DNA of 64,000 nt from an uncultured Actinomycetota bacterium (GTDB lineage: Bacteria; Actinomycetota; Actinomycetes; JAFAQI01), in NCBI GenBank assembly GCA_963770565.1, contig CAVYQE010000011.1, forward strand, positions 896,001 to 960,000, written 5' to 3'. Shown here one piece after another: positions 1 to 64,000 of this stretch (positions are counted from its first letter, which is position 1; each line of letters opens with the position of its first letter). The position numbers were made by a program, and so were the translations under genes. Below the pieces are notes generated by a model that was given only the letters and a program-made list of their open reading frames with translations, did no database searches and was not told the DNA's origin.

Positions 1-589
1 GTCCGGCGCTTGCCGGCGGGTACATCATCGGTGCTGACGGCGGCCGCGGCCGGCGGCGACGCGCCGCGCCCACGATCGCCAGGACGATGCCCAGTACGGC
101 GAGCACGAACCCCACCGCCATCAACACGAACCACCACGCCACCTGTCTGGCGATGTCACCCAACGTGTTCGACACGATGAACGGCACCCCGGGCGGGCCG
201 CCGACGGCGACGTCGTAGTCGCCGGCCGTGGTGATCTGGAACCGCACCTGGCCGAGGTAGGTCGTCGAGTTTCGGGTCAGCGTCTCGGTGGTCGAGCCGG
301 GGCCGTTGACCGGGATCCGCTGGCCGTTGCTCGAGGTGACCGTGACCTGCGCGGGGGAGATCGTCGCAATCACGCGCTCGGACACGTAGATCTCGTAGCT
401 GCCGGTGCCGAAGTGGCGATGATCCGTTGTCGGCGTGGTCAGGACCGGGCTGGTGACCTCGCGGACGATCTTCCCGATTCCCTCGACCCCGCCGATCGTC
501 GCCGCGACGACGCCGACCGCGACGATGGCCAGCGAGATACTCAGGCGCGGCCCGGGCGGCCGGGCCGGCGCAGCAAGGCCCGGATCCAT
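1..589 (-). CDS. Hypothetical membrane protein, runs off the left edge (partial)
   Basis: Manual minus-strand translation MDPGLAAPARPPGPRLSISLAIVAVGVVAATIGG...WWFVLMAVGFVLAVLGIVLAIVG...; open to position 1, two hydrophobic segments. Confidence 0.7.
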   Translation of the reverse strand, partial: MDPGLAAPARPPGPRLSISLAIVAVGVVAATIGGVEGIGKIVREVTSPVLTTPTTDHRHFGTGSYEIYVSERVIATISPAQVTVTSSNGQRIPVNGPGSTTETLTRNSTTYLGQVRFQITTAGDYDVAVGGPPGVPFIVSNTLGDIARQVAWWFVLMAVGFVLAVLGIVLAIVGAARRRRPRPPSAPMMYPPASAG

Positions 590-793
590 CACGCCTCTAG
601 CCTGCCCGATCCGGCCGCCCGGTTGCGGCCACCGCGCCGGAGCGGCCGGCCAACCGGCGGCTGGTCTTCAGGTTCCCCTCACCACCACGCTGGATGGTGG
701 AAGCAGCAGGCGCACAGTCTTGGGCGCTTTTTTGGCCGGGGCGATGATTGAGGTGCGCACGATGTGGCCCGTTGGTGATGCGGAGCCGGCCCG

Positions 794-1525
794 GTGTTGA
801 TCCGGGCCCGCCGGCACTGGAAAGGTGCCGTGCTCGGCGGTGCGGGGCTGCTCGTCGCGCTCGTGGTCGGCGGTCCGTACGTCTACATCCACGCCTTCGA
901 GGGCAGCCAACCGGCGCCGCTCGCCCTGAGCGACGTGCCGATGTCGACCGCTCCGGCCTCCGACCACGGCAGCAGCGGTACGCCGTCGAGCAGGCCGGGG
1001 TCGCTCGACGGGGTCTGGCGGGTGACCGAAGGGTCCCAGGCGGGCTACCGGGTGAACGAGACCTTGGCCGGCCAGAGCACTACGGCGGTCGGTCGTACGT
1101 CCGCAGTCACCGGCTCGATCACGATCTCGGGCAAGGCGGTCACCGCCGCGTCGTTCACCGTGCAGATGGCGTCGGTCACCAGCGACCGCGACCAGCGCGA
1201 CCAGCAGTTCAGCGGACGGATCATGGACACCGCGCAATATCCGACCGGAACTTTCGTCCTCACCACGCCGATCGTGCTCGGCAAGGCGCCGAAGATCGGG
1301 AAGGTCATCACGGTCCAGGCCACCGGCACCCTGACCTTGCACGGCACCACCAAGCCGGTGACCTTCAGCGTGTCCGCGAAACGCACGAATGACCAGATCG
1401 CGGCCACCGGCGAGATCCCGATCACGTACGGCGACTACAACATCGACAACCCGAGCTTCGGCGGATTCGTCTCGGTCGGTAGTAGCGGAACGGTCGAGTT
1501 CCTGCTCGTCCTGACCAAGTCCTAG
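794..1525 (+). CDS. YceI family lipid/polyisoprenoid-binding protein
   Basis: N-terminal TM; SQAGYRVNE, RDQQF, TGTLTLHGTTKPVTF motifs typical of YceI. Confidence 0.9.
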   Translation: MLIRARRHWKGAVLGGAGLLVALVVGGPYVYIHAFEGSQPAPLALSDVPMSTAPASDHGSSGTPSSRPGSLDGVWRVTEGSQAGYRVNETLAGQSTTAVGRTSAVTGSITISGKAVTAASFTVQMASVTSDRDQRDQQFSGRIMDTAQYPTGTFVLTTPIVLGKAPKIGKVITVQATGTLTLHGTTKPVTFSVSAKRTNDQIAATGEIPITYGDYNIDNPSFGGFVSVGSSGTVEFLLVLTKS

Positions 1526-1603
1526 CGCCTCGGGCACTTGGACCCGGCGAGGCGGGACCTTAGGCCCTCGCCCGGCTCGGGCTGCCCAGTCGATCATCGA
1601 GGC

Positions 1604-2137
1604 ATGAGTGCTGTCTTCACCGATGCCCAGCGCGGCGTCCAGGCCGTCAACGCGAGTATGGGCGAGCGTGAGCTCGTCGCCACCTTGGAGCGCCACGGCG
1701 CCGACGAGGGGGAGATTCTCGCCCGCTACAACACGCTCGCGGAGGCGCTGCGCTCACCGGCGGCGCGCTATCTCGTGAGCTACATCATGGACGACGAGCG
1801 GCGGCACCACCGGATCATCGAGGAGCTCGCCAACACCGTTGCCTGGGGCGGCTTCAATGCGGCCGGCGAGGTCGCCAAGGTGCCGGATCTTCGCAACCAT
1901 CGGTACGAAGCGGCGGAGTTCATCGCGGAGACCCAGCGCCTGCTCGACTTCGAGAAGAAGGATCGGCGAGAGCTCCGCCGGCTCCGCAAGGACCTGCACG
2001 ACTTCGAAGACACGACGGTGTGGGCCTTGCTCGTCGACACGATGATTCTCGACACCGACAAGCACATCCGGATCCTGAAGTTCCTGCTCGATCACCTCAG
2101 CGCCGAGCCGACCGGCACGGTGGCCACCGAGAGCTAG
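1604..2137 (+). CDS. Ferritin-like (rubrerythrin-type) four-helix protein
   Basis: Paired carboxylate/His motifs E..E, DERRH, E..D, DTDKH; ATG 1604 chosen. Confidence 0.65.
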   Translation: MSAVFTDAQRGVQAVNASMGERELVATLERHGADEGEILARYNTLAEALRSPAARYLVSYIMDDERRHHRIIEELANTVAWGGFNAAGEVAKVPDLRNHRYEAAEFIAETQRLLDFEKKDRRELRRLRKDLHDFEDTTVWALLVDTMILDTDKHIRILKFLLDHLSAEPTGTVATES

Positions 2138-2189
2138 GCGCCCCGCAATCGGGTTGCCGGTCAGATCGGGAAGGCGAGACGATGTCGTC

Positions 2190-2618
2190 ATGTTCGAGCC
2201 GCTGAAGGTCAATTCCCGGCTCGTGATCCCCGAGTCGGAGCTGCTTTGGCGGTTCTCGCGGTCATCCGGCCCGGGCGGGCAGTCGGTCAACACGAGCGAC
2301 AGCCGGGTCGAGCTCTCCTTCGACGTCGCCCGATCGCCCTCACTCGGGCCGATCCAGCGGTCACGCGCGCTCAACCGGCTCGAGGGCCGGTTGGTCGACG
2401 GCGTGGTCACGGTCGTGGCCGAGGAGCAACGGTCGCAGCTGCGCAACCGGGAGGCGGCCTGCGATCGGCTGGCGGAACTTCTGCGGGCAGCAATCGCACC
2501 ACCGCCGCCGCCTCGCCGCCCGACCAAGCCGTCGGCCGCGGCCCGTCAGCGCCGGCTCGACAGCAAGCGCAGCCGTGGTCAGACCAAGAAGCTGCGCCAG
2601 CCACCGGTCCCGGACTAA
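2190..2618 (+). CDS. arfB: Alternative ribosome rescue factor B (peptidyl-tRNA hydrolase)
   Basis: RSSGPGGQSVN (GGQ), RSQLRNRE, basic tail RRPTKPS...KK. Confidence 0.95.
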   Translation: MFEPLKVNSRLVIPESELLWRFSRSSGPGGQSVNTSDSRVELSFDVARSPSLGPIQRSRALNRLEGRLVDGVVTVVAEEQRSQLRNREAACDRLAELLRAAIAPPPPPRRPTKPSAAARQRRLDSKRSRGQTKKLRQPPVPD

Positions 2619-3193
2619 GCAGACGCAGCGTGCCGGCCGGCTCGGAACGGCGCGTCGAGCACGAACAGCAGGACGAGCGCCAAGCCGCCAGCGCTGAAGA
2701 TGTACCAGGGCCAGGGGCCGAGCACTGACAGCAGCGACCAGTGCACCGGCCGGGAGGCAAGGAACATGTAGTCCGCGCCGAGGACGGCGTCCATGATGCC
2801 GACGAAGCCGGTGTAGACCACCGTGATCGCAAACACCCGCGGCACGGCGCCGGCCCGCGGCCGATAGCCGAGCCCGACGACCAGATACAGCGCGGCGATC
2901 ACGATCCCGAGGTGGCCGACGACGTACTCGAAGAACATCAGGTGCGGGAAACCGACCGACAGGTCCGGGGTGGCGACCGCCTGAAGGGTGCCGGCCAGCC
3001 CCCAGAACCAGGTGAGCTCGATCAGCAGCGGCTGGCTGGGCCACCAGCAGGCAGCGGCCGCGATGACCAGCGCGACGTCACACAGTGCCAGTGGCAGCGA
3101 TGCGCGGGCGGTCCAGGTGTGCCTGATCACAGGATCGACGGCGAAGACCACGGCATCGACGACCAGCATGAGCGCGAGCGCCCGGGCGGCCAC
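2615..3193 (-). CDS. YwaF/TIGR02206 family integral membrane protein (true start probably near 3290)
   Basis: LPLALCD, ATPDL, ADYMFL, LGPWPWY motifs; frame stays open upstream without a canonical start. Confidence 0.8.
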   Translation of the reverse strand: MAARALALMLVVDAVVFAVDPVIRHTWTARASLPLALCDVALVIAAAACWWPSQPLLIELTWFWGLAGTLQAVATPDLSVGFPHLMFFEYVVGHLGIVIAALYLVVGLGYRPRAGAVPRVFAITVVYTGFVGIMDAVLGADYMFLASRPVHWSLLSVLGPWPWYIFSAGGLALVLLFVLDAPFRAGRHAASA

Positions 3194-3296
3194 CGTCGTC
3201 CACGGTCCGGGGGAGCGGCGGGCGGCGACGCACAGCGCGCCACATCCGCAGGCTGCGATGCCTACACAGGTCCAGTACGCGCCGGACGTCGTGACC

Positions 3297-5027
3297 TCAG
3301 TGCGATGCGCTGGTGGCGCTGCCGTCGTCGACCGGATGCTCCGGCGCGGCCTCCCGGGGCGCGGCGTAGAACTTCTCGAGCTTCAGCCGGGCTCGTTCCA
3401 TCATGGCGACCGGGCGCTTGATCGGCCGGTTCGCGGTCGGGTCGGAGGCGCGGCTTGCGGCGCCGGCCAGCTCCTTGTGACCGTTCGACGGCGTCCCGCC
3501 GTCGGCGTGGCCGTTGGGGCCCGATCCGGTAACGGCGGGAGCGTGGTGGGCGTGCAGGTCGTAGCCGATCTGGGCCGCGAGCACCGCGGCCGCCTCGGGC
3601 GCGACCGGCTCTTCCACCTCGATGTACTCACCGTGCGGCAGTCGGCGGATGATGCCGGTCTCGATGCCGTGATGCAGGAGGTTTTCGTCGTGTCGTTGTA
3701 ATCCGAGACAGAGTCGTTTCGTCAGCTTGAAGGCGATCGGTGGCAGTGCGATCAGCAGGAAGCGCAGGACCCAGGTGGTCGCCTGCAGCGACCAGTGGAA
3801 GGTGCTGGCCAGGATGTCGTTGGAGCCGCCGATCACAAGGATCATGTAGAAGGTCAGAGACATCACGCCGAGCCCGGTCCGCACCGGTACGTCGCGCGGC
3901 CGGTCAAGCAGGTTGTGGTAGCCCTTGTCCTTCGTCGCCCAGGCTTCGATGGCCGGATACATCGCGATCAGGTTGAACATGAGGCCAGGGATGATCACGC
4001 CCGGGATCAAGATGTTCCAGCTGATCGTGTGATGGAAGATGTGCGTCTCCCAGTTGGGCATCATCCGCAGTGAGCCCTCGAGGAACAGGATGTACCAGTC
4101 CGGCTGCGAACCGGCAGAGACCTGCCCTGCGTTATAGGGCCCGTACAACCAGACCGGGTTGATCTGGGCGAAGGCACCGAGTGCGGCGCACATTCCGAAG
4201 ACCATGAAGAAGAAGCCGTTGGTCTTGAGGAAGAACGTCGGGTAGAACTTCGTCCCGATCACGACGTCCTCGGTCTTGCCGGGGCCGGGGAAGTCGGTGT
4301 GCTTCTGGTGCCAGAGGATCATCATGTGCGCGGCGATCAGCGCCAGCATGATGCCGGGCACGAGCAGCACATGGATGATGAACAGCCGGGAGATGATGTC
4401 CTGGCCCGGATAGCTGCTCCCGAACAGGAAGTAGCAGACGTAGGTGCCGACCACCGGGATCGACTCGGCCACCGAGTAGGCGATCCGCAGGCCGGTGCCG
4501 GACAGCAGGTCGTCGGGCAGCGAGTAGCCGCAGAAGCCTTCCAGGATCGCCAGGATCAGCAGGATCGTCCCGATGTGCCAGTTGATCGTGCGCGGCTTGC
4601 GGAACGCGCCGGTGAAGTAGACCCGGAACATGTGCACCACGATCGACGTGGTGAACAGCAGTGCGGCCCAGTGGTGGATCTGGCGCATGAGCAGGCCGCC
4701 GCGCACATCGAAGGAGATGTGCAAGGTCGAGGCGTACGCATCGGTCATCGGTACGTTGCGCAGGTACGGGTAACTGCCGTTGTAGATGACCTGGCGCTGG
4801 CTGGCGTGGAAGAACAAGGTCAGGTAGACGCCGGTCAGCAGCAGGATGACGAAGCTGTAGAGCGCGATCTCGCCGAGCATGAACGACCAGTGGTCCGGAA
4901 AGACCTTGTCCATGCTGCGCTTGAGGAAGTTCGCCGAGCCCATCCGGTCGTCGACGTACTTCAGCACCTTGCGGGTCGACTGCTCGGCCGGCGAGACCTT
5001 CACCTCTTCGCTTGCGGTGTCGGTCAT
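3297..5027 (-). CDS. qcrB: Cytochrome bc1 complex cytochrome b subunit
   Basis: VFPDHWSFMLGEIALYSF, RQIHHWAA, GSQPDWY. Confidence 0.98.
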   Translation of the reverse strand: MTDTASEEVKVSPAEQSTRKVLKYVDDRMGSANFLKRSMDKVFPDHWSFMLGEIALYSFVILLLTGVYLTLFFHASQRQVIYNGSYPYLRNVPMTDAYASTLHISFDVRGGLLMRQIHHWAALLFTTSIVVHMFRVYFTGAFRKPRTINWHIGTILLILAILEGFCGYSLPDDLLSGTGLRIAYSVAESIPVVGTYVCYFLFGSSYPGQDIISRLFIIHVLLVPGIMLALIAAHMMILWHQKHTDFPGPGKTEDVVIGTKFYPTFFLKTNGFFFMVFGMCAALGAFAQINPVWLYGPYNAGQVSAGSQPDWYILFLEGSLRMMPNWETHIFHHTISWNILIPGVIIPGLMFNLIAMYPAIEAWATKDKGYHNLLDRPRDVPVRTGLGVMSLTFYMILVIGGSNDILASTFHWSLQATTWVLRFLLIALPPIAFKLTKRLCLGLQRHDENLLHHGIETGIIRRLPHGEYIEVEEPVAPEAAAVLAAQIGYDLHAHHAPAVTGSGPNGHADGGTPSNGHKELAGAASRASDPTANRPIKRPVAMMERARLKLEKFYAAPREAAPEHPVDDGSATSASH

Positions 5028-6040
5028 CGGCGCTCCCAGAAGCTCGGGCCCACGGCCTCGGAGTACGGGCCCTTGGCGTAGAAGTAGCCCTCGCTGTCAA
5101 CCCCGATCTGCAGCTGCGGCAGCGGGCGCGCGGCCGGACCGAAGATGACCTTGGCGTCGCGTGCCATGTCGAACGTCGACTGGTGACACGGGCAGAGCAG
5201 GTGGTGACTCTGCTGCTCGTACAGGCTGATCGGGCAACCGGCGTGCGTGCAGATCTTGGAGTATGCGACGTGGTAGTCGACCCCCCAGTTGACCTCCTTC
5301 TCCGAGAGGATCTCGCCCGGCGCGAACCGGATCAGCATCGTCGGCGCAAGCGCCTCGTCGTTGACGTCGCCGAAGCCCTCAGGCATCACGGTCTGGATGC
5401 CGCCGATCGCCAGGCTGCCGAGCTTGACCGGCAGCCCGGTGTCCAGGTCGACCAGGCGTACGCCGGCTCGCCAGCCGGTCTCGAGCAGGCTGCGGCCGGG
5501 CAGCGGACCGAGGTCGCGCAGCATGACGACGAACGGCAGCGGAAAGAGGCCGAGCGCGCCGAGCAGGGTGCGGCGCAACATCTTGTATTTGCCGAGCCCG
5601 AGGTCGTTGGCCCCCGCGATGAAGGTGTCTTCCGCCTCCTGCTCCTCCTCGGGAGGGGAGTGAAAGTCGTGGCGGTCCTGGATCGCCTTCTCGTGCGGCA
5701 ACAGCTTCTTGGCCCACACGATGAGGCCGGCCCCGATCGCGAACAGCGCGACGGCCAGGCCGCCGCCGATCGTCTCGTTGCTGTACTTGCCGAGCTTGTC
5801 GTGGATCGAGACCGCGAAGTAGCAGACCAGCACGAAGACGGTGGCCGCGATGCCGAGGGCGAACAGAGCGGTGACCTGAAGCTCGGCAAAGCTGCGGTCG
5901 CGCGGGTCCTCGGCGTGGGTGTCCAGCTCGGCCGGGTGCTCGTCCCGGACGGCGACCGTCGTTGTGGTGGCCTCATCGGCGTCACGACGGCGACCGATCC
6001 GGCGCCGGGGTTGGCCGGCTCGAGGGTTTTCGTCGGTCAT
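5024..6040 (-). CDS. qcrA: Cytochrome bc1 Rieske iron-sulfur subunit
   Basis: CTHAGC...CPCHQS Rieske motifs, three TMs, operon position. Confidence 0.97.
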   Translation of the reverse strand: MTDENPRAGQPRRRIGRRRDADEATTTTVAVRDEHPAELDTHAEDPRDRSFAELQVTALFALGIAATVFVLVCYFAVSIHDKLGKYSNETIGGGLAVALFAIGAGLIVWAKKLLPHEKAIQDRHDFHSPPEEEQEAEDTFIAGANDLGLGKYKMLRRTLLGALGLFPLPFVVMLRDLGPLPGRSLLETGWRAGVRLVDLDTGLPVKLGSLAIGGIQTVMPEGFGDVNDEALAPTMLIRFAPGEILSEKEVNWGVDYHVAYSKICTHAGCPISLYEQQSHHLLCPCHQSTFDMARDAKVIFGPAARPLPQLQIGVDSEGYFYAKGPYSEAVGPSFWERR

Positions 6041-6840
6041 GCCTTGGAGCCGATCCACATCGTGACGACGACCAGGCCTCCGATGCCGACCAGCCAGGCG
6101 ACCACGGTCTCGCTGACCGGGCCGACCCGCCCGAGCCCGGATCCGCCCGGGTTCGGCGAGGTCTTGATCTCTCGGATGTATTTGATGATCGCGAGCTTCT
6201 GCGCGGGCGTGATCTCCTGGTCACCGAAGACCGGCATGCTCTCCGGGCCGGTGATCATCGCCTCGTAGATCTGCTTCGGGGTCGCGTCGGAAAGCGTCGG
6301 CGCGTACTTGCCGTAGGTCAGCGCGCCACCCGAGCCGGCGAAGTTGTGGCACTGCGCGCAGTTCGTGCGGAACAACGCGCCGCCGAACGCGACGTCCGCG
6401 CTCTGGTAGTTGAGGTCGGTCGGGATCGCCGGACCCGGGCCGAGGCTTGCGACGTACGCCGCGATCTGCTCGGTCTGCGCGTCGGTGTAGCGGTTGCGCT
6501 TGCGCGGCGCCTCGGTGGTGTGCTGCTGCAACGGCATCCGGCCGGTGCCCACCTGGAAGTCGGCTGCGGCCGCACCGACCCCGATCAGGCTCGGCGCGGT
6601 GGCCCCGCCCTCGCCGTTGAGGCCGTGACACGACGAGCAGCCGTGCAAGTACAGCTGGTATCCCTGCTCGACCGCGGGGTTGGTGCTGGCGGCCGAGGAG
6701 TGCCCGGGCGCGAAACCGGTGTAGAGCAAGCCGATCGTGCCGAGCCCGAAGACCACGATCCCGAGGTGGGCGAACCCGCGGCGGATTCGGCGCCGGCGGG
6801 GAGCCTCAGCGGGCAGGTCGGGTGAGCTCACGGTGTCCAT
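6037..6840 (-). CDS. qcrC: Cytochrome bc1 diheme cytochrome c subunit
   Basis: Two CxxCH motifs (CSSCH, CAQCH). Confidence 0.97.
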   Translation of the reverse strand: MDTVSSPDLPAEAPRRRRIRRGFAHLGIVVFGLGTIGLLYTGFAPGHSSAASTNPAVEQGYQLYLHGCSSCHGLNGEGGATAPSLIGVGAAAADFQVGTGRMPLQQHTTEAPRKRNRYTDAQTEQIAAYVASLGPGPAIPTDLNYQSADVAFGGALFRTNCAQCHNFAGSGGALTYGKYAPTLSDATPKQIYEAMITGPESMPVFGDQEITPAQKLAIIKYIREIKTSPNPGGSGLGRVGPVSETVVAWLVGIGGLVVVTMWIGSKA

Positions 6841-6844
6841 TCGG

Positions 6845-7441
6845 CTAGCGGATCAGGTAGATGACGGTGAACAGGCCGATCCAGACGATGTCGACGAAGT
6901 GCCAGTAGTACGACACGACGATCGCCGCGGTGGCCTGCGCAGGGGTGAACTTGCCGAATGTGGTCCGCAACATCAGCAAGACGAACGCGATCAGCCCTCC
7001 CAGCACGTGCAGGCCGTGGAACCCGGTCGTGAGGTAGTAGACCGAGCTGTAGCCGCTGGAGGAGAGCACGAAGTCGTTGTGCACGAAGTACTCGAAGGAC
7101 TGGCCGCCGATGAAGACCGATCCCATGAAGAACGTGACCATGAACCAGAACCGCAACCGCTCGACGTCTCCGCGCTCGGCCGCGAACACACCGAGCTGGC
7201 AGGTGACACTCGACAGCACCAGGATGATCGTGAACGGCGCCGCGGTCTTGAGGTCGAGCACGACCTCCTTGGGTGGCCAGTTCGGCTCGTTGACCGCGCG
7301 GACCGTGAAGTACATCGCGAACAGTGCGGCGAAGAACATCAGCTCCGACGAGAGCCAGACGATGACCCCGACACTGACCAGGTTGGGTCGATGCAGGGAG
7401 CCGTGCGACGGCAGCTGATCGATCGCGGTAGCGGAGGCCAC
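6845..7441 (-). CDS. ctaE: Cytochrome c oxidase subunit III
   Basis: [24 protein letters not shown]. Confidence 0.97.
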
Positions 7442-7529
7442 GGAGGGATTCTGCCAGTCGCCGGTGGGGAGTGGCGCAGGACCCCCGTCGGCGCGTCGCG
7501 GTCGGATTTCGCTGCTCTACGATCGGCGC

Positions 7530-7988
7530 ATGGCAGCGCACCCGCACGACCCCGGCGCGATCGGGGCGGCCGCCTCGACGGCACCACGTACGGCGACCGT
7601 GCTGGTGTATTCGAGCCACGACGCGACCCGGGCCCGGATCATCAGCGCACTTGGTCACAAGCCCGCTCCCGACCTGGAGCTCGAGTACGTCGAGGCGAGT
7701 CGGGGCGACCAGTTCATCGACCGCTGTGACGCCGGGGGGATCGACCTGGTGATCCTCGACGGCGAGGCGGCCCCGACCGGGGGCATGGGCCTGGCCCGCC
7801 AGCTCAAGGACGAGCTGGACGCGCCGCCGCCGGTCTTGCTGGTGGTCGGTCGCCGCGACGACGCCTGGCTGGCCACCTGGTCCCGCGCGGAACGCGTGAT
7901 CTCCCATCCGATCGATGCGGTTCAGATCGCCGAGGTCGTGACCTCGCTCCTGTCGAGCGCGGCCGACCCGGTCAGCGCCGCGCACTGA
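7530..7988 (+). CDS. Stand-alone response-regulator receiver-like protein
   Basis: [16 protein letters not shown] receiver motif; usual position between ctaE and trpD. Confidence 0.85.
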
Positions 7989-8016
7989 GCCCGGCGCTGG
8001 GGAGGGAGGGTCGGTC

Positions 8017-9060
8017 GTGACCAGCTGGCCGACCTTGTTCACCGCGCTGGTCGCCGGCCGCTCGTTGCCGGCAGAGGACACCGCCTGGGCGATGACCGAG
8101 ATCATGAGCGGCTCGGCGACGACGGCGCAGATCGCCGGGTTTGCGATGGCACTTCGCGTCAAGGGCGAGAGCACCGAAGAGGTGATCGGGCTGGCGCGCG
8201 CGATGCTGGCCCATGCGACGCCCCTGACCATTGCCGGACCGGCGGTCGACACCTGCGGCACGGGTGGGGACCGGGCCGCCACGGTCAACATCTCGACCCT
8301 GGCCGCACTCGTCGTACGCGGGGCCGGCGGGCGGGTCGTGAAGCACGGCAACCGGGCAGCTTCGTCGGCGTGCGGATCGGCGGACCTCCTGGAGGAGCTC
8401 GGCGTCGTCATCGACCTGCCGCCGGACGGTGTGCGCAGCTGTGTCGAGCAGGCCGGGATCGGCTTCTGCTTCGCGCGGGTCTTCCACCCGGCGTTGCGAC
8501 ATGCCGCCGCGCCGCGCGGCGAGCTGGGCGTGGGGACCTTCTTCAACTTCCTCGGCCCGCTGGCCAACCCGGCCCAGCCAGCCGCCCAGGCGGTCGGGGT
8601 CGCCGACGAACGGATCGCCGGGGTGATGGCCGGTGTGCTCGCCGACCGGGGGACGTCGGCGCTGGTCTTCCGGGGGACCGACGGGCTCGACGAGCTGTCC
8701 GTTTCGGCGCCGTCGCGGGTGTGGGTGGTGGTCGACGGTGGCGTCCGGCCCGACACCGTCGACCCGGTCGAGCTGGGCATCGCGGTCGCCGAGGAAGGGG
8801 CGCTGCGCGGCGGCGACGCGGCCCACAACGCCGGTATCACCCGCCGGCTGCTCGACGGCGAGGCCGGACCGGTGCGCGACGCCGTCCTGCTCAACGCCGC
8901 GGCCGCGCTCGTCGCCCTCGATGGACCGACCGCCGAGCCGGTGACGAATCAGCTGGCGGCGGCGCTTCCTCGGGCCGCTGAGTCGCTCGTTTCGGGGGCA
9001 GCCGGCGCTGCGCTGGATGCCTGGGTGGCGGCGAGTGTCGCAGCTCGCGACGCGAGCTGA
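8017..9060 (+). CDS. trpD: Anthranilate phosphoribosyltransferase
   Basis: [25 protein letters not shown]. Confidence 0.98.
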
Positions 9061-9066
9061 TCTGCC

Positions 9067-9180
9067 ACACGCATGGCCCATGCGTGGGCCTATGGCCCCA
9101 CCGATGGGCCATGCGTGGGCCTATGGCCCCACCGATGGGCCATGCGTGGGCCTATCGCCCCCCCGATGGGCCATGCGTGT
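9067..9180. repeat. 31-bp tandem repeat element (GGGCCATGCGTGGGCCTATGGCCCCACCGAT, about 3.5 copies) bounded by a 14-bp inverted repeat
   Basis: Directly visible; ACACGCATGGCCCA at left, TGGGCCATGCGTGT at right; lies between convergent trpD and Lrp genes. Confidence 0.95.
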
Positions 9181-9182
9181 CG

Positions 9183-9470
9183 CTAGTCCGAGTCGCTGAT
9201 CCCGAGCGAGAACGCCGCCTCGAGGTCGTGCTGGGTGTAGGTCCGGAACGCGACGTGGGTCTCGGTGGCGAGCACGCCGTCGACCTTGTTGAGCCGGTCC
9301 GCGACCACGTCGGCGATCTCCTCGTGCGACCGGACCCGGATGAGCGCGATCAGGTCGATCTCGCCGGTCACTGAGTAGACCTCGGTCACCCCGGGCAGAG
9401 TGGCGATCTCCTCGGCCACCTCAGGGATCCGATCGACGGCGGCCGACACGAAAACGATCGCAGTGATCAC
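9183..9470 (-). CDS. Lrp/AsnC ligand-binding domain protein
   Basis: VITAIVFV...EVYSVTGEIDLIA...TETHVAFR. Confidence 0.92.
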   Translation of the reverse strand: MITAIVFVSAAVDRIPEVAEEIATLPGVTEVYSVTGEIDLIALIRVRSHEEIADVVADRLNKVDGVLATETHVAFRTYTQHDLEAAFSLGISDSD

Positions 9471-9480
9471 GGGCCGGAGC

Positions 9481-10575
9481 CTATCGCCCGGCCAGCGCCA
9501 GCTCGCCGAGGTCGAGGGCGCGCTCGACCACCCGCGCCTTGTGGGCCACGATCTCGGCATAGGGCAGCCCGTGCCGGCGCTCACTGGTCTCGATGTGCCC
9601 CTGCATCGCCGCGTTCATCGCCTGGAACGCGGCAAGCGGGCCGTAGTGCACGGATGCGGCGGCGGCGTACCAGCGTCGAAGCGAGGCCTCGTCGAGATCG
9701 ACCCCGGAGGTCCGAAGCCCGGACAGATATCCCTGCAGGACGTTGGCCTCGAGCTTGTCCAGCGGTGCGTCCGGCAGCACGAGCATCCAGACCGGGTCAA
9801 GAGTGAGCTGGTCGAGGTCCTGGCCGAGCGCGCCGATCCCGACCTGCGACCAGTCGATCGCGACGGTCGTGCCGTCGTCGGCCGCGATCAGGTTGGTCGG
9901 CCACAGGTCGCAGTGCACGACGGTCTGCGGCGCGGACTCGACGATCGCGAGCAGCTCCTCGCGGGCCGCCCACAGCTCCCGGGCCCGTGGCCGCAGGATC
10001 GCCATCGGCCCCTGCCAGACCTCAGTCCACAGCGAGTCGTCGTCAAGCGCGCCGATCTGGTTGCCGACGGTCTCGACCCAGCCGCGCAGCCAGCGCCGCG
10101 ACAGCCACTCGTCGGCCGGCAGGATGCTGCGCCCACAGGCGTACGCCGCCTGGGTCGTCGCAAGGTCGAACGCCGCGCTGTCGTAGTCGTCGATCTCCCA
10201 CTCGCCGCCCGGCCGGCCTTCGACGTCCTCCATCCAGATCCAGCACTCGTCATCCGCGGGTTGGGTCGCGAGCAGCGTGCGCGGCGCTCGCAGCTCGCCG
10301 GGCAGGGTGTCGAGCATGCCGCTGCTGTAGGCGAGCCACTCGCGCTTCCAGTAGTTGCGATGCGAGGGGTGCTCGCCCGAGACCCACATCGCCTCGGGGT
10401 CCGCGTCGTCGCCGTGCCTGACCACCTTGATCACGATCGAGAAGTCGTCACCGTGGACGCGGAAGACCCCGCCGGTGACCGAGTGCAGCCGCAGCTCAGG
10501 CTCGATCGGGTCGACGGCGTACGAGGTCACCTCTCGCCCGAGCGCGCGGGAGAGCTCTGCGGGATCGACGTTCAC
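9481..10575 (-). CDS. Aminoglycoside phosphotransferase/kinase-like (APH family) protein
   Basis: HCDLWPTN (Brenner motif) and IDW. Confidence 0.85.
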   Translation of the reverse strand: MNVDPAELSRALGREVTSYAVDPIEPELRLHSVTGGVFRVHGDDFSIVIKVVRHGDDADPEAMWVSGEHPSHRNYWKREWLAYSSGMLDTLPGELRAPRTLLATQPADDECWIWMEDVEGRPGGEWEIDDYDSAAFDLATTQAAYACGRSILPADEWLSRRWLRGWVETVGNQIGALDDDSLWTEVWQGPMAILRPRARELWAAREELLAIVESAPQTVVHCDLWPTNLIAADDGTTVAIDWSQVGIGALGQDLDQLTLDPVWMLVLPDAPLDKLEANVLQGYLSGLRTSGVDLDEASLRRWYAAAASVHYGPLAAFQAMNAAMQGHIETSERRHGLPYAEIVAHKARVVERALDLGELALAGR

Positions 10576-10667
10576 TTCATGATCATGTCGCTCGTACCCG
10601 GGTGCCGCCCGGTCGAATCGCGGCGGCCGGGGTCACGAAAGGACAACGAGCGGCGAACGGTCCGAGC

Positions 10668-12485
10668 TCAGACCACCGCACGAGCCGGGCGATGCATCGG
10701 CCGCAGCCCACGCCGGTCGTCGAACGGCCGGGCCGCTTCGCGGCCGGCTTCGGCCGCGGCCAGCCACTCCTGCAGACCGCCCGCGCCGTTCGCGGGGGAG
10801 CACCAGGTGCCGTCGAGGGAGACCAGGCGGGCGCCCGGCCCGGCCAGCCAGGCCAGGATGTGCTCCATTTCTTCTGCGCTCGCCGCAGCCAGGGGCCCGA
10901 TCCCCGCGGTGACCACTTCGGCGGTCGACACCAGCGCCTCGACGTACGGCATCGCGCGGACCCCGGCCGGGACCGCCGACGCAGCGGCCAGTCGGCCGAA
11001 CCGTACGACGGCCAGGTCCCACCCGCCGGCGAATCCCGGGCGCGCGGCGACGAGCTGCGGGCAGGCGGACAGTGCGGTCAGCCGCTGCATCCGGCCCGAG
11101 ATCCGGACGAACGCGCTGGCCCGATCGCGGTGCGCAGCGGCCTCCTCGTAGCGCTCCTGTGCGCTCAGAGTGGCCATCCGGCGCCGGGCCGCGTCGAGCA
11201 ACGGCCGGGCGTCGCCGCTCATCAGCTCCCGCGCTGCTGCGGCGGTCGGGGCGTAGTCGTCGCGGCTGACCGCGCCCTCGCAGGGTGCGGCGCAGCGCCC
11301 CATCCCGGCCAGCACGCAGGCGGCGCTCGGGCGGCTCGGCGCGATCCGCTGCGTGCACTGGCGCAGCGGGACCGTCTCGTAGATCGCCGCCATCGCGGCC
11401 TGGGCGGTCTTCATCGAGCCGAACGGGCCGAGGTAGGTCGCGCCGTCGTCGCACACCCGGCGGACCAGGGCGAGTCGCGGGAACGGCTCGGCGGTGAGCT
11501 TGAGCCAGGCGGCGCGCTCGGGGAAGCGCGACCGGCGGTTGTAGCGCGGCTTGTGCTCGGCGATCAGGCGCAGCTCGCGGACCTCGGCTTCGAGCGGATG
11601 GGCGCAGGCGATCGCGTCGACCCGCTCGGCGATCCCGACCATCTCGGCCATCCGGGTCCGCGGCTCCGAGGCCAGGAAGTAGTTGCCGGACCCGGGCGCG
11701 GACGTGGCGGCTGCGTGCCGATGTAGAGCGGCTGCCCGCGATGGTCGCGGAAGATGTAGACGCCGGGCCCGTCGGGCAGCCCGTCGGCGAGGTGGCGCTT
11801 GCGTCGCTGCGCGGCGGTCGCCAGCCCGTTGAACGACACCAGCTCCTCGTAGGTGCCGACTCCCAGATTGCCGACCCGCTCGAGCAGCCCATGGAGGACG
11901 TCGGTTGTCGCACGGGCGTCGGCAAGGGCGCGGTGGCAGGGCGGGGTGGTGGCACGAAACAGCCTGGCCAAGGTCGCGAGCTTGCAGTTCGGGGCCTCGT
12001 CGCGGGTCAGCACCCGCCGGGCCAGCCTGGCGGTGTCGACGGAGTCGAAGCCCGGCCAGTCGAGCCCGAGCGTGGCCGCGCCGGCGCGCAGGAAGCCGAG
12101 GTCGAACGGCGCGTTGTGGGCCACCAGCACCGCGCCCCTTGGCGCACTCGAGGAACGCCGGGAGTACGGCGGGAAGGGCCGGCGCGGTTGCCACCATGGC
12201 GTCGGTGATCCCGGTCAGCACCGCGATGAACGGCGGAACACTGCACATCGGGTTGACCAGGGTCTGGAACTCGCCGAGCCGCTCACCGCCGCGGACCTTG
12301 ACCGCGCCGATCTCGGTAATTGCGGACAGCGCGGGCGAGCCGCCGGTGGTCTCGAGGTCGACGACCACGAAGGTCACCTCGGCGAGCGGCACGCCGAGCT
12401 CGTCGAAGGTGCCCTGGAGCGCGATCGTATGGCCGCGGGCCGGCCGGTCGGCCGACTCGCCGGTCGCGACCAGGCCCGCTGTCAT
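10668..12485 (-). CDS. DEDD (DnaQ-like) exonuclease fused to GIY-YIG/UvrC-like domain; three apparent +1 frameshifts
   Basis: [32 protein letters not shown] and UVR-like YEEAAAHRD spread over three frames; shifts near 12137, 11713 and 11688. Confidence 0.9.
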
Positions 12486-12492
12486 AGCCGTC

Positions 12493-12514
12493 ACGGTAGG
12501 AGCGGTCCCCGACA
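12493..12514 (-). promoter_or_regulatory. PafBC-type (RecA-NDp) promoter for the DEDD exonuclease gene
   Basis: Minus strand TGTCGG-ggaccgctcc-TACCGT = TGTCGG-N10-TANNNT, 7 nt before the ATG. Confidence 0.85.
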
Positions 12515-12567
12515 AGTTCCGGGCAACGCGCCGCGACCGGTCGACCGGCGGCTCGGGTGAGATTTGT

Positions 12568-12589
12568 TGTCGGACCCTCGCTTTAGCGT
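12568..12589 (+). promoter_or_regulatory. PafBC-type (RecA-NDp) promoter for the small Cys-rich protein gene
   Basis: TGTCGG-accctcgctt-TAGCGT. Confidence 0.8.
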
Positions 12590-12614
12590 CATGGGCAGTG
12601 ACGGAGGAGGCGAG

Positions 12615-12833
12615 ATGATCATCGATTGCGATCGGTGCGAGATGCGCGACGTGGCGTGTGACGACTGTGTGGTCTCGGTGCTGCTCGCGGCGCCGCGGGC
12701 CCGCGAGTCCGGCGACATCGAGTGGGGCGAGGCCGAGTCGGGAGCACTGCGCGCACTCGCCGCCGGAGGGCTGGTGCCGCCGGTGCGGATGCGGCCGAGG
12801 CGGGCGGCAGGCGGCGGTCGCGCGGTCGGGTGA
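12615..12833 (+). CDS. Small Cys-rich putative metal-binding protein
   Basis: MIIDCDRCEMRDVACDDCVVSVLL; GGAGG RBS; sits between the exonuclease and NlpC/P60 genes. Confidence 0.85.
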   Translation: MIIDCDRCEMRDVACDDCVVSVLLAAPRARESGDIEWGEAESGALRALAAGGLVPPVRMRPRRAAGGGRAVG

Positions 12834-12846
12834 GCCGATGGGGTCT

Positions 12847-12869
12847 GTTACGGGTGTGACGCATGTGAA
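12847..12869. promoter_or_regulatory. 9-bp-spaced GTTAC/GTGAC/GTGAA direct repeats (MtrA-like box)
   Basis: gttac-gggt-gtgac-gcat-gtgaa upstream of the riboswitch/NlpC gene; 13-mer shared with position 43543. Confidence 0.55.
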
Positions 12870-12988
12870 AGTCGCTCCGACGCGCCGGAGGCCCGGTTGG
12901 GGGTGCAGGCTTGGCGGTACCCGTAGGACTGGCTAGGGTGGCGTCAGTCGCTGCATCCATCTCCGCCAGCCGGGCGGAGAAGTGGCGG

Positions 12989-13152
12989 CTACCGCCGAGT
13001 CGCGGTCGGGTAACACCGACCAGAGCCGGGGACCCATTCCCCATTGGGGTGAATCGGTCCTCCGCCGGTTCGCTGGCAGCACGCCAGCAGACCGGCAGGG
13101 ACCGTAGGGCGATCTTCCCGCCCGAACCCGTCAGCTGACCCGGTAGGCGGTT
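12989..13152 (+). ncRNA. c-di-AMP (ydaO/yuaA) riboswitch
   Basis: CCGCCGAGTC...GCCGGGGACC...GGGGTGAATC...GTAGGGC...CCCGAACCCGTCAGCTGACCCGGTAGGCGG, directly upstream of a cell-wall hydrolase. Confidence 0.93.
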
Positions 13153-13175
13153 GAGGAAGAAGGAGAGCCGCCCGC

Positions 13176-14246
13176 GTGGCGATGAGTTCTCTTTCGAGTG
13201 GTGGCGCTCGGCCATCCGCTCGCATCAGAAGCCTGCGTCTTCCCGTCCTGGCCTGCGCCGCCGCGGCGATCGCGGCGAGCGTGATCCCGACCGGCGTCGG
13301 TGGCGCGGCTCCGGCCTCGCACCTGTCGCTGCACACCGTGGAGTCGCGGATCTCGGCGCTGAACGCCCGGGCCGAGCGGATCACCGAGGCTTACGACAGC
13401 GCCACCACCCAGCTCGGCGCGTTGCAGCGCAAGGAGCGGGCCACGAACGCCTTGCTGGCGCGTGACCGGGCCCTGCTCGCGAAGGTCGAGCGACGCGTCG
13501 CGGCCGGCGCGGCTGCGGCCTACCGGACCGGCGGTCTCGACCCGACGCTGTCACTGGTGTCCTCCGGCAGCCCGCAGACCTTCCTCGACCAGACCGCCAG
13601 CCTCGACGAGGTGGCCCGCTACGACGCCAGCCAGGTCGCCGAGGCAGACGCCGCGCAGCGCCAGGTCGCCGCGGCCGAGGTGGTCCACAACGCTCAGGTC
13701 GCCCAGCAGAAGGCGACCTTGGCAGCGATCTCGAGCGCACGCACCCAGATCAACGGCTTGCTCAGCCAGCAGAACCAGCTGCTCGACCGGCTCAAGGCCG
13801 CGCAGCGGGCCCGGCTCGCCAACCAGGAGAACGCGCGGGCCACGCACGAGACGTCGCTCCGCCACAGCTACAACCCGCCGCCGTACACCGGCGCGGCGAG
13901 TGGCCGGGCCGCGATCGCGGTGCGGTACGCCTACGCCCAGCTCGGCAAGCCCTACCAGTGGGGTGGCGCCGGCCCGAACAGCTTCGACTGCTCCGGCCTG
14001 ACCATGCGGTCGTGGGGCGCGGCCGGCGTGAGTCTTCCGCACAGTGCGGCCGGCCAGCAGGCCGAGCTTCCACGGGTGTCGCTGTCCGCACTCGAGCCCG
14101 GTGACCTGGTCTTCTTCGGCGATCCGGCCTACCACACCGCGATCTACATCGGCGGCGGCGAGATCATCCAGGCCCCCCACACCGGCGCGGTCGTGGAGAT
14201 CAGCTCGCTGTCCGACATGCCACCGACGAGCGCCGGGCGGCCGTAG
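13176..14246 (+). CDS. NlpC/P60 (C40) peptidoglycan endopeptidase with coiled coil
   Basis: Signal peptide, coiled coil, GKPYQWGG..FDCSGL, PGDLVFF, HTAIY. Confidence 0.95.
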   Translation: MAMSSLSSGGARPSARIRSLRLPVLACAAAAIAASVIPTGVGGAAPASHLSLHTVESRISALNARAERITEAYDSATTQLGALQRKERATNALLARDRALLAKVERRVAAGAAAAYRTGGLDPTLSLVSSGSPQTFLDQTASLDEVARYDASQVAEADAAQRQVAAAEVVHNAQVAQQKATLAAISSARTQINGLLSQQNQLLDRLKAAQRARLANQENARATHETSLRHSYNPPPYTGAASGRAAIAVRYAYAQLGKPYQWGGAGPNSFDCSGLTMRSWGAAGVSLPHSAAGQQAELPRVSLSALEPGDLVFFGDPAYHTAIYIGGGEIIQAPHTGAVVEISSLSDMPPTSAGRP

Positions 14247-14369
14247 CCCGCACGGTTGCGCGCCGCGCCCGAATGGCGGCAATTTGCGTTTGGCTTGTGG
14301 CCGGCGTGGCGGACGAGGCAGACTTCTTGATGGGCGGGACATCCCGGTCCTGATCCGGGAGGTCCGCGC

Positions 14370-15236
14370 GTGCGCCAGTTGGAAGTCGTTGCCGTCAGTG
14401 ATGACGGCACCCAGGTGCTGCTGGCGAGCGCCCAAGGTGCCGCCAAAGCGACCCACGCGGTCCGGATCGACGGCCGGCTGCACGCCGCGGTCCGCGGCAC
14501 GCTGAACGACGCGGATCGGCGCGAGAGCGCACTCTCGCCGAAGGAGATCCAGTCCCGGCTGCGTGCCGGAGATGCGGTCGAGCAGGTCGCCAAGGTCGCC
14601 AACGTGCCGATCGCCCGGGTGATGCGCTACGCCGGCCCGGTGATCTCCGAGCGTGAACGGATCGTCGACCAGGCCCGGGCTGCGGTGTTGCAGCGCCCGC
14701 GCGGTGCCAACGCCGCGGAGACCGCCCCGCTCGGCGTCATGGTCGAGAAGCGGCTGGCCCAGACCCCGGGGCTTCGCACCGAGACGGTGGCCTGGACCGC
14801 CAAGCGCCGTGGTGACGGGGCCTGGGTCGTCGCGCTGACCTACGCGGCGAAGGGCGGGGCGCGGACCGCGTCGTGGCTCTGGCAGCCGGCCAGCCGGGCG
14901 CTGACCTCGCTGAACGCGCTTGCCACTCGCCTCGGTGCCGCCGATGTCGTGCCACCGCCACGCCGTAAGCGGCCCGCCCCGCCGCGCCGATCCACCGTGA
15001 CCCGAACGCCGGCCCGCCAGCCGAGTACGTCGCCCACGCCGCCCGCCGCCGCGACGCCGGTGACGAGGGGGAAGAACGGCCGGGTCGCCGTACCGTCCTG
15101 GTCGGACGTGCTGATCGGCGTCCAGGCGCCGGCCGCGGCGCGGGGCGTCACCGCCAAGTCGCCCGCGAAGACTGCGAAGCGGGTCGCCCCCAAGTCCAGT
15201 GCCAAAGGCGCCGCACGGGGCCGCCCTCGGTCGTGA
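14370..15236 (+). CDS. sepH: Septation protein SepH (DUF3071)
   Basis: LSPKEIQSRLRAG...MRYAGPVISER HTH and C-terminal VPSWSDVLIG. Confidence 0.9.
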   Translation: MRQLEVVAVSDDGTQVLLASAQGAAKATHAVRIDGRLHAAVRGTLNDADRRESALSPKEIQSRLRAGDAVEQVAKVANVPIARVMRYAGPVISERERIVDQARAAVLQRPRGANAAETAPLGVMVEKRLAQTPGLRTETVAWTAKRRGDGAWVVALTYAAKGGARTASWLWQPASRALTSLNALATRLGAADVVPPPRRKRPAPPRRSTVTRTPARQPSTSPTPPAAATPVTRGKNGRVAVPSWSDVLIGVQAPAAARGVTAKSPAKTAKRVAPKSSAKGAARGRPRS

Positions 15237-16585
15237 CCGTGCCGCCGGAGGCACCTCGCGCTCGCCGTGACCTGAGGCCGGTCCTCGCGCTGTTGATCCT
15301 GATGACGTTGGGTGCCAGCCTCGCCACCCTGGTGGTGCGCAGCGGGGATCCCGGCGCCAGCCCGGCCGGGCCCCGGCCGGCCGCAACCGATGTGGCGGCG
15401 GCCCGGCACGAGCCCCGGCTGGTCGCCATTCGCGACCTGCTCGAGGCCCGGTCGACCGCGATCCTGCACCACGACCGGGCCGCGTTCCTGTCGACCGTCG
15501 ACCCGAGCGAGACGGCGTTCTACGCCTCGCAGGCGAAGATGTTCGCCAACCTCGCCAAGGTGAAATTCGCCTCGTGGTCCTACTCCATGAGCCGGCATCC
15601 GGCCAGCTACGACGGCGGCAAGCTGCTCGCCTACAACGCTCCGGCGTGGGCGCCGGCCCGGTTCGCGCTGCGATACCGGATCGCCGGGTTCGATCTGGCG
15701 CCGACCAGGCTGCGCCAGTATCCGACCTTCGTCGAGCGGTCCGGCCTCTGGTTGCTGGCGTCATTCTCGGACTTCGCGAGGCGGGGCCAGGTCTCGGCGA
15801 CCGACCTGTGGGACTACGCGCCGGTGCAGGTCGTGCACCTGGGCAACGTGCTCGTGCTCGGACCCTCCACCGAGCAGGCCACCCTGCTCGACGTGGCGAC
15901 CGAGGCACAGATGGAGATCGCGGCGGTCACCAAGGTGTGGGGGAGCGGCTGGGCGCGCCGGGTAGTCGTCCAGGTGCCGGCCACCCAGCACGAGATGGCG
16001 TTGATCACCGACGATCCCGACGACCTCGACCAGATCGCGGCGCTGACCAGTGCCGAGCTCAGCGACCGGCGCGGGCGGCCCGATCCGGTCGGTGACCGGA
16101 TCACCGTCAACCCCTACGTCTGGCCGAGCCTGAGCGCGCTCGGCACCTCAGTGCTCATGGCGCACGAACTCACCCATATCGCGACCCGGGCGGACACCGG
16201 CGTCCAGACGCCCAGGTGGTTGGAGGAGGGCTTCGCGGACTACGTCGGCTTCCACGCCGTGAAGGTCATCCCGGTGGCGACGTTCGGGGCCGAGCTGGCG
16301 AAGCAGGTGCGAGCCGGCCGGCTGCCGCGCTCGCTGCCGACCGCAGCGAACTTCCGGGGTGGCGCGCGCGGCCTGGCCCGGTCCTACGAGGAGGCCTGGC
16401 TGGCCTGCGGGTACATCGCCCAACGGGCCGGCCAGCCCGGACTCGTCCGCTTCTACCGGTTGGTCGGCCGGTCCCGAAAGCCGACCGGACCTGCCGTGAC
16501 GAGCGCACTGCATCGCGTGCTGCGCCTCACCCCGGTCCGGTTCGTCGCGCGCTGGCGCCACTACGTCGAGAAGCAGCTCGGATGA
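15233..16585 (+). CDS. Exported protein with HExxH metallopeptidase-like motif
   Basis: N-terminal TM; AHELTH...PRWLEEGFADY. Confidence 0.8.
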   Translation: MTVPPEAPRARRDLRPVLALLILMTLGASLATLVVRSGDPGASPAGPRPAATDVAAARHEPRLVAIRDLLEARSTAILHHDRAAFLSTVDPSETAFYASQAKMFANLAKVKFASWSYSMSRHPASYDGGKLLAYNAPAWAPARFALRYRIAGFDLAPTRLRQYPTFVERSGLWLLASFSDFARRGQVSATDLWDYAPVQVVHLGNVLVLGPSTEQATLLDVATEAQMEIAAVTKVWGSGWARRVVVQVPATQHEMALITDDPDDLDQIAALTSAELSDRRGRPDPVGDRITVNPYVWPSLSALGTSVLMAHELTHIATRADTGVQTPRWLEEGFADYVGFHAVKVIPVATFGAELAKQVRAGRLPRSLPTAANFRGGARGLARSYEEAWLACGYIAQRAGQPGLVRFYRLVGRSRKPTGPAVTSALHRVLRLTPVRFVARWRHYVEKQLG

Positions 16586-17730
16586 CCCCGCCGCGCCTGC
16601 TCGTCGTCACCAACGACTTCCCACCCCGGCCGGGCGGGATCCAGTCCTTCGTCCACGGCGTGGTGTCGCGGTTGCCGGCCGACCGGGTCGTGGTGTTGAC
16701 CTCGCGCTGGCGCGACTGGGAAGCCTGGGATCACCGCGCGCCGTTCGAGGTCGTCCGCCACGACACCTCGGTCCTGCTGCCGACCCCCGCGGTACGACGG
16801 CAGGCGACCGCACTGCTTCGCGACCACGGCTGCACCGCGGTGTGGTTCGGTGCCGCCGCGCCGCTGGGCTTGCTCGCGCCGGCCTTGCGCGCGGCCGGTG
16901 CGGACCGGCTGGTCGCGACGACCCACGGCCACGAGGCGGGCTGGGCCCGGTTGCCGGGTGCTCGGTCGCTGCTGCGGCGGATCGCGGCCAACGTCGACGC
17001 GCTGACCTACCTCGGTGACTACACCCGGGCGCCGCTGGCGAAAGCGGTGGCGCCGTACGGTGACCGGCTGCAACGGCTGGTGCCGGCGGTCGATGCCGAG
17101 GTCTTCCGCCCGGACGCCGGCGGGCGGGAGCTGCGCGCGACGCTCGGGCTGGCCGACCGGCCGGTCGTCGTCTGCGTGTCGCGGCTGATGCCGCGCAAGG
17201 GCCAGGACGTGCTGATCAAGGCGCTGCCGGAGATCCGGCGCCGGGTGCCCGACACCGCGATCGTGCTGGTCGGCGGCGGTCCGTCGCGCCGGCGGCTGAC
17301 CCGGCTCGCCGCCGAGTTGGGTGTCACCGAGCACGTGCACTTCACCGGATCGGTCGACCACGACGACCTGCCGGCCTGGTACGGCGCTGGCGACGTGTTC
17401 GCGATGCCCTGCCGAGCCCGGCTGGGCGGTCTTGACGTCGAAGGCCTGGGAATGGTCTTCCTGGAGGCGGCTGCCTGCGGGCTGCCGGTCGTTGCCGGCG
17501 TCTCCGGCGGGTCGGTCGATGCCGTCCTCGACGGCCGGACCGGCAGGCTGGTCGACGGCACCGCCGCCGGTTCGGTCGCGACCGCCGTGGCCGAACTGCT
17601 CGCCGATCCGGCCCGGGCCGCGCAGATGGGGGCCGAAGGCCGGGCTTGGGTCAGCAGCGCCTGGTCGTGGGAGTCCACCGTGGCCGACCTGGTGGCGATG
17701 CTCGGCGGTCAGTCCTTCGATCGGGAGTAG
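16582..17730 (+). CDS. GT4 glycosyltransferase (PimB'-like mannosyltransferase)
   Basis: TNDFPPRPGGIQSF, RLMPRKGQD, EGLGMVFLEA. Confidence 0.92.
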   Translation: MTPPRLLVVTNDFPPRPGGIQSFVHGVVSRLPADRVVVLTSRWRDWEAWDHRAPFEVVRHDTSVLLPTPAVRRQATALLRDHGCTAVWFGAAAPLGLLAPALRAAGADRLVATTHGHEAGWARLPGARSLLRRIAANVDALTYLGDYTRAPLAKAVAPYGDRLQRLVPAVDAEVFRPDAGGRELRATLGLADRPVVVCVSRLMPRKGQDVLIKALPEIRRRVPDTAIVLVGGGPSRRRLTRLAAELGVTEHVHFTGSVDHDDLPAWYGAGDVFAMPCRARLGGLDVEGLGMVFLEAAACGLPVVAGVSGGSVDAVLDGRTGRLVDGTAAGSVATAVAELLADPARAAQMGAEGRAWVSSAWSWESTVADLVAMLGGQSFDRE

Positions 17731-19511
17731 ATCGCCGCGACCTCGTCCGCGTAGTCCTCGAGCACGACGTTCCGCTTGACCTTGAGCGACGGGGTGAGCC
17801 GGCCGTTCTCGACCGTCCAGTCGGCGGAGAGGATCCGGAACGACTTGATCGCCTCGGCCTTCGACACCGCCTTGTTGGCCTCGTCGACGGCCGACTGGAT
17901 CGAGGCCCGCAGGTCGGGGTCGTCGACCAGGTCCGCGACGGTGGCAGTGTCCGGCTTGCCGTGCTCGGCCCGCCAGGCCGGGAAGGCCTCCTCGTCGATC
18001 GTGACGAGTGCGCCGATGAACGGCTTCTGGTCGCCGACGACGAGGCACTGACTGACCAGCGCGTTGGCCCGGAGCCGGTCCTCGAGCACCGCGGGGGCGA
18101 CGTTCTTGCCGCCCGCGGTCACGATCAGCTCCTTCTTCCGCCCGGTGATCGTGAGGTAGCCCTCGGCGTCGAGCTCACCGATGTCGCCGGTCCGGAACCA
18201 GCCGTCGTCGATCGCCTCGTCGGTGGCCTTGACGTTGTTGTAGTAGCCGCCGAAGATGTGGCCGCCCTTGAGCAGGATCTCGCCGTCATCGGCGATCCGG
18301 ACCGTGCAGCCCGGGATCGGCCGGCCGACCGAGCCGACCTTCATCGCGTCCGGGCGGTTGACCGTCGCGCCCGCGGTCGTCTCGGTCAGCCCGTAGCCCT
18401 CGTAGATCGGGATGCCGCAGCCGCGGAAGAAGTGCCCGAGCCGGGCGCCGAGTGGAGCACCGCCGGAGATCGCGCCGCGCGTCTCGCCGCCGAGCGCGGC
18501 CCGCAGCTTGGCGTACACCAGCTTGTCGAAGATCCGGTGCGGCACCTCGTACATGGACCGCTTCAGCACGCCCCCGTCGAGCGCCTTGCTGTACTCGATC
18601 GCCACGTTCTCGGCGAGGTCGAAGACCTTGCCCTTGCCGTCGGCGTGCGCGCGCTGCTTCGCGGTGTTGTAGACCTTCTCGAACACCCGCGGCACCGACA
18701 GTACGAAGGTCGGCTTGAACGCGGCGAGGTCCGGCATCAGGTTCTTGATGTCCGCGGTGTGCCCCATCCGTACGCCGGTTTGCACACACCCGATCTCGAT
18801 CACCCGGGCGAAGACATGGGCGAGCGGCAGGAAGAGCAGCGTCGACTGGTCCTCACCGAACAGCTCGTCGAGGCCTTCGACCGTCGAGGTCGCGTCGAAC
18901 AGGAAGTTGTAGTGGGTGAGCTCGCAACCCTTGGGTCGCCCGGTCGTTCCCGAGGTGTAGATGATCGTCGCCAGGCTGGCCGGCGTGAGGGTGCGCCGGC
19001 GTTGCTCGATCTCGTCGTAGCTGATCCCTTTGCCGGCCGCGACCAGCTCGTCGATCGACCCGCCGTCGATGCTCCAGACGTTGCGAACGTTGCTGAGCGA
19101 GCCGCTGACCTCGTCATAGCTTTTGCGGTGGGAGTCCCCCTCACAGAAGATCGCGACCGCGCCGGAGTCCGAGACGATCCACTGGATCTGCTCGGAGGAG
19201 GAGGTCTCGTAGATCGGCACCGGGACCGCGCCCGCGGTCCAGATCGCGTAGTCGAGCACGGTCCACTCGTAGCGGGTGCTGGACATGATGCAGACCCGCT
19301 CGTTCGGCTGGATGCCCGACGCGATCAGCCCGGCGGCAACCGAGATCACCTCGTCGGCGAACTGCTTGGCCGTCACCGGCTGCCAGGCGCCGTCGATCTT
19401 GCGGTCGAAGATCACCTGGCCGGGCTGTTCGGCGGCCCGCGCGACCACCGTGTCGGTCAGGTTGGCGTCGCCCGGAATCTCGAACTCCGCTGCTACCGAG
19501 AACTCAGCCAC
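17709..19511 (-). CDS. Long-chain fatty acid-CoA ligase (FadD15-like)
   Basis: YTSGTTGRPKG, YEGYGLTET, TGDIG, TPSLKVKR. Confidence 0.95.
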   Translation of the reverse strand: MAEFSVAAEFEIPGDANLTDTVVARAAEQPGQVIFDRKIDGAWQPVTAKQFADEVISVAAGLIASGIQPNERVCIMSSTRYEWTVLDYAIWTAGAVPVPIYETSSSEQIQWIVSDSGAVAIFCEGDSHRKSYDEVSGSLSNVRNVWSIDGGSIDELVAAGKGISYDEIEQRRRTLTPASLATIIYTSGTTGRPKGCELTHYNFLFDATSTVEGLDELFGEDQSTLLFLPLAHVFARVIEIGCVQTGVRMGHTADIKNLMPDLAAFKPTFVLSVPRVFEKVYNTAKQRAHADGKGKVFDLAENVAIEYSKALDGGVLKRSMYEVPHRIFDKLVYAKLRAALGGETRGAISGGAPLGARLGHFFRGCGIPIYEGYGLTETTAGATVNRPDAMKVGSVGRPIPGCTVRIADDGEILLKGGHIFGGYYNNVKATDEAIDDGWFRTGDIGELDAEGYLTITGRKKELIVTAGGKNVAPAVLEDRLRANALVSQCLVVGDQKPFIGALVTIDEEAFPAWRAEHGKPDTATVADLVDDPDLRASIQSAVDEANKAVSKAEAIKSFRILSADWTVENGRLTPSLKVKRNVVLEDYADEVAAIYSRSKD

Positions 19512-19692
19512 GCCGCCCCTCGATCTGGCTCCGGCTGATCGAAGCGCCCCTGTCGGGGCTCCGCCGGCGCCAAGCAGGACACTAGTCGCGATATCCCCTC
19601 AGCGTAAGGGGAACTCTGAGGCCGGCTCACCCGTTCGATCCAGGCCGAGATCGGCCATTCAGTCCAGCGGCGGACCTGCCGAGGATTGCTAG

Positions 19693-20229
19693 GTGAGCGA
19701 TCTTCGATGTCGCGCATGCGGTGCTGCTGTGACGAGTGAGGCGCAGTGGTGCTCGCTGTGCTATGCCGACCTGCGTGAGCCTGCGCCTGTGCGCGAGCGT
19801 GTCGTGGCACCGGTCGCCCCGACCCCCGACGAGGCCCACGTGCCGATGGCGATGGCGGCCCGGAACGGCTCGCCGCTGCCCAGCCCGGCTGGTTCGGACC
19901 ACGCCGGCCTGCTCGATCGGCCCGAGCCCGACGAACCGGGGCCCGTGGCCGAGGCCAAGGAGGGTGCGGCCGACCCGGCCGATCCGGCCGAGGCGAAATG
20001 GCCCTGCCTGGCCTGCGGTGAGCAGGTCCCGCTCTCTTTTGACTCCTGCCCGGCCTGCGGCGCCGGCTTCCTTGCCGGCGCGACGACGACCGCGTCGACC
20101 CGGTTGCCCATGGTGGGCGATATCGGACGGATGTCGCGGACGCAGCGGTTGATGGTGGGCTTCGGCATCGCGGTCGCCGTCATGATCCTGCTGGTCGTGA
20201 TCGCCACGATCTTCGGCCACGTCTTCTAG
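19693..20229 (+). CDS. Hypothetical protein with two zinc-ribbon-like Cys clusters and a C-terminal TM
   Basis: CRAC..CSLC and CLAC..CPAC; hydrophobic C-terminus. Confidence 0.75.
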   Translation: MSDLRCRACGAAVTSEAQWCSLCYADLREPAPVRERVVAPVAPTPDEAHVPMAMAARNGSPLPSPAGSDHAGLLDRPEPDEPGPVAEAKEGAADPADPAEAKWPCLACGEQVPLSFDSCPACGAGFLAGATTTASTRLPMVGDIGRMSRTQRLMVGFGIAVAVMILLVVIATIFGHVF

Positions 20230-20348
20230 CCACACGCGTGGCCCATCGGTGGGGTCATAGCCCCACGCATGGCCCATTGGTGGGGCTCTGGCCACACGCG
20301 TGGCCCATCGGTGGGGTCATAGCCCCACGCATGGCCCATTGGTGGGGC
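20229..20348. repeat. 31-bp repeat element (ABAB, 62-bp higher-order unit), same family as 9067-9180 in reverse orientation
   Basis: GCCACACGCGTGGCCCATCGGTGGGGTCATA and GCCCCACGCATGGCCCATTGGTGGGGCTCTG alternate; unit A recurs at 20229 and 20291. Confidence 0.95.
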
Positions 20349-20375
20349 ACGACCGGGCGTTCGTAGGCTGCCGGA

Positions 20376-21140
20376 ATGCGGGTCCACGTCGTCTCCGACG
20401 TCCATGGGCGAAGTGACGCCCTGGCCCGGGCCGGCGACGGTGCCGACGCGCTGATCTGCCTCGGCGACCTCGTGCTGTTCCTCGACTACGACGACGTCGG
20501 GGTCGGGATCTTCGCCGACCTGTTCGGTGCCGAGGCGGCGGCCACCCTGATCGACCTGCGCACGCAGCGCCGGTACGACGAAGCGCGGACGTTCTCGCGC
20601 GGGCTGTGGGATCGGGTCGGCGACCGGCGGGCCGCGATCGAGGCGGCGGTGCGCAAGCAGTACGCCGAGTTGTTCGCGGCGATGCCGACCCCGGCGTACG
20701 TCACCTACGGCAACGTCGACATCCCGGCGATGTGGCCGGACTTCGCCAAGCCGGGGGTGCAGATCCTCGACGGACAGACCGCGGAGATCGGCGGCCGCAG
20801 CTTCGGTTTCGTCGGCGGCGGCCTGCAGACGCCGATGCGCACGCCGTTCGAGATCACTGAAGAGGAGTACGCCGCCAAGGTCGCTGCAGTCGGGGCGGTC
20901 GACGTGCTGTGCTGCCACATCCCGCCCGATGTCCCCGATCTGCTCTACGACGTCGGCGGCCGCCGGCTGGAGCGCGGCAGCGTCGCGATCCTGGATGCGA
21001 TCCGCGACACCCAGCCGGGAATTGTGCTGTTCGGGCACGTCCACAACCCGCTGTCGCGCCGGACCCGGATCGGCCGGACCGAGTGCGTGAACGTCGGTCA
21101 CTTCCGGGGTCGGGGTACGCCGTACGTCCTCACCTGGTGA
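20376..21140 (+). CDS. Metallophosphoesterase
   Basis: SDVHG, LGD, GNVD, GHVH. Confidence 0.92.
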   Translation: MRVHVVSDVHGRSDALARAGDGADALICLGDLVLFLDYDDVGVGIFADLFGAEAAATLIDLRTQRRYDEARTFSRGLWDRVGDRRAAIEAAVRKQYAELFAAMPTPAYVTYGNVDIPAMWPDFAKPGVQILDGQTAEIGGRSFGFVGGGLQTPMRTPFEITEEEYAAKVAAVGAVDVLCCHIPPDVPDLLYDVGGRRLERGSVAILDAIRDTQPGIVLFGHVHNPLSRRTRIGRTECVNVGHFRGRGTPYVLTW

Positions 21141-21177
21141 CGAGGGGCGTTAGTCTCCGCTCGACGAGGAGGTTGCC

Positions 21178-21618
21178 GTGGTCGACAAGGCCAGTGCGAG
21201 CATCATGATCCAGGCGGACAAGCAGGCCGTCATGGCCGTCATCGCCGACCTGCCCGTGTATCCGGAGTGGTCCACCGCGATCAAGGCGGTGAACGTCAAC
21301 GAGGTCGGCGACGACGGCCGAGCCGCCACGGCGACCTTCACCCTCGATGCCGGGATCCTCAAGGACACCTACACCCTCGCCTACGACTGGGACGGCGACG
21401 ACCGGGTCGATTGGCACCTGGTCAGCGGCCGGGCGCTCAAGGCCCAGGTCGGCAACTATCAGCTGCGCGAGACCGGCGGCGGCACCGAGGTCACCTACGA
21501 GCTGGCGGTCGACCTCGCGGTGCCGATGCTGGGCATGTTCAAGCGCAAAGCGGAGCGCGCCATCATCGACACCGCGCTCAAGGGTCTCAAGAAGCGCGTG
21601 GAAGCCGGCGGGGGTTGA
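21178..21618 (+). CDS. SRPBCC/polyketide cyclase family protein
   Basis: YPEW...KDTYTLAY...IIDTALKGLKKRVE. Confidence 0.92.
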   Translation: MVDKASASIMIQADKQAVMAVIADLPVYPEWSTAIKAVNVNEVGDDGRAATATFTLDAGILKDTYTLAYDWDGDDRVDWHLVSGRALKAQVGNYQLRETGGGTEVTYELAVDLAVPMLGMFKRKAERAIIDTALKGLKKRVEAGGG

Positions 21619-21666
21619 ACCGGGATGGTGCGTACGTCGCGACCGCCCAACACATAGCCTGACCCG

Positions 21667-22857
21667 ATGCGCATCCTGCTGTTCACGGGGAAGGGCGGCG
21701 TCGGCAAGACGACGGCGGCGGCGGCCACCGCTGTGTTCGCCGCTGCCCGCGGCAGCAAGACGCTGGTGCTCTCGACCGATCCCGCTCATTCGCTGGCCGA
21801 TGCGTTCGGGGTCGACCTGGCCGGAACCCCCACCGAGATCGACACCGGGCTCTACGGCCAGCAGGTCGATGCGCAGCGGGCGTTCGAGGCGAGCTGGCGC
21901 GATGTCCAGCACTACCTGCGCGGCGTGCTCGAGCAGGGCGGGGTCGACCCGCTCGAGGCCGAGGAGCTGACCGTTCTTCCGGGCGCGGAAGAGGTGCTCG
22001 CCCTCCTGGAGCTGCGGGCCCAGGTCGCCGGCGGGCGGTGGGACACCGTGATCGTCGACTGCGCGCCGACCGGCGAGACCTTGCGGCTGCTCGCGCTGCC
22101 GGAGGCCCTGCAGTGGTGGATGCAGCGGATGTTCCCGCCCGAGCGGCGGGTCCTGCGAAACCTGCGCCCGGTGCTGTCGCATCTGGTCGGGCTGCCGCTG
22201 CCGCCCGACGCGGTCTTCGCGGCGGTTGATCGGCTCTCGAGCGAGCTCACCGAGGTCCGCGACCTGCTGGTCGATCCCGCCGTGACCTCGGTCCGGCTCG
22301 TTCTCACGCCGGAGTCGGTCGTGGTGGCCGAGGCGCGGCGCACCCTGACTTCGCTGTCGTTGTACGGCTACCGGGTCGACGGCGTGGTCGCCAACCGGGT
22401 CTTCCCGCTCGACAGCGACGACCCGTGGCGGGCCGGCTGGGTGGCCGCTCAGCGCACCCAACTGGAGGCGGTGCGGGTCGGATTCCCCGGTCTGCCGATC
22501 TGGTCGGCGTCGTACGCCGCGGCCGAGCCGGTCGGCCTGGACGCGCTCGCCGAACTCGCGGTCGCGACGTACGGCGAAAGCGACCCGCTGGCGGTGTCGA
22601 CGACGCCCGAGCCGCTGATTGTCGAGCGGGTCGCGACCGACGAGTACGTCCTGTCGGTGTCGCTGCCGCACGCCGAGCGGCGCGACGTCGAGCTGGTCCG
22701 CAAGGGCGATGACCTGGTGCTCACGGTCGGCGCCCATCGCCGGGCGCTCGCGCTGCCGAGCGCGCTGCAGCGCTGCGTCGTGGACGGGGCGGCATTGCGC
22801 GACGGGCGGTTACGGGTGCGGTTCCGGGTCGATCCAGACGCTTGGGTGCGCTCGTGA
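21667..22857 (+). CDS. ArsA/Get3 family ATPase
   Basis: GKGGVGKTT, STDPAHSL, DCAPTG, HSP20-like C-terminus. Confidence 0.95.
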   Translation: MRILLFTGKGGVGKTTAAAATAVFAAARGSKTLVLSTDPAHSLADAFGVDLAGTPTEIDTGLYGQQVDAQRAFEASWRDVQHYLRGVLEQGGVDPLEAEELTVLPGAEEVLALLELRAQVAGGRWDTVIVDCAPTGETLRLLALPEALQWWMQRMFPPERRVLRNLRPVLSHLVGLPLPPDAVFAAVDRLSSELTEVRDLLVDPAVTSVRLVLTPESVVVAEARRTLTSLSLYGYRVDGVVANRVFPLDSDDPWRAGWVAAQRTQLEAVRVGFPGLPIWSASYAAAEPVGLDALAELAVATYGESDPLAVSTTPEPLIVERVATDEYVLSVSLPHAERRDVELVRKGDDLVLTVGAHRRALALPSALQRCVVDGAALRDGRLRVRFRVDPDAWVRS

Positions 22858-23201
22858 CCACCACTCCTCCGGGCCCGCTGGCGGAAGAGGCGGCCCGGCT
22901 GGTCGAGGCAATCGGCGAGTGGGCCCGCGGCGCGGTCGGTGACGTCCGGGCGCCGTCGATCGGCGGCAGCAAGGAATGTCAGATCTGCCCGATCTGCCAG
23001 CTGCTCGCGCTGGTCCGCCGGACCCAGCCGGAAACGTTCGGGCATCTGGCGGAAGCGTCGGCGTCGATGCTCGCGGCGCTGCGGACGATCGTCGAGCGAC
23101 ATGACCACGGCAGCGCGCGCACGAGCGGGGTCGAGCGGGTCGACCTCGACGACCTCGACGACCTCGACGACCTGCACGTCGACACGGGCCTGGCCACGTG
23201 A
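22854..23201 (+). CDS. Hypothetical protein (DUF5304-like)
   Basis: CQICPICQ motif; position between arsA-like and glk genes. Confidence 0.75.
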   Translation: MTTTPPGPLAEEAARLVEAIGEWARGAVGDVRAPSIGGSKECQICPICQLLALVRRTQPETFGHLAEASASMLAALRTIVERHDHGSARTSGVERVDLDDLDDLDDLHVDTGLAT

Positions 23202-23236
23202 GCGAGTACCGGAGCGAAGCGACGATGCCGCGATGA
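23198..23236 (+). other. Intercistronic coupling mini-ORF MSEYRSEATMPR
   Basis: GTGA overlaps the upstream stop and ATGA overlaps the glk start; homologous to 31131-31220. Confidence 0.7.
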
Positions 23237-24177
23237 GCCTGGCGATCGGCATCGACATCGGCGGCACCAAGGTGGCGGCCGGGGTCGTGGACGAGGCCGG
23301 GCAGGTGCTGGCCGTGGTTCGCCGTCGTACTCCGAGCCGAGATCCGGGCCACATCGTCGACGTGGTGGTCGAGATCGTCGGCCAGCTGCGTGCCGACCAC
23401 AAGGTCGCCGCGGTCGGGATCGGGGCGGCCGGCTTCGTCGATGCGGCTCGGTCGACCGTGGTCTTCGCCGCGAACCTGGCCTGGCGGGACACCCCGATTC
23501 GCGCCGACATCAGCAGCCGGCTCGACCTGCCGGTGGTGGTCGAGAACGACGCGAACGCGGCCGCCTGGGGCGAGTTCCGCTTCGGGGCCGGCGACCAGGA
23601 GCCCGATGTCATGGTCCTGACGATCGGCACCGGGATCGGTGCCGGGATCGTGATCGACGGCGCGCTGTATCGCGGCCGGTTCGGGATGGCGGGTGAGCCC
23701 GGGCACATGCGGGTGGTGCCGGGTGGCCGGCTGTGCGGCTGCGGCAATCGCGGCTGTCTCGAGCAGTATTGCAGCGGTACTGCCCTGGTCCGGGCCGCGC
23801 GCGAGGTGGCGCAGGAGCGGCCGGCCGATGCAGCCCGGCTGCTCGAGCTCGCCCATGGCGACGTGGCCAACATCGACGGCCCGGTGGTCACCAAGGCCGC
23901 GCAGGAGGGCGATCCGGCCGCGGTGGACTGCTTCGACGAGATCGGACGCTGGCTCGGGCAGGGTCTGGCCGATCTGGCCGCGTTGATCGATCCCGGCCGG
24001 TTCGTCATCGGCGGAGGGGTTGCCGAGGCCGGCGACCTGCTCCTGGTCGCCGGGCGCGAGTCGTACGCGGCGGTCCTGAGCGGCCGGGGCTACCGGCCGT
24101 TGGCGGATGTTGTCCCGGCCCAGCTCGGGGCGCAGGCGGGCCTCATCGGCGCGGCCGATCTGGCCCGCCGGCTCTGA
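23233..24177 (+). CDS. glk: ROK family glucokinase
   Basis: GIDIGGTK, ENDANAAA, GEPGH, CGCGNRGCLE. Confidence 0.93.
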   Translation: MSLAIGIDIGGTKVAAGVVDEAGQVLAVVRRRTPSRDPGHIVDVVVEIVGQLRADHKVAAVGIGAAGFVDAARSTVVFAANLAWRDTPIRADISSRLDLPVVVENDANAAAWGEFRFGAGDQEPDVMVLTIGTGIGAGIVIDGALYRGRFGMAGEPGHMRVVPGGRLCGCGNRGCLEQYCSGTALVRAAREVAQERPADAARLLELAHGDVANIDGPVVTKAAQEGDPAAVDCFDEIGRWLGQGLADLAALIDPGRFVIGGGVAEAGDLLLVAGRESYAAVLSGRGYRPLADVVPAQLGAQAGLIGAADLARRL

Positions 24178-25154
24178 TGGCGCGCCCGGCCGGGCCGGCA
24201 GCGACCCGAGTGGTCGTCGCGCTCGGCGGCAACGCGCTGAGCCCGTCCGGCGGTACCGGCGACGTGCGGGAGATCCGGGCTGCCCTTGCCACGACCGCGG
24301 AGTCGCTCGCCGACCTGGTCGAGCACGGCGTGAGCCTGGTGATCACGCACGGCAACGGCCCCCAGGTCGGGCGGATCCTGCTTCAACAGGAGTACGCCGC
24401 CGCCCAGGTGCCGCCGATGCCGATGGACGTCTGCGGCGCCCAGAGCCAGGGCCAGATCGGCTACCTGCTCGCGCAGACCCTCGACAGCGCGATGTCGCGC
24501 CGCGGGATCGAGACCCGGGCGTTGTGCCTGGTCACGCAGGTCGTCGTCGACGGCCGCGACCCGGCCTTCCGGCGCCCCACCAAGCCGGTCGGACCGACGT
24601 ACGACCGGGCCGAGGCCCGGCGGATCGCGCACGAGACCGGCTATGTCTTCCGGGCGATGCCGGACGGCCGGTGGCGGCGCGCGGTCGCCTCACCACGACC
24701 GCAGCGGATCGTCGAGGCAGAGCCGCTCCGCCAGATCATCGACGCCGGGCATGTCGTCGTGGCGGCCGGTGGCGGCGGAGTGCCGGTGGTCGAGGTCGGC
24801 GACGAGCTGCACGGCGTCGAGGCCGTGATCGACAAGGACCTGACCGCGGCCCGGCTCGCCTTGCTCGTCGAGGCCGACCAGCTGGTCATCCTGACCGAGG
24901 TGCCACGAGTGCAGGTGCAGTTCGGCACTGCCGCGGCGCGCGAGCTGACCCGGCTGTCGGTGGCGGAGGCGCGCGAGCTCCTCGCCGAGGGCGAGTTCCC
25001 AGAGGGCTCGATGGGGCCGAAGGTGCGGGCCTGCGTCAACTTCGTCAGCGGCGGCGGCCGGCGCGCGGTCATCGGCTCGCTCGCTGAGACACGTGAGGTC
25101 GTGTTCGGCGACGCCGGCACCATCTTCGAGGCCGATCGGAGTGCGGATGGCTGA
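24177..25154 (+). CDS. arcC: Carbamate kinase
   Basis: VALGGNAL, THGNGPQVG, PTKPVG, AVIDKD, GSMGPK. Confidence 0.95.
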   Translation: MARPAGPAATRVVVALGGNALSPSGGTGDVREIRAALATTAESLADLVEHGVSLVITHGNGPQVGRILLQQEYAAAQVPPMPMDVCGAQSQGQIGYLLAQTLDSAMSRRGIETRALCLVTQVVVDGRDPAFRRPTKPVGPTYDRAEARRIAHETGYVFRAMPDGRWRRAVASPRPQRIVEAEPLRQIIDAGHVVVAAGGGGVPVVEVGDELHGVEAVIDKDLTAARLALLVEADQLVILTEVPRVQVQFGTAAARELTRLSVAEARELLAEGEFPEGSMGPKVRACVNFVSGGGRRAVIGSLAETREVVFGDAGTIFEADRSADG

Positions 25155-25848
25155 GACCGCCGAGCTTCGGGTGATGACGTACAACGTCCGGTCGCTCCGC
25201 GACGATGTGGAGGCACTCGCCACGGTGGTCCGGTCATGCGCCCCGGATGTCGTGCTCGTGCAGGAGGCACCGAGGTTTCTTCGCTGGCGGTCCAAGCGGG
25301 CCGCGCTGGCTCGCCGTTGCGGCCTGGTCGTCGCGACCGCCGACCGGCCGGGCGGGCTTTGCGTGCTGACCGCGCTACGGGTCGACGTACTTCGGACCTC
25401 GTTTTCGTTGCTACCCAAGACATCTCGGCACCATCAGCGCGCAATCGCAGGCGCGACGGTACGTTGCGACGGCGCGCAGTGGGAGGTGCTGTCGGTGCAT
25501 ATGAGCACCGATCCGAGCGAGCGACAGCGACACCTGCCGGCGATCGACTCCGCACTGTCGGCGATGGCGGTCGCGCCGCTGGTGGTGGGCGGCGACATCA
25601 ACGAGGACCCCGGGGGAGTGCTCTTCAGCGACCTGTCGACCTGGCTGCAGGACTGCTTCGTCGTGGCCGGTTCGGGCGCCGGGCTGACCTCGCCGGCCGC
25701 CTCGCCGCGGCGCCGCCTCGACGCCATCTTCGCAAGCTCGGCGCTGCACGTGGTGAGCTGCGAGGTGGTGGACGCGCCCGGCATCACCGCCGCCAGCGAC
25801 CATCGGCCGGTCGTTGCGGTGCTCAGCCAGCCGCTGAAACCCTCCTAG
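25147..25848 (+). CDS. Endonuclease/exonuclease/phosphatase family protein
   Basis: MTYNV, QE, GDIN, SDHRPV. Confidence 0.92.
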   Translation: MAETAELRVMTYNVRSLRDDVEALATVVRSCAPDVVLVQEAPRFLRWRSKRAALARRCGLVVATADRPGGLCVLTALRVDVLRTSFSLLPKTSRHHQRAIAGATVRCDGAQWEVLSVHMSTDPSERQRHLPAIDSALSAMAVAPLVVGGDINEDPGGVLFSDLSTWLQDCFVVAGSGAGLTSPAASPRRRLDAIFASSALHVVSCEVVDAPGITAASDHRPVVAVLSQPLKPS

Positions 25849-25855
25849 CGGTTCC

Positions 25856-27088
25856 CTACGGCCTTCGGTAGTCCGGCACGAGCTCGCGGGCGAGCTGTTC
25901 GAGAAACAAGCCGATGTCCGTCACGATCCCGATCGCCTGCGCGCTGCCGCGGTCGGCGAGCTTCGTCACGGTGGCCGGGTTGATGTCGACCGCAACCAGC
26001 GGTACCGAGGCGGGCAGGATGTTGCCGGTCCCGATCGAGTGCAACATCGTGGCGACCATGATCGCGAATCCGACGCCGGGCAGCTGGGCCCGCATCGCGC
26101 GCTGCCCTTCGATCACGTCGGTGTAGACGTCGGGGAGCGGCCCGTCGTCGCGGACCGAGCCGACCAGTACGAACGGGCGGCCGGCGGTCACCATCGCGTG
26201 CATGACCCCGCTGGTGAGGACGCCATTGTCGACCGCTGCCTTGATCGAGCCGGCCGCGCGGATCTCATTGATCGCGCGGATGTGGTGCTCATGGCCGTGC
26301 GTGACACCGACAGCGGCGTCGAGGTCGACCCCTAGTGAGGTGCCGAACAGCGAGGATTCGATGTCGTGGGTCGCCAGCGCGTTGCCGCTGAACAGCACGT
26401 CGACCCAGCCGTGGTCGACCAGCGACACCATCGGGATCGACGCGCCGGTGTGCACGACAGCCGGGCCGGCGACCCAGAGGATCCGGCCGCCGTCGCCCTT
26501 GACCTCGCGCATCCGGTCGGCGATCTGGCGCACCAATACGGCCTGCGGCTTCTCACTCGACACGATCGAGCTCATGAACCCGAAGTCGCCGTCGAACTTC
26601 TTGTGCTGATGCGACGGGAGTACGACGCGGACCCCGCTCGCGCCGCACACGATCAGGTCGCCCTCGCGTACGTCGCTGACCGGCACGGTTCGCACCCGGC
26701 CGGCATCGACGATCAGGCCGCAGTCCATCTCGGGTTGTTCGACCGGCACCCACTGGCCGCCGAGGCGGACCACGGTCTCGAGGTTGGTGGTCGAGTAGAA
26801 GTCCTCCGGGAACACCCCGTCGGCCGGCGCGATCCGGGTGGCCGCCTCGCCCGGGTCGACCTGGTTGACGCCGTGCACCTGTAGTCGCATCAGGATCCGG
26901 CTGAGCTGCTCGTCGTTGTTGGCGCCGACGAGGATCACCGCGTGCGACTCGTCCTCGTGTGCCTTGCCGAGGTCGATCCGCTCGACCGTGTAGTCACCGC
27001 CGTACTCGAGGACGTCGTCGAGGACCCGCGCGAGGACGCCGGAGTCCATCAGGTGGCCGCTGATCTCCACGGTTTCGGTGAACTGCAC
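25856..27088 (-). CDS. TIGR00300 family protein (LOR/SDH-domain ornithine cyclodeaminase-like)
   Basis: GHLMDS, FYSTTN, EMDC, FGFMSS.VSSEK, GNALATHDIE, GSVRDDGPLP, KLADRGSAQ. Confidence 0.9.
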   Translation of the reverse strand: MQFTETVEISGHLMDSGVLARVLDDVLEYGGDYTVERIDLGKAHEDESHAVILVGANNDEQLSRILMRLQVHGVNQVDPGEAATRIAPADGVFPEDFYSTTNLETVVRLGGQWVPVEQPEMDCGLIVDAGRVRTVPVSDVREGDLIVCGASGVRVVLPSHQHKKFDGDFGFMSSIVSSEKPQAVLVRQIADRMREVKGDGGRILWVAGPAVVHTGASIPMVSLVDHGWVDVLFSGNALATHDIESSLFGTSLGVDLDAAVGVTHGHEHHIRAINEIRAAGSIKAAVDNGVLTSGVMHAMVTAGRPFVLVGSVRDDGPLPDVYTDVIEGQRAMRAQLPGVGFAIMVATMLHSIGTGNILPASVPLVAVDINPATVTKLADRGSAQAIGIVTDIGLFLEQLARELVPDYRRP

Positions 27089-27113
27089 GGCTCAGACTGT
27101 AGATCGTCGGTGG

Positions 27114-27278
27114 CTAATGCCCCATCAACCGACGTTCGGCCTGTTGCGCGACACCCAGGCGGCGACCGGCGGCGTTCTCGTCGGCCCCGATGGCGCTGCC
27201 ATCGCGACCTCCTCGGCCTTGCCGCTCATCCATCTGGACGCCGCTCACGACGGCCCACGTTGGTTGATGGGGCACTAG
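27114..27278. repeat. 165-bp intergenic element bounded by a 22-bp imperfect inverted repeat
   Basis: CTAATGCCCCATCAACCGACGT ... ACGTTGGTTGATGGGGCACTAG (20/22 complementary). Confidence 0.75.
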
Positions 27279-27892
27279 ACGACCGCGCCGTCGTCCCAGC
27301 CGGAGTCGTTCGGCGGGCCTTCCTTGACGTGGTAGACCAGCGCGGCACCGCCACCGAGGATGGCGAGGATCGCGAGCCAGATCAGGGCACCGCCATCGAG
27401 GTTGGTCACGATCAGGATCAGCCCACCGAGGATCGACAGCAGCGACGCCACCGTGACCCGGCGGAGCCTGGGCAGCGGAGGTGGGGGCGGCGGGACGAAG
27501 TGCTCGTCGAGCTCCGGCGGGGTGGCGAACGACGCGGCGCTGAGCGGGACCGAGGTGGCCGGGTCGCCGGCCTGCAATGTGCCGACCAGGTGTCGCCACT
27601 CGGACTCGAAGTCGATCTCGTTGTCGGGGCCGGCCCCGGTCGCCGGCATCGCGGGGTCGGGCGCCGCGGCGAGCAGCTCGTGGGCGCGCGCGGCCTGGGT
27701 CGAGTCGGCGTACAGGCGGTCGCTGGGTGCGCCGGGCGTCGGCGAGACGTACGCCGCGATGCCTTCGGTCCGCAGCGACTCCAGCAGCTCGTCGGCCACC
27801 CGCGGGTCGAGATCGCCGACGGCCACGTATCCGGCGCAGCGAAGGCCGTTGTCGCGCGCCCCCGAACGGGGGCCCTGACCCGGCTCGACCAC
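27275..27892 (-). CDS. Conserved actinobacterial membrane protein
   Basis: EHFVPPPPPPLP, two TMs, C-terminal DDGAVV. Confidence 0.85.
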   Translation of the reverse strand: MVEPGQGPRSGARDNGLRCAGYVAVGDLDPRVADELLESLRTEGIAAYVSPTPGAPSDRLYADSTQAARAHELLAAAPDPAMPATGAGPDNEIDFESEWRHLVGTLQAGDPATSVPLSAASFATPPELDEHFVPPPPPPLPRLRRVTVASLLSILGGLILIVTNLDGGALIWLAILAILGGGAALVYHVKEGPPNDSGWDDGAVV

Positions 27893-27901
27893 GACCGCCT
27901 C

Positions 27902-28666
27902 CTAGCGCCCGGCGTCCGCTCGATGCGCCTCGATGAACGCGAGCGACTCCTTGATGATGACCGGCAGGTCGTTGTCGAGGGTCGCGACGTGATAGCTGTC
28001 CTCGAGCCAGACCTGGCGCTTGTCGGCCGAGCCCGCGGCGGACATCAGCCGCTCGGAGTTGGCGGTCTCGACGACATGGTCCTCGCGGCTGGTCATGACC
28101 AGCAGCGGCTGGGTGATCGCGCCGAGGTCGGCGTTGGTCAGCTCCCACAGCTTCGACAGCTGCCAGGCCGCCTTGACCGGCAGCCGGTCGTACGCCGGCT
28201 CGGTCACTCCCGGCGCCTTGATGTCGCTCGCGATCGGCGGTAGCGACGGCAGGAGGTGGCGCAGCACCGGGAGCAGCTTGGCGTCCTTGCGGGTCGTGAA
28301 CAGAGAGCCGTTGACCACGATCAGGCCGGCGACGTCCGCGCCGCGCTGCTCGGCCAGCCGCATCACGAGCGTCCCGCCCATCGACAGGCCCATGACGAAG
28401 GTCTGGCTGCACTGAGCCCTGGTCTCGTCGAAGGCGCGTTCGAGCTCGGCGTACCAGTCCTGCCAGCCGACCTGGTTGGCGTCCTGCCAGCGGGTGCCGT
28501 GGCCGGGCAGGAGCGGCACCCGGACGGTGTGGCCGGCCTCGCCGAGGGCCTCGGCCCACGGCCGCATGCTGCCGGGCATCCCGGTGAAGCCGTGGCAGAG
28601 CACCGCGCCGACCGGCCCGCCTGCCGCGGCGTAGGGCTCGGCGTCGGCTGAGGCGGCAATCGTCAC
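27902..28666 (-). CDS. Carboxylesterase, alpha/beta hydrolase
   Basis: HGFTG, GLSMGG, DHVV, SYHVATLD. Confidence 0.93.
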   Translation of the reverse strand: MTIAASADAEPYAAAGGPVGAVLCHGFTGMPGSMRPWAEALGEAGHTVRVPLLPGHGTRWQDANQVGWQDWYAELERAFDETRAQCSQTFVMGLSMGGTLVMRLAEQRGADVAGLIVVNGSLFTTRKDAKLLPVLRHLLPSLPPIASDIKAPGVTEPAYDRLPVKAAWQLSKLWELTNADLGAITQPLLVMTSREDHVVETANSERLMSAAGSADKRQVWLEDSYHVATLDNDLPVIIKESLAFIEAHRADAGR

Positions 28667-28824
28667 CCCTTGATGGTGCCACGCGGGGCCGACCGGACGT
28701 CCGGGCAAGCGCCCACCCGGTCACCACATCGAGGCAAGCAACTTCGCAGACTGGACACTAGGATCGAGGCAGGCAGGGAGCCACAGGCGGGATTCAGCGG
28801 GAGGCAGAGAGGAGGTCGAGCCGG

Positions 28825-29571
28825 GTGTTGTACTGGTTCCTGAAGCACATCGCGCTCGGACCGATCCTCCGGACCATCTTCCGCCCCTGGGTCGAGGGGA
28901 TGGACAACATCCCGGAGCAGGGCGGTGCGATTCTTGCCAGCAACCACCTGTCGTTCTCGGACTCGATCTTCCTGCCGATGGAGATGCAGCGCCGGCTGAC
29001 TTTCCTGGCCAAGGGCGACTACTTCACCGGTCGAGGGATCAAGGGCCGGCTCACGGCCGCGTTCTTCAAGGGCATCAACCAGGTCCCGGTCGACCGGTCC
29101 GGCGGGCGGGCAAGCGAGGCGGCGCTCGAGGCCGGCGTCAAGATCCTCAAGCGCGGTGAGTTGCTCGGGATCTATCCGGAGGGCACCCGCTCGCCCGACG
29201 GCCGGCTCTACCGCGGCAAGACCGGCATTGCCCGGATGGCGTTGGAAGCGGGCGTGCCGGTGATCCCGGTGGCGATGATCAACACCTTCGAGATCCAGCC
29301 CCCCGGTCAGCTCATCCCGCGGGTCATGCGGGCCGGCATCCGGATCGGCAAGCCGCTCGACTTCTCCCGCTACGCCGGGATGGAGGGTGACCGCTTCGTC
29401 TTGCGGTCGATCACCGACGAGATCATGTACGAGCTGATGTTGCTGTCCGGGCAGGAGTACGTCGACCAGTACGCGACCAAGGCCAAGGAAGACATCGCCG
29501 ATGCGCGCGCGGCGGCCAGCGAGGCACTCGTCGCGGATGCGCCGTACGAAACCGAGCGCAAAGCCAGCTAA
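28825..29571 (+). CDS. plsC: 1-acyl-sn-glycerol-3-phosphate acyltransferase
   Basis: NHLSFSD, YPEGTRS. Confidence 0.92.
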   Translation: MLYWFLKHIALGPILRTIFRPWVEGMDNIPEQGGAILASNHLSFSDSIFLPMEMQRRLTFLAKGDYFTGRGIKGRLTAAFFKGINQVPVDRSGGRASEAALEAGVKILKRGELLGIYPEGTRSPDGRLYRGKTGIARMALEAGVPVIPVAMINTFEIQPPGQLIPRVMRAGIRIGKPLDFSRYAGMEGDRFVLRSITDEIMYELMLLSGQEYVDQYATKAKEDIADARAAASEALVADAPYETERKAS

Positions 29572-29577
29572 CCCCCT

Positions 29578-29664
29578 GCCAAGCAATGTCACATTGCCCC
29601 GCACTTCGTGGGGGCAATGTGACAGCACCCCCAGCTTCGGCGGGGCAATGTGACATTGCTTGGC
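29578..29664. repeat. Palindromic intergenic element: perfect 25-bp inverted repeat with internal 31-bp period; possible bidirectional terminator
   Basis: GCCAAGCAATGTCACATTGCCCCGC ... GCGGGGCAATGTGACATTGCTTGGC; GGGGCAATGTGACA at 29611 and 29642. Confidence 0.9.
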
Positions 29665-29676
29665 GCGCGCGCTGGG

Positions 29677-31134
29677 TTAGGCGCGGAGCTTGCGGAGCGC
29701 GGTGAGCCAGCGGTCGTAGTCGGCGTCGTTTCGTTGTCCCGGCTCGAATCGGCGGTCGAGCCGCCAGGTGTCACGCAGCTCGTCGGTCGATGACCAGGTA
29801 CCGACCGCGAGCCCGGCCAGGAATGCGGCGCCGAGCCCGGTGGTCTCGGCCACCTGCGGCCGCCGCACCGGCACCTGCAGCTGGGTCGCCTGCATTTGAC
29901 AGAGCAGGTTGTTAGCGGCCGCGCCACCGTCGACGGACAGCTCCGGTACTCCGATCCCGGCGTCACGCGTCATCACGTCGACCACGTCCCGCACCTCGAA
30001 CGCGATCGCTTCGAGCGTTGCTCGGACGACATGCGCGCGCGTGGTGCCGCGGGTGATCCCGATGATCATGCCGCGCGCGTCGGGATCCCAGTGCGGGGCG
30101 CCGAGCCCGGTGAGCGCGGGCACGAACACGACTCCGCCCGAGTCCTCGACCGACCCGGCAACCGCCTCGGACTCGCTCGCATTGCTGATGATCCCGAGCC
30201 CATCGCGAAGCCACTGAATCGCCGAGCCGGTGACGAACACCGCGCCCTCGAGGGCATAGACCAGGCCGTGGCCGATGTCCCAGGCCACCGTTGTCAGCAG
30301 GCCGGCGTCCGAGCGCACGGCGGTGCCGCCGGTGTTGACCAGGACGAACGAACCGGTGCCGTACGTGCACTTGCTATCGCCGTCGCCGAAACAGGCTTGG
30401 CCGAACAACGCCGCCTGCTGGTCGCCGGCCACGCCGGCGATCGGCAGGTCGAGACCGAGGAACGCGCCCGGGTCGGTCCGGCCGAAGTCGCCGCTCGATC
30501 GTCGTACCTCTGGCAGTGCGGCTCGCGGCACCGCCAGCAGGTCGCACAGCTCCTCGCTCCACTCACCGGCTCGGATGTCGAACAACAGCGTGCGGCTGGC
30601 GTTGCTGGGGTCGGTCGCGTGGACCGCCCCGCCGGTCAACCGGGCGACCAAGTAGGCGTCAACCGTGCCGACCGCGACCTGGCCGGAGGTGACGCCGGCC
30701 CAGCTTGTCGGGTCGTTCTCCGCCAGCCAGGTCAGCTTCGTGCCGGTGAAGTACGGGTCGAGCCGCAGGCCGGTCAGTTCGGCGACCCGCGGCTCGTGCC
30801 CGGCGTCGCGTAGCCGGCCACAGATCGCGGTCGTACGCCGGTCCTGCCACACGATCGCGCGGCGGGGGGCGGCGAGGGTCTGGCGGTCCCAGAGCACCGC
30901 GGTCTCGCGCTGGTTGGTGATGCCGACCGCTTCGGGTGCGGGGCCGGTGGCCAGCGCGCTGCGGCAGGCCGCGAGGGTGGCCTGCCAGATCTCCTCGGGT
31001 TCGTGCTCGACCAGGCCGGGCTGCGGGAAGTGCTGGGCGAACTCCTGGTAGCCGCGCGCGGCGACCTCGCCGGTCTCGGTGACGATCAGCGCGGTGACGC
31101 CGGTCGTGCCGGCGTCGATGGCCAGGATGCTCAC
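29677..31134 (-). CDS. glpK: Glycerol kinase
   Basis: AIDAGTT, GITNQRET, WQDRR, GDQQAALFGQ, KCTYGTG. Confidence 0.95.
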   Translation of the reverse strand: MSILAIDAGTTGVTALIVTETGEVAARGYQEFAQHFPQPGLVEHEPEEIWQATLAACRSALATGPAPEAVGITNQRETAVLWDRQTLAAPRRAIVWQDRRTTAICGRLRDAGHEPRVAELTGLRLDPYFTGTKLTWLAENDPTSWAGVTSGQVAVGTVDAYLVARLTGGAVHATDPSNASRTLLFDIRAGEWSEELCDLLAVPRAALPEVRRSSGDFGRTDPGAFLGLDLPIAGVAGDQQAALFGQACFGDGDSKCTYGTGSFVLVNTGGTAVRSDAGLLTTVAWDIGHGLVYALEGAVFVTGSAIQWLRDGLGIISNASESEAVAGSVEDSGGVVFVPALTGLGAPHWDPDARGMIIGITRGTTRAHVVRATLEAIAFEVRDVVDVMTRDAGIGVPELSVDGGAAANNLLCQMQATQLQVPVRRPQVAETTGLGAAFLAGLAVGTWSSTDELRDTWRLDRRFEPGQRNDADYDRWLTALRKLRA

Positions 31135-31220
31135 TGGTGCACCCACAACGGGTGCACCAGTGCGGTGACGCCGACGTCATGGGGGCGAGCCACCTTCGCT
31201 TCGCTTCGGTACTCGCTCAT
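31131..31220 (-). other. Intercistronic coupling mini-ORF MSEYRSEAKVARPHDVGVTALVHPLWVHQ with a hairpin over the glpK start
   Basis: ATGA overlaps the DUF1028 stop and GTGA overlaps the glpK start; 13-bp perfect inverted repeat at 31132-31162. Confidence 0.7.
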
Positions 31221-32074
31221 TGGCTTGCTGCGGCTGCCTTGTCCCGCAGCACCTGGAGCACGACCGGGTCGATCTTCGGCTCGGATACGAGGCGGTCCTC
31301 GAGGTTCTCGATGCCGGCCCAGTCCCACAGCGCGAGCCCGATCGATGCCACGTCGTCACCGGCCGGGGGATGGCCGAGCGTGGTCAGCAGCCCGCTCACC
31401 TCCCGGGCGATCTCGTCGGTGACCACGAGCAGGTCCTCGGTGTCGGCCTTGGAGAACAGCAGCTCGTGCAGGTCGAGCAGTCGATTCAGCTCCGGCACCG
31501 GCCGCTCCGCGTCGTCGACCCGCAGGTCGACGTGGATGTCCGAGGTCGCGCCGTACCCGCTGTCGGCCCGGGCGACCAGCAGGGCAGTGCTCTGCCGGCC
31601 GCGGCGGTCGCCGCCGGCGTCGTCACCGGCAGCCAGCGCGGCCATCAGCCGGCGGGCGAGCGGGGCGGCTGGATCGCTGGCCAGCCAGGCCTTCGCCATC
31701 TCGTCGACCACTTCGGGCCCGGTCAGGATGTTGCCCTGGATCGCGTAGCCGGCGCCGGTAACGCCACCGGCCCACGGGTGGCAGCCGTCGCCGGTGAACG
31801 TCGCGGCCCGGCCCTCGCCGTCGACGATGCCGGCCTGGCGCTGCTCGCGCAACTCGTCCGCGGCGGTGAGTGCGTCGAGGGTCTGCTGGGCGCTCAGGCC
31901 CTGCTCGAGGTGGGACAGGCCCTGCGGCCGGTAGGCGAGGTTGGCGAAGGACTGGGTGGCGATCGCGCCGACGCCCGCTCGGGCGGCCGGCACCGCCGAT
32001 CCCACCGCCAGGAACTTGGATGCAACGGCCACCCCCCACGAGGTGCCGTCGGTGGCCGCGATCGAGAAGGTCAT
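31217..32074 (-). CDS. DUF1028 (Ntn-hydrolase-like) protein
   Basis: MTFSIAA, GVAVASKFLAVG, QGNIL, GDRRGRQS, DLRVDD. Confidence 0.93.
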   Translation of the reverse strand: MTFSIAATDGTSWGVAVASKFLAVGSAVPAARAGVGAIATQSFANLAYRPQGLSHLEQGLSAQQTLDALTAADELREQRQAGIVDGEGRAATFTGDGCHPWAGGVTGAGYAIQGNILTGPEVVDEMAKAWLASDPAAPLARRLMAALAAGDDAGGDRRGRQSTALLVARADSGYGATSDIHVDLRVDDAERPVPELNRLLDLHELLFSKADTEDLLVVTDEIAREVSGLLTTLGHPPAGDDVASIGLALWDWAGIENLEDRLVSEPKIDPVVLQVLRDKAAAASQ

Positions 32075-32153
32075 GCCGCAGGGTATTAGTCCGGCCCGAC
32101 CGCGCGCCGCATCGTGCCAAGGGACCTCGAACCCGGGGCACTAGGCTCGCGTC

Positions 32154-33179
32154 GTGCGAATCGGTGTGCTGACCGGCGGTGGCGACTGTCCAGGGCTCAA
32201 TGCGGTGATCCGGGCCGCGGTGCGCAAGGGCACGGAGACCTACGGCCACTCGTTCCTGGGCTTCCGCGACGGCTGGAAGGGCCCGCTCGAGGGCCTGACA
32301 ATGCCGCTCGACGTCTCGGCGACCCGCGGCATCCTGCCTCGCGGCGGCACCATCCTCGGCTCGTCTCGCACCAACCCGCTGAAGGTCGACGGCGGCATCG
32401 AGGCGATCCGCGCCAACCTTCGGTCGCTTGAGGTCGACGCGCTGATCGCGATCGGCGGTGAGGACACCCTCGGCGTCGCGACCGTCCTGGCCGCCGAAGG
32501 GCTGCGGGTGGTCGGCGTACCGAAGACCATCGACAACGACCTCAGCGCCACCGACTACACCTTCGGCTTCGACACCGCGGTGCAGATCGCGGTCGACGCG
32601 ATCGACCGCTTGCACACGACCGCGGAGTCGCACCACCGGGTGCTGATCGTCGAGGTGATGGGCCGGCACGCGGGCTGGATCGCGTTGCACTCGGGCCTGG
32701 CCGGCGGGGCGAACGTCATTCTGATCCCCGAGCGGCCGTTCGACATCGACCAGGTCTGTGCCTTCATCGAGCACCGGTTCGCCTCGCACTACTCGCCGAT
32801 CGTCGTCGTGGCCGAAGGCGCGGTGCCCGCGGCCGGCACGATGGCGCTGCAGGACCAGGGCGTCGACGCCTTCGGTCATGTGCGGCTCGGGGGGATCGGG
32901 TCGATGCTCGCTGCGGAGATCGAGGCCCGCACCGGTAAGGAAGCCCGGGCCACGGTGCTCGGGCACGTGCAACGAGGGGGTACGCCGACCGCGTACGACC
33001 GGGTGCTCGCGACCAGGTTCGGCCTGCATGCAATCGACGCGGTTCACGAGGGCGACAGCGGCGTGATGGTCGCGCTCCGCGGCACCGAGATCGTCCGGGT
33101 GCCGCTCGCCGACGCGACCAGTGAGCTGAAGACGGTTTCACCCGAGCGCTATGCAGAGGTCGAGGTCTTCTTCGGGTGA
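32154..33179 (+). CDS. pfkA: 6-phosphofructokinase
   Basis: GGDCPGLN, GGEDT, PKTIDND, EVMGR. Confidence 0.97.
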   Translation: MRIGVLTGGGDCPGLNAVIRAAVRKGTETYGHSFLGFRDGWKGPLEGLTMPLDVSATRGILPRGGTILGSSRTNPLKVDGGIEAIRANLRSLEVDALIAIGGEDTLGVATVLAAEGLRVVGVPKTIDNDLSATDYTFGFDTAVQIAVDAIDRLHTTAESHHRVLIVEVMGRHAGWIALHSGLAGGANVILIPERPFDIDQVCAFIEHRFASHYSPIVVVAEGAVPAAGTMALQDQGVDAFGHVRLGGIGSMLAAEIEARTGKEARATVLGHVQRGGTPTAYDRVLATRFGLHAIDAVHEGDSGVMVALRGTEIVRVPLADATSELKTVSPERYAEVEVFFG

Positions 33180-34483
33180 CGATTGCTGCGCAGCAGCCGG
33201 ACTGGCCCGATCCGGCCGAGGTTGCTGCCGTCGGGGCGGAGCTCGCCGTGCTGCCCGGCCTGGTCGATCCGGCCGACTGTGACGTCCTGCGGGAGCGGCT
33301 GGCCGCGGCCGGCCGCGGCCAGGCGTTCGTGTTGCAGGGCGGTGACTGCGCCGAAACCTTCGCCGGTGTAGTGGACGCGCAGGTGCGCGACAAGCTGCGG
33401 ACGATCCTGCAGATGGCGGTCGTGCTGACGTACGGCGCCGGGTTGCCGATCGTCAAGATCGGCCGGATGGGTGGGCAGTTCGCCAAGCCCAGGAGCACCG
33501 ACATCGAGGCGTTGACCGGGTTGCCGTCGTACCGCGGGGATGCGGTCAACGACCTGGCCGCAACGCCCGAGGCGAGGATCCCGGATCCGCGCCGGATGTT
33601 GCAGGCGTACCACGCGAGCGCCACGACCCTCGCGCTGCTGGCGCAGCACACCCGCGGCGGGCTGGCCGACCTGCACCAGGTGCACGACTGGAACAAGGAC
33701 TTCGTCCGCGCCTCGCCGGCCGGCGAGCGCTACGAGCAACTCGCTCAGGACATCGACCGGGCGCTGGCGTTCATGCGGGCCTGCGGGGTCGACCTCGACC
33801 ATGAGGCGACGATGCACGGGGTCGAGTTCTTCGCCAGCCACGAGGCGCTGCTGCTCGACTACGAACGTCCCTTGACCCGGCACGACGACACCCGCGACGC
33901 CGACTACGACCGCTCCGGCCACATGGTCTGGATCGGCGAGCGCACCCGGGCGATCGACGGCGCGCATGTCGAGTTCGCGAGCCGGATCGCCAACCCGATC
34001 GGGGTGAAGCTGGGCCCGGGTGTGTCAGTGGACGAGGCGATCGCACTTGCCGGGCGGCTCGATCCGGACCAGCTGCCGGGCCGGTTGAGCTTCATCACCC
34101 GGATGGGAGCCGACCGGGTTCGCGAGGTCCTGCCGGACCTGGTCGCCGGGGTCGCGGCCGCCGGTGTGTCCGTCACCTGGATCTGCGATCCCATGCACGG
34201 CAACACAATCTCCTCGCCGAGCGGCTACAAGACCCGGCGCTTCGACGACGTGATCGACGAGGTGCGCGGCTTCTTCGAGGTGCACCGCGGCCTTGGTACG
34301 ACGCCGGGCGGGATCCACGTCGAGCTGACCGGCGAGGACGTCACCGAGTGCCTCGGCGGCGCACTCGACATCGACCACACCGATCTCGCCGGGCGCTACG
34401 AGACCGCGTGCGACCCGCGGCTGAACACCGGCCAGTCGCTGGAGCTGGCCTTCCTGGTCGCGGAGATGCTGCACGGCGGCTGA
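33176..34483 (+). CDS. Class II DAHP synthase
   Basis: QGGDCAE, GQFAKPRS, WIGERTR, CDPMHGNT, CDPRLN. Confidence 0.96.
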   Translation: MTIAAQQPDWPDPAEVAAVGAELAVLPGLVDPADCDVLRERLAAAGRGQAFVLQGGDCAETFAGVVDAQVRDKLRTILQMAVVLTYGAGLPIVKIGRMGGQFAKPRSTDIEALTGLPSYRGDAVNDLAATPEARIPDPRRMLQAYHASATTLALLAQHTRGGLADLHQVHDWNKDFVRASPAGERYEQLAQDIDRALAFMRACGVDLDHEATMHGVEFFASHEALLLDYERPLTRHDDTRDADYDRSGHMVWIGERTRAIDGAHVEFASRIANPIGVKLGPGVSVDEAIALAGRLDPDQLPGRLSFITRMGADRVREVLPDLVAGVAAAGVSVTWICDPMHGNTISSPSGYKTRRFDDVIDEVRGFFEVHRGLGTTPGGIHVELTGEDVTECLGGALDIDHTDLAGRYETACDPRLNTGQSLELAFLVAEMLHGG

Positions 34484-34510
34484 CCGATCCGGGGTGGCTG
34501 CGTTCCGCGT

Positions 34511-35389
34511 CTAGCGAATGATCACCGCGATCGCGATCCCGAGGGTCAGCGCGAGCACCAGCACGATCACCGCGAACACCGGGGAGACCGCGGGTCCCGG
34601 GTCGCGGTCCTCGTCGACCGCCCGCAGGACCGCCTCGTGGCTGGGCAGGACCGCGACCGCCCGGGTCGCGATCCGGCCGATCATCGCCTCGCGGGCGTCG
34701 TCGTCCATGGCCCGGATCGGCAGGCCGGCCGCGAGCCGCCGGCCCTTGGCGAGGGTCTCCATCACGGTCTCGCAGGCCGGGCAGTGGGCGGTGTGGCGCC
34801 GCAGCGGCGCGGCCCGGGGTGCTTCGAGGGTCCCTTCGGCCATCCGGCTGAGCGAGACCAGGTCGACCGTGGTCCGGCCCTCATGTGCGGACAGGTCGGG
34901 CACGGCGACCCCGTCGTACGCCGCGACCAGGTGCAGCCGCCCGGCCGCGGTCAGCTCGGCGGCCGACTCGGTGCCCCGGCGAAGCGCGACGCCGACCGCC
35001 TGGGGCGGCAGGTCGTAGCCGTCGCGCAGCACCACTGCGGCCCGCTCGCCCTCGGGCAGCCCGGCGAGGGCGGCCCTGATCTGCGCCTCGCCCCCGGTGC
35101 CGGCGAGCACGCTGGCCGGCTCCTCGACCGTGGTCAGGCTGCCCGGTGCGTTGGCCATGCTGCCGTGCTCGATCGCCCGGGCGAACCACCAGCCGGCGAG
35201 GTCGATGACGGTCTCGGGCTCGGTGACGACCGCATCGAGCAAGGCGAAGGCCTGGGTCTCGCTGACGTCGATCGCTTCCAGCACCGGCGCCCCGCTGCGG
35301 CGGAGCAGGTCGTTGACCCGGTCGGCATAGACCCGCACCGCGCTGACGAAGTCGTCCGCGGAGACGAGGGCGACGACGTCGCGGGGCAC
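34511..35389 (-). CDS. ECF-sigma-like protein fused to a zinc anti-sigma (HxxxCxxC) domain and a C-terminal TM
   Basis: Region-4-like LPEGERAAVVLRDGYDLPPQAVGVAL; RRHTAHCPAC; TAACCT -10 lies 7 nt before GTG 35389. Confidence 0.75.
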   Translation of the reverse strand: MPRDVVALVSADDFVSAVRVYADRVNDLLRRSGAPVLEAIDVSETQAFALLDAVVTEPETVIDLAGWWFARAIEHGSMANAPGSLTTVEEPASVLAGTGGEAQIRAALAGLPEGERAAVVLRDGYDLPPQAVGVALRRGTESAAELTAAGRLHLVAAYDGVAVPDLSAHEGRTTVDLVSLSRMAEGTLEAPRAAPLRRHTAHCPACETVMETLAKGRRLAAGLPIRAMDDDAREAMIGRIATRAVAVLPSHEAVLRAVDEDRDPGPAVSPVFAVIVLVLALTLGIAIAVIIR

Positions 35390-35438
35390 GCGGAATAGGT
35401 TAGGGCGACTCGGTACCCAATCCTTGGAGGCAGCGCCC

Positions 35439-36479
35439 GTGCCGGCAATCGTCGACCTTCGCAGCGACACCGTGACGCGCCCGACCGAGGCGATGCGGCG
35501 GGCCATGGCCGAGGCCGAGGTCGGCGACGACGTCTACTCGGAGGACCCGTCCGTCAACGCTCTCGAGGCCGAGGTGGCCGAGCTGTTCGGGCACGGCGCG
35601 GCGATGTTCGTGCCGACCGGCACGATGGGCAACCAGGTCGCGCTTCGGATGCTCTGCGGGCATGGCGATGAGCTGCTCTGCGACGCGGACGCGCACATCG
35701 TCAGCTACGAGGCGGGCGGTCTTGCGGCCCAGGGCGGGATCCAGACCCGCACGATGGTGGTGCCGAACGGCCGCCTGACTCCCGAGGTGGTCGAACCGCA
35801 GATCCGGACGGTCGGCTTCCACGCGGTGCCCACCAAGGCGCTGGCGGTCGAGCAGACCCACAACCGGGGTGGGGGAGCGGTCTACTCGTTCGCCCTCCTG
35901 CACGAGCTGCGGGCCTTGTCCGCCGCGCACGGGCTCGCACTGCACTGCGACGGCGCCCGGATCTGGAACGCGCACGTCGCGTCCGGCGTGCCCCTGACGA
36001 CGTACGGCGACCTGTTCGACACCCTGTCGGTCTGCCTGAGCAAGGGTCTCGGCGCTCCGGTCGGCTCGATGGTCGTGATGAAGGACCCGGATCGGCTGGA
36101 GGCGGCGCGCGACCTGCGGCATCGGCTCGGCGGCGCGATGCGGCAGGCCGGCATTCTTGCCGCGGCCGGCCGGTACGCGATCGCCCATCACATCGAGCGG
36201 CTCGCCGACGACCACGAACGCGCGAAGCGGCTCGCGGCCGGCATTGCCGATGCGGCACCCGGCGTTGCCGACCCGGACGAGGTCGAGACCAACATCGTGA
36301 TGCTTGATGTGTCCGGCGTACCGATCGATGCGGTGACCCTCGCGGCGGTCTGCGAGGAGGAGGGCGTGCTCGTGTCGTGCATGGCGTCGCAGTGGGTGCG
36401 GCTCGTCACGCATCTCGATGTCGACGACGCCGGCATCGAGCGCGCGCTCGACGTGATCCGCCCGGCCCTCGCCGGTTAG
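35439..36479 (+). CDS. ltaE: Low-specificity L-threonine aldolase
   Basis: DLRSDTVT, GDDVY, HCDGARIWN, CLSKGLGAP. Confidence 0.95.
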   Translation: MPAIVDLRSDTVTRPTEAMRRAMAEAEVGDDVYSEDPSVNALEAEVAELFGHGAAMFVPTGTMGNQVALRMLCGHGDELLCDADAHIVSYEAGGLAAQGGIQTRTMVVPNGRLTPEVVEPQIRTVGFHAVPTKALAVEQTHNRGGGAVYSFALLHELRALSAAHGLALHCDGARIWNAHVASGVPLTTYGDLFDTLSVCLSKGLGAPVGSMVVMKDPDRLEAARDLRHRLGGAMRQAGILAAAGRYAIAHHIERLADDHERAKRLAAGIADAAPGVADPDEVETNIVMLDVSGVPIDAVTLAAVCEEEGVLVSCMASQWVRLVTHLDVDDAGIERALDVIRPALAG

Positions 36480-36482
36480 CGG

Positions 36483-37508
36483 CTACGGCACCGTCACCAG
36501 GCGCTTCCCGACCAACGGCGGCAAGTCGCGGGCCGCGGCGGCGAGAGCCTGCAGGTCGACGTCGACGAGCGCCTGAGGTCCGTCACATAGCGCGGTGCCG
36601 GGCTCCGGGTGCAGGTCGACCATGACCGCGTCGGCACCGGCCGCAATCGCGGCGCGGGCGAGCGGTACGACGAGCTCGCGCCGGCCGCCGGCATGTGACG
36701 GGTCGACGATCACCGGCAGGTGTGACAGCGAATGGACCAGCGGCACGGCGCTGATGTCCAGGGTGTTGCGGTAGGCGGTCTCGAAGGTGCGGATCCCGCG
36801 TTCGCACAGCACGATGTCGAGGTTGCCGCGCTGCGCGATGTATTCCGCCGCCATCAGCCACTCCTCGATGGTGGCGTTCATGCCGCGCTTGAGCATGACC
36901 GGCTTGCCGACGCTGCCGGCGGCCTGCAGCAGCGCGAAGTTCTGCATGTTGCGGGTGCCGATCTGAAGCATGTCGGCGTACCCGCTGACCAGGTCGACGT
37001 CCTGCGCGTCGACGACCTCGGTGACGATCGGCAGCCCGGTCTCCGCCTTGGCTTCCGCGAGGATCCTCAGACCGGCTTCGCCGAGACCCTGGAAGGCGTA
37101 CGGCGACGTGCGCGGCTTGAACGCACCGCCGCGCAACAGGGCGGCACCGGCGGACTTCGCCATCCGGGCAGCTGCGACAGTCTGCTCCGGCGTCTCGACC
37201 GCGCACGGCCCGGCAATCAGCGTGAAGGTCGCAGGCCCGATCGGCACCCCGTCGACCGACACGGTCGATGTCTCGGGATGGTTCTCCCGGCTGACCAGCT
37301 TGTAGGCGGCCGAGATCCGGACGACGTTGCTGACCCCGGGCAGAGCGTCGAGGTTCAGCGTCTCGAACTGCTCGACGTCGCCGACCAGGCCCACGATCGT
37401 GCGGTGCACGCCGCGGCTGACGAACGCCGAGCCGCCCGCGCCCTGCACCGTGCGGACCACGGCGTCCAGCTGCTCGGCTGTTGCCTCCGATGTCATGACC
37501 ACCACCAT
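36483..37508 (-). CDS. aroF: Class I-beta DAHP synthase with N-terminal regulatory domain
   Basis: IAGPCAVE, GGAFKPRTSPY.FQG, QIGTRNMQN, CERGIRTFE, DPSH. Confidence 0.96.
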   Translation of the reverse strand: MVVVMTSEATAEQLDAVVRTVQGAGGSAFVSRGVHRTIVGLVGDVEQFETLNLDALPGVSNVVRISAAYKLVSRENHPETSTVSVDGVPIGPATFTLIAGPCAVETPEQTVAAARMAKSAGAALLRGGAFKPRTSPYAFQGLGEAGLRILAEAKAETGLPIVTEVVDAQDVDLVSGYADMLQIGTRNMQNFALLQAAGSVGKPVMLKRGMNATIEEWLMAAEYIAQRGNLDIVLCERGIRTFETAYRNTLDISAVPLVHSLSHLPVIVDPSHAGGRRELVVPLARAAIAAGADAVMVDLHPEPGTALCDGPQALVDVDLQALAAAARDLPPLVGKRLVTVP

Positions 37509-37540
37509 CGCTGCGTGTCTCCTCGAAAAGGACCGGCACG

Positions 37541-37572
37541 AAAAAAGCCCCGGGCGAGTGCGCCCGGGGCTC
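37541..37572 (-). terminator. Intrinsic terminator of the aroF attenuator
   Basis: Minus strand GAGCCCCGGGCG-CACT-CGCCCGGGGCT-TTTTT, 33 nt upstream of the aroF start. Confidence 0.92.
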
Positions 37573-37592
37573 GTCGTTGCGGAGTCGCGCTG

Positions 37593-37655
37593 CTACTCCA
37601 CCCGACCGAGCGATAGCCCGGGCCTGGCGTAATAGCAAAAGAACCAGCGCGTCAC
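37593..37655 (-). CDS. aroF leader peptide MTRWFFCYYARPGLSLGRVE
   Basis: GTG ACG CGC TGG TTC TTT TGC TAT TAC...TAG; TAGCAT -10 lies 6 nt upstream; followed by the terminator. Confidence 0.88.
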   Translation of the reverse strand: MTRWFFCYYARPGLSLGRVE

Positions 37656-37664
37656 ACGATCATG

Positions 37665-38553
37665 CTACTCGAACCGTTCGATCGCCGCATCCTTGGCCTG
37701 CTTCGGGGAGAGCTCGACCATGTACATGGCGAGGAGGACGAGTGCCGCGCCCACGATGATCCGCGGCCCGAGGTGGTCCCCGCCGAGGGTCACGCCGAAG
37801 ATCCCGGCGAAGACCGGCTCCATCGTCAGCACCACCGCGGTCCGGGTCGGCGCGAGATGGGTCTGAGCCCAAGTCTGGATCAGGTACGCCAGGGTCGTCG
37901 CTGCGAGTGAGGTCAGCAGGATCGCGCCCCAGACGGCTGCATCCGGAGGTGGCGCCAGCGTGCTCGGGCGCGGCGATCACGATCGACAGCACCGCAACCG
38001 TGGTCAGTTGCACGACGGCAAGACCCGCCGACTCGTACGACGATGACCACTCGCCGAGACCGACGATGTGCAGGCCGAAGGCAAGCGCGCAGACCAGGGT
38101 CAGCGCCTCGCCGCCGCCGATCGAGAAGCCGTGCAACGAGATGAAGCCGAGCCCGATGGTCGCAAGGACGACCGCCGCCAGCGTCATCCGGTCGAGCCGG
38201 CGGCGCAGCAACACCGCAGCACACAGCGGGGTGAAGACGACGAAGAGCCCGGTGATGAAACCCGAGATCGATGCCGGGGTGTGCTGGAGCCCGACGGTCT
38301 GTGCGATGTATCCGCCGCCCAGGGCCAGGCCAAGCGCGATGCCGGCTCGCCAACCCTTTGCGTCAAGGCTCAGCACTGACCGTGGCCGGACCAGAGCCAT
38401 CGCGATCGCCGCGATGGCGAACCGCCAGGCCAGGAAGTCCATCACCGGCATCCGGGTCACCGCATGTTTCACGATGACGAACGTCGAGCCCCAGACTGCC
38501 GTGACCGCGACCAGCCCGACGGTGGCAAGACGTTGCTCCCGCGCGGTCGCCAC
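37665..38553 (-). CDS. EamA/DMT family transporter; one apparent +1 frameshift near 37966
   Basis: VWGSTF...FITGLFVVFTP; C-terminal half (AYLIQTWAQ...TMEPVFAGIFG) continues in another frame to TAG at 37665. Confidence 0.88.
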
Positions 38554-38671
38554 AGGTACATCCTTCGGTATCGGTCTGAGCTGCACGGATAGCTACCCGG
38601 CGCCGAGCCAACTGATCTCGGCCGGCAATGCATGTCTACAGGGCACAACAGGGCGCGTCGATACATGTCAG

Positions 38672-39235
38672 ATGGGTCCCGAGCGCTCGACTGGGAGAAA
38701 CACGCGAGACCGTTCCCGTTATCAACGCGGAGCGGTCGCGAGTCGCACGGCTGTCGGCGTCGCGGTTGTCGGGCTCCTCGCCTTGGCCATCGGTGCCATC
38801 ATCGTCATCAACCACCAGCGCAGCCATCAGAGCGCCACATCGATCGACCTCTCGCAAGTTCTCGGCGCGCAGAACGGTCCCACGCCGGCGCCGACCTCGC
38901 TGGAGCCGTACCTCGACCCGGATCTCGGAATCCGCCTCAGCGTGGCGGACCAGGCCGTTCGCAGTGACTTGCGCCTTGCGGCGACCGGCGAGGAGACGTA
39001 CTTCACGCTGCACAACGAGTACACGACCTCGATCGCCCAGCTCGAGACGGAGGGGTACGTGGCCTCCCCGCCGACCATGTATGCACCGGGGAGTCCGACT
39101 GTCGTGCCGCAGGCGTTCGGGGGAGCCGGTTTTTGCCTCTCCGCCACATCCGCGACCGGCAAGGTCTGGTTCTACGACAGCAAGCGCGGCGGCATGCAGC
39201 CGCCGGCGCCCACTTACACCTGCTCGCTGGCATAG
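38672..39235 (+). CDS. Membrane-anchored pilin-like protein
   Basis: QRG followed by a hydrophobic helix; DQAVRSDLRLAATGEETYF...FCLSATSATGKVWFYDS..GG. Confidence 0.6.
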   Translation: MGPERSTGRNTRDRSRYQRGAVASRTAVGVAVVGLLALAIGAIIVINHQRSHQSATSIDLSQVLGAQNGPTPAPTSLEPYLDPDLGIRLSVADQAVRSDLRLAATGEETYFTLHNEYTTSIAQLETEGYVASPPTMYAPGSPTVVPQAFGGAGFCLSATSATGKVWFYDSKRGGMQPPAPTYTCSLA

Positions 39236-39352
39236 CCAAGATCGAGCCGGACCGCCGCTGTCATTCGGTGATGCGGTATCGCGCGGGTCGGGGTTCGCCG
39301 TACCCTTCGCGTGCGACCTGCCTACCAGCCGGGGGAGTGACCGTTGATCGAG

Positions 39353-39838
39353 ATGCACCTCGGCGACGACGAGTACGACGACGACGAGGTCGGCGACTAC
39401 CCGATCGGCTCCGCGCGCGGGCGGCTGTTCTGGTCGATGGTGTGGTCGACGCCCTCGCTCGCGATCGCGTCACTGCTACTCGGGTTCGCTTCGCTGACCA
39501 TCATTCAGGCGGCCGACGAAATCGGTGACACGGCCCTGTTCGGCTCGCACAGCCGCAATCCGTCGAACCTGGTGCAGCTTCGAGTCACAGCCGGGGTACG
39601 GCTGGTGATCGCGTTGATCGCGCTGGGCCTGGCGCTCACCGGCGCCACCCGCCTTCTCGCGGGTTACACCGACGCCGCAGCCGCGGACGAGCCAGCGCCG
39701 GAGTCGACCGAGCCGCAGTGGGTCCGGGCGGTCGTTGGTGCGGCGTTCCTCATTGCACTGATCGCGGCGTTGGTCAACGTCGTCGCGCTGATCTACGCGC
39801 TCCAGGCATCAACGCCGTCGGGAAGCCCGTTCGGCTAG
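39353..39838 (+). CDS. Hypothetical three-TM membrane protein
   Basis: Acidic N-terminus and three hydrophobic segments. Confidence 0.75.
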   Translation: MHLGDDEYDDDEVGDYPIGSARGRLFWSMVWSTPSLAIASLLLGFASLTIIQAADEIGDTALFGSHSRNPSNLVQLRVTAGVRLVIALIALGLALTGATRLLAGYTDAAAADEPAPESTEPQWVRAVVGAAFLIALIAALVNVVALIYALQASTPSGSPFG

Positions 39839-40694
39839 CTGTCGCGCAGCGCCTTGAGCAAGGCGATGTCACGGGCCTGACCGTCGATTCCCCCGGGCGT
39901 CTCGACGATGACCGGCACACCACGCGTGGCCGGATGGCGGAACAGCTCGGCAAACGGGTCCGCCCCGATCAGCCCTGCGCCGATCGTCGCGTGCCGATCC
40001 CGCTTGGAGCCCAGGCGGTCCTTGGAATCGTTGGCGTGCACCAGTTTCAGCCGTCCTCGGCCGACCGCGCGAACCAGCGCGTTGAGCATCGTGCGCACCC
40101 CGCCGGGTACGGCGAGATCGTGCCCGGCGGCGATACGCGTGACAGGTGTCGAGGCACACACCGAGCCGCGGGTGGGACTCAAGGGCGGCGAAAAGCGGCT
40201 CGAGGTCGTCGACGGTTGCCGCAATCGGCTGACCGCCACCCGCGGACGGTTCGATCAGCAGATCGGGGTCGTCGTCGCCGAGCGAGTCGAGGATCGGCAA
40301 CAGCAACTCGCGGGTCGCGGCGAGCCCGCGGTCGCGATTCGCGGCAGTCGATCGCCGCGCCGGCATGCAGCACTACACCATGCGCGCCGAGCAGTGCGCC
40401 GCGCGCCACCGAGTGCCGGATCGCCTCGACCGATCGCGCTCTCGTCACAGCGGTCGGCGAGGCGAGGTTGACCAGGTACGGCGCATGAACGAAGACCGGA
40501 AGCCGTTGCTGGGCGCAGCGTTCGGCGAACGTCGCGTCAGCGGTGAAGGTCGGTTTGGGTTGCGCCCAGCCGCGGGGATTCGATGCGAACACCTGGATCG
40601 CCTCGGCGCCGGCCCGCTCCGCATACGTCAGTCCGGACGGGCTTCCGGACAGCGGGATGTGGCAGCCGATCGGCGACGGCTTGCGCGGGGGCAC
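39835..40694 (-). CDS. nfo: Endonuclease IV; two apparent +1 frameshifts
   Basis: QVFASNPRGW, HAPYLVN, CLDTCH, HANDSK..DRH, VETP spread over three frames (shifts near 40346 and 40132). Confidence 0.92.
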
Positions 40695-40700
40695 CGCCTA

Positions 40701-42566
40701 CTAGTACCAGTTGAGGACGATCGTCGTACCACGAGGTTGCGGATTGCTCGGGCTGTAGGCGAAGACCTGGCCCGGGCCGCCGGGCAGGAACTCCTTGGGA
40801 TCGGCGTGGAATCCGGCCTCGGTGATCGCTTTGATCGCGTCGGCGAGCGAGTCGCCCCGCACATTGGGCACCGGGAACAGCTTGGGCCCGCGGGAGATCA
40901 CGATCGTGACGGTCGAGCCCTTCACCGCCTGGGCCCCCGGCTTGGGGTTGGAGGAGATCACGTCGCCCTGCTGGACGGTGTTGTTGAAGGCCTGCTTCGC
41001 GTCGATCTGGAAGTTCGCAGCTCTCAGCGCCCTCCGGGCATCGGCGGCGGACATCTGGGTGTCCGGTGGAACGGTGACCATCTGCTGGCCGCGGCTGACG
41101 ATCAGCGTGACGCTCGAACCGGCGTCGACCGTCTCGCCGGCCTTCGGGAAGGTCGCGATCACCTCGCCCTTCGGCAGCGCGTTGTAGCGAGGGTTGGTCC
41201 CGCTGACCTGGATCTGCTGGGCTGCGAGCGTCGCGGTGGCCTCGGTCACCGACATGGTCCGGACGGACGGCACCGGGTGGGTGACCGGACCGGAGGAGAG
41301 TTGGAGCGACACGGTGCCGCCGTGGACGATCCGGCCGTTCGGCGACTCGTTCGCCACCTCGCCGGCCGGAAACACGGCAGAGTGGATTGACGGCAGCCAC
41401 CGCGCGTGCAGTCCGGCCGCCTTCAGCTTCGCGGCCGCCTCAGTCCGGCTGAGGTGTAGGACGTTCGGCGCGCTGGTGTACCGGCCCTCCGCGAACCACC
41501 AGCCGGTGAGACCGGCCAGCAACGCGAGGACAGCGACGAGCGCGGTGACCACGAGCCCGCGCCGGCGGCGCCGCGGTCGCTTGCGCGGGGGAGCGACCGG
41601 TGGGCCGGGACGCCCGCGGCCGACCTGACGCGTCATGTCGTCCGGCCGGGCGCCGTTGGGCGGCATCACCAGCCGGGTCGTCGCCGTCGTCGGCAGGGCC
41701 GGCACGCTGTCGTGCAGGCCGAGCCGGTCGCGGACGTCGACCAGCGAGGAGTGGAACTCGCCGGCGTTCGCCGGCCGCTCGCGCGGGTCGCGTGAGGCCG
41801 CCCAGGTGACCAGCGCGTCGAGCTGCGGCGGGATGCCGGGCACCCGGCTGCTGGGCGCGGGGATGTCCTGGTTGGCGTGCTTCTTCAGCAACGCATACGC
41901 ACTGTCGGCCTCGAACGGGGTGCTCCCGGTCAGTAGCTCGAAGAGCATGATCCCGGCCGAGTAGACGTCGGAGCGGGCATCGGCGTGCCCGAGCTCGAAC
42001 TGCTCCGGGGCGAGGTACGCCGCGGTGCCCAGCAGCACCGACCCGGTAGTTGTGACCGTGGTGCCGGCGACCGCGCGGGCGAGCCCGAAGTCGGCGACCT
42101 TGACCCGGCCGTCCGCAGTGACCAGCACGTTCTCCGGCTTGACGTCGCGGTGCACGAGTCCGGCGGCGTGGGCCGCGGCGAGCGCGGACAGCACATGGTC
42201 CATGACCGCGAGTGCCTCGCCGGGCGTCAGCCGGCCCCGGTCGCGGACCACGGCGCGCAGGTTGGCGCCGGGCACGAACTCCATGACGAGGTAGGCCCGG
42301 CCCGAATCGGTGCCCTGGTCGTAGACCGCGACCACGTCCGGGTTGGACAGCCGGGCCGCTGAGCGGGCTTCACGCTCGAACCGGGCGACCGTCTCCGGGT
42401 CGTCGGACAGGTGCGCGTGCATGACCTTGACGGCGACCCGGCGGTCGAGCCGGGTGTCGGTGGCGAGGTAGACAGATGCCATCCCGCCGTGGGCGATGAA
42501 CGCCTCGACGGCGTATCGGCCTTCGAGCAGCCGACCGACCATCGGGTCGCTCAGCGTCGTGTCCAT
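40701..42566 (-). CDS. Ser/Thr protein kinase with PASTA domains (PknL-like locus)
   Basis: HRDVKPEN, DFG, APE, TM, repeated PASTA units. Confidence 0.96.
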   Translation of the reverse strand: MDTTLSDPMVGRLLEGRYAVEAFIAHGGMASVYLATDTRLDRRVAVKVMHAHLSDDPETVARFEREARSAARLSNPDVVAVYDQGTDSGRAYLVMEFVPGANLRAVVRDRGRLTPGEALAVMDHVLSALAAAHAAGLVHRDVKPENVLVTADGRVKVADFGLARAVAGTTVTTTGSVLLGTAAYLAPEQFELGHADARSDVYSAGIMLFELLTGSTPFEADSAYALLKKHANQDIPAPSSRVPGIPPQLDALVTWAASRDPRERPANAGEFHSSLVDVRDRLGLHDSVPALPTTATTRLVMPPNGARPDDMTRQVGRGRPGPPVAPPRKRPRRRRRGLVVTALVAVLALLAGLTGWWFAEGRYTSAPNVLHLSRTEAAAKLKAAGLHARWLPSIHSAVFPAGEVANESPNGRIVHGGTVSLQLSSGPVTHPVPSVRTMSVTEATATLAAQQIQVSGTNPRYNALPKGEVIATFPKAGETVDAGSSVTLIVSRGQQMVTVPPDTQMSAADARRALRAANFQIDAKQAFNNTVQQGDVISSNPKPGAQAVKGSTVTIVISRGPKLFPVPNVRGDSLADAIKAITEAGFHADPKEFLPGGPGQVFAYSPSNPQPRGTTIVLNWY

Positions 42567-42641
42567 TACCACGAGTCTAAGTCGCGCATCGGAGCCGTCC
42601 GGTGAAGCCGGACCGTACGGGCGGGCGCCGGTTTCGGCCCA

Positions 42642-43520
42642 TTACCGATACGTCTGGCGCAGCGACATCACGTCCGCGACGTACTGCTTGGTCGACGGAT
42701 ACATGCCGTGGTCGATCACCGACTGCAGCCCCTGGTAGTAGCCCGCGACCGCCTGCGAGGTGGAGCTGGCCTCGTGGGTGAGCATCGAGAGCAGGGCGAC
42801 ACCCGCGGTGACGTTGTCGCCCGCGTTGCCGAGGTCGAGCGAACGGTGCACCACGTCCGCGGAGATGAAGCTGCCGGTGGCCGGCATCACCTGCATCGCG
42901 CCGACTGCGCCGACCGGCGACATCTCGCGCATGTTCCAGCCGGACTCCTGCCACGAGACGGCGAGTGCGAGGGACGGATCGAGCCCCCAGCGTGCGGAGG
43001 TCGAGCGGATCAGCGCGGCGACTCCGTCGCGGGAAGGCTCCGGCCGGTCGGCCAGTGATCCGAGCGGGGTCGAAGGCCGGTTTTGGCTTCCCTGCTGGGG
43101 AATTGCCAGCCTGGTCCCGAGTACGACGATGAGCGACCGAGGCAGGTGGTTGCGCTTCGCGATCGTTATCGGGTTGACGTGATACCGGGCGGCGATCCCG
43201 TCGAGGGTGTCGCCGGGAACGACCAGGTGGTAGACGGTTCGAGCGCCTGCGGAGCTTGCCGCACCGGAGATCTTGAGCTCCTGGCCGGCGTAGATCAGGT
43301 CCCCGTCGCCGGGGAGGTGGTTGAGCGCGACCAGGCGAGCGACGGTCGTGTGGTAGCGCAGGGCGATCGCGGAGAGCGTGTCGCCGGGGTGCACCCGGAT
43401 CAGCGCGATGCCCGAGGTCGACCCGGTCAACACGGCCGCGAGAGCCACCGGTACGGCGATCGCGCGGCGCCGCCAGACCGGGGCGATCAGTCGTCGCGCC
43501 AACGGGCCGGAGACGGTCAT
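42642..43520 (-). CDS. Two-LysM lytic transglycosylase
   Basis: Two PGDTL..IA LysM repeats; WQESGW, GAVGAMQVMP. Confidence 0.92.
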   Translation of the reverse strand: MTVSGPLARRLIAPVWRRRAIAVPVALAAVLTGSTSGIALIRVHPGDTLSAIALRYHTTVARLVALNHLPGDGDLIYAGQELKISGAASSAGARTVYHLVVPGDTLDGIAARYHVNPITIAKRNHLPRSLIVVLGTRLAIPQQGSQNRPSTPLGSLADRPEPSRDGVAALIRSTSARWGLDPSLALAVSWQESGWNMREMSPVGAVGAMQVMPATGSFISADVVHRSLDLGNAGDNVTAGVALLSMLTHEASSTSQAVAGYYQGLQSVIDHGMYPSTKQYVADVMSLRQTYR

Positions 43521-43542
43521 GGTCGGCCACGCTAGTCCGCTT

Positions 43543-43585
43543 GTGACGCATGTGACAAGAGAGACGGATGTTACAGATGGGTTAC
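43543..43585. promoter_or_regulatory. GTGAC/GTTAC direct-repeat array (MtrA-like)
   Basis: GTGAC 43543, GTGAC 43552, GAGAC 43561, GTTAC 43570, GTTAC 43581. Confidence 0.6.
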
Positions 43586-43601
43586 CTGGCAGAATCCGGC
43601 T

Positions 43602-44600
43602 ATGGCCGAACCCTGGACCCTGCTCGCGCTCGCGCCACTCGACCTGGCCGGGTTCGAAAGTCTGTTCGCCGGGCTCCCGGTGCGGGTCGTCGTGCCGGCC
43701 GCGCGCACCCCTGCCGGCGTGCTGGCGGTGGCGGCACCGGCCGAGATCGTGGTGGGGAGCTGGAACCATGACTTGGACGTCTCGGCCGAACTGTTGGCGG
43801 CGGCGCCGCGGGTGGCGTTCGTCCAGCAGCCGAGCTCGGGCGTGGATTGCGTCGATCTCGACGCCTGCCGGTCGGCCGGCGTACCGGTGGCCAACACCGG
43901 CGAGGCCAACACCCGCAGCGTGGCCGAGTGGTGTGTCGCGGCCACCTTCGCGGTGACCCGCTCGCTGGCGTGGGCCGACCGGCAGATCCGGGCCGGCGGG
44001 TGGCCCCAGTTCGAGATCGCCCCGCGGGGTGGCGGCGAGCTCAGCGGGCGCCGGGTCGGGATCGTCGGGATGGGCTCGATCGGGCGCGAGTGTGCACGCC
44101 GCTTCGTCGCGTTGGGCTGCGACGTCGCGCACTGGAGCCGCACACGCCGCGACGCCGCGGACGCCGGGGGTGCGCGGTGGATGGAGTTCGACGAGCTGCT
44201 GCGGCACTCGCAGGTGCTGGTGGTCGTCATTGCGCTCACCCCGGAGACGCGCGGCCTGATCGGGGCCGCGGAGCTGGCCGCACTGCCGTCGGGCGCGTTC
44301 GTGATCAACGCCGCGCGCGGTGATCTCTTGTCGGAGGAGGCGTTGCTGGCCGCGATCACGTCCGGGTCGATCGCCGGCGGCGCGCTCGACGTCTATTCGA
44401 CCGAGCCGCTCCCGGCCGACTCACCACTGCGGTCCGAGGAGCGCCTGCTGCTCTCCCCGCACGCCGCGGCCGCGACGAATGAGGCGATGAGCAGCCTGAT
44501 CGGCAACGTCGTCAGCAACGTCCGCCGAGCGGTGTCCGGCGAGCCGGTCATCGACGTCGTCAACGGCGTCGAGCCGCTTATTCGGCGCCGGGAAGCCTGA
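43602..44600 (+). CDS. D-isomer-specific 2-hydroxyacid dehydrogenase
   Basis: GIVGMGSIG, INAARG, LDVY..EP, SPH. Confidence 0.93.
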   Translation: MAEPWTLLALAPLDLAGFESLFAGLPVRVVVPAARTPAGVLAVAAPAEIVVGSWNHDLDVSAELLAAAPRVAFVQQPSSGVDCVDLDACRSAGVPVANTGEANTRSVAEWCVAATFAVTRSLAWADRQIRAGGWPQFEIAPRGGGELSGRRVGIVGMGSIGRECARRFVALGCDVAHWSRTRRDAADAGGARWMEFDELLRHSQVLVVVIALTPETRGLIGAAELAALPSGAFVINAARGDLLSEEALLAAITSGSIAGGALDVYSTEPLPADSPLRSEERLLLSPHAAAATNEAMSSLIGNVVSNVRRAVSGEPVIDVVNGVEPLIRRREA

Positions 44601-45459
44601 CCTCGACCTCGCCGTCGACCACCCGGGTTTCGAATCGCGGCATCGGGGCGGTGGCCGGACCGTGGACGACCCCGCCGTCGGAGAGCCGGAACGTCGAACC
44701 GTGCCACGGGCAGACCACGCAGCCCTGGCCGTCCTTTGCGGTGAAGGTGCCCTCCGAGAGCGGTGCACCGAGGTGGGAACAGGTATCGGCGAGGACGTCG
44801 ACGTGTCCGCCGCGCCGGACCGCGACCAGGCCGATGCCATCGACCGATCGCTTCACCAGCTCGGCGTCCGGCAGGTCGTCGAGCCGGCCGATGCCGTGCC
44901 AGCCGTCGGGAAACACCTCGTTGACCGCTTCGGCATGGTTGACCCCGGCGGCCTGCCGGAAGGCCAGGTGCCCGCCGAGGTAGCCGGTCGCGGTCACCAT
45001 CGCGAAGCCGGCGTACGCCCAGGCCTTGCCGCGGAGCCGCCGGCCGCGCGCGCGAGCCGACAGCGACGCGACGTAGCAGGTGAAGGCGACCGCGCCGCTC
45101 GCGGCGTGCACCAGGCCGACCCGTTGCTGCCGTTCGGTGAGCTCGGCCCAGTCGGCCCAGCCGGCCAGGATGGTCGGGACGTAGCCGACGCAGCCGGCGG
45201 CGATCAGGGTGGTGGCGGCCTTGCCGGTGCCCGGGATTGCGTCGAGAACGGCGGCCGAGGTCCAGGTGCCGATCGGGATGTCGGTCAGCGGCGGGTGCAA
45301 CGGGTGACCGATCCATACGCCGTGCAGCGCATCCCGGACCGACTGGCGCCCCAACGCGGCTTGCACGACCTTGCGGACCACCGTGACGGCCGGATCGAGG
45401 GTCCCGGCGTGCTCCAGCCGGTCGACGACGTCGGTCACTCCGCTGGTGTTGACGGGCAT
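44578..45459 (-). CDS. DUF2231 membrane domain plus Rieske 2Fe-2S protein
   Basis: GHPLHP..TDIPIG; CSHLG...CPWHGS. Confidence 0.92.
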   Translation of the reverse strand: MPVNTSGVTDVVDRLEHAGTLDPAVTVVRKVVQAALGRQSVRDALHGVWIGHPLHPPLTDIPIGTWTSAAVLDAIPGTGKAATTLIAAGCVGYVPTILAGWADWAELTERQQRVGLVHAASGAVAFTCYVASLSARARGRRLRGKAWAYAGFAMVTATGYLGGHLAFRQAAGVNHAEAVNEVFPDGWHGIGRLDDLPDAELVKRSVDGIGLVAVRRGGHVDVLADTCSHLGAPLSEGTFTAKDGQGCVVCPWHGSTFRLSDGGVVHGPATAPMPRFETRVVDGEVEVRLPGAE

Positions 45460-45563
45460 CGGCTTACTCCTCGATCGACAGGCGACGCTATCGCCTCACG
45501 TCTGATCAAACGCGCCCGCCTTGCCTCGGGTTCATCCGGGGTCGCTCTGCTCCGTCGGGACGG

Positions 45564-46541
<978 letters not shown>

Positions 46542-46545
<4 letters not shown>

Positions 46546-47702
46546 GCGCGTGTCCCCGCGACCGCGAAGCGTCCTGGTGAAACGACATCGAGCAACTCGC
46601 GGTCCGCGTCGGTGGTCGAGCCGGTCACCATCGCCGCGACCAGGTCGGCGGTCAATGGCGCGAGCAGTACGCCGTTGCGGAAGTGACCGGTCGCGACGAT
46701 CAGTCCCTTGGTCGCGGTCGGTCCGATGATCGGGGTGTTGTCCGGGGAGCCGGGTCTCAGTGCCGCGGTGATCTCGGCCAGCTCGAGCTCGTCGATCGCC
46801 GGCATCACCGCGCGGGCGTCGCGGAGCAGTTCGCGGACCGCGCCGGCACGGGTCGTGGTGTCGAAACCGAGCTCCTCCACGGTCGCGCCGACGACCAGTT
46901 CACCGTCGGCCCTCGGCACCAGGTAGATCTCGTGGCCGTTGACCAGCCCACGGATGCAGTAGGTCGGCAGCAGGGCGGCCGAGCGGGCGCGGAGCCGGAG
47001 GATCTGGCCTTTCACCGGTCGCACCGGCGGTCGTTCGGCGGTCGGGATGCCGTCGATGTCGCCGGACCACGGGCCGGCCGCGAGAACGACGGTCGTCGCG
47101 TCGATTGCTTGGCCGTCGTCGAGGATCACCCCGGTTGCCATATCGCCCTTAGTGGTAATGGCCGCTACTCGCTCCCGGATCACTTCGACGCTGCTGGCTT
47201 CGAGGACGGCCAGCAACGCCGCGGCGATCCGTCGGTTGTCGACGGTCAGGTCGCTCCCGGCCAGCAACCCGCAGCGGACGTCGGGGCTCACCATCGGCTC
47301 GAGTTCGCGGCACTCACGCGAGGTCAGCATCGTGGCCGACAAACCGAGCCTGGTCTGGAAGGCATGCAGCTCGCCGAGCTCGGCCCGGTCACCGGCGTCG
47401 GTCGCGACGACCAGCATGCCCTCGCGCCGCAGGCCGACCTGGTGTCCGCTGGCCGACTCGAGCTCGGTCACAAAGTCCGGATAGCGGCGCAGCGACTCGA
47501 GACCGAAGCGGAGCAGCGGGGTTTCGCCGTACGAGACTTCGCTGATCGGCGCGAGCATCCCGGCCGCGGCGTGCGAGGCGCCACTCGCGGGCGCTGGATC
47601 GATGACGCAGACGCGAAGGTCGTGTTGGGCGAGTCGCCAGGCGCCGGCCAGCCCGATCAGGCCGCCGCCGATGACCGCGACGTCGACGACTCGCGTGCCC
47701 AT
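46542..47702 (-). CDS. thiO: Glycine oxidase
   Basis: GGGLIG, ASHAAAGML, PVKGQ, GHFRNG. Confidence 0.95.
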
Positions 47703-47711
47703 TTGCTGGCC

Positions 47712-47800
47712 TCCTGCTCCCTTCGCCGGCATGACCCGGATCAGGTTCAACGGTCGGTGGCCGCGCCACCCTCTCAGCCCTTGCGGACTCCCGTGCGGAC
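47712..47800 (-). ncRNA. TPP riboswitch
   Basis: Minus strand GGGAGTCC..GGGCTGAGAG...GACCGTTGAACCTGATCCGGGTCATGCCGGCGAAGGGAG directly before thiO. Confidence 0.96.
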
Positions 47801-47835
47801 TTCAGGGTACGCCCGGGTGCAACTACCCTGCAGTC

Positions 47836-48186
47836 GTGGATCTCGAGGATCTTGCGGCTAGCTGGCTGACCCTTCCCGACCTCGCCGAGCAGATCGGCGA
47901 ACCGCTGTCGAAGGTTCGCGACTGGGTCCGGGAGCGGCGGCTGGTCGTGATCGAGCGTGGTACGCCGCCGATCAAATGCGTGCCGGTCGAGTTTGTCCGC
48001 GACGGCGAGTTGGTCAAGGGCCTCTTCGGTGCGCTGACCGTCTTGGCCGACGCCGGCTACTCGCCGGCTGAAGCATTGCGGTGGCTACTGACCGACGAGC
48101 CGGCGTTGCCGGGCCGCCCGGTCGACCTGATGGCAGAGGGCCGCCATCACGCGGTCAAGCGCCGCGCCATGCTGTTGGCCTTCTGA
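47836..48186 (+). CDS. Rv2175c family DNA-binding protein
   Basis: [35 protein letters not shown]. Confidence 0.92.
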
Positions 48187-48193
48187 CCGTTCG

Positions 48194-48841
48194 ATGACCG
48201 GCGCCGAACGACGTGCCCGGCTGGCTGCCGCTCGTCTCTACTTGTGTACGGATGCGCGGCGCCGACAGGGCGATCTGGCCGAGTTCCTCGATGCGGTGCT
48301 CGGCGCCGGGGTCGACATCGTGCAACTGCGCGAGAAAGGCATCGAGGCACGCGAGGAGATTGCCGTCGCCGAGGTCTTCGCGGCGGCGGCGCGTCGGCAC
48401 GGCGCGTTGTTCAGCATCAACGACCGTGCTGACGTGGCGTACGTCGTCGGACCGGATGTGCTGCACCTCGGGCAGGACGACCTGCCGGTCGATGCGGCGC
48501 GCGAGCTGCTGGGCGACGACATCGTGATCGGTCGTTCGACACATGGTGAGTCGGAGGTCGACGAGGCCCGCCGGCAGCCGGGGGTCGACTACTTCTGCGT
48601 CGGCCCGACCTGGCCGACCCCGACGAAACCCGGCCGGCCGGCACCCGGACTGCCGCTGTTGGAGCACGCCGCCGCAGGTGCGGGGGAGCGGCCGTGGTTC
48701 GCGATCGGTGGCATCGACGAGAGCACGCTCGATGCCGTGCTCGATGCCGGGGCGACGAGGGTCGTCGTGGTGCGCGCGATCACGGAGGCGGCCGATCCGG
48801 CTGCGGCGGCGGCATCCTTGGCGCGGCGGCTGCGCGGCTGA
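48194..48841 (+). CDS. thiE: Thiamine-phosphate synthase
   Basis: QLREK, INDRAD, HLGQDD, GRSTH, TPTKPG, AIGGI. Confidence 0.97.
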
Positions 48842-49155
48842 TGCGCTACCTCGCGGTCATGCTCGGCTGCGTGGTGGTGACGCTGCCGCTCGAGCTGCGG
48901 TTGCACGCGCGGGTCTATCGGCGCTGGCGACGGTTGCTGCTCACCCTGGCCCCGGTGCTTGCGGTGTTCGTGACCTGGGACGTGCTCGCGATCCATGCGC
49001 ATGACTGGTCGTATCGCCATCTGACCGGACTGCGAATCGGTGACCTGCCGATCGAGGAGATCGCGTTCTTCGTCGTCGTGCCGACCTGCTCGCTGCTGAC
49101 GCTGGAGGCGGTGCGCCGGCTTCGCCCGTCATGGCGGGCCGGCGACGAGCAATGA
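48841..49155 (+). CDS. Heterodimeric lycopene cyclase subunit (CrtYc-like)
   Basis: FVTWD...LPIEEIAFF. Confidence 0.9.
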   Translation: MRYLAVMLGCVVVTLPLELRLHARVYRRWRRLLLTLAPVLAVFVTWDVLAIHAHDWSYRHLTGLRIGDLPIEEIAFFVVVPTCSLLTLEAVRRLRPSWRAGDEQ

Positions 49156-49451
49156 CCTACACACTGGCTGCCGTCCTCGGCGTCGGCTTCGCGGCCATCC
49201 TCGATCTGCTGGTGCTGCGGACGAACTTGTTGCGGCGCAAGGTGTTTTGGGCGTCGTACGCCGTGATCCTCGTCTTCCAGCTGCTCGTGAACGGCATCCT
49301 GACCGGGCAGCGACTCGTGGTGTATGCATCGGCGGACATCATCGGTTGGCGGGTCGCGTACGCGCCGGTCGAGGATCTGTTCTTCGGGTTCTCGCTGGTG
49401 TTGCAGACGTTGGCATGGTGGGTCTGGTGGGGCCGCCGGGGCGTCAGCTAG
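49152..49451 (+). CDS. Heterodimeric lycopene cyclase subunit (CrtYd-like)
   Basis: MTYT...NGILTG...APVEDLFFGF. Confidence 0.9.
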   Translation: MTYTLAAVLGVGFAAILDLLVLRTNLLRRKVFWASYAVILVFQLLVNGILTGQRLVVYASADIIGWRVAYAPVEDLFFGFSLVLQTLAWWVWWGRRGVS

Positions 49452-50857
49452 CCATCTCCGATCCAGGGTTGCCATTCGTCGTCACCGTCATCGGTGCTTG
49501 GTGGATCAGAATCGGCGTAATGCCACGACTCGTCGTTGTCTGGCGGCGGGTCGTCCTCCGGCGGGTCGAGAAGCTCGATCGGATAGGTGCCGGCGTAGCG
49601 TGGTGTAGCGGAAGCCGAACGCACTCGTCCAGGTCTCGGTGCCGTCGGGGTTGAGGGTGACCGACCAGAGGCCGTGGGTCTTGAGGTTGTGATGCATGCG
49701 GCACAACGCGTGCAGGTTGTCCGTGCGAGTCCGGCCGCCGCAGCCGTGTGCAATTGCGTGATCGGCGTCGCATTTGATCGCGCGGCGGCTGCAGCCAGGG
49801 AACCGGCAGGTCCGATCGCGCGCGTCGATGATACGGCGCAGCGCGGCGGACGGGCGGTAGCTGGCACCGAGGTCGATCATCGTGCCGGTCATCGGGTCGG
49901 TGATCAGCCGGCGCAGCGTTGCGTCCTTGCTGAGCTCGACGTGCGGTCTCTGCGGTGATCGGCCCGTAGCCGGAGAGCTCGCCCGGCCGCTCGGTCAGGC
50001 CAAGCAGCGTGGTGAGGTCGATCGTGACGACGGTCTGGATGGTCGGCCGTGCGACGGCTTGCTCACCCAGCACGTATTGGGCCAGCGCATCGATGCGCCG
50101 CTGGCCGATCGGTCGCACGTCGCCGTCCCGGCCGAGCGCCTCGGCCCGATGCTCGATCGCGTCCATGACATTGCGCAGCGGGAGTGCGTCACCGGTCGCA
50201 ACCAGCGTCGCGCACTCGTGGTCTTCGGCATAGAGGGAGACGTCGCCGTACTGCTTTGCCTTGACGGCGCGATCCTCCGCACCGTCCGGGTCGAGGGCGA
50301 TCACAGCACGGCGGGCCGCGTTGGCGAGCTGCGTCGGCGTCCAGCCCCGCGCGATCGCCTGGGGCACGACTCGCGCGTCGACCGCTTCGGCAACCCGCGG
50401 CATGCACGCTCGAGTCGACGTGCTGAGCACCTTGAGGTGCGCCAACGTGAGGTCGCCACGGTTGAGTGCCTCCCACGACAGCGGGAGTGCGTCGCCGATC
50501 CGCTCGACCATCGCGACCCGCTCCATTGAGCTGCCGAACGAGACGTGCGTCATCACTGCGACGTCCTGCGCGACGATCTGGGCCGCGTCGTGCCCGGAGA
50601 GGAAGTCGGGGAGATCGGCGCCTCGAAGTGCCTCGGCAAGGGAGATCATCGATTGCGCCTGCACCCAGGAGGCCAGCCGATCCCACAGCGCGGTCATCCG
50701 AGCGGCCGTCGTACAGTCCATCTGCAGGCCTTGGAGGCGGGCAAGGGTAGCTGGCCAACAGCGGACCGACCGGCTGCTGTTCTGCTTCGGTCACGAGGAC
50801 AGCGACGCGCGCGTAGAGCGCATCCGTCGCCGGATCCGGCGCCCACCTCTCGTACAT
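49448..50857 (-). CDS. DUF222 plus HNH endonuclease (13E12-like); three apparent +1 frameshifts
   Basis: RRIDAL, GYGPI, RDRTCRFPGC..CDADH..NLHALCRMHHNLKT spread over frames (shifts near 50745, 49940 and 49598). Confidence 0.88.
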
Positions 50858-50860
50858 CTC

Positions 50861-50892
50861 TCGAACATACATTCGAATACCGGGTATGGCAA
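50861..50892 (-). promoter_or_regulatory. LexA box overlapping a sigma-A promoter of the HNH gene
   Basis: TCGAACATACATTCGA at 50861-50876; minus strand TTGCCA-N17-TATGTT-N6-ATG. Confidence 0.85.
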
Positions 50893-51243
50893 GCCCGCGA
50901 ATCGCGCCTGTGGACACGACCTCGAGTCGAGTAGGTCATGCTCGCAGGGTGAGCAACCACGCGCGCCGCCGGCGGGGGCCCGACGATCGCCGAAGGGGAT
51001 CGATCCGCCCGGCTTCTTCGGTCGCCTGCGCCGCTGGCTCGGCCCGGCACAGGGCAGGGACCGGTTCCCGCGACGCGGGAGCGGCAACCGCGCGGATGAA
51101 CGCTGCCGTGCGGGCGGGCTACTTCCGCGGCTCGCGCCGACAACGCTGACGGCGCACGACGCGGGCGGCCGACGGCCCACGCGCCACTGAGGACAGAACG
51201 CCGACCCGGCCAACCACTCGGTCGAGGTTGGCGTCTCGGAGTC

Positions 51244-52419
51244 GTGAGGATTTCGCCTCGGCGTGTGGCGATAGCGCGAGTGGTCGTGGTCGTGCTGGCT
51301 GCGGCCGGCTGCACCTCTGGTGGGCAGTCACATGCCGTCAACCACCGAGGGCCTCGGGCCTCACAGTTGTCCCCTTCGGCTCGACTCGCTGACCAGATCG
51401 AGGCCGTGATCGCGACTCGCCGGGCCGCGAGCCGAACGGGATCATGCCCACGTCGGTTGACCCACCCGCTTCGCCTGCTCCGAACTGCGAGCGACCTCGG
51501 TGGGTCCGGCATCGGGCTCAAGGTGTGCGCGGTCCGTCGTCTCACGGGCCGACAGGTGGCGATCGAATTGCGCAGCGTCGATGGGGTCGCGTCCGATCTC
51601 GAGACATATCAAGTCGGGACCAAGGCGGCTGCAGCCGGGTTGCCGCCCGTACTGCTGGCCGAAGAGCGTCGAGTGGCTGCTCATGCGGTTGACCAATCCG
51701 CGATCGTTCCGTCGGGTGGCATGGTCTGGGCTCGGACGACGTTGGGCCGAGCGCTGTACTTCACGCGCGATCCTTCGATCGCACTTGCCGAGGCGACCTA
51801 CGTTGCGGCGACGCGCTTGGGCTACCGCTACGGCTACCGCGCTCTGCGGGCCTATCTCGACTGTGACCTCGCGGACGACGCTTACTCCGCGGCGGCGGCG
51901 GTGAGGACAGCAGCGGGTTGCGCCCGGGGGCACCTGCCCAACCCGCTGCGCAGTGCGTTCGTCGGAGCCCTCGGTGAGCCCGACCTCGTTGCGGCCATCC
52001 GTGCGGACTCACAGCCCTGGGCGGCCGAGGAGTCGTTCTTGGTCGCGGACGTGCCAGCCCAGGACCGGCACCTTCCGGTGCTCGGTGCCCCCAACTTCGT
52101 CTACATCAACGGGTTCGGCGTGATCAGGCCGCGAACCGTGAGCTTTGGCGGCGACGAAGGAAGTCTGACTATCCACGTGCGGTGGACGACCTGGGGCAGT
52201 ACCCGAGCGGTCGGCTACGGTCAGGCGTGGATGCTCCGGCCACACGCCAAGGGAATGACCGACGGCTCATATCAATCGGACGAGGTCGTCGCCTACAACC
52301 GTGGCGACTGCGACGGGCACTACGCCTACCGCGACGTCAAATGGTTCTTCCCGCAGCTCGGCGAGCATTTCAGGCCGCACCATCGCGACAATCTGTGCAA
52401 TCCCACATTCGGTCGATAG
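51244..52419 (+). CDS. Hypothetical lipoprotein
   Basis: Lipobox LAAAGC; 391-aa ORF with less GC-biased codons. Confidence 0.7.
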   Translation: MRISPRRVAIARVVVVVLAAAGCTSGGQSHAVNHRGPRASQLSPSARLADQIEAVIATRRAASRTGSCPRRLTHPLRLLRTASDLGGSGIGLKVCAVRRLTGRQVAIELRSVDGVASDLETYQVGTKAAAAGLPPVLLAEERRVAAHAVDQSAIVPSGGMVWARTTLGRALYFTRDPSIALAEATYVAATRLGYRYGYRALRAYLDCDLADDAYSAAAAVRTAAGCARGHLPNPLRSAFVGALGEPDLVAAIRADSQPWAAEESFLVADVPAQDRHLPVLGAPNFVYINGFGVIRPRTVSFGGDEGSLTIHVRWTTWGSTRAVGYGQAWMLRPHAKGMTDGSYQSDEVVAYNRGDCDGHYAYRDVKWFFPQLGEHFRPHHRDNLCNPTFGR

Positions 52420-52535
52420 CCGTCGCTCGAATCGTTGCTCACCGCCGGCGCTTCGGTGGAAGGGCTGCAGGCTAGGTCCGTTCGGGCAGACACGCCACGC
52501 GTTTACGCGCGATCTACGTATCGCCCGTACACCGG

Positions 52536-53447
52536 TCAGTGGCGGGAGCGGGCCCGCCAGGCGTTGACCAGCGCGGGGGCGGCGACGATCGCGCGGCGCC
52601 GGCGGCGGACGCCGACCCGTCGGTCGAGCACCCGGTAGTCGGCCGCCTCGACCGCGTCGAGGATCTCGCCGTACAGGGTCGAGGCGGTCCGAATGCAGTC
52701 GCGGCTGGTGGGGGACAGCAGCCGGATCCCTGGCGCGGCCGACCGAAACAGCTCACGGGCCCGCGCGATCTGGAAGGCGAGCAGCCGGCGTAGCGGCGCA
52801 TCGACCACCCCGGAGGCCAGGTCGTCGCGGGTGACGCCGAACGTCGCCATCTCGTCCTTCGGCAGGTAGACCCGGCCACGCCGGACATCCTCGCCGACGT
52901 CACGGATGAAGTTGGTCAACTGGAACGCAATGCCGAGGTCGCGGGCATACGGCGCGGCGGCGAGAGACATCCCTGGCGTGGTGCCGAGCACGCGAAGCAT
53001 CTGCAACCCGATGACGGCTGCCGAACCGTGGGTGTAGTCCGACAGGTCGTCCCAGCTTGCGTACTCCGAGGTCGTGAGGTCCATTCGCATCGACCTGAGG
53101 AAGTCCTCGAAGTAGTGCAGTGGGATCGCGTAGCGGTCGATCGTGTCGTGCACGGCCGGAAGCACCGGATCGTCGCCGGCGCCGGACAGGAAACGGGCCG
53201 CCCAGTCCGCCAGCGCCTGGTCCCGATCGGCCACGCTGAGCGAAGGATCGAATGAGTCGACGATGTCATCGGCATGCCGGGCGAATCCGTATAGCGCGTG
53301 CACCGCTGGTCGTTTCGCAGCTGGCAGCAACAACGTCGCGAGGTAGAACGTGCGTCCGTGCGCGGCGTTGATCTGCCGACACGACTCGTACGACGCCCGC
53401 AAGACCGGATCGGTGACGCCGGCCGCATCGAGTGCCCGCGCAGTCAT
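52536..53447 (-). CDS. crtB: Phytoene synthase
   Basis: YGFARHADDIVD, QLTNFIRDVGED..RGRVYLP. Confidence 0.96.
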   Translation of the reverse strand: MTARALDAAGVTDPVLRASYESCRQINAAHGRTFYLATLLLPAAKRPAVHALYGFARHADDIVDSFDPSLSVADRDQALADWAARFLSGAGDDPVLPAVHDTIDRYAIPLHYFEDFLRSMRMDLTTSEYASWDDLSDYTHGSAAVIGLQMLRVLGTTPGMSLAAAPYARDLGIAFQLTNFIRDVGEDVRRGRVYLPKDEMATFGVTRDDLASGVVDAPLRRLLAFQIARARELFRSAAPGIRLLSPTSRDCIRTASTLYGEILDAVEAADYRVLDRRVGVRRRRRAIVAAPALVNAWRARSRH

Positions 53448-54928
53448 CGAATGCCCGGTCCGACAATGCGCTCCGCCGCGAGCCGGCCGGAGATCAACAC
53501 CATCGGTACGCCGACGCCGGGTTGGGTCCCGGACCCGACGAACACCACGTTGTCGAAGCCGAGGTTGCCCAGCCGGAACGGCCCGGTCTGACGCAGCGTG
53601 TGCGCCGCCGCAAACGGCGAGCCTCGCTCCATGCCACGTCGGGCCCAATCTGCTGGTGTCGTCATCGATTCCACGTCGATCGAGTCAGCGAACCCCCGAT
53701 AACCGAGCTGCTCGAGTCGTACCAGGATCTCATCCCGGTATCGCGGGCCGGTGCGATCCCAGTCGATGTCCGCGTCGAGGTTCGGGGTCGGCACCAGCAC
53801 GTAGCGCGACGAGCGCCCGGCCGGTGCGAGCGACGGGTCGGTCACGGTCGGCGTGCCGACCAGCAGAGATGGATCGGTCTGCAGCGTGTGGTCATCCACG
53901 AGCTCGCGAAACGTCGAGCGCCACGCCTGGCCGAAATGCACCGTGTGGTGGGCCTGGTCGCCGTGCGGGAGGCGCGAGCCGGCAAGTAGCAGCACGCAGG
54001 ACGGCGAGTAGCTGAGCCGAGAGATGCGCTTTGGTTGTGACGCGGCGCCGAGCAGTTCGCGCCACGCCACCGGAAGGTCGGGGTTGAGCACGACCACGTC
54101 AGCCGGGATTCGATCACCGTCCTGGGTGCGAACCGCGACCGCGCGGGGGCCGGACATCTCGACGTCGGTCACCCCGACTCCGTAGCGGATGTCGACGCCG
54201 TGCTTGACGGCCGCACCCGCCATAGCGCGCGGCACCGCATGGATGCCACCTCGCGGAAACCACACGCCGGCGACACAATCGAGGTAGGGAATCACCGCAT
54301 AGAGCGCGAGTGCGTCGTACGGCGAGAGCCCGGCGTACATCGCCTGGAAGGTGAAGATCCGTTGCAATCGTTGGTCTTTGACGTACGACGCGACCTTCGG
54401 CGCCAGCCGCCGGAAGCCACCGAGTGCGATCAGCCGGGCGAGCTGCGGCGTCAGCAGATCGCGCGGCGAGTCGAGGTTTCGGTCGATGAAGTGCCGCCAC
54501 TCGAGGTCATAGAGGCGCCGTGCGAAGGCCACGAACCGGCGGTAGCCGTCGGCGTCGCGGGGCCCGCACACGTCGAGGATCTGCTCCGACATCGCCTCGA
54601 CGTCGGCGATGACGTCGATTGTGGAGCCATCGGCGTACCGGGCCCGGTACGCCGGATCGAGGCGCTGCAGGTCGAGCCAGTCCTCGAGTCGTTCGCCGAC
54701 GCATTGCAGCGCGTCCGCGATGAGGTTCGGCATGGTCAACACCGACGGTCCGGTGTCGAACCGGTAGCCGTCGATCTCGAGCAGCCCGGCCCGGCCACCC
54801 GGGACCAGCGCCCGCTCCAGGACCGTCACCTGCCGACCCGCGCCAGCCAGCCGCAAGGCGGCGGACAGGCCGCCGAGCCCGGCGCCGACGACGACGACGT
54901 GGTCGGTCCGGCCGATGACCGTCCGCAC
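53444..54928 (-). CDS. crtI: Phytoene desaturase
   Basis: GAGLGG, FDTGPS, QTGPFR, GSGTQPGVGVPMVLISG. Confidence 0.96.
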   Translation of the reverse strand: MRTVIGRTDHVVVVGAGLGGLSAALRLAGAGRQVTVLERALVPGGRAGLLEIDGYRFDTGPSVLTMPNLIADALQCVGERLEDWLDLQRLDPAYRARYADGSTIDVIADVEAMSEQILDVCGPRDADGYRRFVAFARRLYDLEWRHFIDRNLDSPRDLLTPQLARLIALGGFRRLAPKVASYVKDQRLQRIFTFQAMYAGLSPYDALALYAVIPYLDCVAGVWFPRGGIHAVPRAMAGAAVKHGVDIRYGVGVTDVEMSGPRAVAVRTQDGDRIPADVVVLNPDLPVAWRELLGAASQPKRISRLSYSPSCVLLLAGSRLPHGDQAHHTVHFGQAWRSTFRELVDDHTLQTDPSLLVGTPTVTDPSLAPAGRSSRYVLVPTPNLDADIDWDRTGPRYRDEILVRLEQLGYRGFADSIDVESMTTPADWARRGMERGSPFAAAHTLRQTGPFRLGNLGFDNVVFVGSGTQPGVGVPMVLISGRLAAERIVGPGIR

Positions 54929-54936
54929 GGCCGCGG

Positions 54937-56001
54937 TCAGTCCGCCCGGCGCGTCGCGGCGCCGGCCAGGTCGATCAGCGCGTCGCGAGCCGCCGGTTCG
55001 AGATCGACGGCGCCGAGTGCGTAGATCGCGGTGTCCACCCGGCTGACGATCATCGACTCGACCGTGGCCGCGGCCTTGGTCGATGCGACCACCTCGAGGA
55101 GGGCATCGACCCCGGACTCGTCGAGGTCGGGGTCGCCGAGGTGCCGCTCGAGCGCGTCGCGACCGGCCGGCGATGCGCCGTCGATCGCGAGCGCGATCAA
55201 CACCGTGCGCTTGCCCTCGCGAAAGTCGTCGCCGGCCGGCTTCCCGGTCACGTCCGGATCGCCGAAGACGCCGAGCAGGTCGTCGCGCAACTGGAATGCT
55301 TCGCCGAGCGGGAGCCCGTACGCACTGAAGGCGGCGAACGCCTCCGGCGGCCCGGCACCGATCGCCGCGCCGAGATGCAGCGGTCGCTCGACGGTGTACT
55401 TCGCCGCTTTGTAGCGCGCGACCCGCAGCGCGCGCTCGACCGAGCCGCCACCCCGCGCCTGCTCGAGGACGTCGAGGTACTGACCGGCCATCAGTTCGAC
55501 CCGCATCGACTCCGCGATCGGGCCGGAGCGCTGCAGGGCGTCGCGGTCGAGGCCGCTGGTCGCGAACATCGCGTCCGACCAGACCAGCAGCAGATCGCCG
55601 AGCAGGATGGCGATCGCCTGGCCGAAGTCCGCGGCGGACCCGGCCCAGTGCCGCGCCGCATGCAGCGCGGCGAAGTGCTCGTGGGTGGCCGGCCGCCCAC
55701 GGCGGGTGGCGCTGCGGTCGATGACGTCGTCGTGGACGAGGGCGCAGGCGTGGAGCAACTCCAGGCTGGCAGCGGCCCGGACCAGCGGATCACCGTCCGG
55801 CGCGCCGACCGCGCGTGCGCCCCAGTAGCAGAACGCCGGGCGTAGCCGCTTGCCGCCACCGAGCACGAACTGCCTGGCCGCCTCGGTCAACGGGCCGAGC
55901 TCTTCGGCGATCGCCTCGACCGATGCGGTTTCGCCGGCGAGATAGTCCCGCAGCGCCGCCTCGACGCGATCGCGCAGGTCGCCGGCCATGGTGTCGAGCA
56001 T
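54937..56001 (-). CDS. crtE: Geranylgeranyl diphosphate synthase
   Basis: GGKRLRP, HDDVID, FQLRDD. Confidence 0.92.
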   Translation of the reverse strand: MLDTMAGDLRDRVEAALRDYLAGETASVEAIAEELGPLTEAARQFVLGGGKRLRPAFCYWGARAVGAPDGDPLVRAAASLELLHACALVHDDVIDRSATRRGRPATHEHFAALHAARHWAGSAADFGQAIAILLGDLLLVWSDAMFATSGLDRDALQRSGPIAESMRVELMAGQYLDVLEQARGGGSVERALRVARYKAAKYTVERPLHLGAAIGAGPPEAFAAFSAYGLPLGEAFQLRDDLLGVFGDPDVTGKPAGDDFREGKRTVLIALAIDGASPAGRDALERHLGDPDLDESGVDALLEVVASTKAAATVESMIVSRVDTAIYALGAVDLEPAARDALIDLAGAATRRAD

Positions 56002-56056
56002 CTCCCACCCGCGTCGCCCACGCTCGCCCGGTCCATGATCGTCGATACTGGGAGAG

Positions 56057-56983
56057 ATGACCGTTACGCCGCCACGCACGGTGGCGCGCAGCACCGCTGC
56101 GCGCCCGACCATCCGTGACCTGCTTGCCAGCGGGCGGCGGTCGTACTCCTTCGAGTTCTTCCCGCCCAAGACGCCAGACGGCGAGCGCACGCTCTGGCAT
56201 GCCCTTCGCCAGCTCGAGCCGCTGCATCCCACCTTTGTCTCGGTGACGTACGGCGCGGGCGGGTCGACCCGGGACCACACCGTCTCCATCACCGAGCGGA
56301 TCGCGGCGGAGACCACCTTGACCGCGGTCGGTCACCTGACCGCGGTCGATCACTCGGTGGCCGAGCTGCGCCGGGTCGTCGGCCAGTACGCTGCAGCCGG
56401 CATCCGCAACGTCCTCGCCCTGCGCGGTGACCCGCCCGGCGACCCGCAAGGCGAGTGGAGCGCGCACCCGGAAGGTCTCGAGTACGCCGCCGATCTGGTC
56501 CGGCTGGTGCGCGACGCCGGTGATTTCTGTGTCGGCGTCGCGGCCTTCCCGGAGAAGCACCCGCGATCGCCGGACTTCGAGACCGACGTGAAGTACTTCG
56601 TCGAGAAGTGCCGGGCCGGCGCGGATTTCGCGATCACCCAGATGTTCTTCCGGGCCGAGGACTACTTGCGCCTGCGCGACCGAGTGCACGCCGCCGGCTG
56701 CGACGTTCCAATCCTGCCTGGGATCATGCCGGTCACGAACGTGGCCCAGATCGAGCGGTTCGCGGTCCTGTCGGGCGCGGAGTTCCCGGCCGAACTGGCC
56801 GAACGGCTCCACGCGGTCGAGGACGATCCCGACGCGGTGCGACAGATCGGCGTGGAGGTGGCGACGGAGTTGTGCGAGCGACTGCTCGCCGAAGGTGCGC
56901 CGGGTCTGCACTTCATCACGCTCAACCGCTCGACGTCCTCGCGCGAGATATACCAACGACTCGGCCTGGCGAACGACCAGTGA
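56057..56983 (+). CDS. metF: 5,10-methylenetetrahydrofolate reductase
   Basis: [35 protein letters not shown]. Confidence 0.97.
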
Positions 56984-56993
56984 GTCGGTCACG

Positions 56994-57893
56994 GTGAAGC
57001 AGACCCGGGCCGCGGCTGTTCGGCGCCGCCGGCTTGCCGTCACGCTCTCGGCGTTTCTGTTGACGACGGTGGGCGTAGTGCTGGCCACCACGCTGCCGGC
57101 GAACTCGCACGCGCGGACCCACCACACCCCGCCGACCTCGCCACAACCCGACCCACAGCAGACTGCAGCCGCCCCTATGGTCGACTCGCTTCATCAGCTG
57201 CTGGTGAAGTACGTCGACTCCCGGCACGGTGCGGTCTCGGTCGCGGTCTACGACGCGGTCGCGAAGAAGCTCACCGTCGTACACCCGAAGGTGCGTGGAC
57301 GGACCGCGAGCATCGTCAAGGTCGACATCCTCGAGACCTTGCTGCATCGCACCGGCGGTCACCTCACCGCGGATCAACGCGAGACCGCGACGTCGATGAT
57401 CGAGAACAGCAACAACGACTCGGCCACCGAGCTGTGGAACGAGGACGGCGGCGCACCGGGTGTGCACGCCTACAACAACGACGTCGGCCTGACCCAGACC
57501 ACACCAAACGTCGACTGGGGCGACACGACGACGTCAGCGGCCGATCAGGTCACGTTGATCCGGACCCTGCTCACCAAGTCGACGCTGTTGACCGACTCGG
57601 CCCGGCGTTTCCAGCGCCGGCTGATGCGCCACGTCGAGGCCGACCAGCGATGGGGGATCAGCGGCGGGGTGCCGGGCACCGCGACCATCGGGATCAAGAA
57701 CGGTTGGCTGCCGGTCGACGAGGACAACGACCTGTGGGCGGTCAACAGCATCGGATGGGTGCACGGGAGCGGCAAGTACTACATGATTGCCGTGCTCACC
57801 CAGCATCAATCGACCGAGGACTACGGGATCGACACGATCCAACATGCCGCGCGGATCGTGTGGCGGCACATGACGGTCGCGCCGGCCCAATAG
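56994..57893 (+). CDS. Exported serine hydrolase, class A beta-lactamase-like fold
   Basis: ASIVK (SxxK), SNN, KNGW; N-terminal TM. Confidence 0.85.
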   Translation: MKQTRAAAVRRRRLAVTLSAFLLTTVGVVLATTLPANSHARTHHTPPTSPQPDPQQTAAAPMVDSLHQLLVKYVDSRHGAVSVAVYDAVAKKLTVVHPKVRGRTASIVKVDILETLLHRTGGHLTADQRETATSMIENSNNDSATELWNEDGGAPGVHAYNNDVGLTQTTPNVDWGDTTTSAADQVTLIRTLLTKSTLLTDSARRFQRRLMRHVEADQRWGISGGVPGTATIGIKNGWLPVDEDNDLWAVNSIGWVHGSGKYYMIAVLTQHQSTEDYGIDTIQHAARIVWRHMTVAPAQ

Positions 57894-57898
57894 GGGTG

Positions 57899-59455
57899 CT
57901 AGATCCAGTCGCCGGTGCGAGGCCGGCGTAGATCGTGCTCGACGATCGCCGCGGCGTTGCGCCCGCTCGCACCCCACACCCCGCCGCCGGGATGGGTCGA
58001 GGCACCGCACACGTAGAGGCCCGGGTGCGGACTGCGGTACGCCGACCAGCCCGGTGCCGGTCGCAGCCCGAACATCGAGTCGAGCTCGGGCTCGACGTGC
58101 ATGACATTGCCGCCGTGCAGGCCGAGCTCGCGCTCGAGGTCCAGCGGGGTCTGGACGAACCGATCGACGATCGATCCGCTGAACCCGGGTGCCCATCGGT
58201 CGACCGCTTTGACTATGCCGTCGGCGACCTCGTCCCGTCGCTGGTCCCAGTCGCCGGCGCGGAGCTGCCGCGGATGCCACTGCGCCCACACCGTGACCAC
58301 GTGTCGGCCGGCCGGCGCCAAACTGTCGTCGGTCGCGGTCGGGGTCATCACGATCATCGGTGGATCGACGGCCGGCTCGCCGCGGAGGTAGTCGCCGTAC
58401 GCGGATCGCAGCTGGCTCGTCGACCCGACCAGCAGTTGCATCGAACGATGCGCGCCGGGAATGTCGACGGCGTACGCCGGCAGGGCCGAGGTGAGCAGTC
58501 GAACCGCCATCCCGATGCCGTTGCCGACCCGGGTCGCGGCAGCGACGGCGTCGTCACCGACCAGCCTGGCAGTGTCGAGGATGTGGCAGGCACTCAGGAC
58601 TGCGCGGGCATCGATCCGCTCACCGGATGCGGTGATCACGGCGCACTCGCCATGCGGCGCAGCGATGATCGACGTTGCCCCGTCGCCACACCGCATGGTC
58701 CCGCCGTACGACGCACAGCGGGCCGCAAGTGCTTCGGTGAGCCGGCCGCTTCCGCCGCGCGGCCGCCCAGCCCGGCGCAGGTGAAACATCGCGATCGTGC
58801 CGGCCATCGGCGCGGTGCCGATGGCGTGCGGCGGCGGCCCGGACTGCGCGGCCCACCAGGCGATCGCGGCGCGCAGCCGGTCATCGACGAATCTGTCGGC
58901 AAGCAATGAATCGGCGGACGACATGAAGGTCCGGATCACATCGGCACTGCTCCCACCGTGGTGGCGGCGGACCGACAACAGGGATCGACTGAGGTGGCGC
59001 GCTGTTGGTGGCCGCGAGCCGGCGTCGAGGAACACCTTGACGTGCGGCGTCCACTCGTCGACGAAGCGCCGGTAGGCGTCGGCCTCGCGCGCGCCGCAAC
59101 TCGCCTCGATCGACGTGCAGGTGTCGTCGAGGTCCGCGCTGAACCGCAGCGGTCCGTCCGGATCGGGGCGCACTGCCCACGGCTCTAGGTCGTCGTACTG
59201 CAGGCCGACGGAGGCCAGATCGAGGTCCTCGACCAGGTCGGTGTGGCGGACCATGACGTGAATGCTCGAGCCGCGATCCACTCGCACCCCGGGCCAGCGT
59301 TCGACCGTCGACACCGCGCCACCGATCACGGTGTCGCGTTCGACCACCTCGACATCGAGCCCGCTCCGGGCGAGATAGCAGGCCGCGACGAGCCCGTTGT
59401 GGCCCGATCCGACCACGACGACGTCGCGTCGAGCCGTTGCCCTCGCCTTGCTCAC
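57899..59455 (-). CDS. CrtI-family FAD oxidoreductase, probable CrtO-type carotene ketolase
   Basis: GSGHNGL, QTPLDLERELGL.GGNVMH, GASTHPGGGV.GASGRNAA. Confidence 0.8.
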   Translation of the reverse strand: MSKARATARRDVVVVGSGHNGLVAACYLARSGLDVEVVERDTVIGGAVSTVERWPGVRVDRGSSIHVMVRHTDLVEDLDLASVGLQYDDLEPWAVRPDPDGPLRFSADLDDTCTSIEASCGAREADAYRRFVDEWTPHVKVFLDAGSRPPTARHLSRSLLSVRRHHGGSSADVIRTFMSSADSLLADRFVDDRLRAAIAWWAAQSGPPPHAIGTAPMAGTIAMFHLRRAGRPRGGSGRLTEALAARCASYGGTMRCGDGATSIIAAPHGECAVITASGERIDARAVLSACHILDTARLVGDDAVAAATRVGNGIGMAVRLLTSALPAYAVDIPGAHRSMQLLVGSTSQLRSAYGDYLRGEPAVDPPMIVMTPTATDDSLAPAGRHVVTVWAQWHPRQLRAGDWDQRRDEVADGIVKAVDRWAPGFSGSIVDRFVQTPLDLERELGLHGGNVMHVEPELDSMFGLRPAPGWSAYRSPHPGLYVCGASTHPGGGVWGASGRNAAAIVEHDLRRPRTGDWI

Positions 59456-59997
59456 AAGTCGACACCCATGAGGACGTAGGGCTCCGGGTTGCCGGGGAAC
59501 CGGAAATCGGTCCTCAGGTCGACGAAGCCGTAGGAGCGGTAGAGCAGGCGAGCCGGTGACTCGATGTCGGGCGTGGACAGTACGGCGCGGCTCCGCTCGG
59601 TCCGGGCCAGGAGATCGGTCATGAGTGCCCGGCCGAGGCCGCGATGCTGGTGCTCGGGGGAGACGTGCAGCTCGGCGAGCTCGAAGCTGTCGCGCAGCCA
59701 TCGAGCGGCGTCGCTGCGACCAAGCGCACCAGCGACGATGTCGTGCCACCACTGACCGGGCCGGCCGTCGTAGCCGTATCCGAACCCCACCAACCGGCTC
59801 GAGTCGCCTTCGTCGATGAAACCGCCGGCCGCGAGAAACCCTTGATACTCAACGTGAACTGCGATGATGTCGCGGCGCTGCACGACCACCTCGGGTGAGC
59901 GGTGCATCGCGGCGCCGTAGATCGACGCGGCCTCCCCGGCCAGCCCGCGGAACCGGTCGGCGTCGATGGCCTCGGCGCGGATCGGGGCTTCGGTCAT
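59452..59997 (-). CDS. GNAT acetyltransferase
   Basis: ELHVSPEHQHRGLG, ARLLYRSYGF. Confidence 0.92.
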   Translation of the reverse strand: MTEAPIRAEAIDADRFRGLAGEAASIYGAAMHRSPEVVVQRRDIIAVHVEYQGFLAAGGFIDEGDSSRLVGFGYGYDGRPGQWWHDIVAGALGRSDAARWLRDSFELAELHVSPEHQHRGLGRALMTDLLARTERSRAVLSTPDIESPARLLYRSYGFVDLRTDFRFPGNPEPYVLMGVDL

Positions 59998-60467
59998 GTG
60001 GTCGCGGCGATGTCGGCGGGTGCGCCAGACGTCAGGCGGAGCAGCTCGTCGTACGTCGTGGGAAACACCGCGTGCGGTGTCCCCGCCGACGCCCACAGCA
60101 CCGAGAAGGACTGCAGGTGGGTGTCGATGACGGTGGTCAACGGTCCGGGATGGGCGAGCGGCGCGACGCCGCCGATCGGGAAGCCGGACGCGGCCCGGAC
60201 CAGGTCCGCGTCCGCCCGGCGCACTCGCTCTACGCCGAGCAGCTGAGCCACCGCGTCGGTGTCGACCTGGTGGTCGCCGCTCGCGAGCACCAGGACCGGG
60301 CGGTCGTCGGCGGCGAAGATCAGCGACTTGACGATGGCGCCGACCGGGACACCGAGGGCGGCGGCTGCGTCGGCGGCGCTGCGGGCGGAGTCGTCGAGCT
60401 CCCGGACCGTACCGGTCGCGCCGCCCGCGCGGAGCGCGGCCGCCACTCGCTCGGCATTCGCGTGCAC
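59994..60467 (-). CDS. YbaK/EbsC aminoacyl-tRNA deacylase family protein
   Basis: IVKSLIF, GFPIGGVAP, AGTPHAVF. Confidence 0.94.
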   Translation of the reverse strand: MHANAERVAAALRAGGATGTVRELDDSARSAADAAAALGVPVGAIVKSLIFAADDRPVLVLASGDHQVDTDAVAQLLGVERVRRADADLVRAASGFPIGGVAPLAHPGPLTTVIDTHLQSFSVLWASAGTPHAVFPTTYDELLRLTSGAPADIAATT

Positions 60468-60510
60468 GACGCGGACGCTACTTCACCGGGGTAACCAACC
60501 CCGGACACGC

Positions 60511-60542
60511 TTGACCTGGAGCCTGATCGAACGTATGTTCGA
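60511..60542 (+). promoter_or_regulatory. Perfect LexA box overlapping a sigma-A promoter
   Basis: TCGAAC-GTAT-GTTCGA at 60527-60542; TTGACC-N17-TATGTT-N6-ATG. Confidence 0.92.
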
Positions 60543-60545
60543 GAC

Positions 60546-60989
60546 ATGAGCATGGCAACGGCAACGGCGACGCTGGCCCCGCACCGGGCTCCGCCTGAGG
60601 CGGTCCGGCTGGTCCTGGCTGCCCGCCGTGCGCTGGCAGACGCGGACGGCTCGCGGGATCCGCTCGAGCGCTACGCAGGCGCGCACCTGGCCGCGCTCCG
60701 GGCGGCTGCCGCGGTGCTGGCGGCCCGGGCCCAGCCCGGCGGCACCAAGCCGCGGCGCCCGACCAGCGCCTGGTCGCTGCTCGTCGTGGTCGCGCCCGAG
60801 CTCGAACCCTGGGCGGCCTACTTCGCGGCCGGGGCACGCACCAGGGCCGCGGCCGAGGCCGGCCTGCGGGGATCGGTGACGACCCGGCAGGCCGACGATC
60901 TCGTCCGCGACGTCGGGACCTTCGTCGGATTGGTCGAGACCATGCTCGGGATGCTCTCGCTCGACGGCCTCGCGCTTGGCGCGTATTGA
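60546..60989 (+). CDS. SAV_6107-like HEPN domain protein
   Basis: RYAGAHLAALRAAAAVLA, SAWSLL..VAPEL..WA.YF, ADDLVRD. Confidence 0.9.
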   Translation: MSMATATATLAPHRAPPEAVRLVLAARRALADADGSRDPLERYAGAHLAALRAAAAVLAARAQPGGTKPRRPTSAWSLLVVVAPELEPWAAYFAAGARTRAAAEAGLRGSVTTRQADDLVRDVGTFVGLVETMLGMLSLDGLALGAY

Positions 60990-61069
60990 TGCAGTGCTTG
61001 GCGGGTATTGATGCAGCGCTTGGCGGGTATTGATGCAGCGCTTGGCGCGTACTGATGCAGCGCTGGCGG
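60974..61069. repeat. 22-bp tandem repeat GCTTGGCGGGTATTGATGCAGC, about 4.4 copies
   Basis: Units start at 60974, 60996, 61018 and 61040, with a partial at 61062; no spacers. Confidence 0.95.
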
Positions 61070-61114
61070 TGCATTGACATGGCGGCTGTCCGGCCTCGCC
61101 AATAGGCTCCGGTC

Positions 61115-61867
61115 ATGCCACTCGATCAGGTCCGCCCGCGCAGCGCGGTGCGGACCGCGGTCGTGTGGGAAATGCTGCGCACCGCCCTGGCCGAGCTGGC
61201 CGCCGAGTCCGACCTCATCCGGGTGCTCGACATCGGCGGCGGCACCGGAGGGTTCGCGGTGCCGCTGGCCGAGCTCGGCTACCCGGTCACGGTCGTGGAC
61301 CCGAGCCCGGACGCGTTGGCAACGCTCGAGCGACGGGCGGCCGAAACCGGCACGACCACCCTGGTCCAGGGCGTGCAGGGAGACGCCCACGGCCTGGTCG
61401 ACCTGCTCGGCCCCGACAGCGTTGACGCCGTGATCTGCCACAGCGTGCTGGAAGTGGTCGACGATCCAGCCGATGCGCTCGCATCGATCGCCGCCGTGGT
61501 CCGGCCGGGCGGTTTCGTTAGCGTGCTCGCCGCCAACCGGATTGCCGCGGTCATGGCGAGGGTGGCGGCCGGCCGGTTGGCCGAGGCCCGCCAGCTGCTC
61601 GCCGACCCGCACGGCTGTGCCGGCGCCGGCGATCCGCTGCTCCGCCGGTTCTCCTTGGTCGAGCTCGAGGCGCTGATCGCCGCGAGCGGGCTGCGGACCC
61701 GGGTCTCGCACGGAGTACGAGTCTTCGCCGACGTCGCGCCCGCGGTGCTGCTCGACATCGACCCGCGAGCGGTCGACGACCTGATCGCCCTCGAGCACGC
61801 CGCGGCCGACGATCCGGCGTACGCCACCATCGCCACGATGCTGCACGTGCTCGCCGACCTGCCGTGA
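61115..61867 (+). CDS. Class I SAM-dependent methyltransferase
   Basis: VLDIGGGTG, CHSVLE, VRPGG. Confidence 0.93.
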   Translation: MPLDQVRPRSAVRTAVVWEMLRTALAELAAESDLIRVLDIGGGTGGFAVPLAELGYPVTVVDPSPDALATLERRAAETGTTTLVQGVQGDAHGLVDLLGPDSVDAVICHSVLEVVDDPADALASIAAVVRPGGFVSVLAANRIAAVMARVAAGRLAEARQLLADPHGCAGAGDPLLRRFSLVELEALIAASGLRTRVSHGVRVFADVAPAVLLDIDPRAVDDLIALEHAAADDPAYATIATMLHVLADLP

Positions 61868-63117
61868 GCCGTCGACAGCTCGAACGCGAGGCGGTCAAAC
61901 CCGACCTGGCCGGCGACGACTCCGGCTGCACCGTCCTGCACGTCGACATGGACGCGTTCTTTGCCAGCGTCGAGCTTCGGAGCCGGCCGGAGCTGAAGGG
62001 CAAGCCGCTCGTCGTCGGCGGCCTCGGCTCCCGATCGGTCGTGCTGGCGGCGACGTACGAAGCACGAACGTTCGGCATTCACAGCGCGATGCCGATGGGG
62101 CGAGCCCGGCGGTTGTGCCCGTCGTTGCTGGTGATCGAGCCGACCCGGGGGAGCTACGAGCAGGCCTCACACGGGGTGATGGAGCTGTTCCGTTCGATCA
62201 CCCCGATCGTGGAGCCGCTGTCGCTCGACGAGGCCTTTCTCGACGTCGCCGGCGCGATCCGCCGGCTCGGCAGCCCGCGGCAGATCGCCGAGCTGATCAG
62301 GGCGAGGGTGGCCGACGAGCAGGGCTTGCCGTGCTCGGTCGGGGTGGCGAGCACCAAGTTCATTGCCAAGCTGGCGTCGTCCAGGGCCAAGCCGGACGGG
62401 CTGCTTGTGGTGCCGCGGGAGTCGGTGGTGCAGTTCCTGCACCCGCTGCCGATCGGCGCGCTGTGGGGGGTCGGCGAGCGCACCGAGGAGACGCTGACCC
62501 GGCTGGGGATGCATCGGATCGGTGACATCGCGGCCACCCCCGAGTCGACGCTGATCGCCGCGGTCGGTCAGGCCGCCGGCTCCCATCTGTACGCCCTGTC
62601 ATGGGGGCGCGACGAGCGCAGCGTGACCCCGAACGAGCCCGAGCGAAGCATCGGTGCCGAAGAGACCTTCGCCCGCGACCTCGGCGATGCCGAGGAGATC
62701 CACCGCGAGCTGCTCCGGCTCTCGGAGCGGGGCGCGGCCCGGCTGCGGGCCACCGGTCAGGTCGGGCGGACCGTGAGCATCAAGGTGCGGTTCGCCGACT
62801 TCAAGACGATCACCAGGTCGCGCACGCTGGGCGAGCCGACCGACGTGTCCCGGGTGGTCTACGACACCGCGTGTGGGCTGTTCGACGCGATCGAGCGCCA
62901 TGGCGCGCTGATTCGCCTGGTCGGCGTACGGATCGAGGGGTTGCGGGCCGCCTCGGAGGCGCCGCACCAGCTTGATTTGGCGGGTGACGTCGAGGACTGG
63001 CGGGCCGCCGATGCAGCGGTCGACCTGGCGGTGGCGAAGTTCGGTCACGGTGCCGTCCGGCCCGCGGCACTGGTCAAGCGGGACAGTGCGGCCGGGCGGA
63101 CCCGAAACCAGCCTTGA
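61864..63117 (+). CDS. dinB: DNA polymerase IV
   Basis: HVDMDAFFASVE, YEAR, SLDEAF, AKLAS..KPDG. Confidence 0.97.
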   Translation: MSRRQLEREAVKPDLAGDDSGCTVLHVDMDAFFASVELRSRPELKGKPLVVGGLGSRSVVLAATYEARTFGIHSAMPMGRARRLCPSLLVIEPTRGSYEQASHGVMELFRSITPIVEPLSLDEAFLDVAGAIRRLGSPRQIAELIRARVADEQGLPCSVGVASTKFIAKLASSRAKPDGLLVVPRESVVQFLHPLPIGALWGVGERTEETLTRLGMHRIGDIAATPESTLIAAVGQAAGSHLYALSWGRDERSVTPNEPERSIGAEETFARDLGDAEEIHRELLRLSERGAARLRATGQVGRTVSIKVRFADFKTITRSRTLGEPTDVSRVVYDTACGLFDAIERHGALIRLVGVRIEGLRAASEAPHQLDLAGDVEDWRAADAAVDLAVAKFGHGAVRPAALVKRDSAAGRTRNQP

Positions 63118-63232
63118 CAAGTTCTCCGGGTTACTGGCCGAGGCCCGCGCGCCGACCGTATCCTGAAGAGCACGCTCCCTCGTCCTGAGGTCGCGTCTCG
63201 CGCCGTGGTGTGAGGTGTCCGTAGGAGGCGTC

Positions 63233-63625
63233 GTGCCGCTCTCTGAGCACGAGCAACGCTTGCTCGAGCAGATCGAGCAGGCGCTGTACGCCGAGGACCC
63301 CAAGTTCGCGAGCATCTACCAGGGCAACGACATTCGTAGCCACTACCGGCGCCGGGTCATTCGAGCGGTGATCGGGCTCGTCATCGGCCTCGGGCTTCTG
63401 CTCGCCGGAGTCGTGATCCCGCTCATCCCGCTGGGCGTGGCCGGCTTCATCGTGATGCTGGCCGCGGTCTCCTTCGGGGTGGCGTCGTGGCAACGAATGA
63501 CCGGACACCGCAAGACCGCCGCGCCCGACGGTGCGGCGTCGCGCCGCGCCACGGATCGGGCGCCGCGGCGCTCGGTGGTCCAGCGGCTCGAGGACCGCTG
63601 GCAGCGTCGGCAAGACGAGCGCTAG
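63233..63625 (+). CDS. DUF3040 membrane protein
   Basis: MPLSEHEQRLLEQIEQALYAEDPKFA plus two TMs. Confidence 0.93.
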   Translation: MPLSEHEQRLLEQIEQALYAEDPKFASIYQGNDIRSHYRRRVIRAVIGLVIGLGLLLAGVVIPLIPLGVAGFIVMLAAVSFGVASWQRMTGHRKTAAPDGAASRRATDRAPRRSVVQRLEDRWQRRQDER

Positions 63626-63660
63626 CCGGCTAGTTACTCGCTCGATCCGCCCGGCCGGTG

Positions 63661-64000
63661 TTACGGCCTGGCGTTTGCGGGCAGGGTGCTCGGCCGGCGC
63701 CATCCGGACGTCCGCATGGTTCGCCGGACCCGGCCCGCGATCGCGCTGAGCCAGTCGAGGACCGACCCGAGCCGGGCGAGTGTGGCTCGCAAGACAAGCA
63801 ACGTGGACCGGGGCATCGCCAACGCGACCAGCCGTTGAGGTCCGCTCCGCTGCGCGATCGCCGCCGAGCGCACCAGGGCGACGTCGAGCCGCAGATCGGC
63901 CCCGCCGCTCGGCCGGTTGGGGGCGTAGCGCGCGTGCTCCTCGCAGCGCGCGAGCCGCTCCATCGCGGCCCGGGTCTCCTCGTCCGGCCGGACGCTGGCG
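63661..64000 (-). CDS. C-terminal fragment of a probable transglutaminase-domain membrane protein (partial)
   Basis: RLARCEEHARYA...AMPRS; frame open to the right edge; assignment relies on the usual gene order next to DUF3040. Confidence 0.6.
   Translation of the reverse strand, partial: ASVRPDEETRAAMERLARCEEHARYAPNRPSGGADLRLDVALVRSAAIAQRSGPQRLVALAMPRSTLLVLRATLARLGSVLDWLSAIAGRVRRTMRTSGWRRPSTLPANARP

Follow-up and report, generated by a model that had tools for sequence, protein, structure and literature searches.

DAHP synthase is the first enzyme of aromatic amino-acid synthesis, and attenuation as a mechanism is itself textbook knowledge, the trpL and pheL attenuators of E. coli following the four-segment model. 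The DAHP synthase genes of E. coli are given as repressed by TyrR and TrpR in the accessible part of a review (PMC11802643). Among actinobacteria, the closest described system is aroR of C. glutamicum, a leaderless 78-nt leader with an F-Y-F motif that stands before aroF (Mentz 2013, PMC4046766, accessible portion); the available text of the review, citing Neshat 2014, describes it as responsive to Phe and not to Tyr (PMC11802643), and aroR has been deleted in C. glutamicum for precursor supply to an aromatic product (PMC7356990, available portion). In the partial texts of PMC1262725, PMC8079986 and PMC13236596, a survey from 2005 reports that it found conserved regulatory RNA structures for neither phenylalanine nor tyrosine operons, a list of eight leader peptides of S. 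lividans includes no aro leader, and two-state attenuator logic has been tested for an actinobacterial ilvB leader (PMC13236596). Within the literature searched, beyond whose reach most subscription papers lay, aroR is the sole aro leader found in print, no leader of W+F+Y content and none before a type I-beta DAHP synthase or a chorismate mutase was found, and the accessible parts of PMC1173090, PMC13402693, PMC13714241 and bioRxiv 10.1101/834739 hold nothing on the element described here. The initial annotation of this element, which supposed that an attenuator for three aromatic amino acids might be undescribed, overstated the novelty of an aromatic attenuator, since aroR before aroF was already published in the accessible texts named above (PMC4046766, PMC11802643).

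The window (the whole stretch of DNA that was analysed, 64,000 nt) encodes on its minus strand a type I-beta DAHP synthase of 341 aa (aroF, 36483..37508), the regulated gene, which was assigned by profile matches to PRK08673 (463.8 bits, cut-off 335) and TIGR01361 (379.2, cut-off 267.75). Residues 1-318 of its product match the solved 338-aa DAHP synthase 1rzm, and the N-terminal part of the product is presumably a regulatory domain. Upstream on the same strand, a -10 hexamer of the form TANNNT was read from the sequence (TAGCAT, 37662..37667), the TAG of which doubles as the stop codon of an EamA-type gene. From the position of this hexamer, a leaderless transcript is predicted to begin with the G of the GTG at 37655, after a spacer of 6 nt; no two-box sigma-70 promoter was found by a scan of the leader region, where the -10 box alone is evident. 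The leader ORF (37593..37655, minus strand, conserved at orthologous loci) comprises 20 codons, MTRWFFCYYARPGLSLGRVE, opens with GTG rather than ATG, and closes with TAG at 37595-37593. Its control codons 4-9 (37629..37646, minus strand) are spelled TGG TTC TTT TGC TAT TAC (Trp Phe Phe Cys Tyr Tyr); the Cys is not conserved, Ser taking its place in the closest relatives. A second possible start, an ATG at 37662, was rejected, as it opens a frame of 3 codons that is not kept past the nearest relative.

Behind the ORF lies an intrinsic terminator (37537..37572, minus strand, the consensus hairpin of alignment A1) with a 12-bp stem at 37572-37545, a 4-nt loop and a U-rich tail, which has 5-6 U in the window copy and its family; its energy is -26.5 kcal/mol. 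The hairpin scan alone is not significant, since one hairpin was found against a shuffle mean of 0.5; the 150-nt leader folds at a z of -3.42. A Shine-Dalgarno-like GAGGAG (37519..37524, minus strand) was read 10 nt before the aroF ATG, about 20 nt beyond the terminator stem and outside the switch helices. The initial annotation had described an aromatic-rich minus-strand ORF of 20 codons, a TAGCAT box 6 nt ahead of it that overlaps the EamA stop, a terminator after it and a DAHP synthase gene downstream, and all of these stand, the gene now being placed in type I-beta. Rfam returned 12 matches at E values up to 10, all far below the gathering scores, and no family was assigned; a search of its own genome with the leader profile and the covariance model turned up no further copy, and three metatranscriptome contig sets yielded short partial matches only, which speak neither for nor against the element.

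The EamA-type transporter gene upstream (38586-37665, minus strand) has one extra base near 37970 relative to its closest relative, L002, and its frame is shifted, which may reflect an assembly error or a pseudogene. A threonine aldolase-like gene (PLP-dependent, low-specificity; 35424-36479, plus strand) converges on the aroF stop. A second DAHP synthase gene, of class II (TIGR01358), is located 2 kb away (33176-34483, plus strand); it has no room for a leader because it overlaps the stop of the phosphofructokinase-like gene upstream of it. The genome to which the window belongs, 94.9% complete, has no match to the type I-alpha DAHP synthase profile TIGR00034, and none to chorismate mutase with PF01817 as the query. 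Elsewhere in this genome, ilvB (L342) has a leaderless leader of 10 codons with a terminator, and trpE (L340) directly follows another gene, having no leader of its own.

Conservation was assessed in orthologous upstream regions from three sources: 61 relatives (30 loci returned and 18 fetched), a 401-genome sample of the class (10 new loci and 40 hand-picked across families among the 150 matches listed), and 80 named records, the closest titled Frankiales or Frankiaceae and others Streptosporangiaceae, Actinomadura, Nocardiopsis and Nocardioidaceae. Removal of duplicates and of one locus lacking an N-terminal hit left 166 loci, and exclusion of 5 with too little flank left 161 scorable. A leader was called as a TANNNT-N5-8-start uORF, so that the -10 motif is itself part of the detection rule. 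By this rule a leader uORF is present in 121 of the 161 loci, a sample that leans to top hits and in which related loci are not independent; the remaining 40 comprise 12 with leaderless aroF and 28 with neither arrangement. The figure of 121 may be an undercount, because no fewer than 3 of the 28 retain the hairpin. A genome flagged as unpublished supplied one of the leaders (L049), and three such genomes entered the covariance-model tally mentioned below; the conclusions are unaffected.

Trp, Phe and Tyr codons occur together in 97 of the 121 leaders, and the others have F+Y (17), W+Y (3), W+F (2) or F only (2). At least three aromatic codons within eight are found in 112 of the 121, against 4 of 70 background uORFs from the genome of the window (TANNNT-N6/7-RTG, 12-33 codons); the window leader is among these 4 and is the only one of the 70 with at least four aromatics in eight codons, the further 3 having three. 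The spacer from TANNNT to the start codon is 7 nt in 79 leaders, 6 nt in 34 and 8 nt in 8, and T1, A2 and T6 of the hexamer are invariant in alignment A1. Codon choice differs sharply from that of the adjacent aroF genes: Phe is encoded by TTT 126 times and TTC 82 times in the leaders as against 7 and 569 times in the genes, and Tyr by TAT 93 times and TAC 66 times as against 8 and 435. Outside the class, 20 loci fetched from among 64 genomes of the phylum with a match were read by eye, and a W+F+Y ORF with a hairpin of the same type is present in 15, a different F/Y leader in 2, and no leader in 3. To judge by this comparison, the leader is not a chance ORF. The alignment of aroF upstream regions, which had been proposed as a check, thus bears out the conservation of a W/F/Y-rich uORF; with aromatic codons, leaderless start and terminator kept in 121 of 161 loci and in 15 of 20 from other classes, the call of a ribosome-mediated attenuator is also supported. 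The comparison shows the putative -10 motif, the uORF, its W/F/Y codons, the predicted alternative pairings and the terminator all to be conserved.

Several relatives depart from this arrangement. In several genera of the family to which the window's genome belongs (L022-L029 and L048), leader and terminator are missing together, and aroF starts about 10-50 nt past the EamA stop, apparently leaderless or nearly so. Two other lineages (L363, L364) have, by eye, a different 29-codon F/Y leader, opening M-H-F-Y, before an I-beta DAHP synthase.

The initial annotation had also paired a leader segment with the 5' arm of the terminator. This pairing is real, yet it accounts for just the 7-bp outer helix, worth -13.1 kcal/mol by itself, in a longer, bulged antiterminator predicted across leader nt 33-94 (-39.7 kcal/mol as MFE, -35.2 as hand-drawn). 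Constrained folding places its 5' strand at leader nt 33-60 (37596..37623, minus strand), and folding places its 3' strand at about leader nt 70-94 (37562..37586, minus strand), where it takes in nearly all of the terminator 5' arm; the leader stop codon sits in the apical loop. Nascent RNA was folded up to the terminator 5' arm, with a ribosome modelled as covering the RNA to 9 nt past the A-site codon. In the window leader, the arm was sequestered at 0.92-0.95 with the ribosome at codons 4-6, at 0.83 at Tyr8, at 0.58 at Tyr9, and at less than 0.3 at codon 12 or the stop, so that folding of the alternatives, the other check proposed, gave in the model the antiterminator expected with a ribosome on the W/F codons and its loss at the stop, a loss that is partly a product of masking the 5' strand. 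Among the 119 leaders with a hairpin (2 of the 121 had none), the arm was sequestered at P of at least 0.7 in 96 with the ribosome at the first aromatic codon, in 12 at the last, which is usually Tyr, and in 2 at the stop. With a footprint of +12 nt, sequestration was retained for Trp in 76 of 94 leaders, for Phe in 89 of 109 and for Tyr in 37 of 109, and the median distance from codon to helix is 18 nt for Trp, 15 for Phe and 9 for Tyr. Because the Tyr codons lie nearest the helix and fail most with the longer footprint, sensing of Tyr is the weakest part of the model, and Tyr is predicted to be the codon most likely to fail as a sensor.

Shuffled leaders often sequester the GC-rich arm too (325 of 714, against 92 of 119 real leaders), so this folding control is positive but modest; shuffled leaders also fold about 7.6 kcal/mol less well than real ones. 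In the full-length RNA, formation of the terminator reaches at least 0.97 wherever the ribosome stands. With the terminator thus favoured at equilibrium, the switch has to be a kinetic one, and since nascent RNA carrying no ribosome also favours the antiterminator, timing decides the outcome. The core antiterminator helix is nearly invariant and hence shows no covariation by pair counting (137 of 500 shuffles were as high). A pair flanking this helix does covary, being G-C in 63 and A-U in 13 of 112 anchored leaders (Watson-Crick 0.71, against a permutation maximum of 0.63). The two halves of the antiterminator 5' strand can also pair together as a protector hairpin, the helix of which has 86.8% of cells paired, with 0 of 500 shuffles as high in a control that ignores relatedness. 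As the pairing segments shift reading frame between lineages, conservation lies in the RNA.

These features point to a leaderless mRNA that carries a classical ribosome-mediated transcription attenuator, a reading to which we give a probability of about 0.88 on the basis of sequence and folding models. A uORF with clustered cognate codons and an intrinsic terminator before the first gene can both be read from the DNA, and in silico an exclusive antiterminator is free at the control codons, marginally so at the Tyr positions, and blocked at the stop. Transcription would start at the GTG, and the ribosome would load at the 5' end of the RNA. If charged tRNA-Trp or tRNA-Phe (or, with less certainty, tRNA-Tyr) runs short, the ribosome would stall at codons 4-9, leaving leader nt 33-60 free to capture the emerging 5' arm of the terminator; with the antiterminator formed, RNA polymerase would continue into the gene for DAHP synthase. 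With the tRNAs charged, the ribosome would reach the stop codon and cover the 5' strand of the antiterminator, whereupon the terminator would form and transcription would end at about 37540.

Other explanations of the same features were considered. The peptide itself, rather than tRNA charging, might matter, as a small protein or as an arrest peptide responding to free aromatic amino acid within the exit tunnel, TnaC being one such arrest peptide. Pro follows the aromatic run in 72 of the 112 anchored leaders and R-A-G recurs in 12, as might be expected of a selected peptide; however, the nucleotides that encode this Pro specify Ser in 17 leaders and fall in different frames in 23, and the second segment is translated as R-A-G in one frame but as L-G-R or L-D-R in another. 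Residues conserved apart from RNA pairing, as in peptides of the TnaC/SecM type, were not found, and since the conserved bases after the aromatic run change both frame and residue, an arrest peptide is disfavoured. The length of the 121 leaders varies from 13 to 32 codons, the synonymous bias to TTT and TAT would be unneeded, and a stall caused by excess amino acid would turn biosynthesis on, which is the wrong sign. We consider an active peptide very improbable.

Equally improbable is an attenuator that acts on translation of aroF, through occlusion of the Shine-Dalgarno sequence or coupling, or that acts via Rho, with a hairpin that terminates poorly. Many of the homologous terminators have weak U tails, and hairpins lacking U tracts are described for some actinobacterial leaders in the accessible part of PMC8079986, but the tail of 5-6 U in the window copy and its family, and the position of the Shine-Dalgarno sequence beyond the switch helices, speak against it. 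The least credible possibility, which we would very nearly dismiss, is that the hairpin serves the EamA-type gene, as its constitutive terminator or as an insulator, with aroF transcribed from its own promoter and the uORF incidental. The hairpin does lie about 90 nt past the EamA stop, and in eight relatives of the family (L022-L029, of which one has a short flank) EamA directly adjoins aroF and the leader is absent; however, in these relatives the hairpin has been lost along with the leader even though EamA remains, and TANNNT is absent, as the sequence reads, from the terminator to the aroF ATG. Leader and hairpin accompany aroF, and since EamA is upstream in merely 24 of the 121 leader loci, the leader is independent of it.

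The control codons of such leaders vary with the gene downstream, which favours the attenuator reading. A covariance model built from 57 leaders matched 79 of 151 genomes of the class, and 35 hits were fetched, all away from the I-beta genes already collected. They include leaders before small chorismate mutases and Thr-rich leaders before thrS, as well as 2 further I-beta genes and about 10 weak matches on unrelated hairpins. In several families, small chorismate mutase genes have ahead of them a leaderless leader that contains F and Y but no W and is followed by a similar terminator. When chorismate mutase loci were chosen by family TIGR01808 (n=26, L314-L339), 21 had an F+Y leader, 2 an F+Y leader with an extra W, 1 a Tyr-only leader, 1 a spurious call and 1 none. 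Type I-alpha DAHP synthase loci have aromatic leaders in 37 of 40 cases, with W in 36 of the 37, once after the cluster; spurious uORF calls (L180 and L181 before I-alpha genes, L316 before a chorismate mutase) were excluded from the counts. Trp is found in 102 of the 121 leaders of I-beta DAHP synthases but, among the 23 F/Y leaders before chorismate mutases, in just 2, and three genomes (G135, G157, G177) have W in the DAHP synthase leader and no W in the chorismate mutase leader. Because chorismate mutase serves only Phe and Tyr, this distribution of W by gene provides the strongest evidence of the Trp codon being read.

Short threonyl-tRNA synthetase genes (L302, L303, L304, L307; the family scan of these genes covered L302, L304 and L307) are preceded by leaderless leaders that are rich in Thr and share the terminator type, and these leaders resemble the published thrL of S. 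lividans. Since the covariance model matches thrS leaders as well, the likeness partly reflects a general actinobacterial attenuator scaffold and does not establish common descent of these leaders. The odds that a single leader reads all three aromatic tRNAs are about even. A broader proposal, which in our judgement could as easily fail as hold, is that of a phylum-wide family in which the leaderless ribosome acts as an OR gate on three aromatic tRNAs at the entry to the shikimate pathway, the scaffold is re-coded for each gene (W+F+Y with DAHP synthase, F+Y with chorismate mutase and Thr with thrS), and rare TTT and TAT codons together with the distance from codon to helix set the weights of the amino acids.

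The element fills the gap left by the 2005 survey, the accessible text of which reports no conserved RNA control of Phe or Tyr in actinobacteria, and it is present in the cultured genera Nonomuraea, Actinomadura, Streptosporangium, Microbispora and Nocardiopsis. Given its place at the entrance to chorismate synthesis, it may restrict the flow of precursors into aromatic natural products. Some natural variants have Trp and others lack it, and their distances from the antiterminator vary, so that they could show how one leader weighs three tRNAs.

In comparison with known systems, the leaderless trpL, ilvL, leuL and thrL, as described in the available parts of PMC1262725, PMC8079986 and PMC13236596, have the same uORF with cognate codons and the same mutually exclusive antiterminator and terminator, but they sense amino acids other than the set in the window leader. 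In E. coli trpL and pheL, stalling at cognate codons likewise selects the antiterminator over the terminator, but each responds to a single amino acid and governs a terminal branch (PMC11802643, accessible part). The layout shared with aroR is closer still: a leaderless short ORF with Phe and Tyr codons, an antiterminator, a terminator and a DAHP synthase gene, in an actinobacterium. The locus L219, which contains the primer stretch printed in the available portion of PMC7356990 and a 25-codon F-Y-F leader, fits the published aroR (78 nt, leaderless); its leader uses TTT and TAT codons and has no Trp. L219 has a GGCTCCGGG-type strand just after the aromatic codons, similar to that of the window; its antiterminator partner adjoins the terminator arm, whereas in the window the partner lies within the arm. 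In a 201-genome sample of the genus of the aroR match, the best 30 of 59 I-alpha loci all have leaders (F+Y in 18, W+F+Y in 12), and leaders of the aroR type (L182-L218, L219-L248) occur in four families, that of G112 among them, where most contain Trp and read Y-W-R-F. The profile of I-beta leaders scored 14 of 37 I-alpha leaders above 0 bits (best 7.4), as against 2 of 37 reversed and none of 37 shuffled; this cross-scoring took in the 37 leaders, the set of 30 that includes L219 standing outside it. The window leader reads W-F-F-C-Y-Y in place of the F-Y-F motif, with Trp added, the enzyme downstream is of type I-beta rather than the I-alpha of that genus (TIGR00034), and the terminator sequences differ; because of these differences and the weak cross-score, the element was not filed as aroR itself. 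What is new here relative to aroR, as read from the DNA, is the added Trp, the different class of DAHP synthase and the different terminator. The element thus appears to work like aroR in design, without necessarily descending from it.
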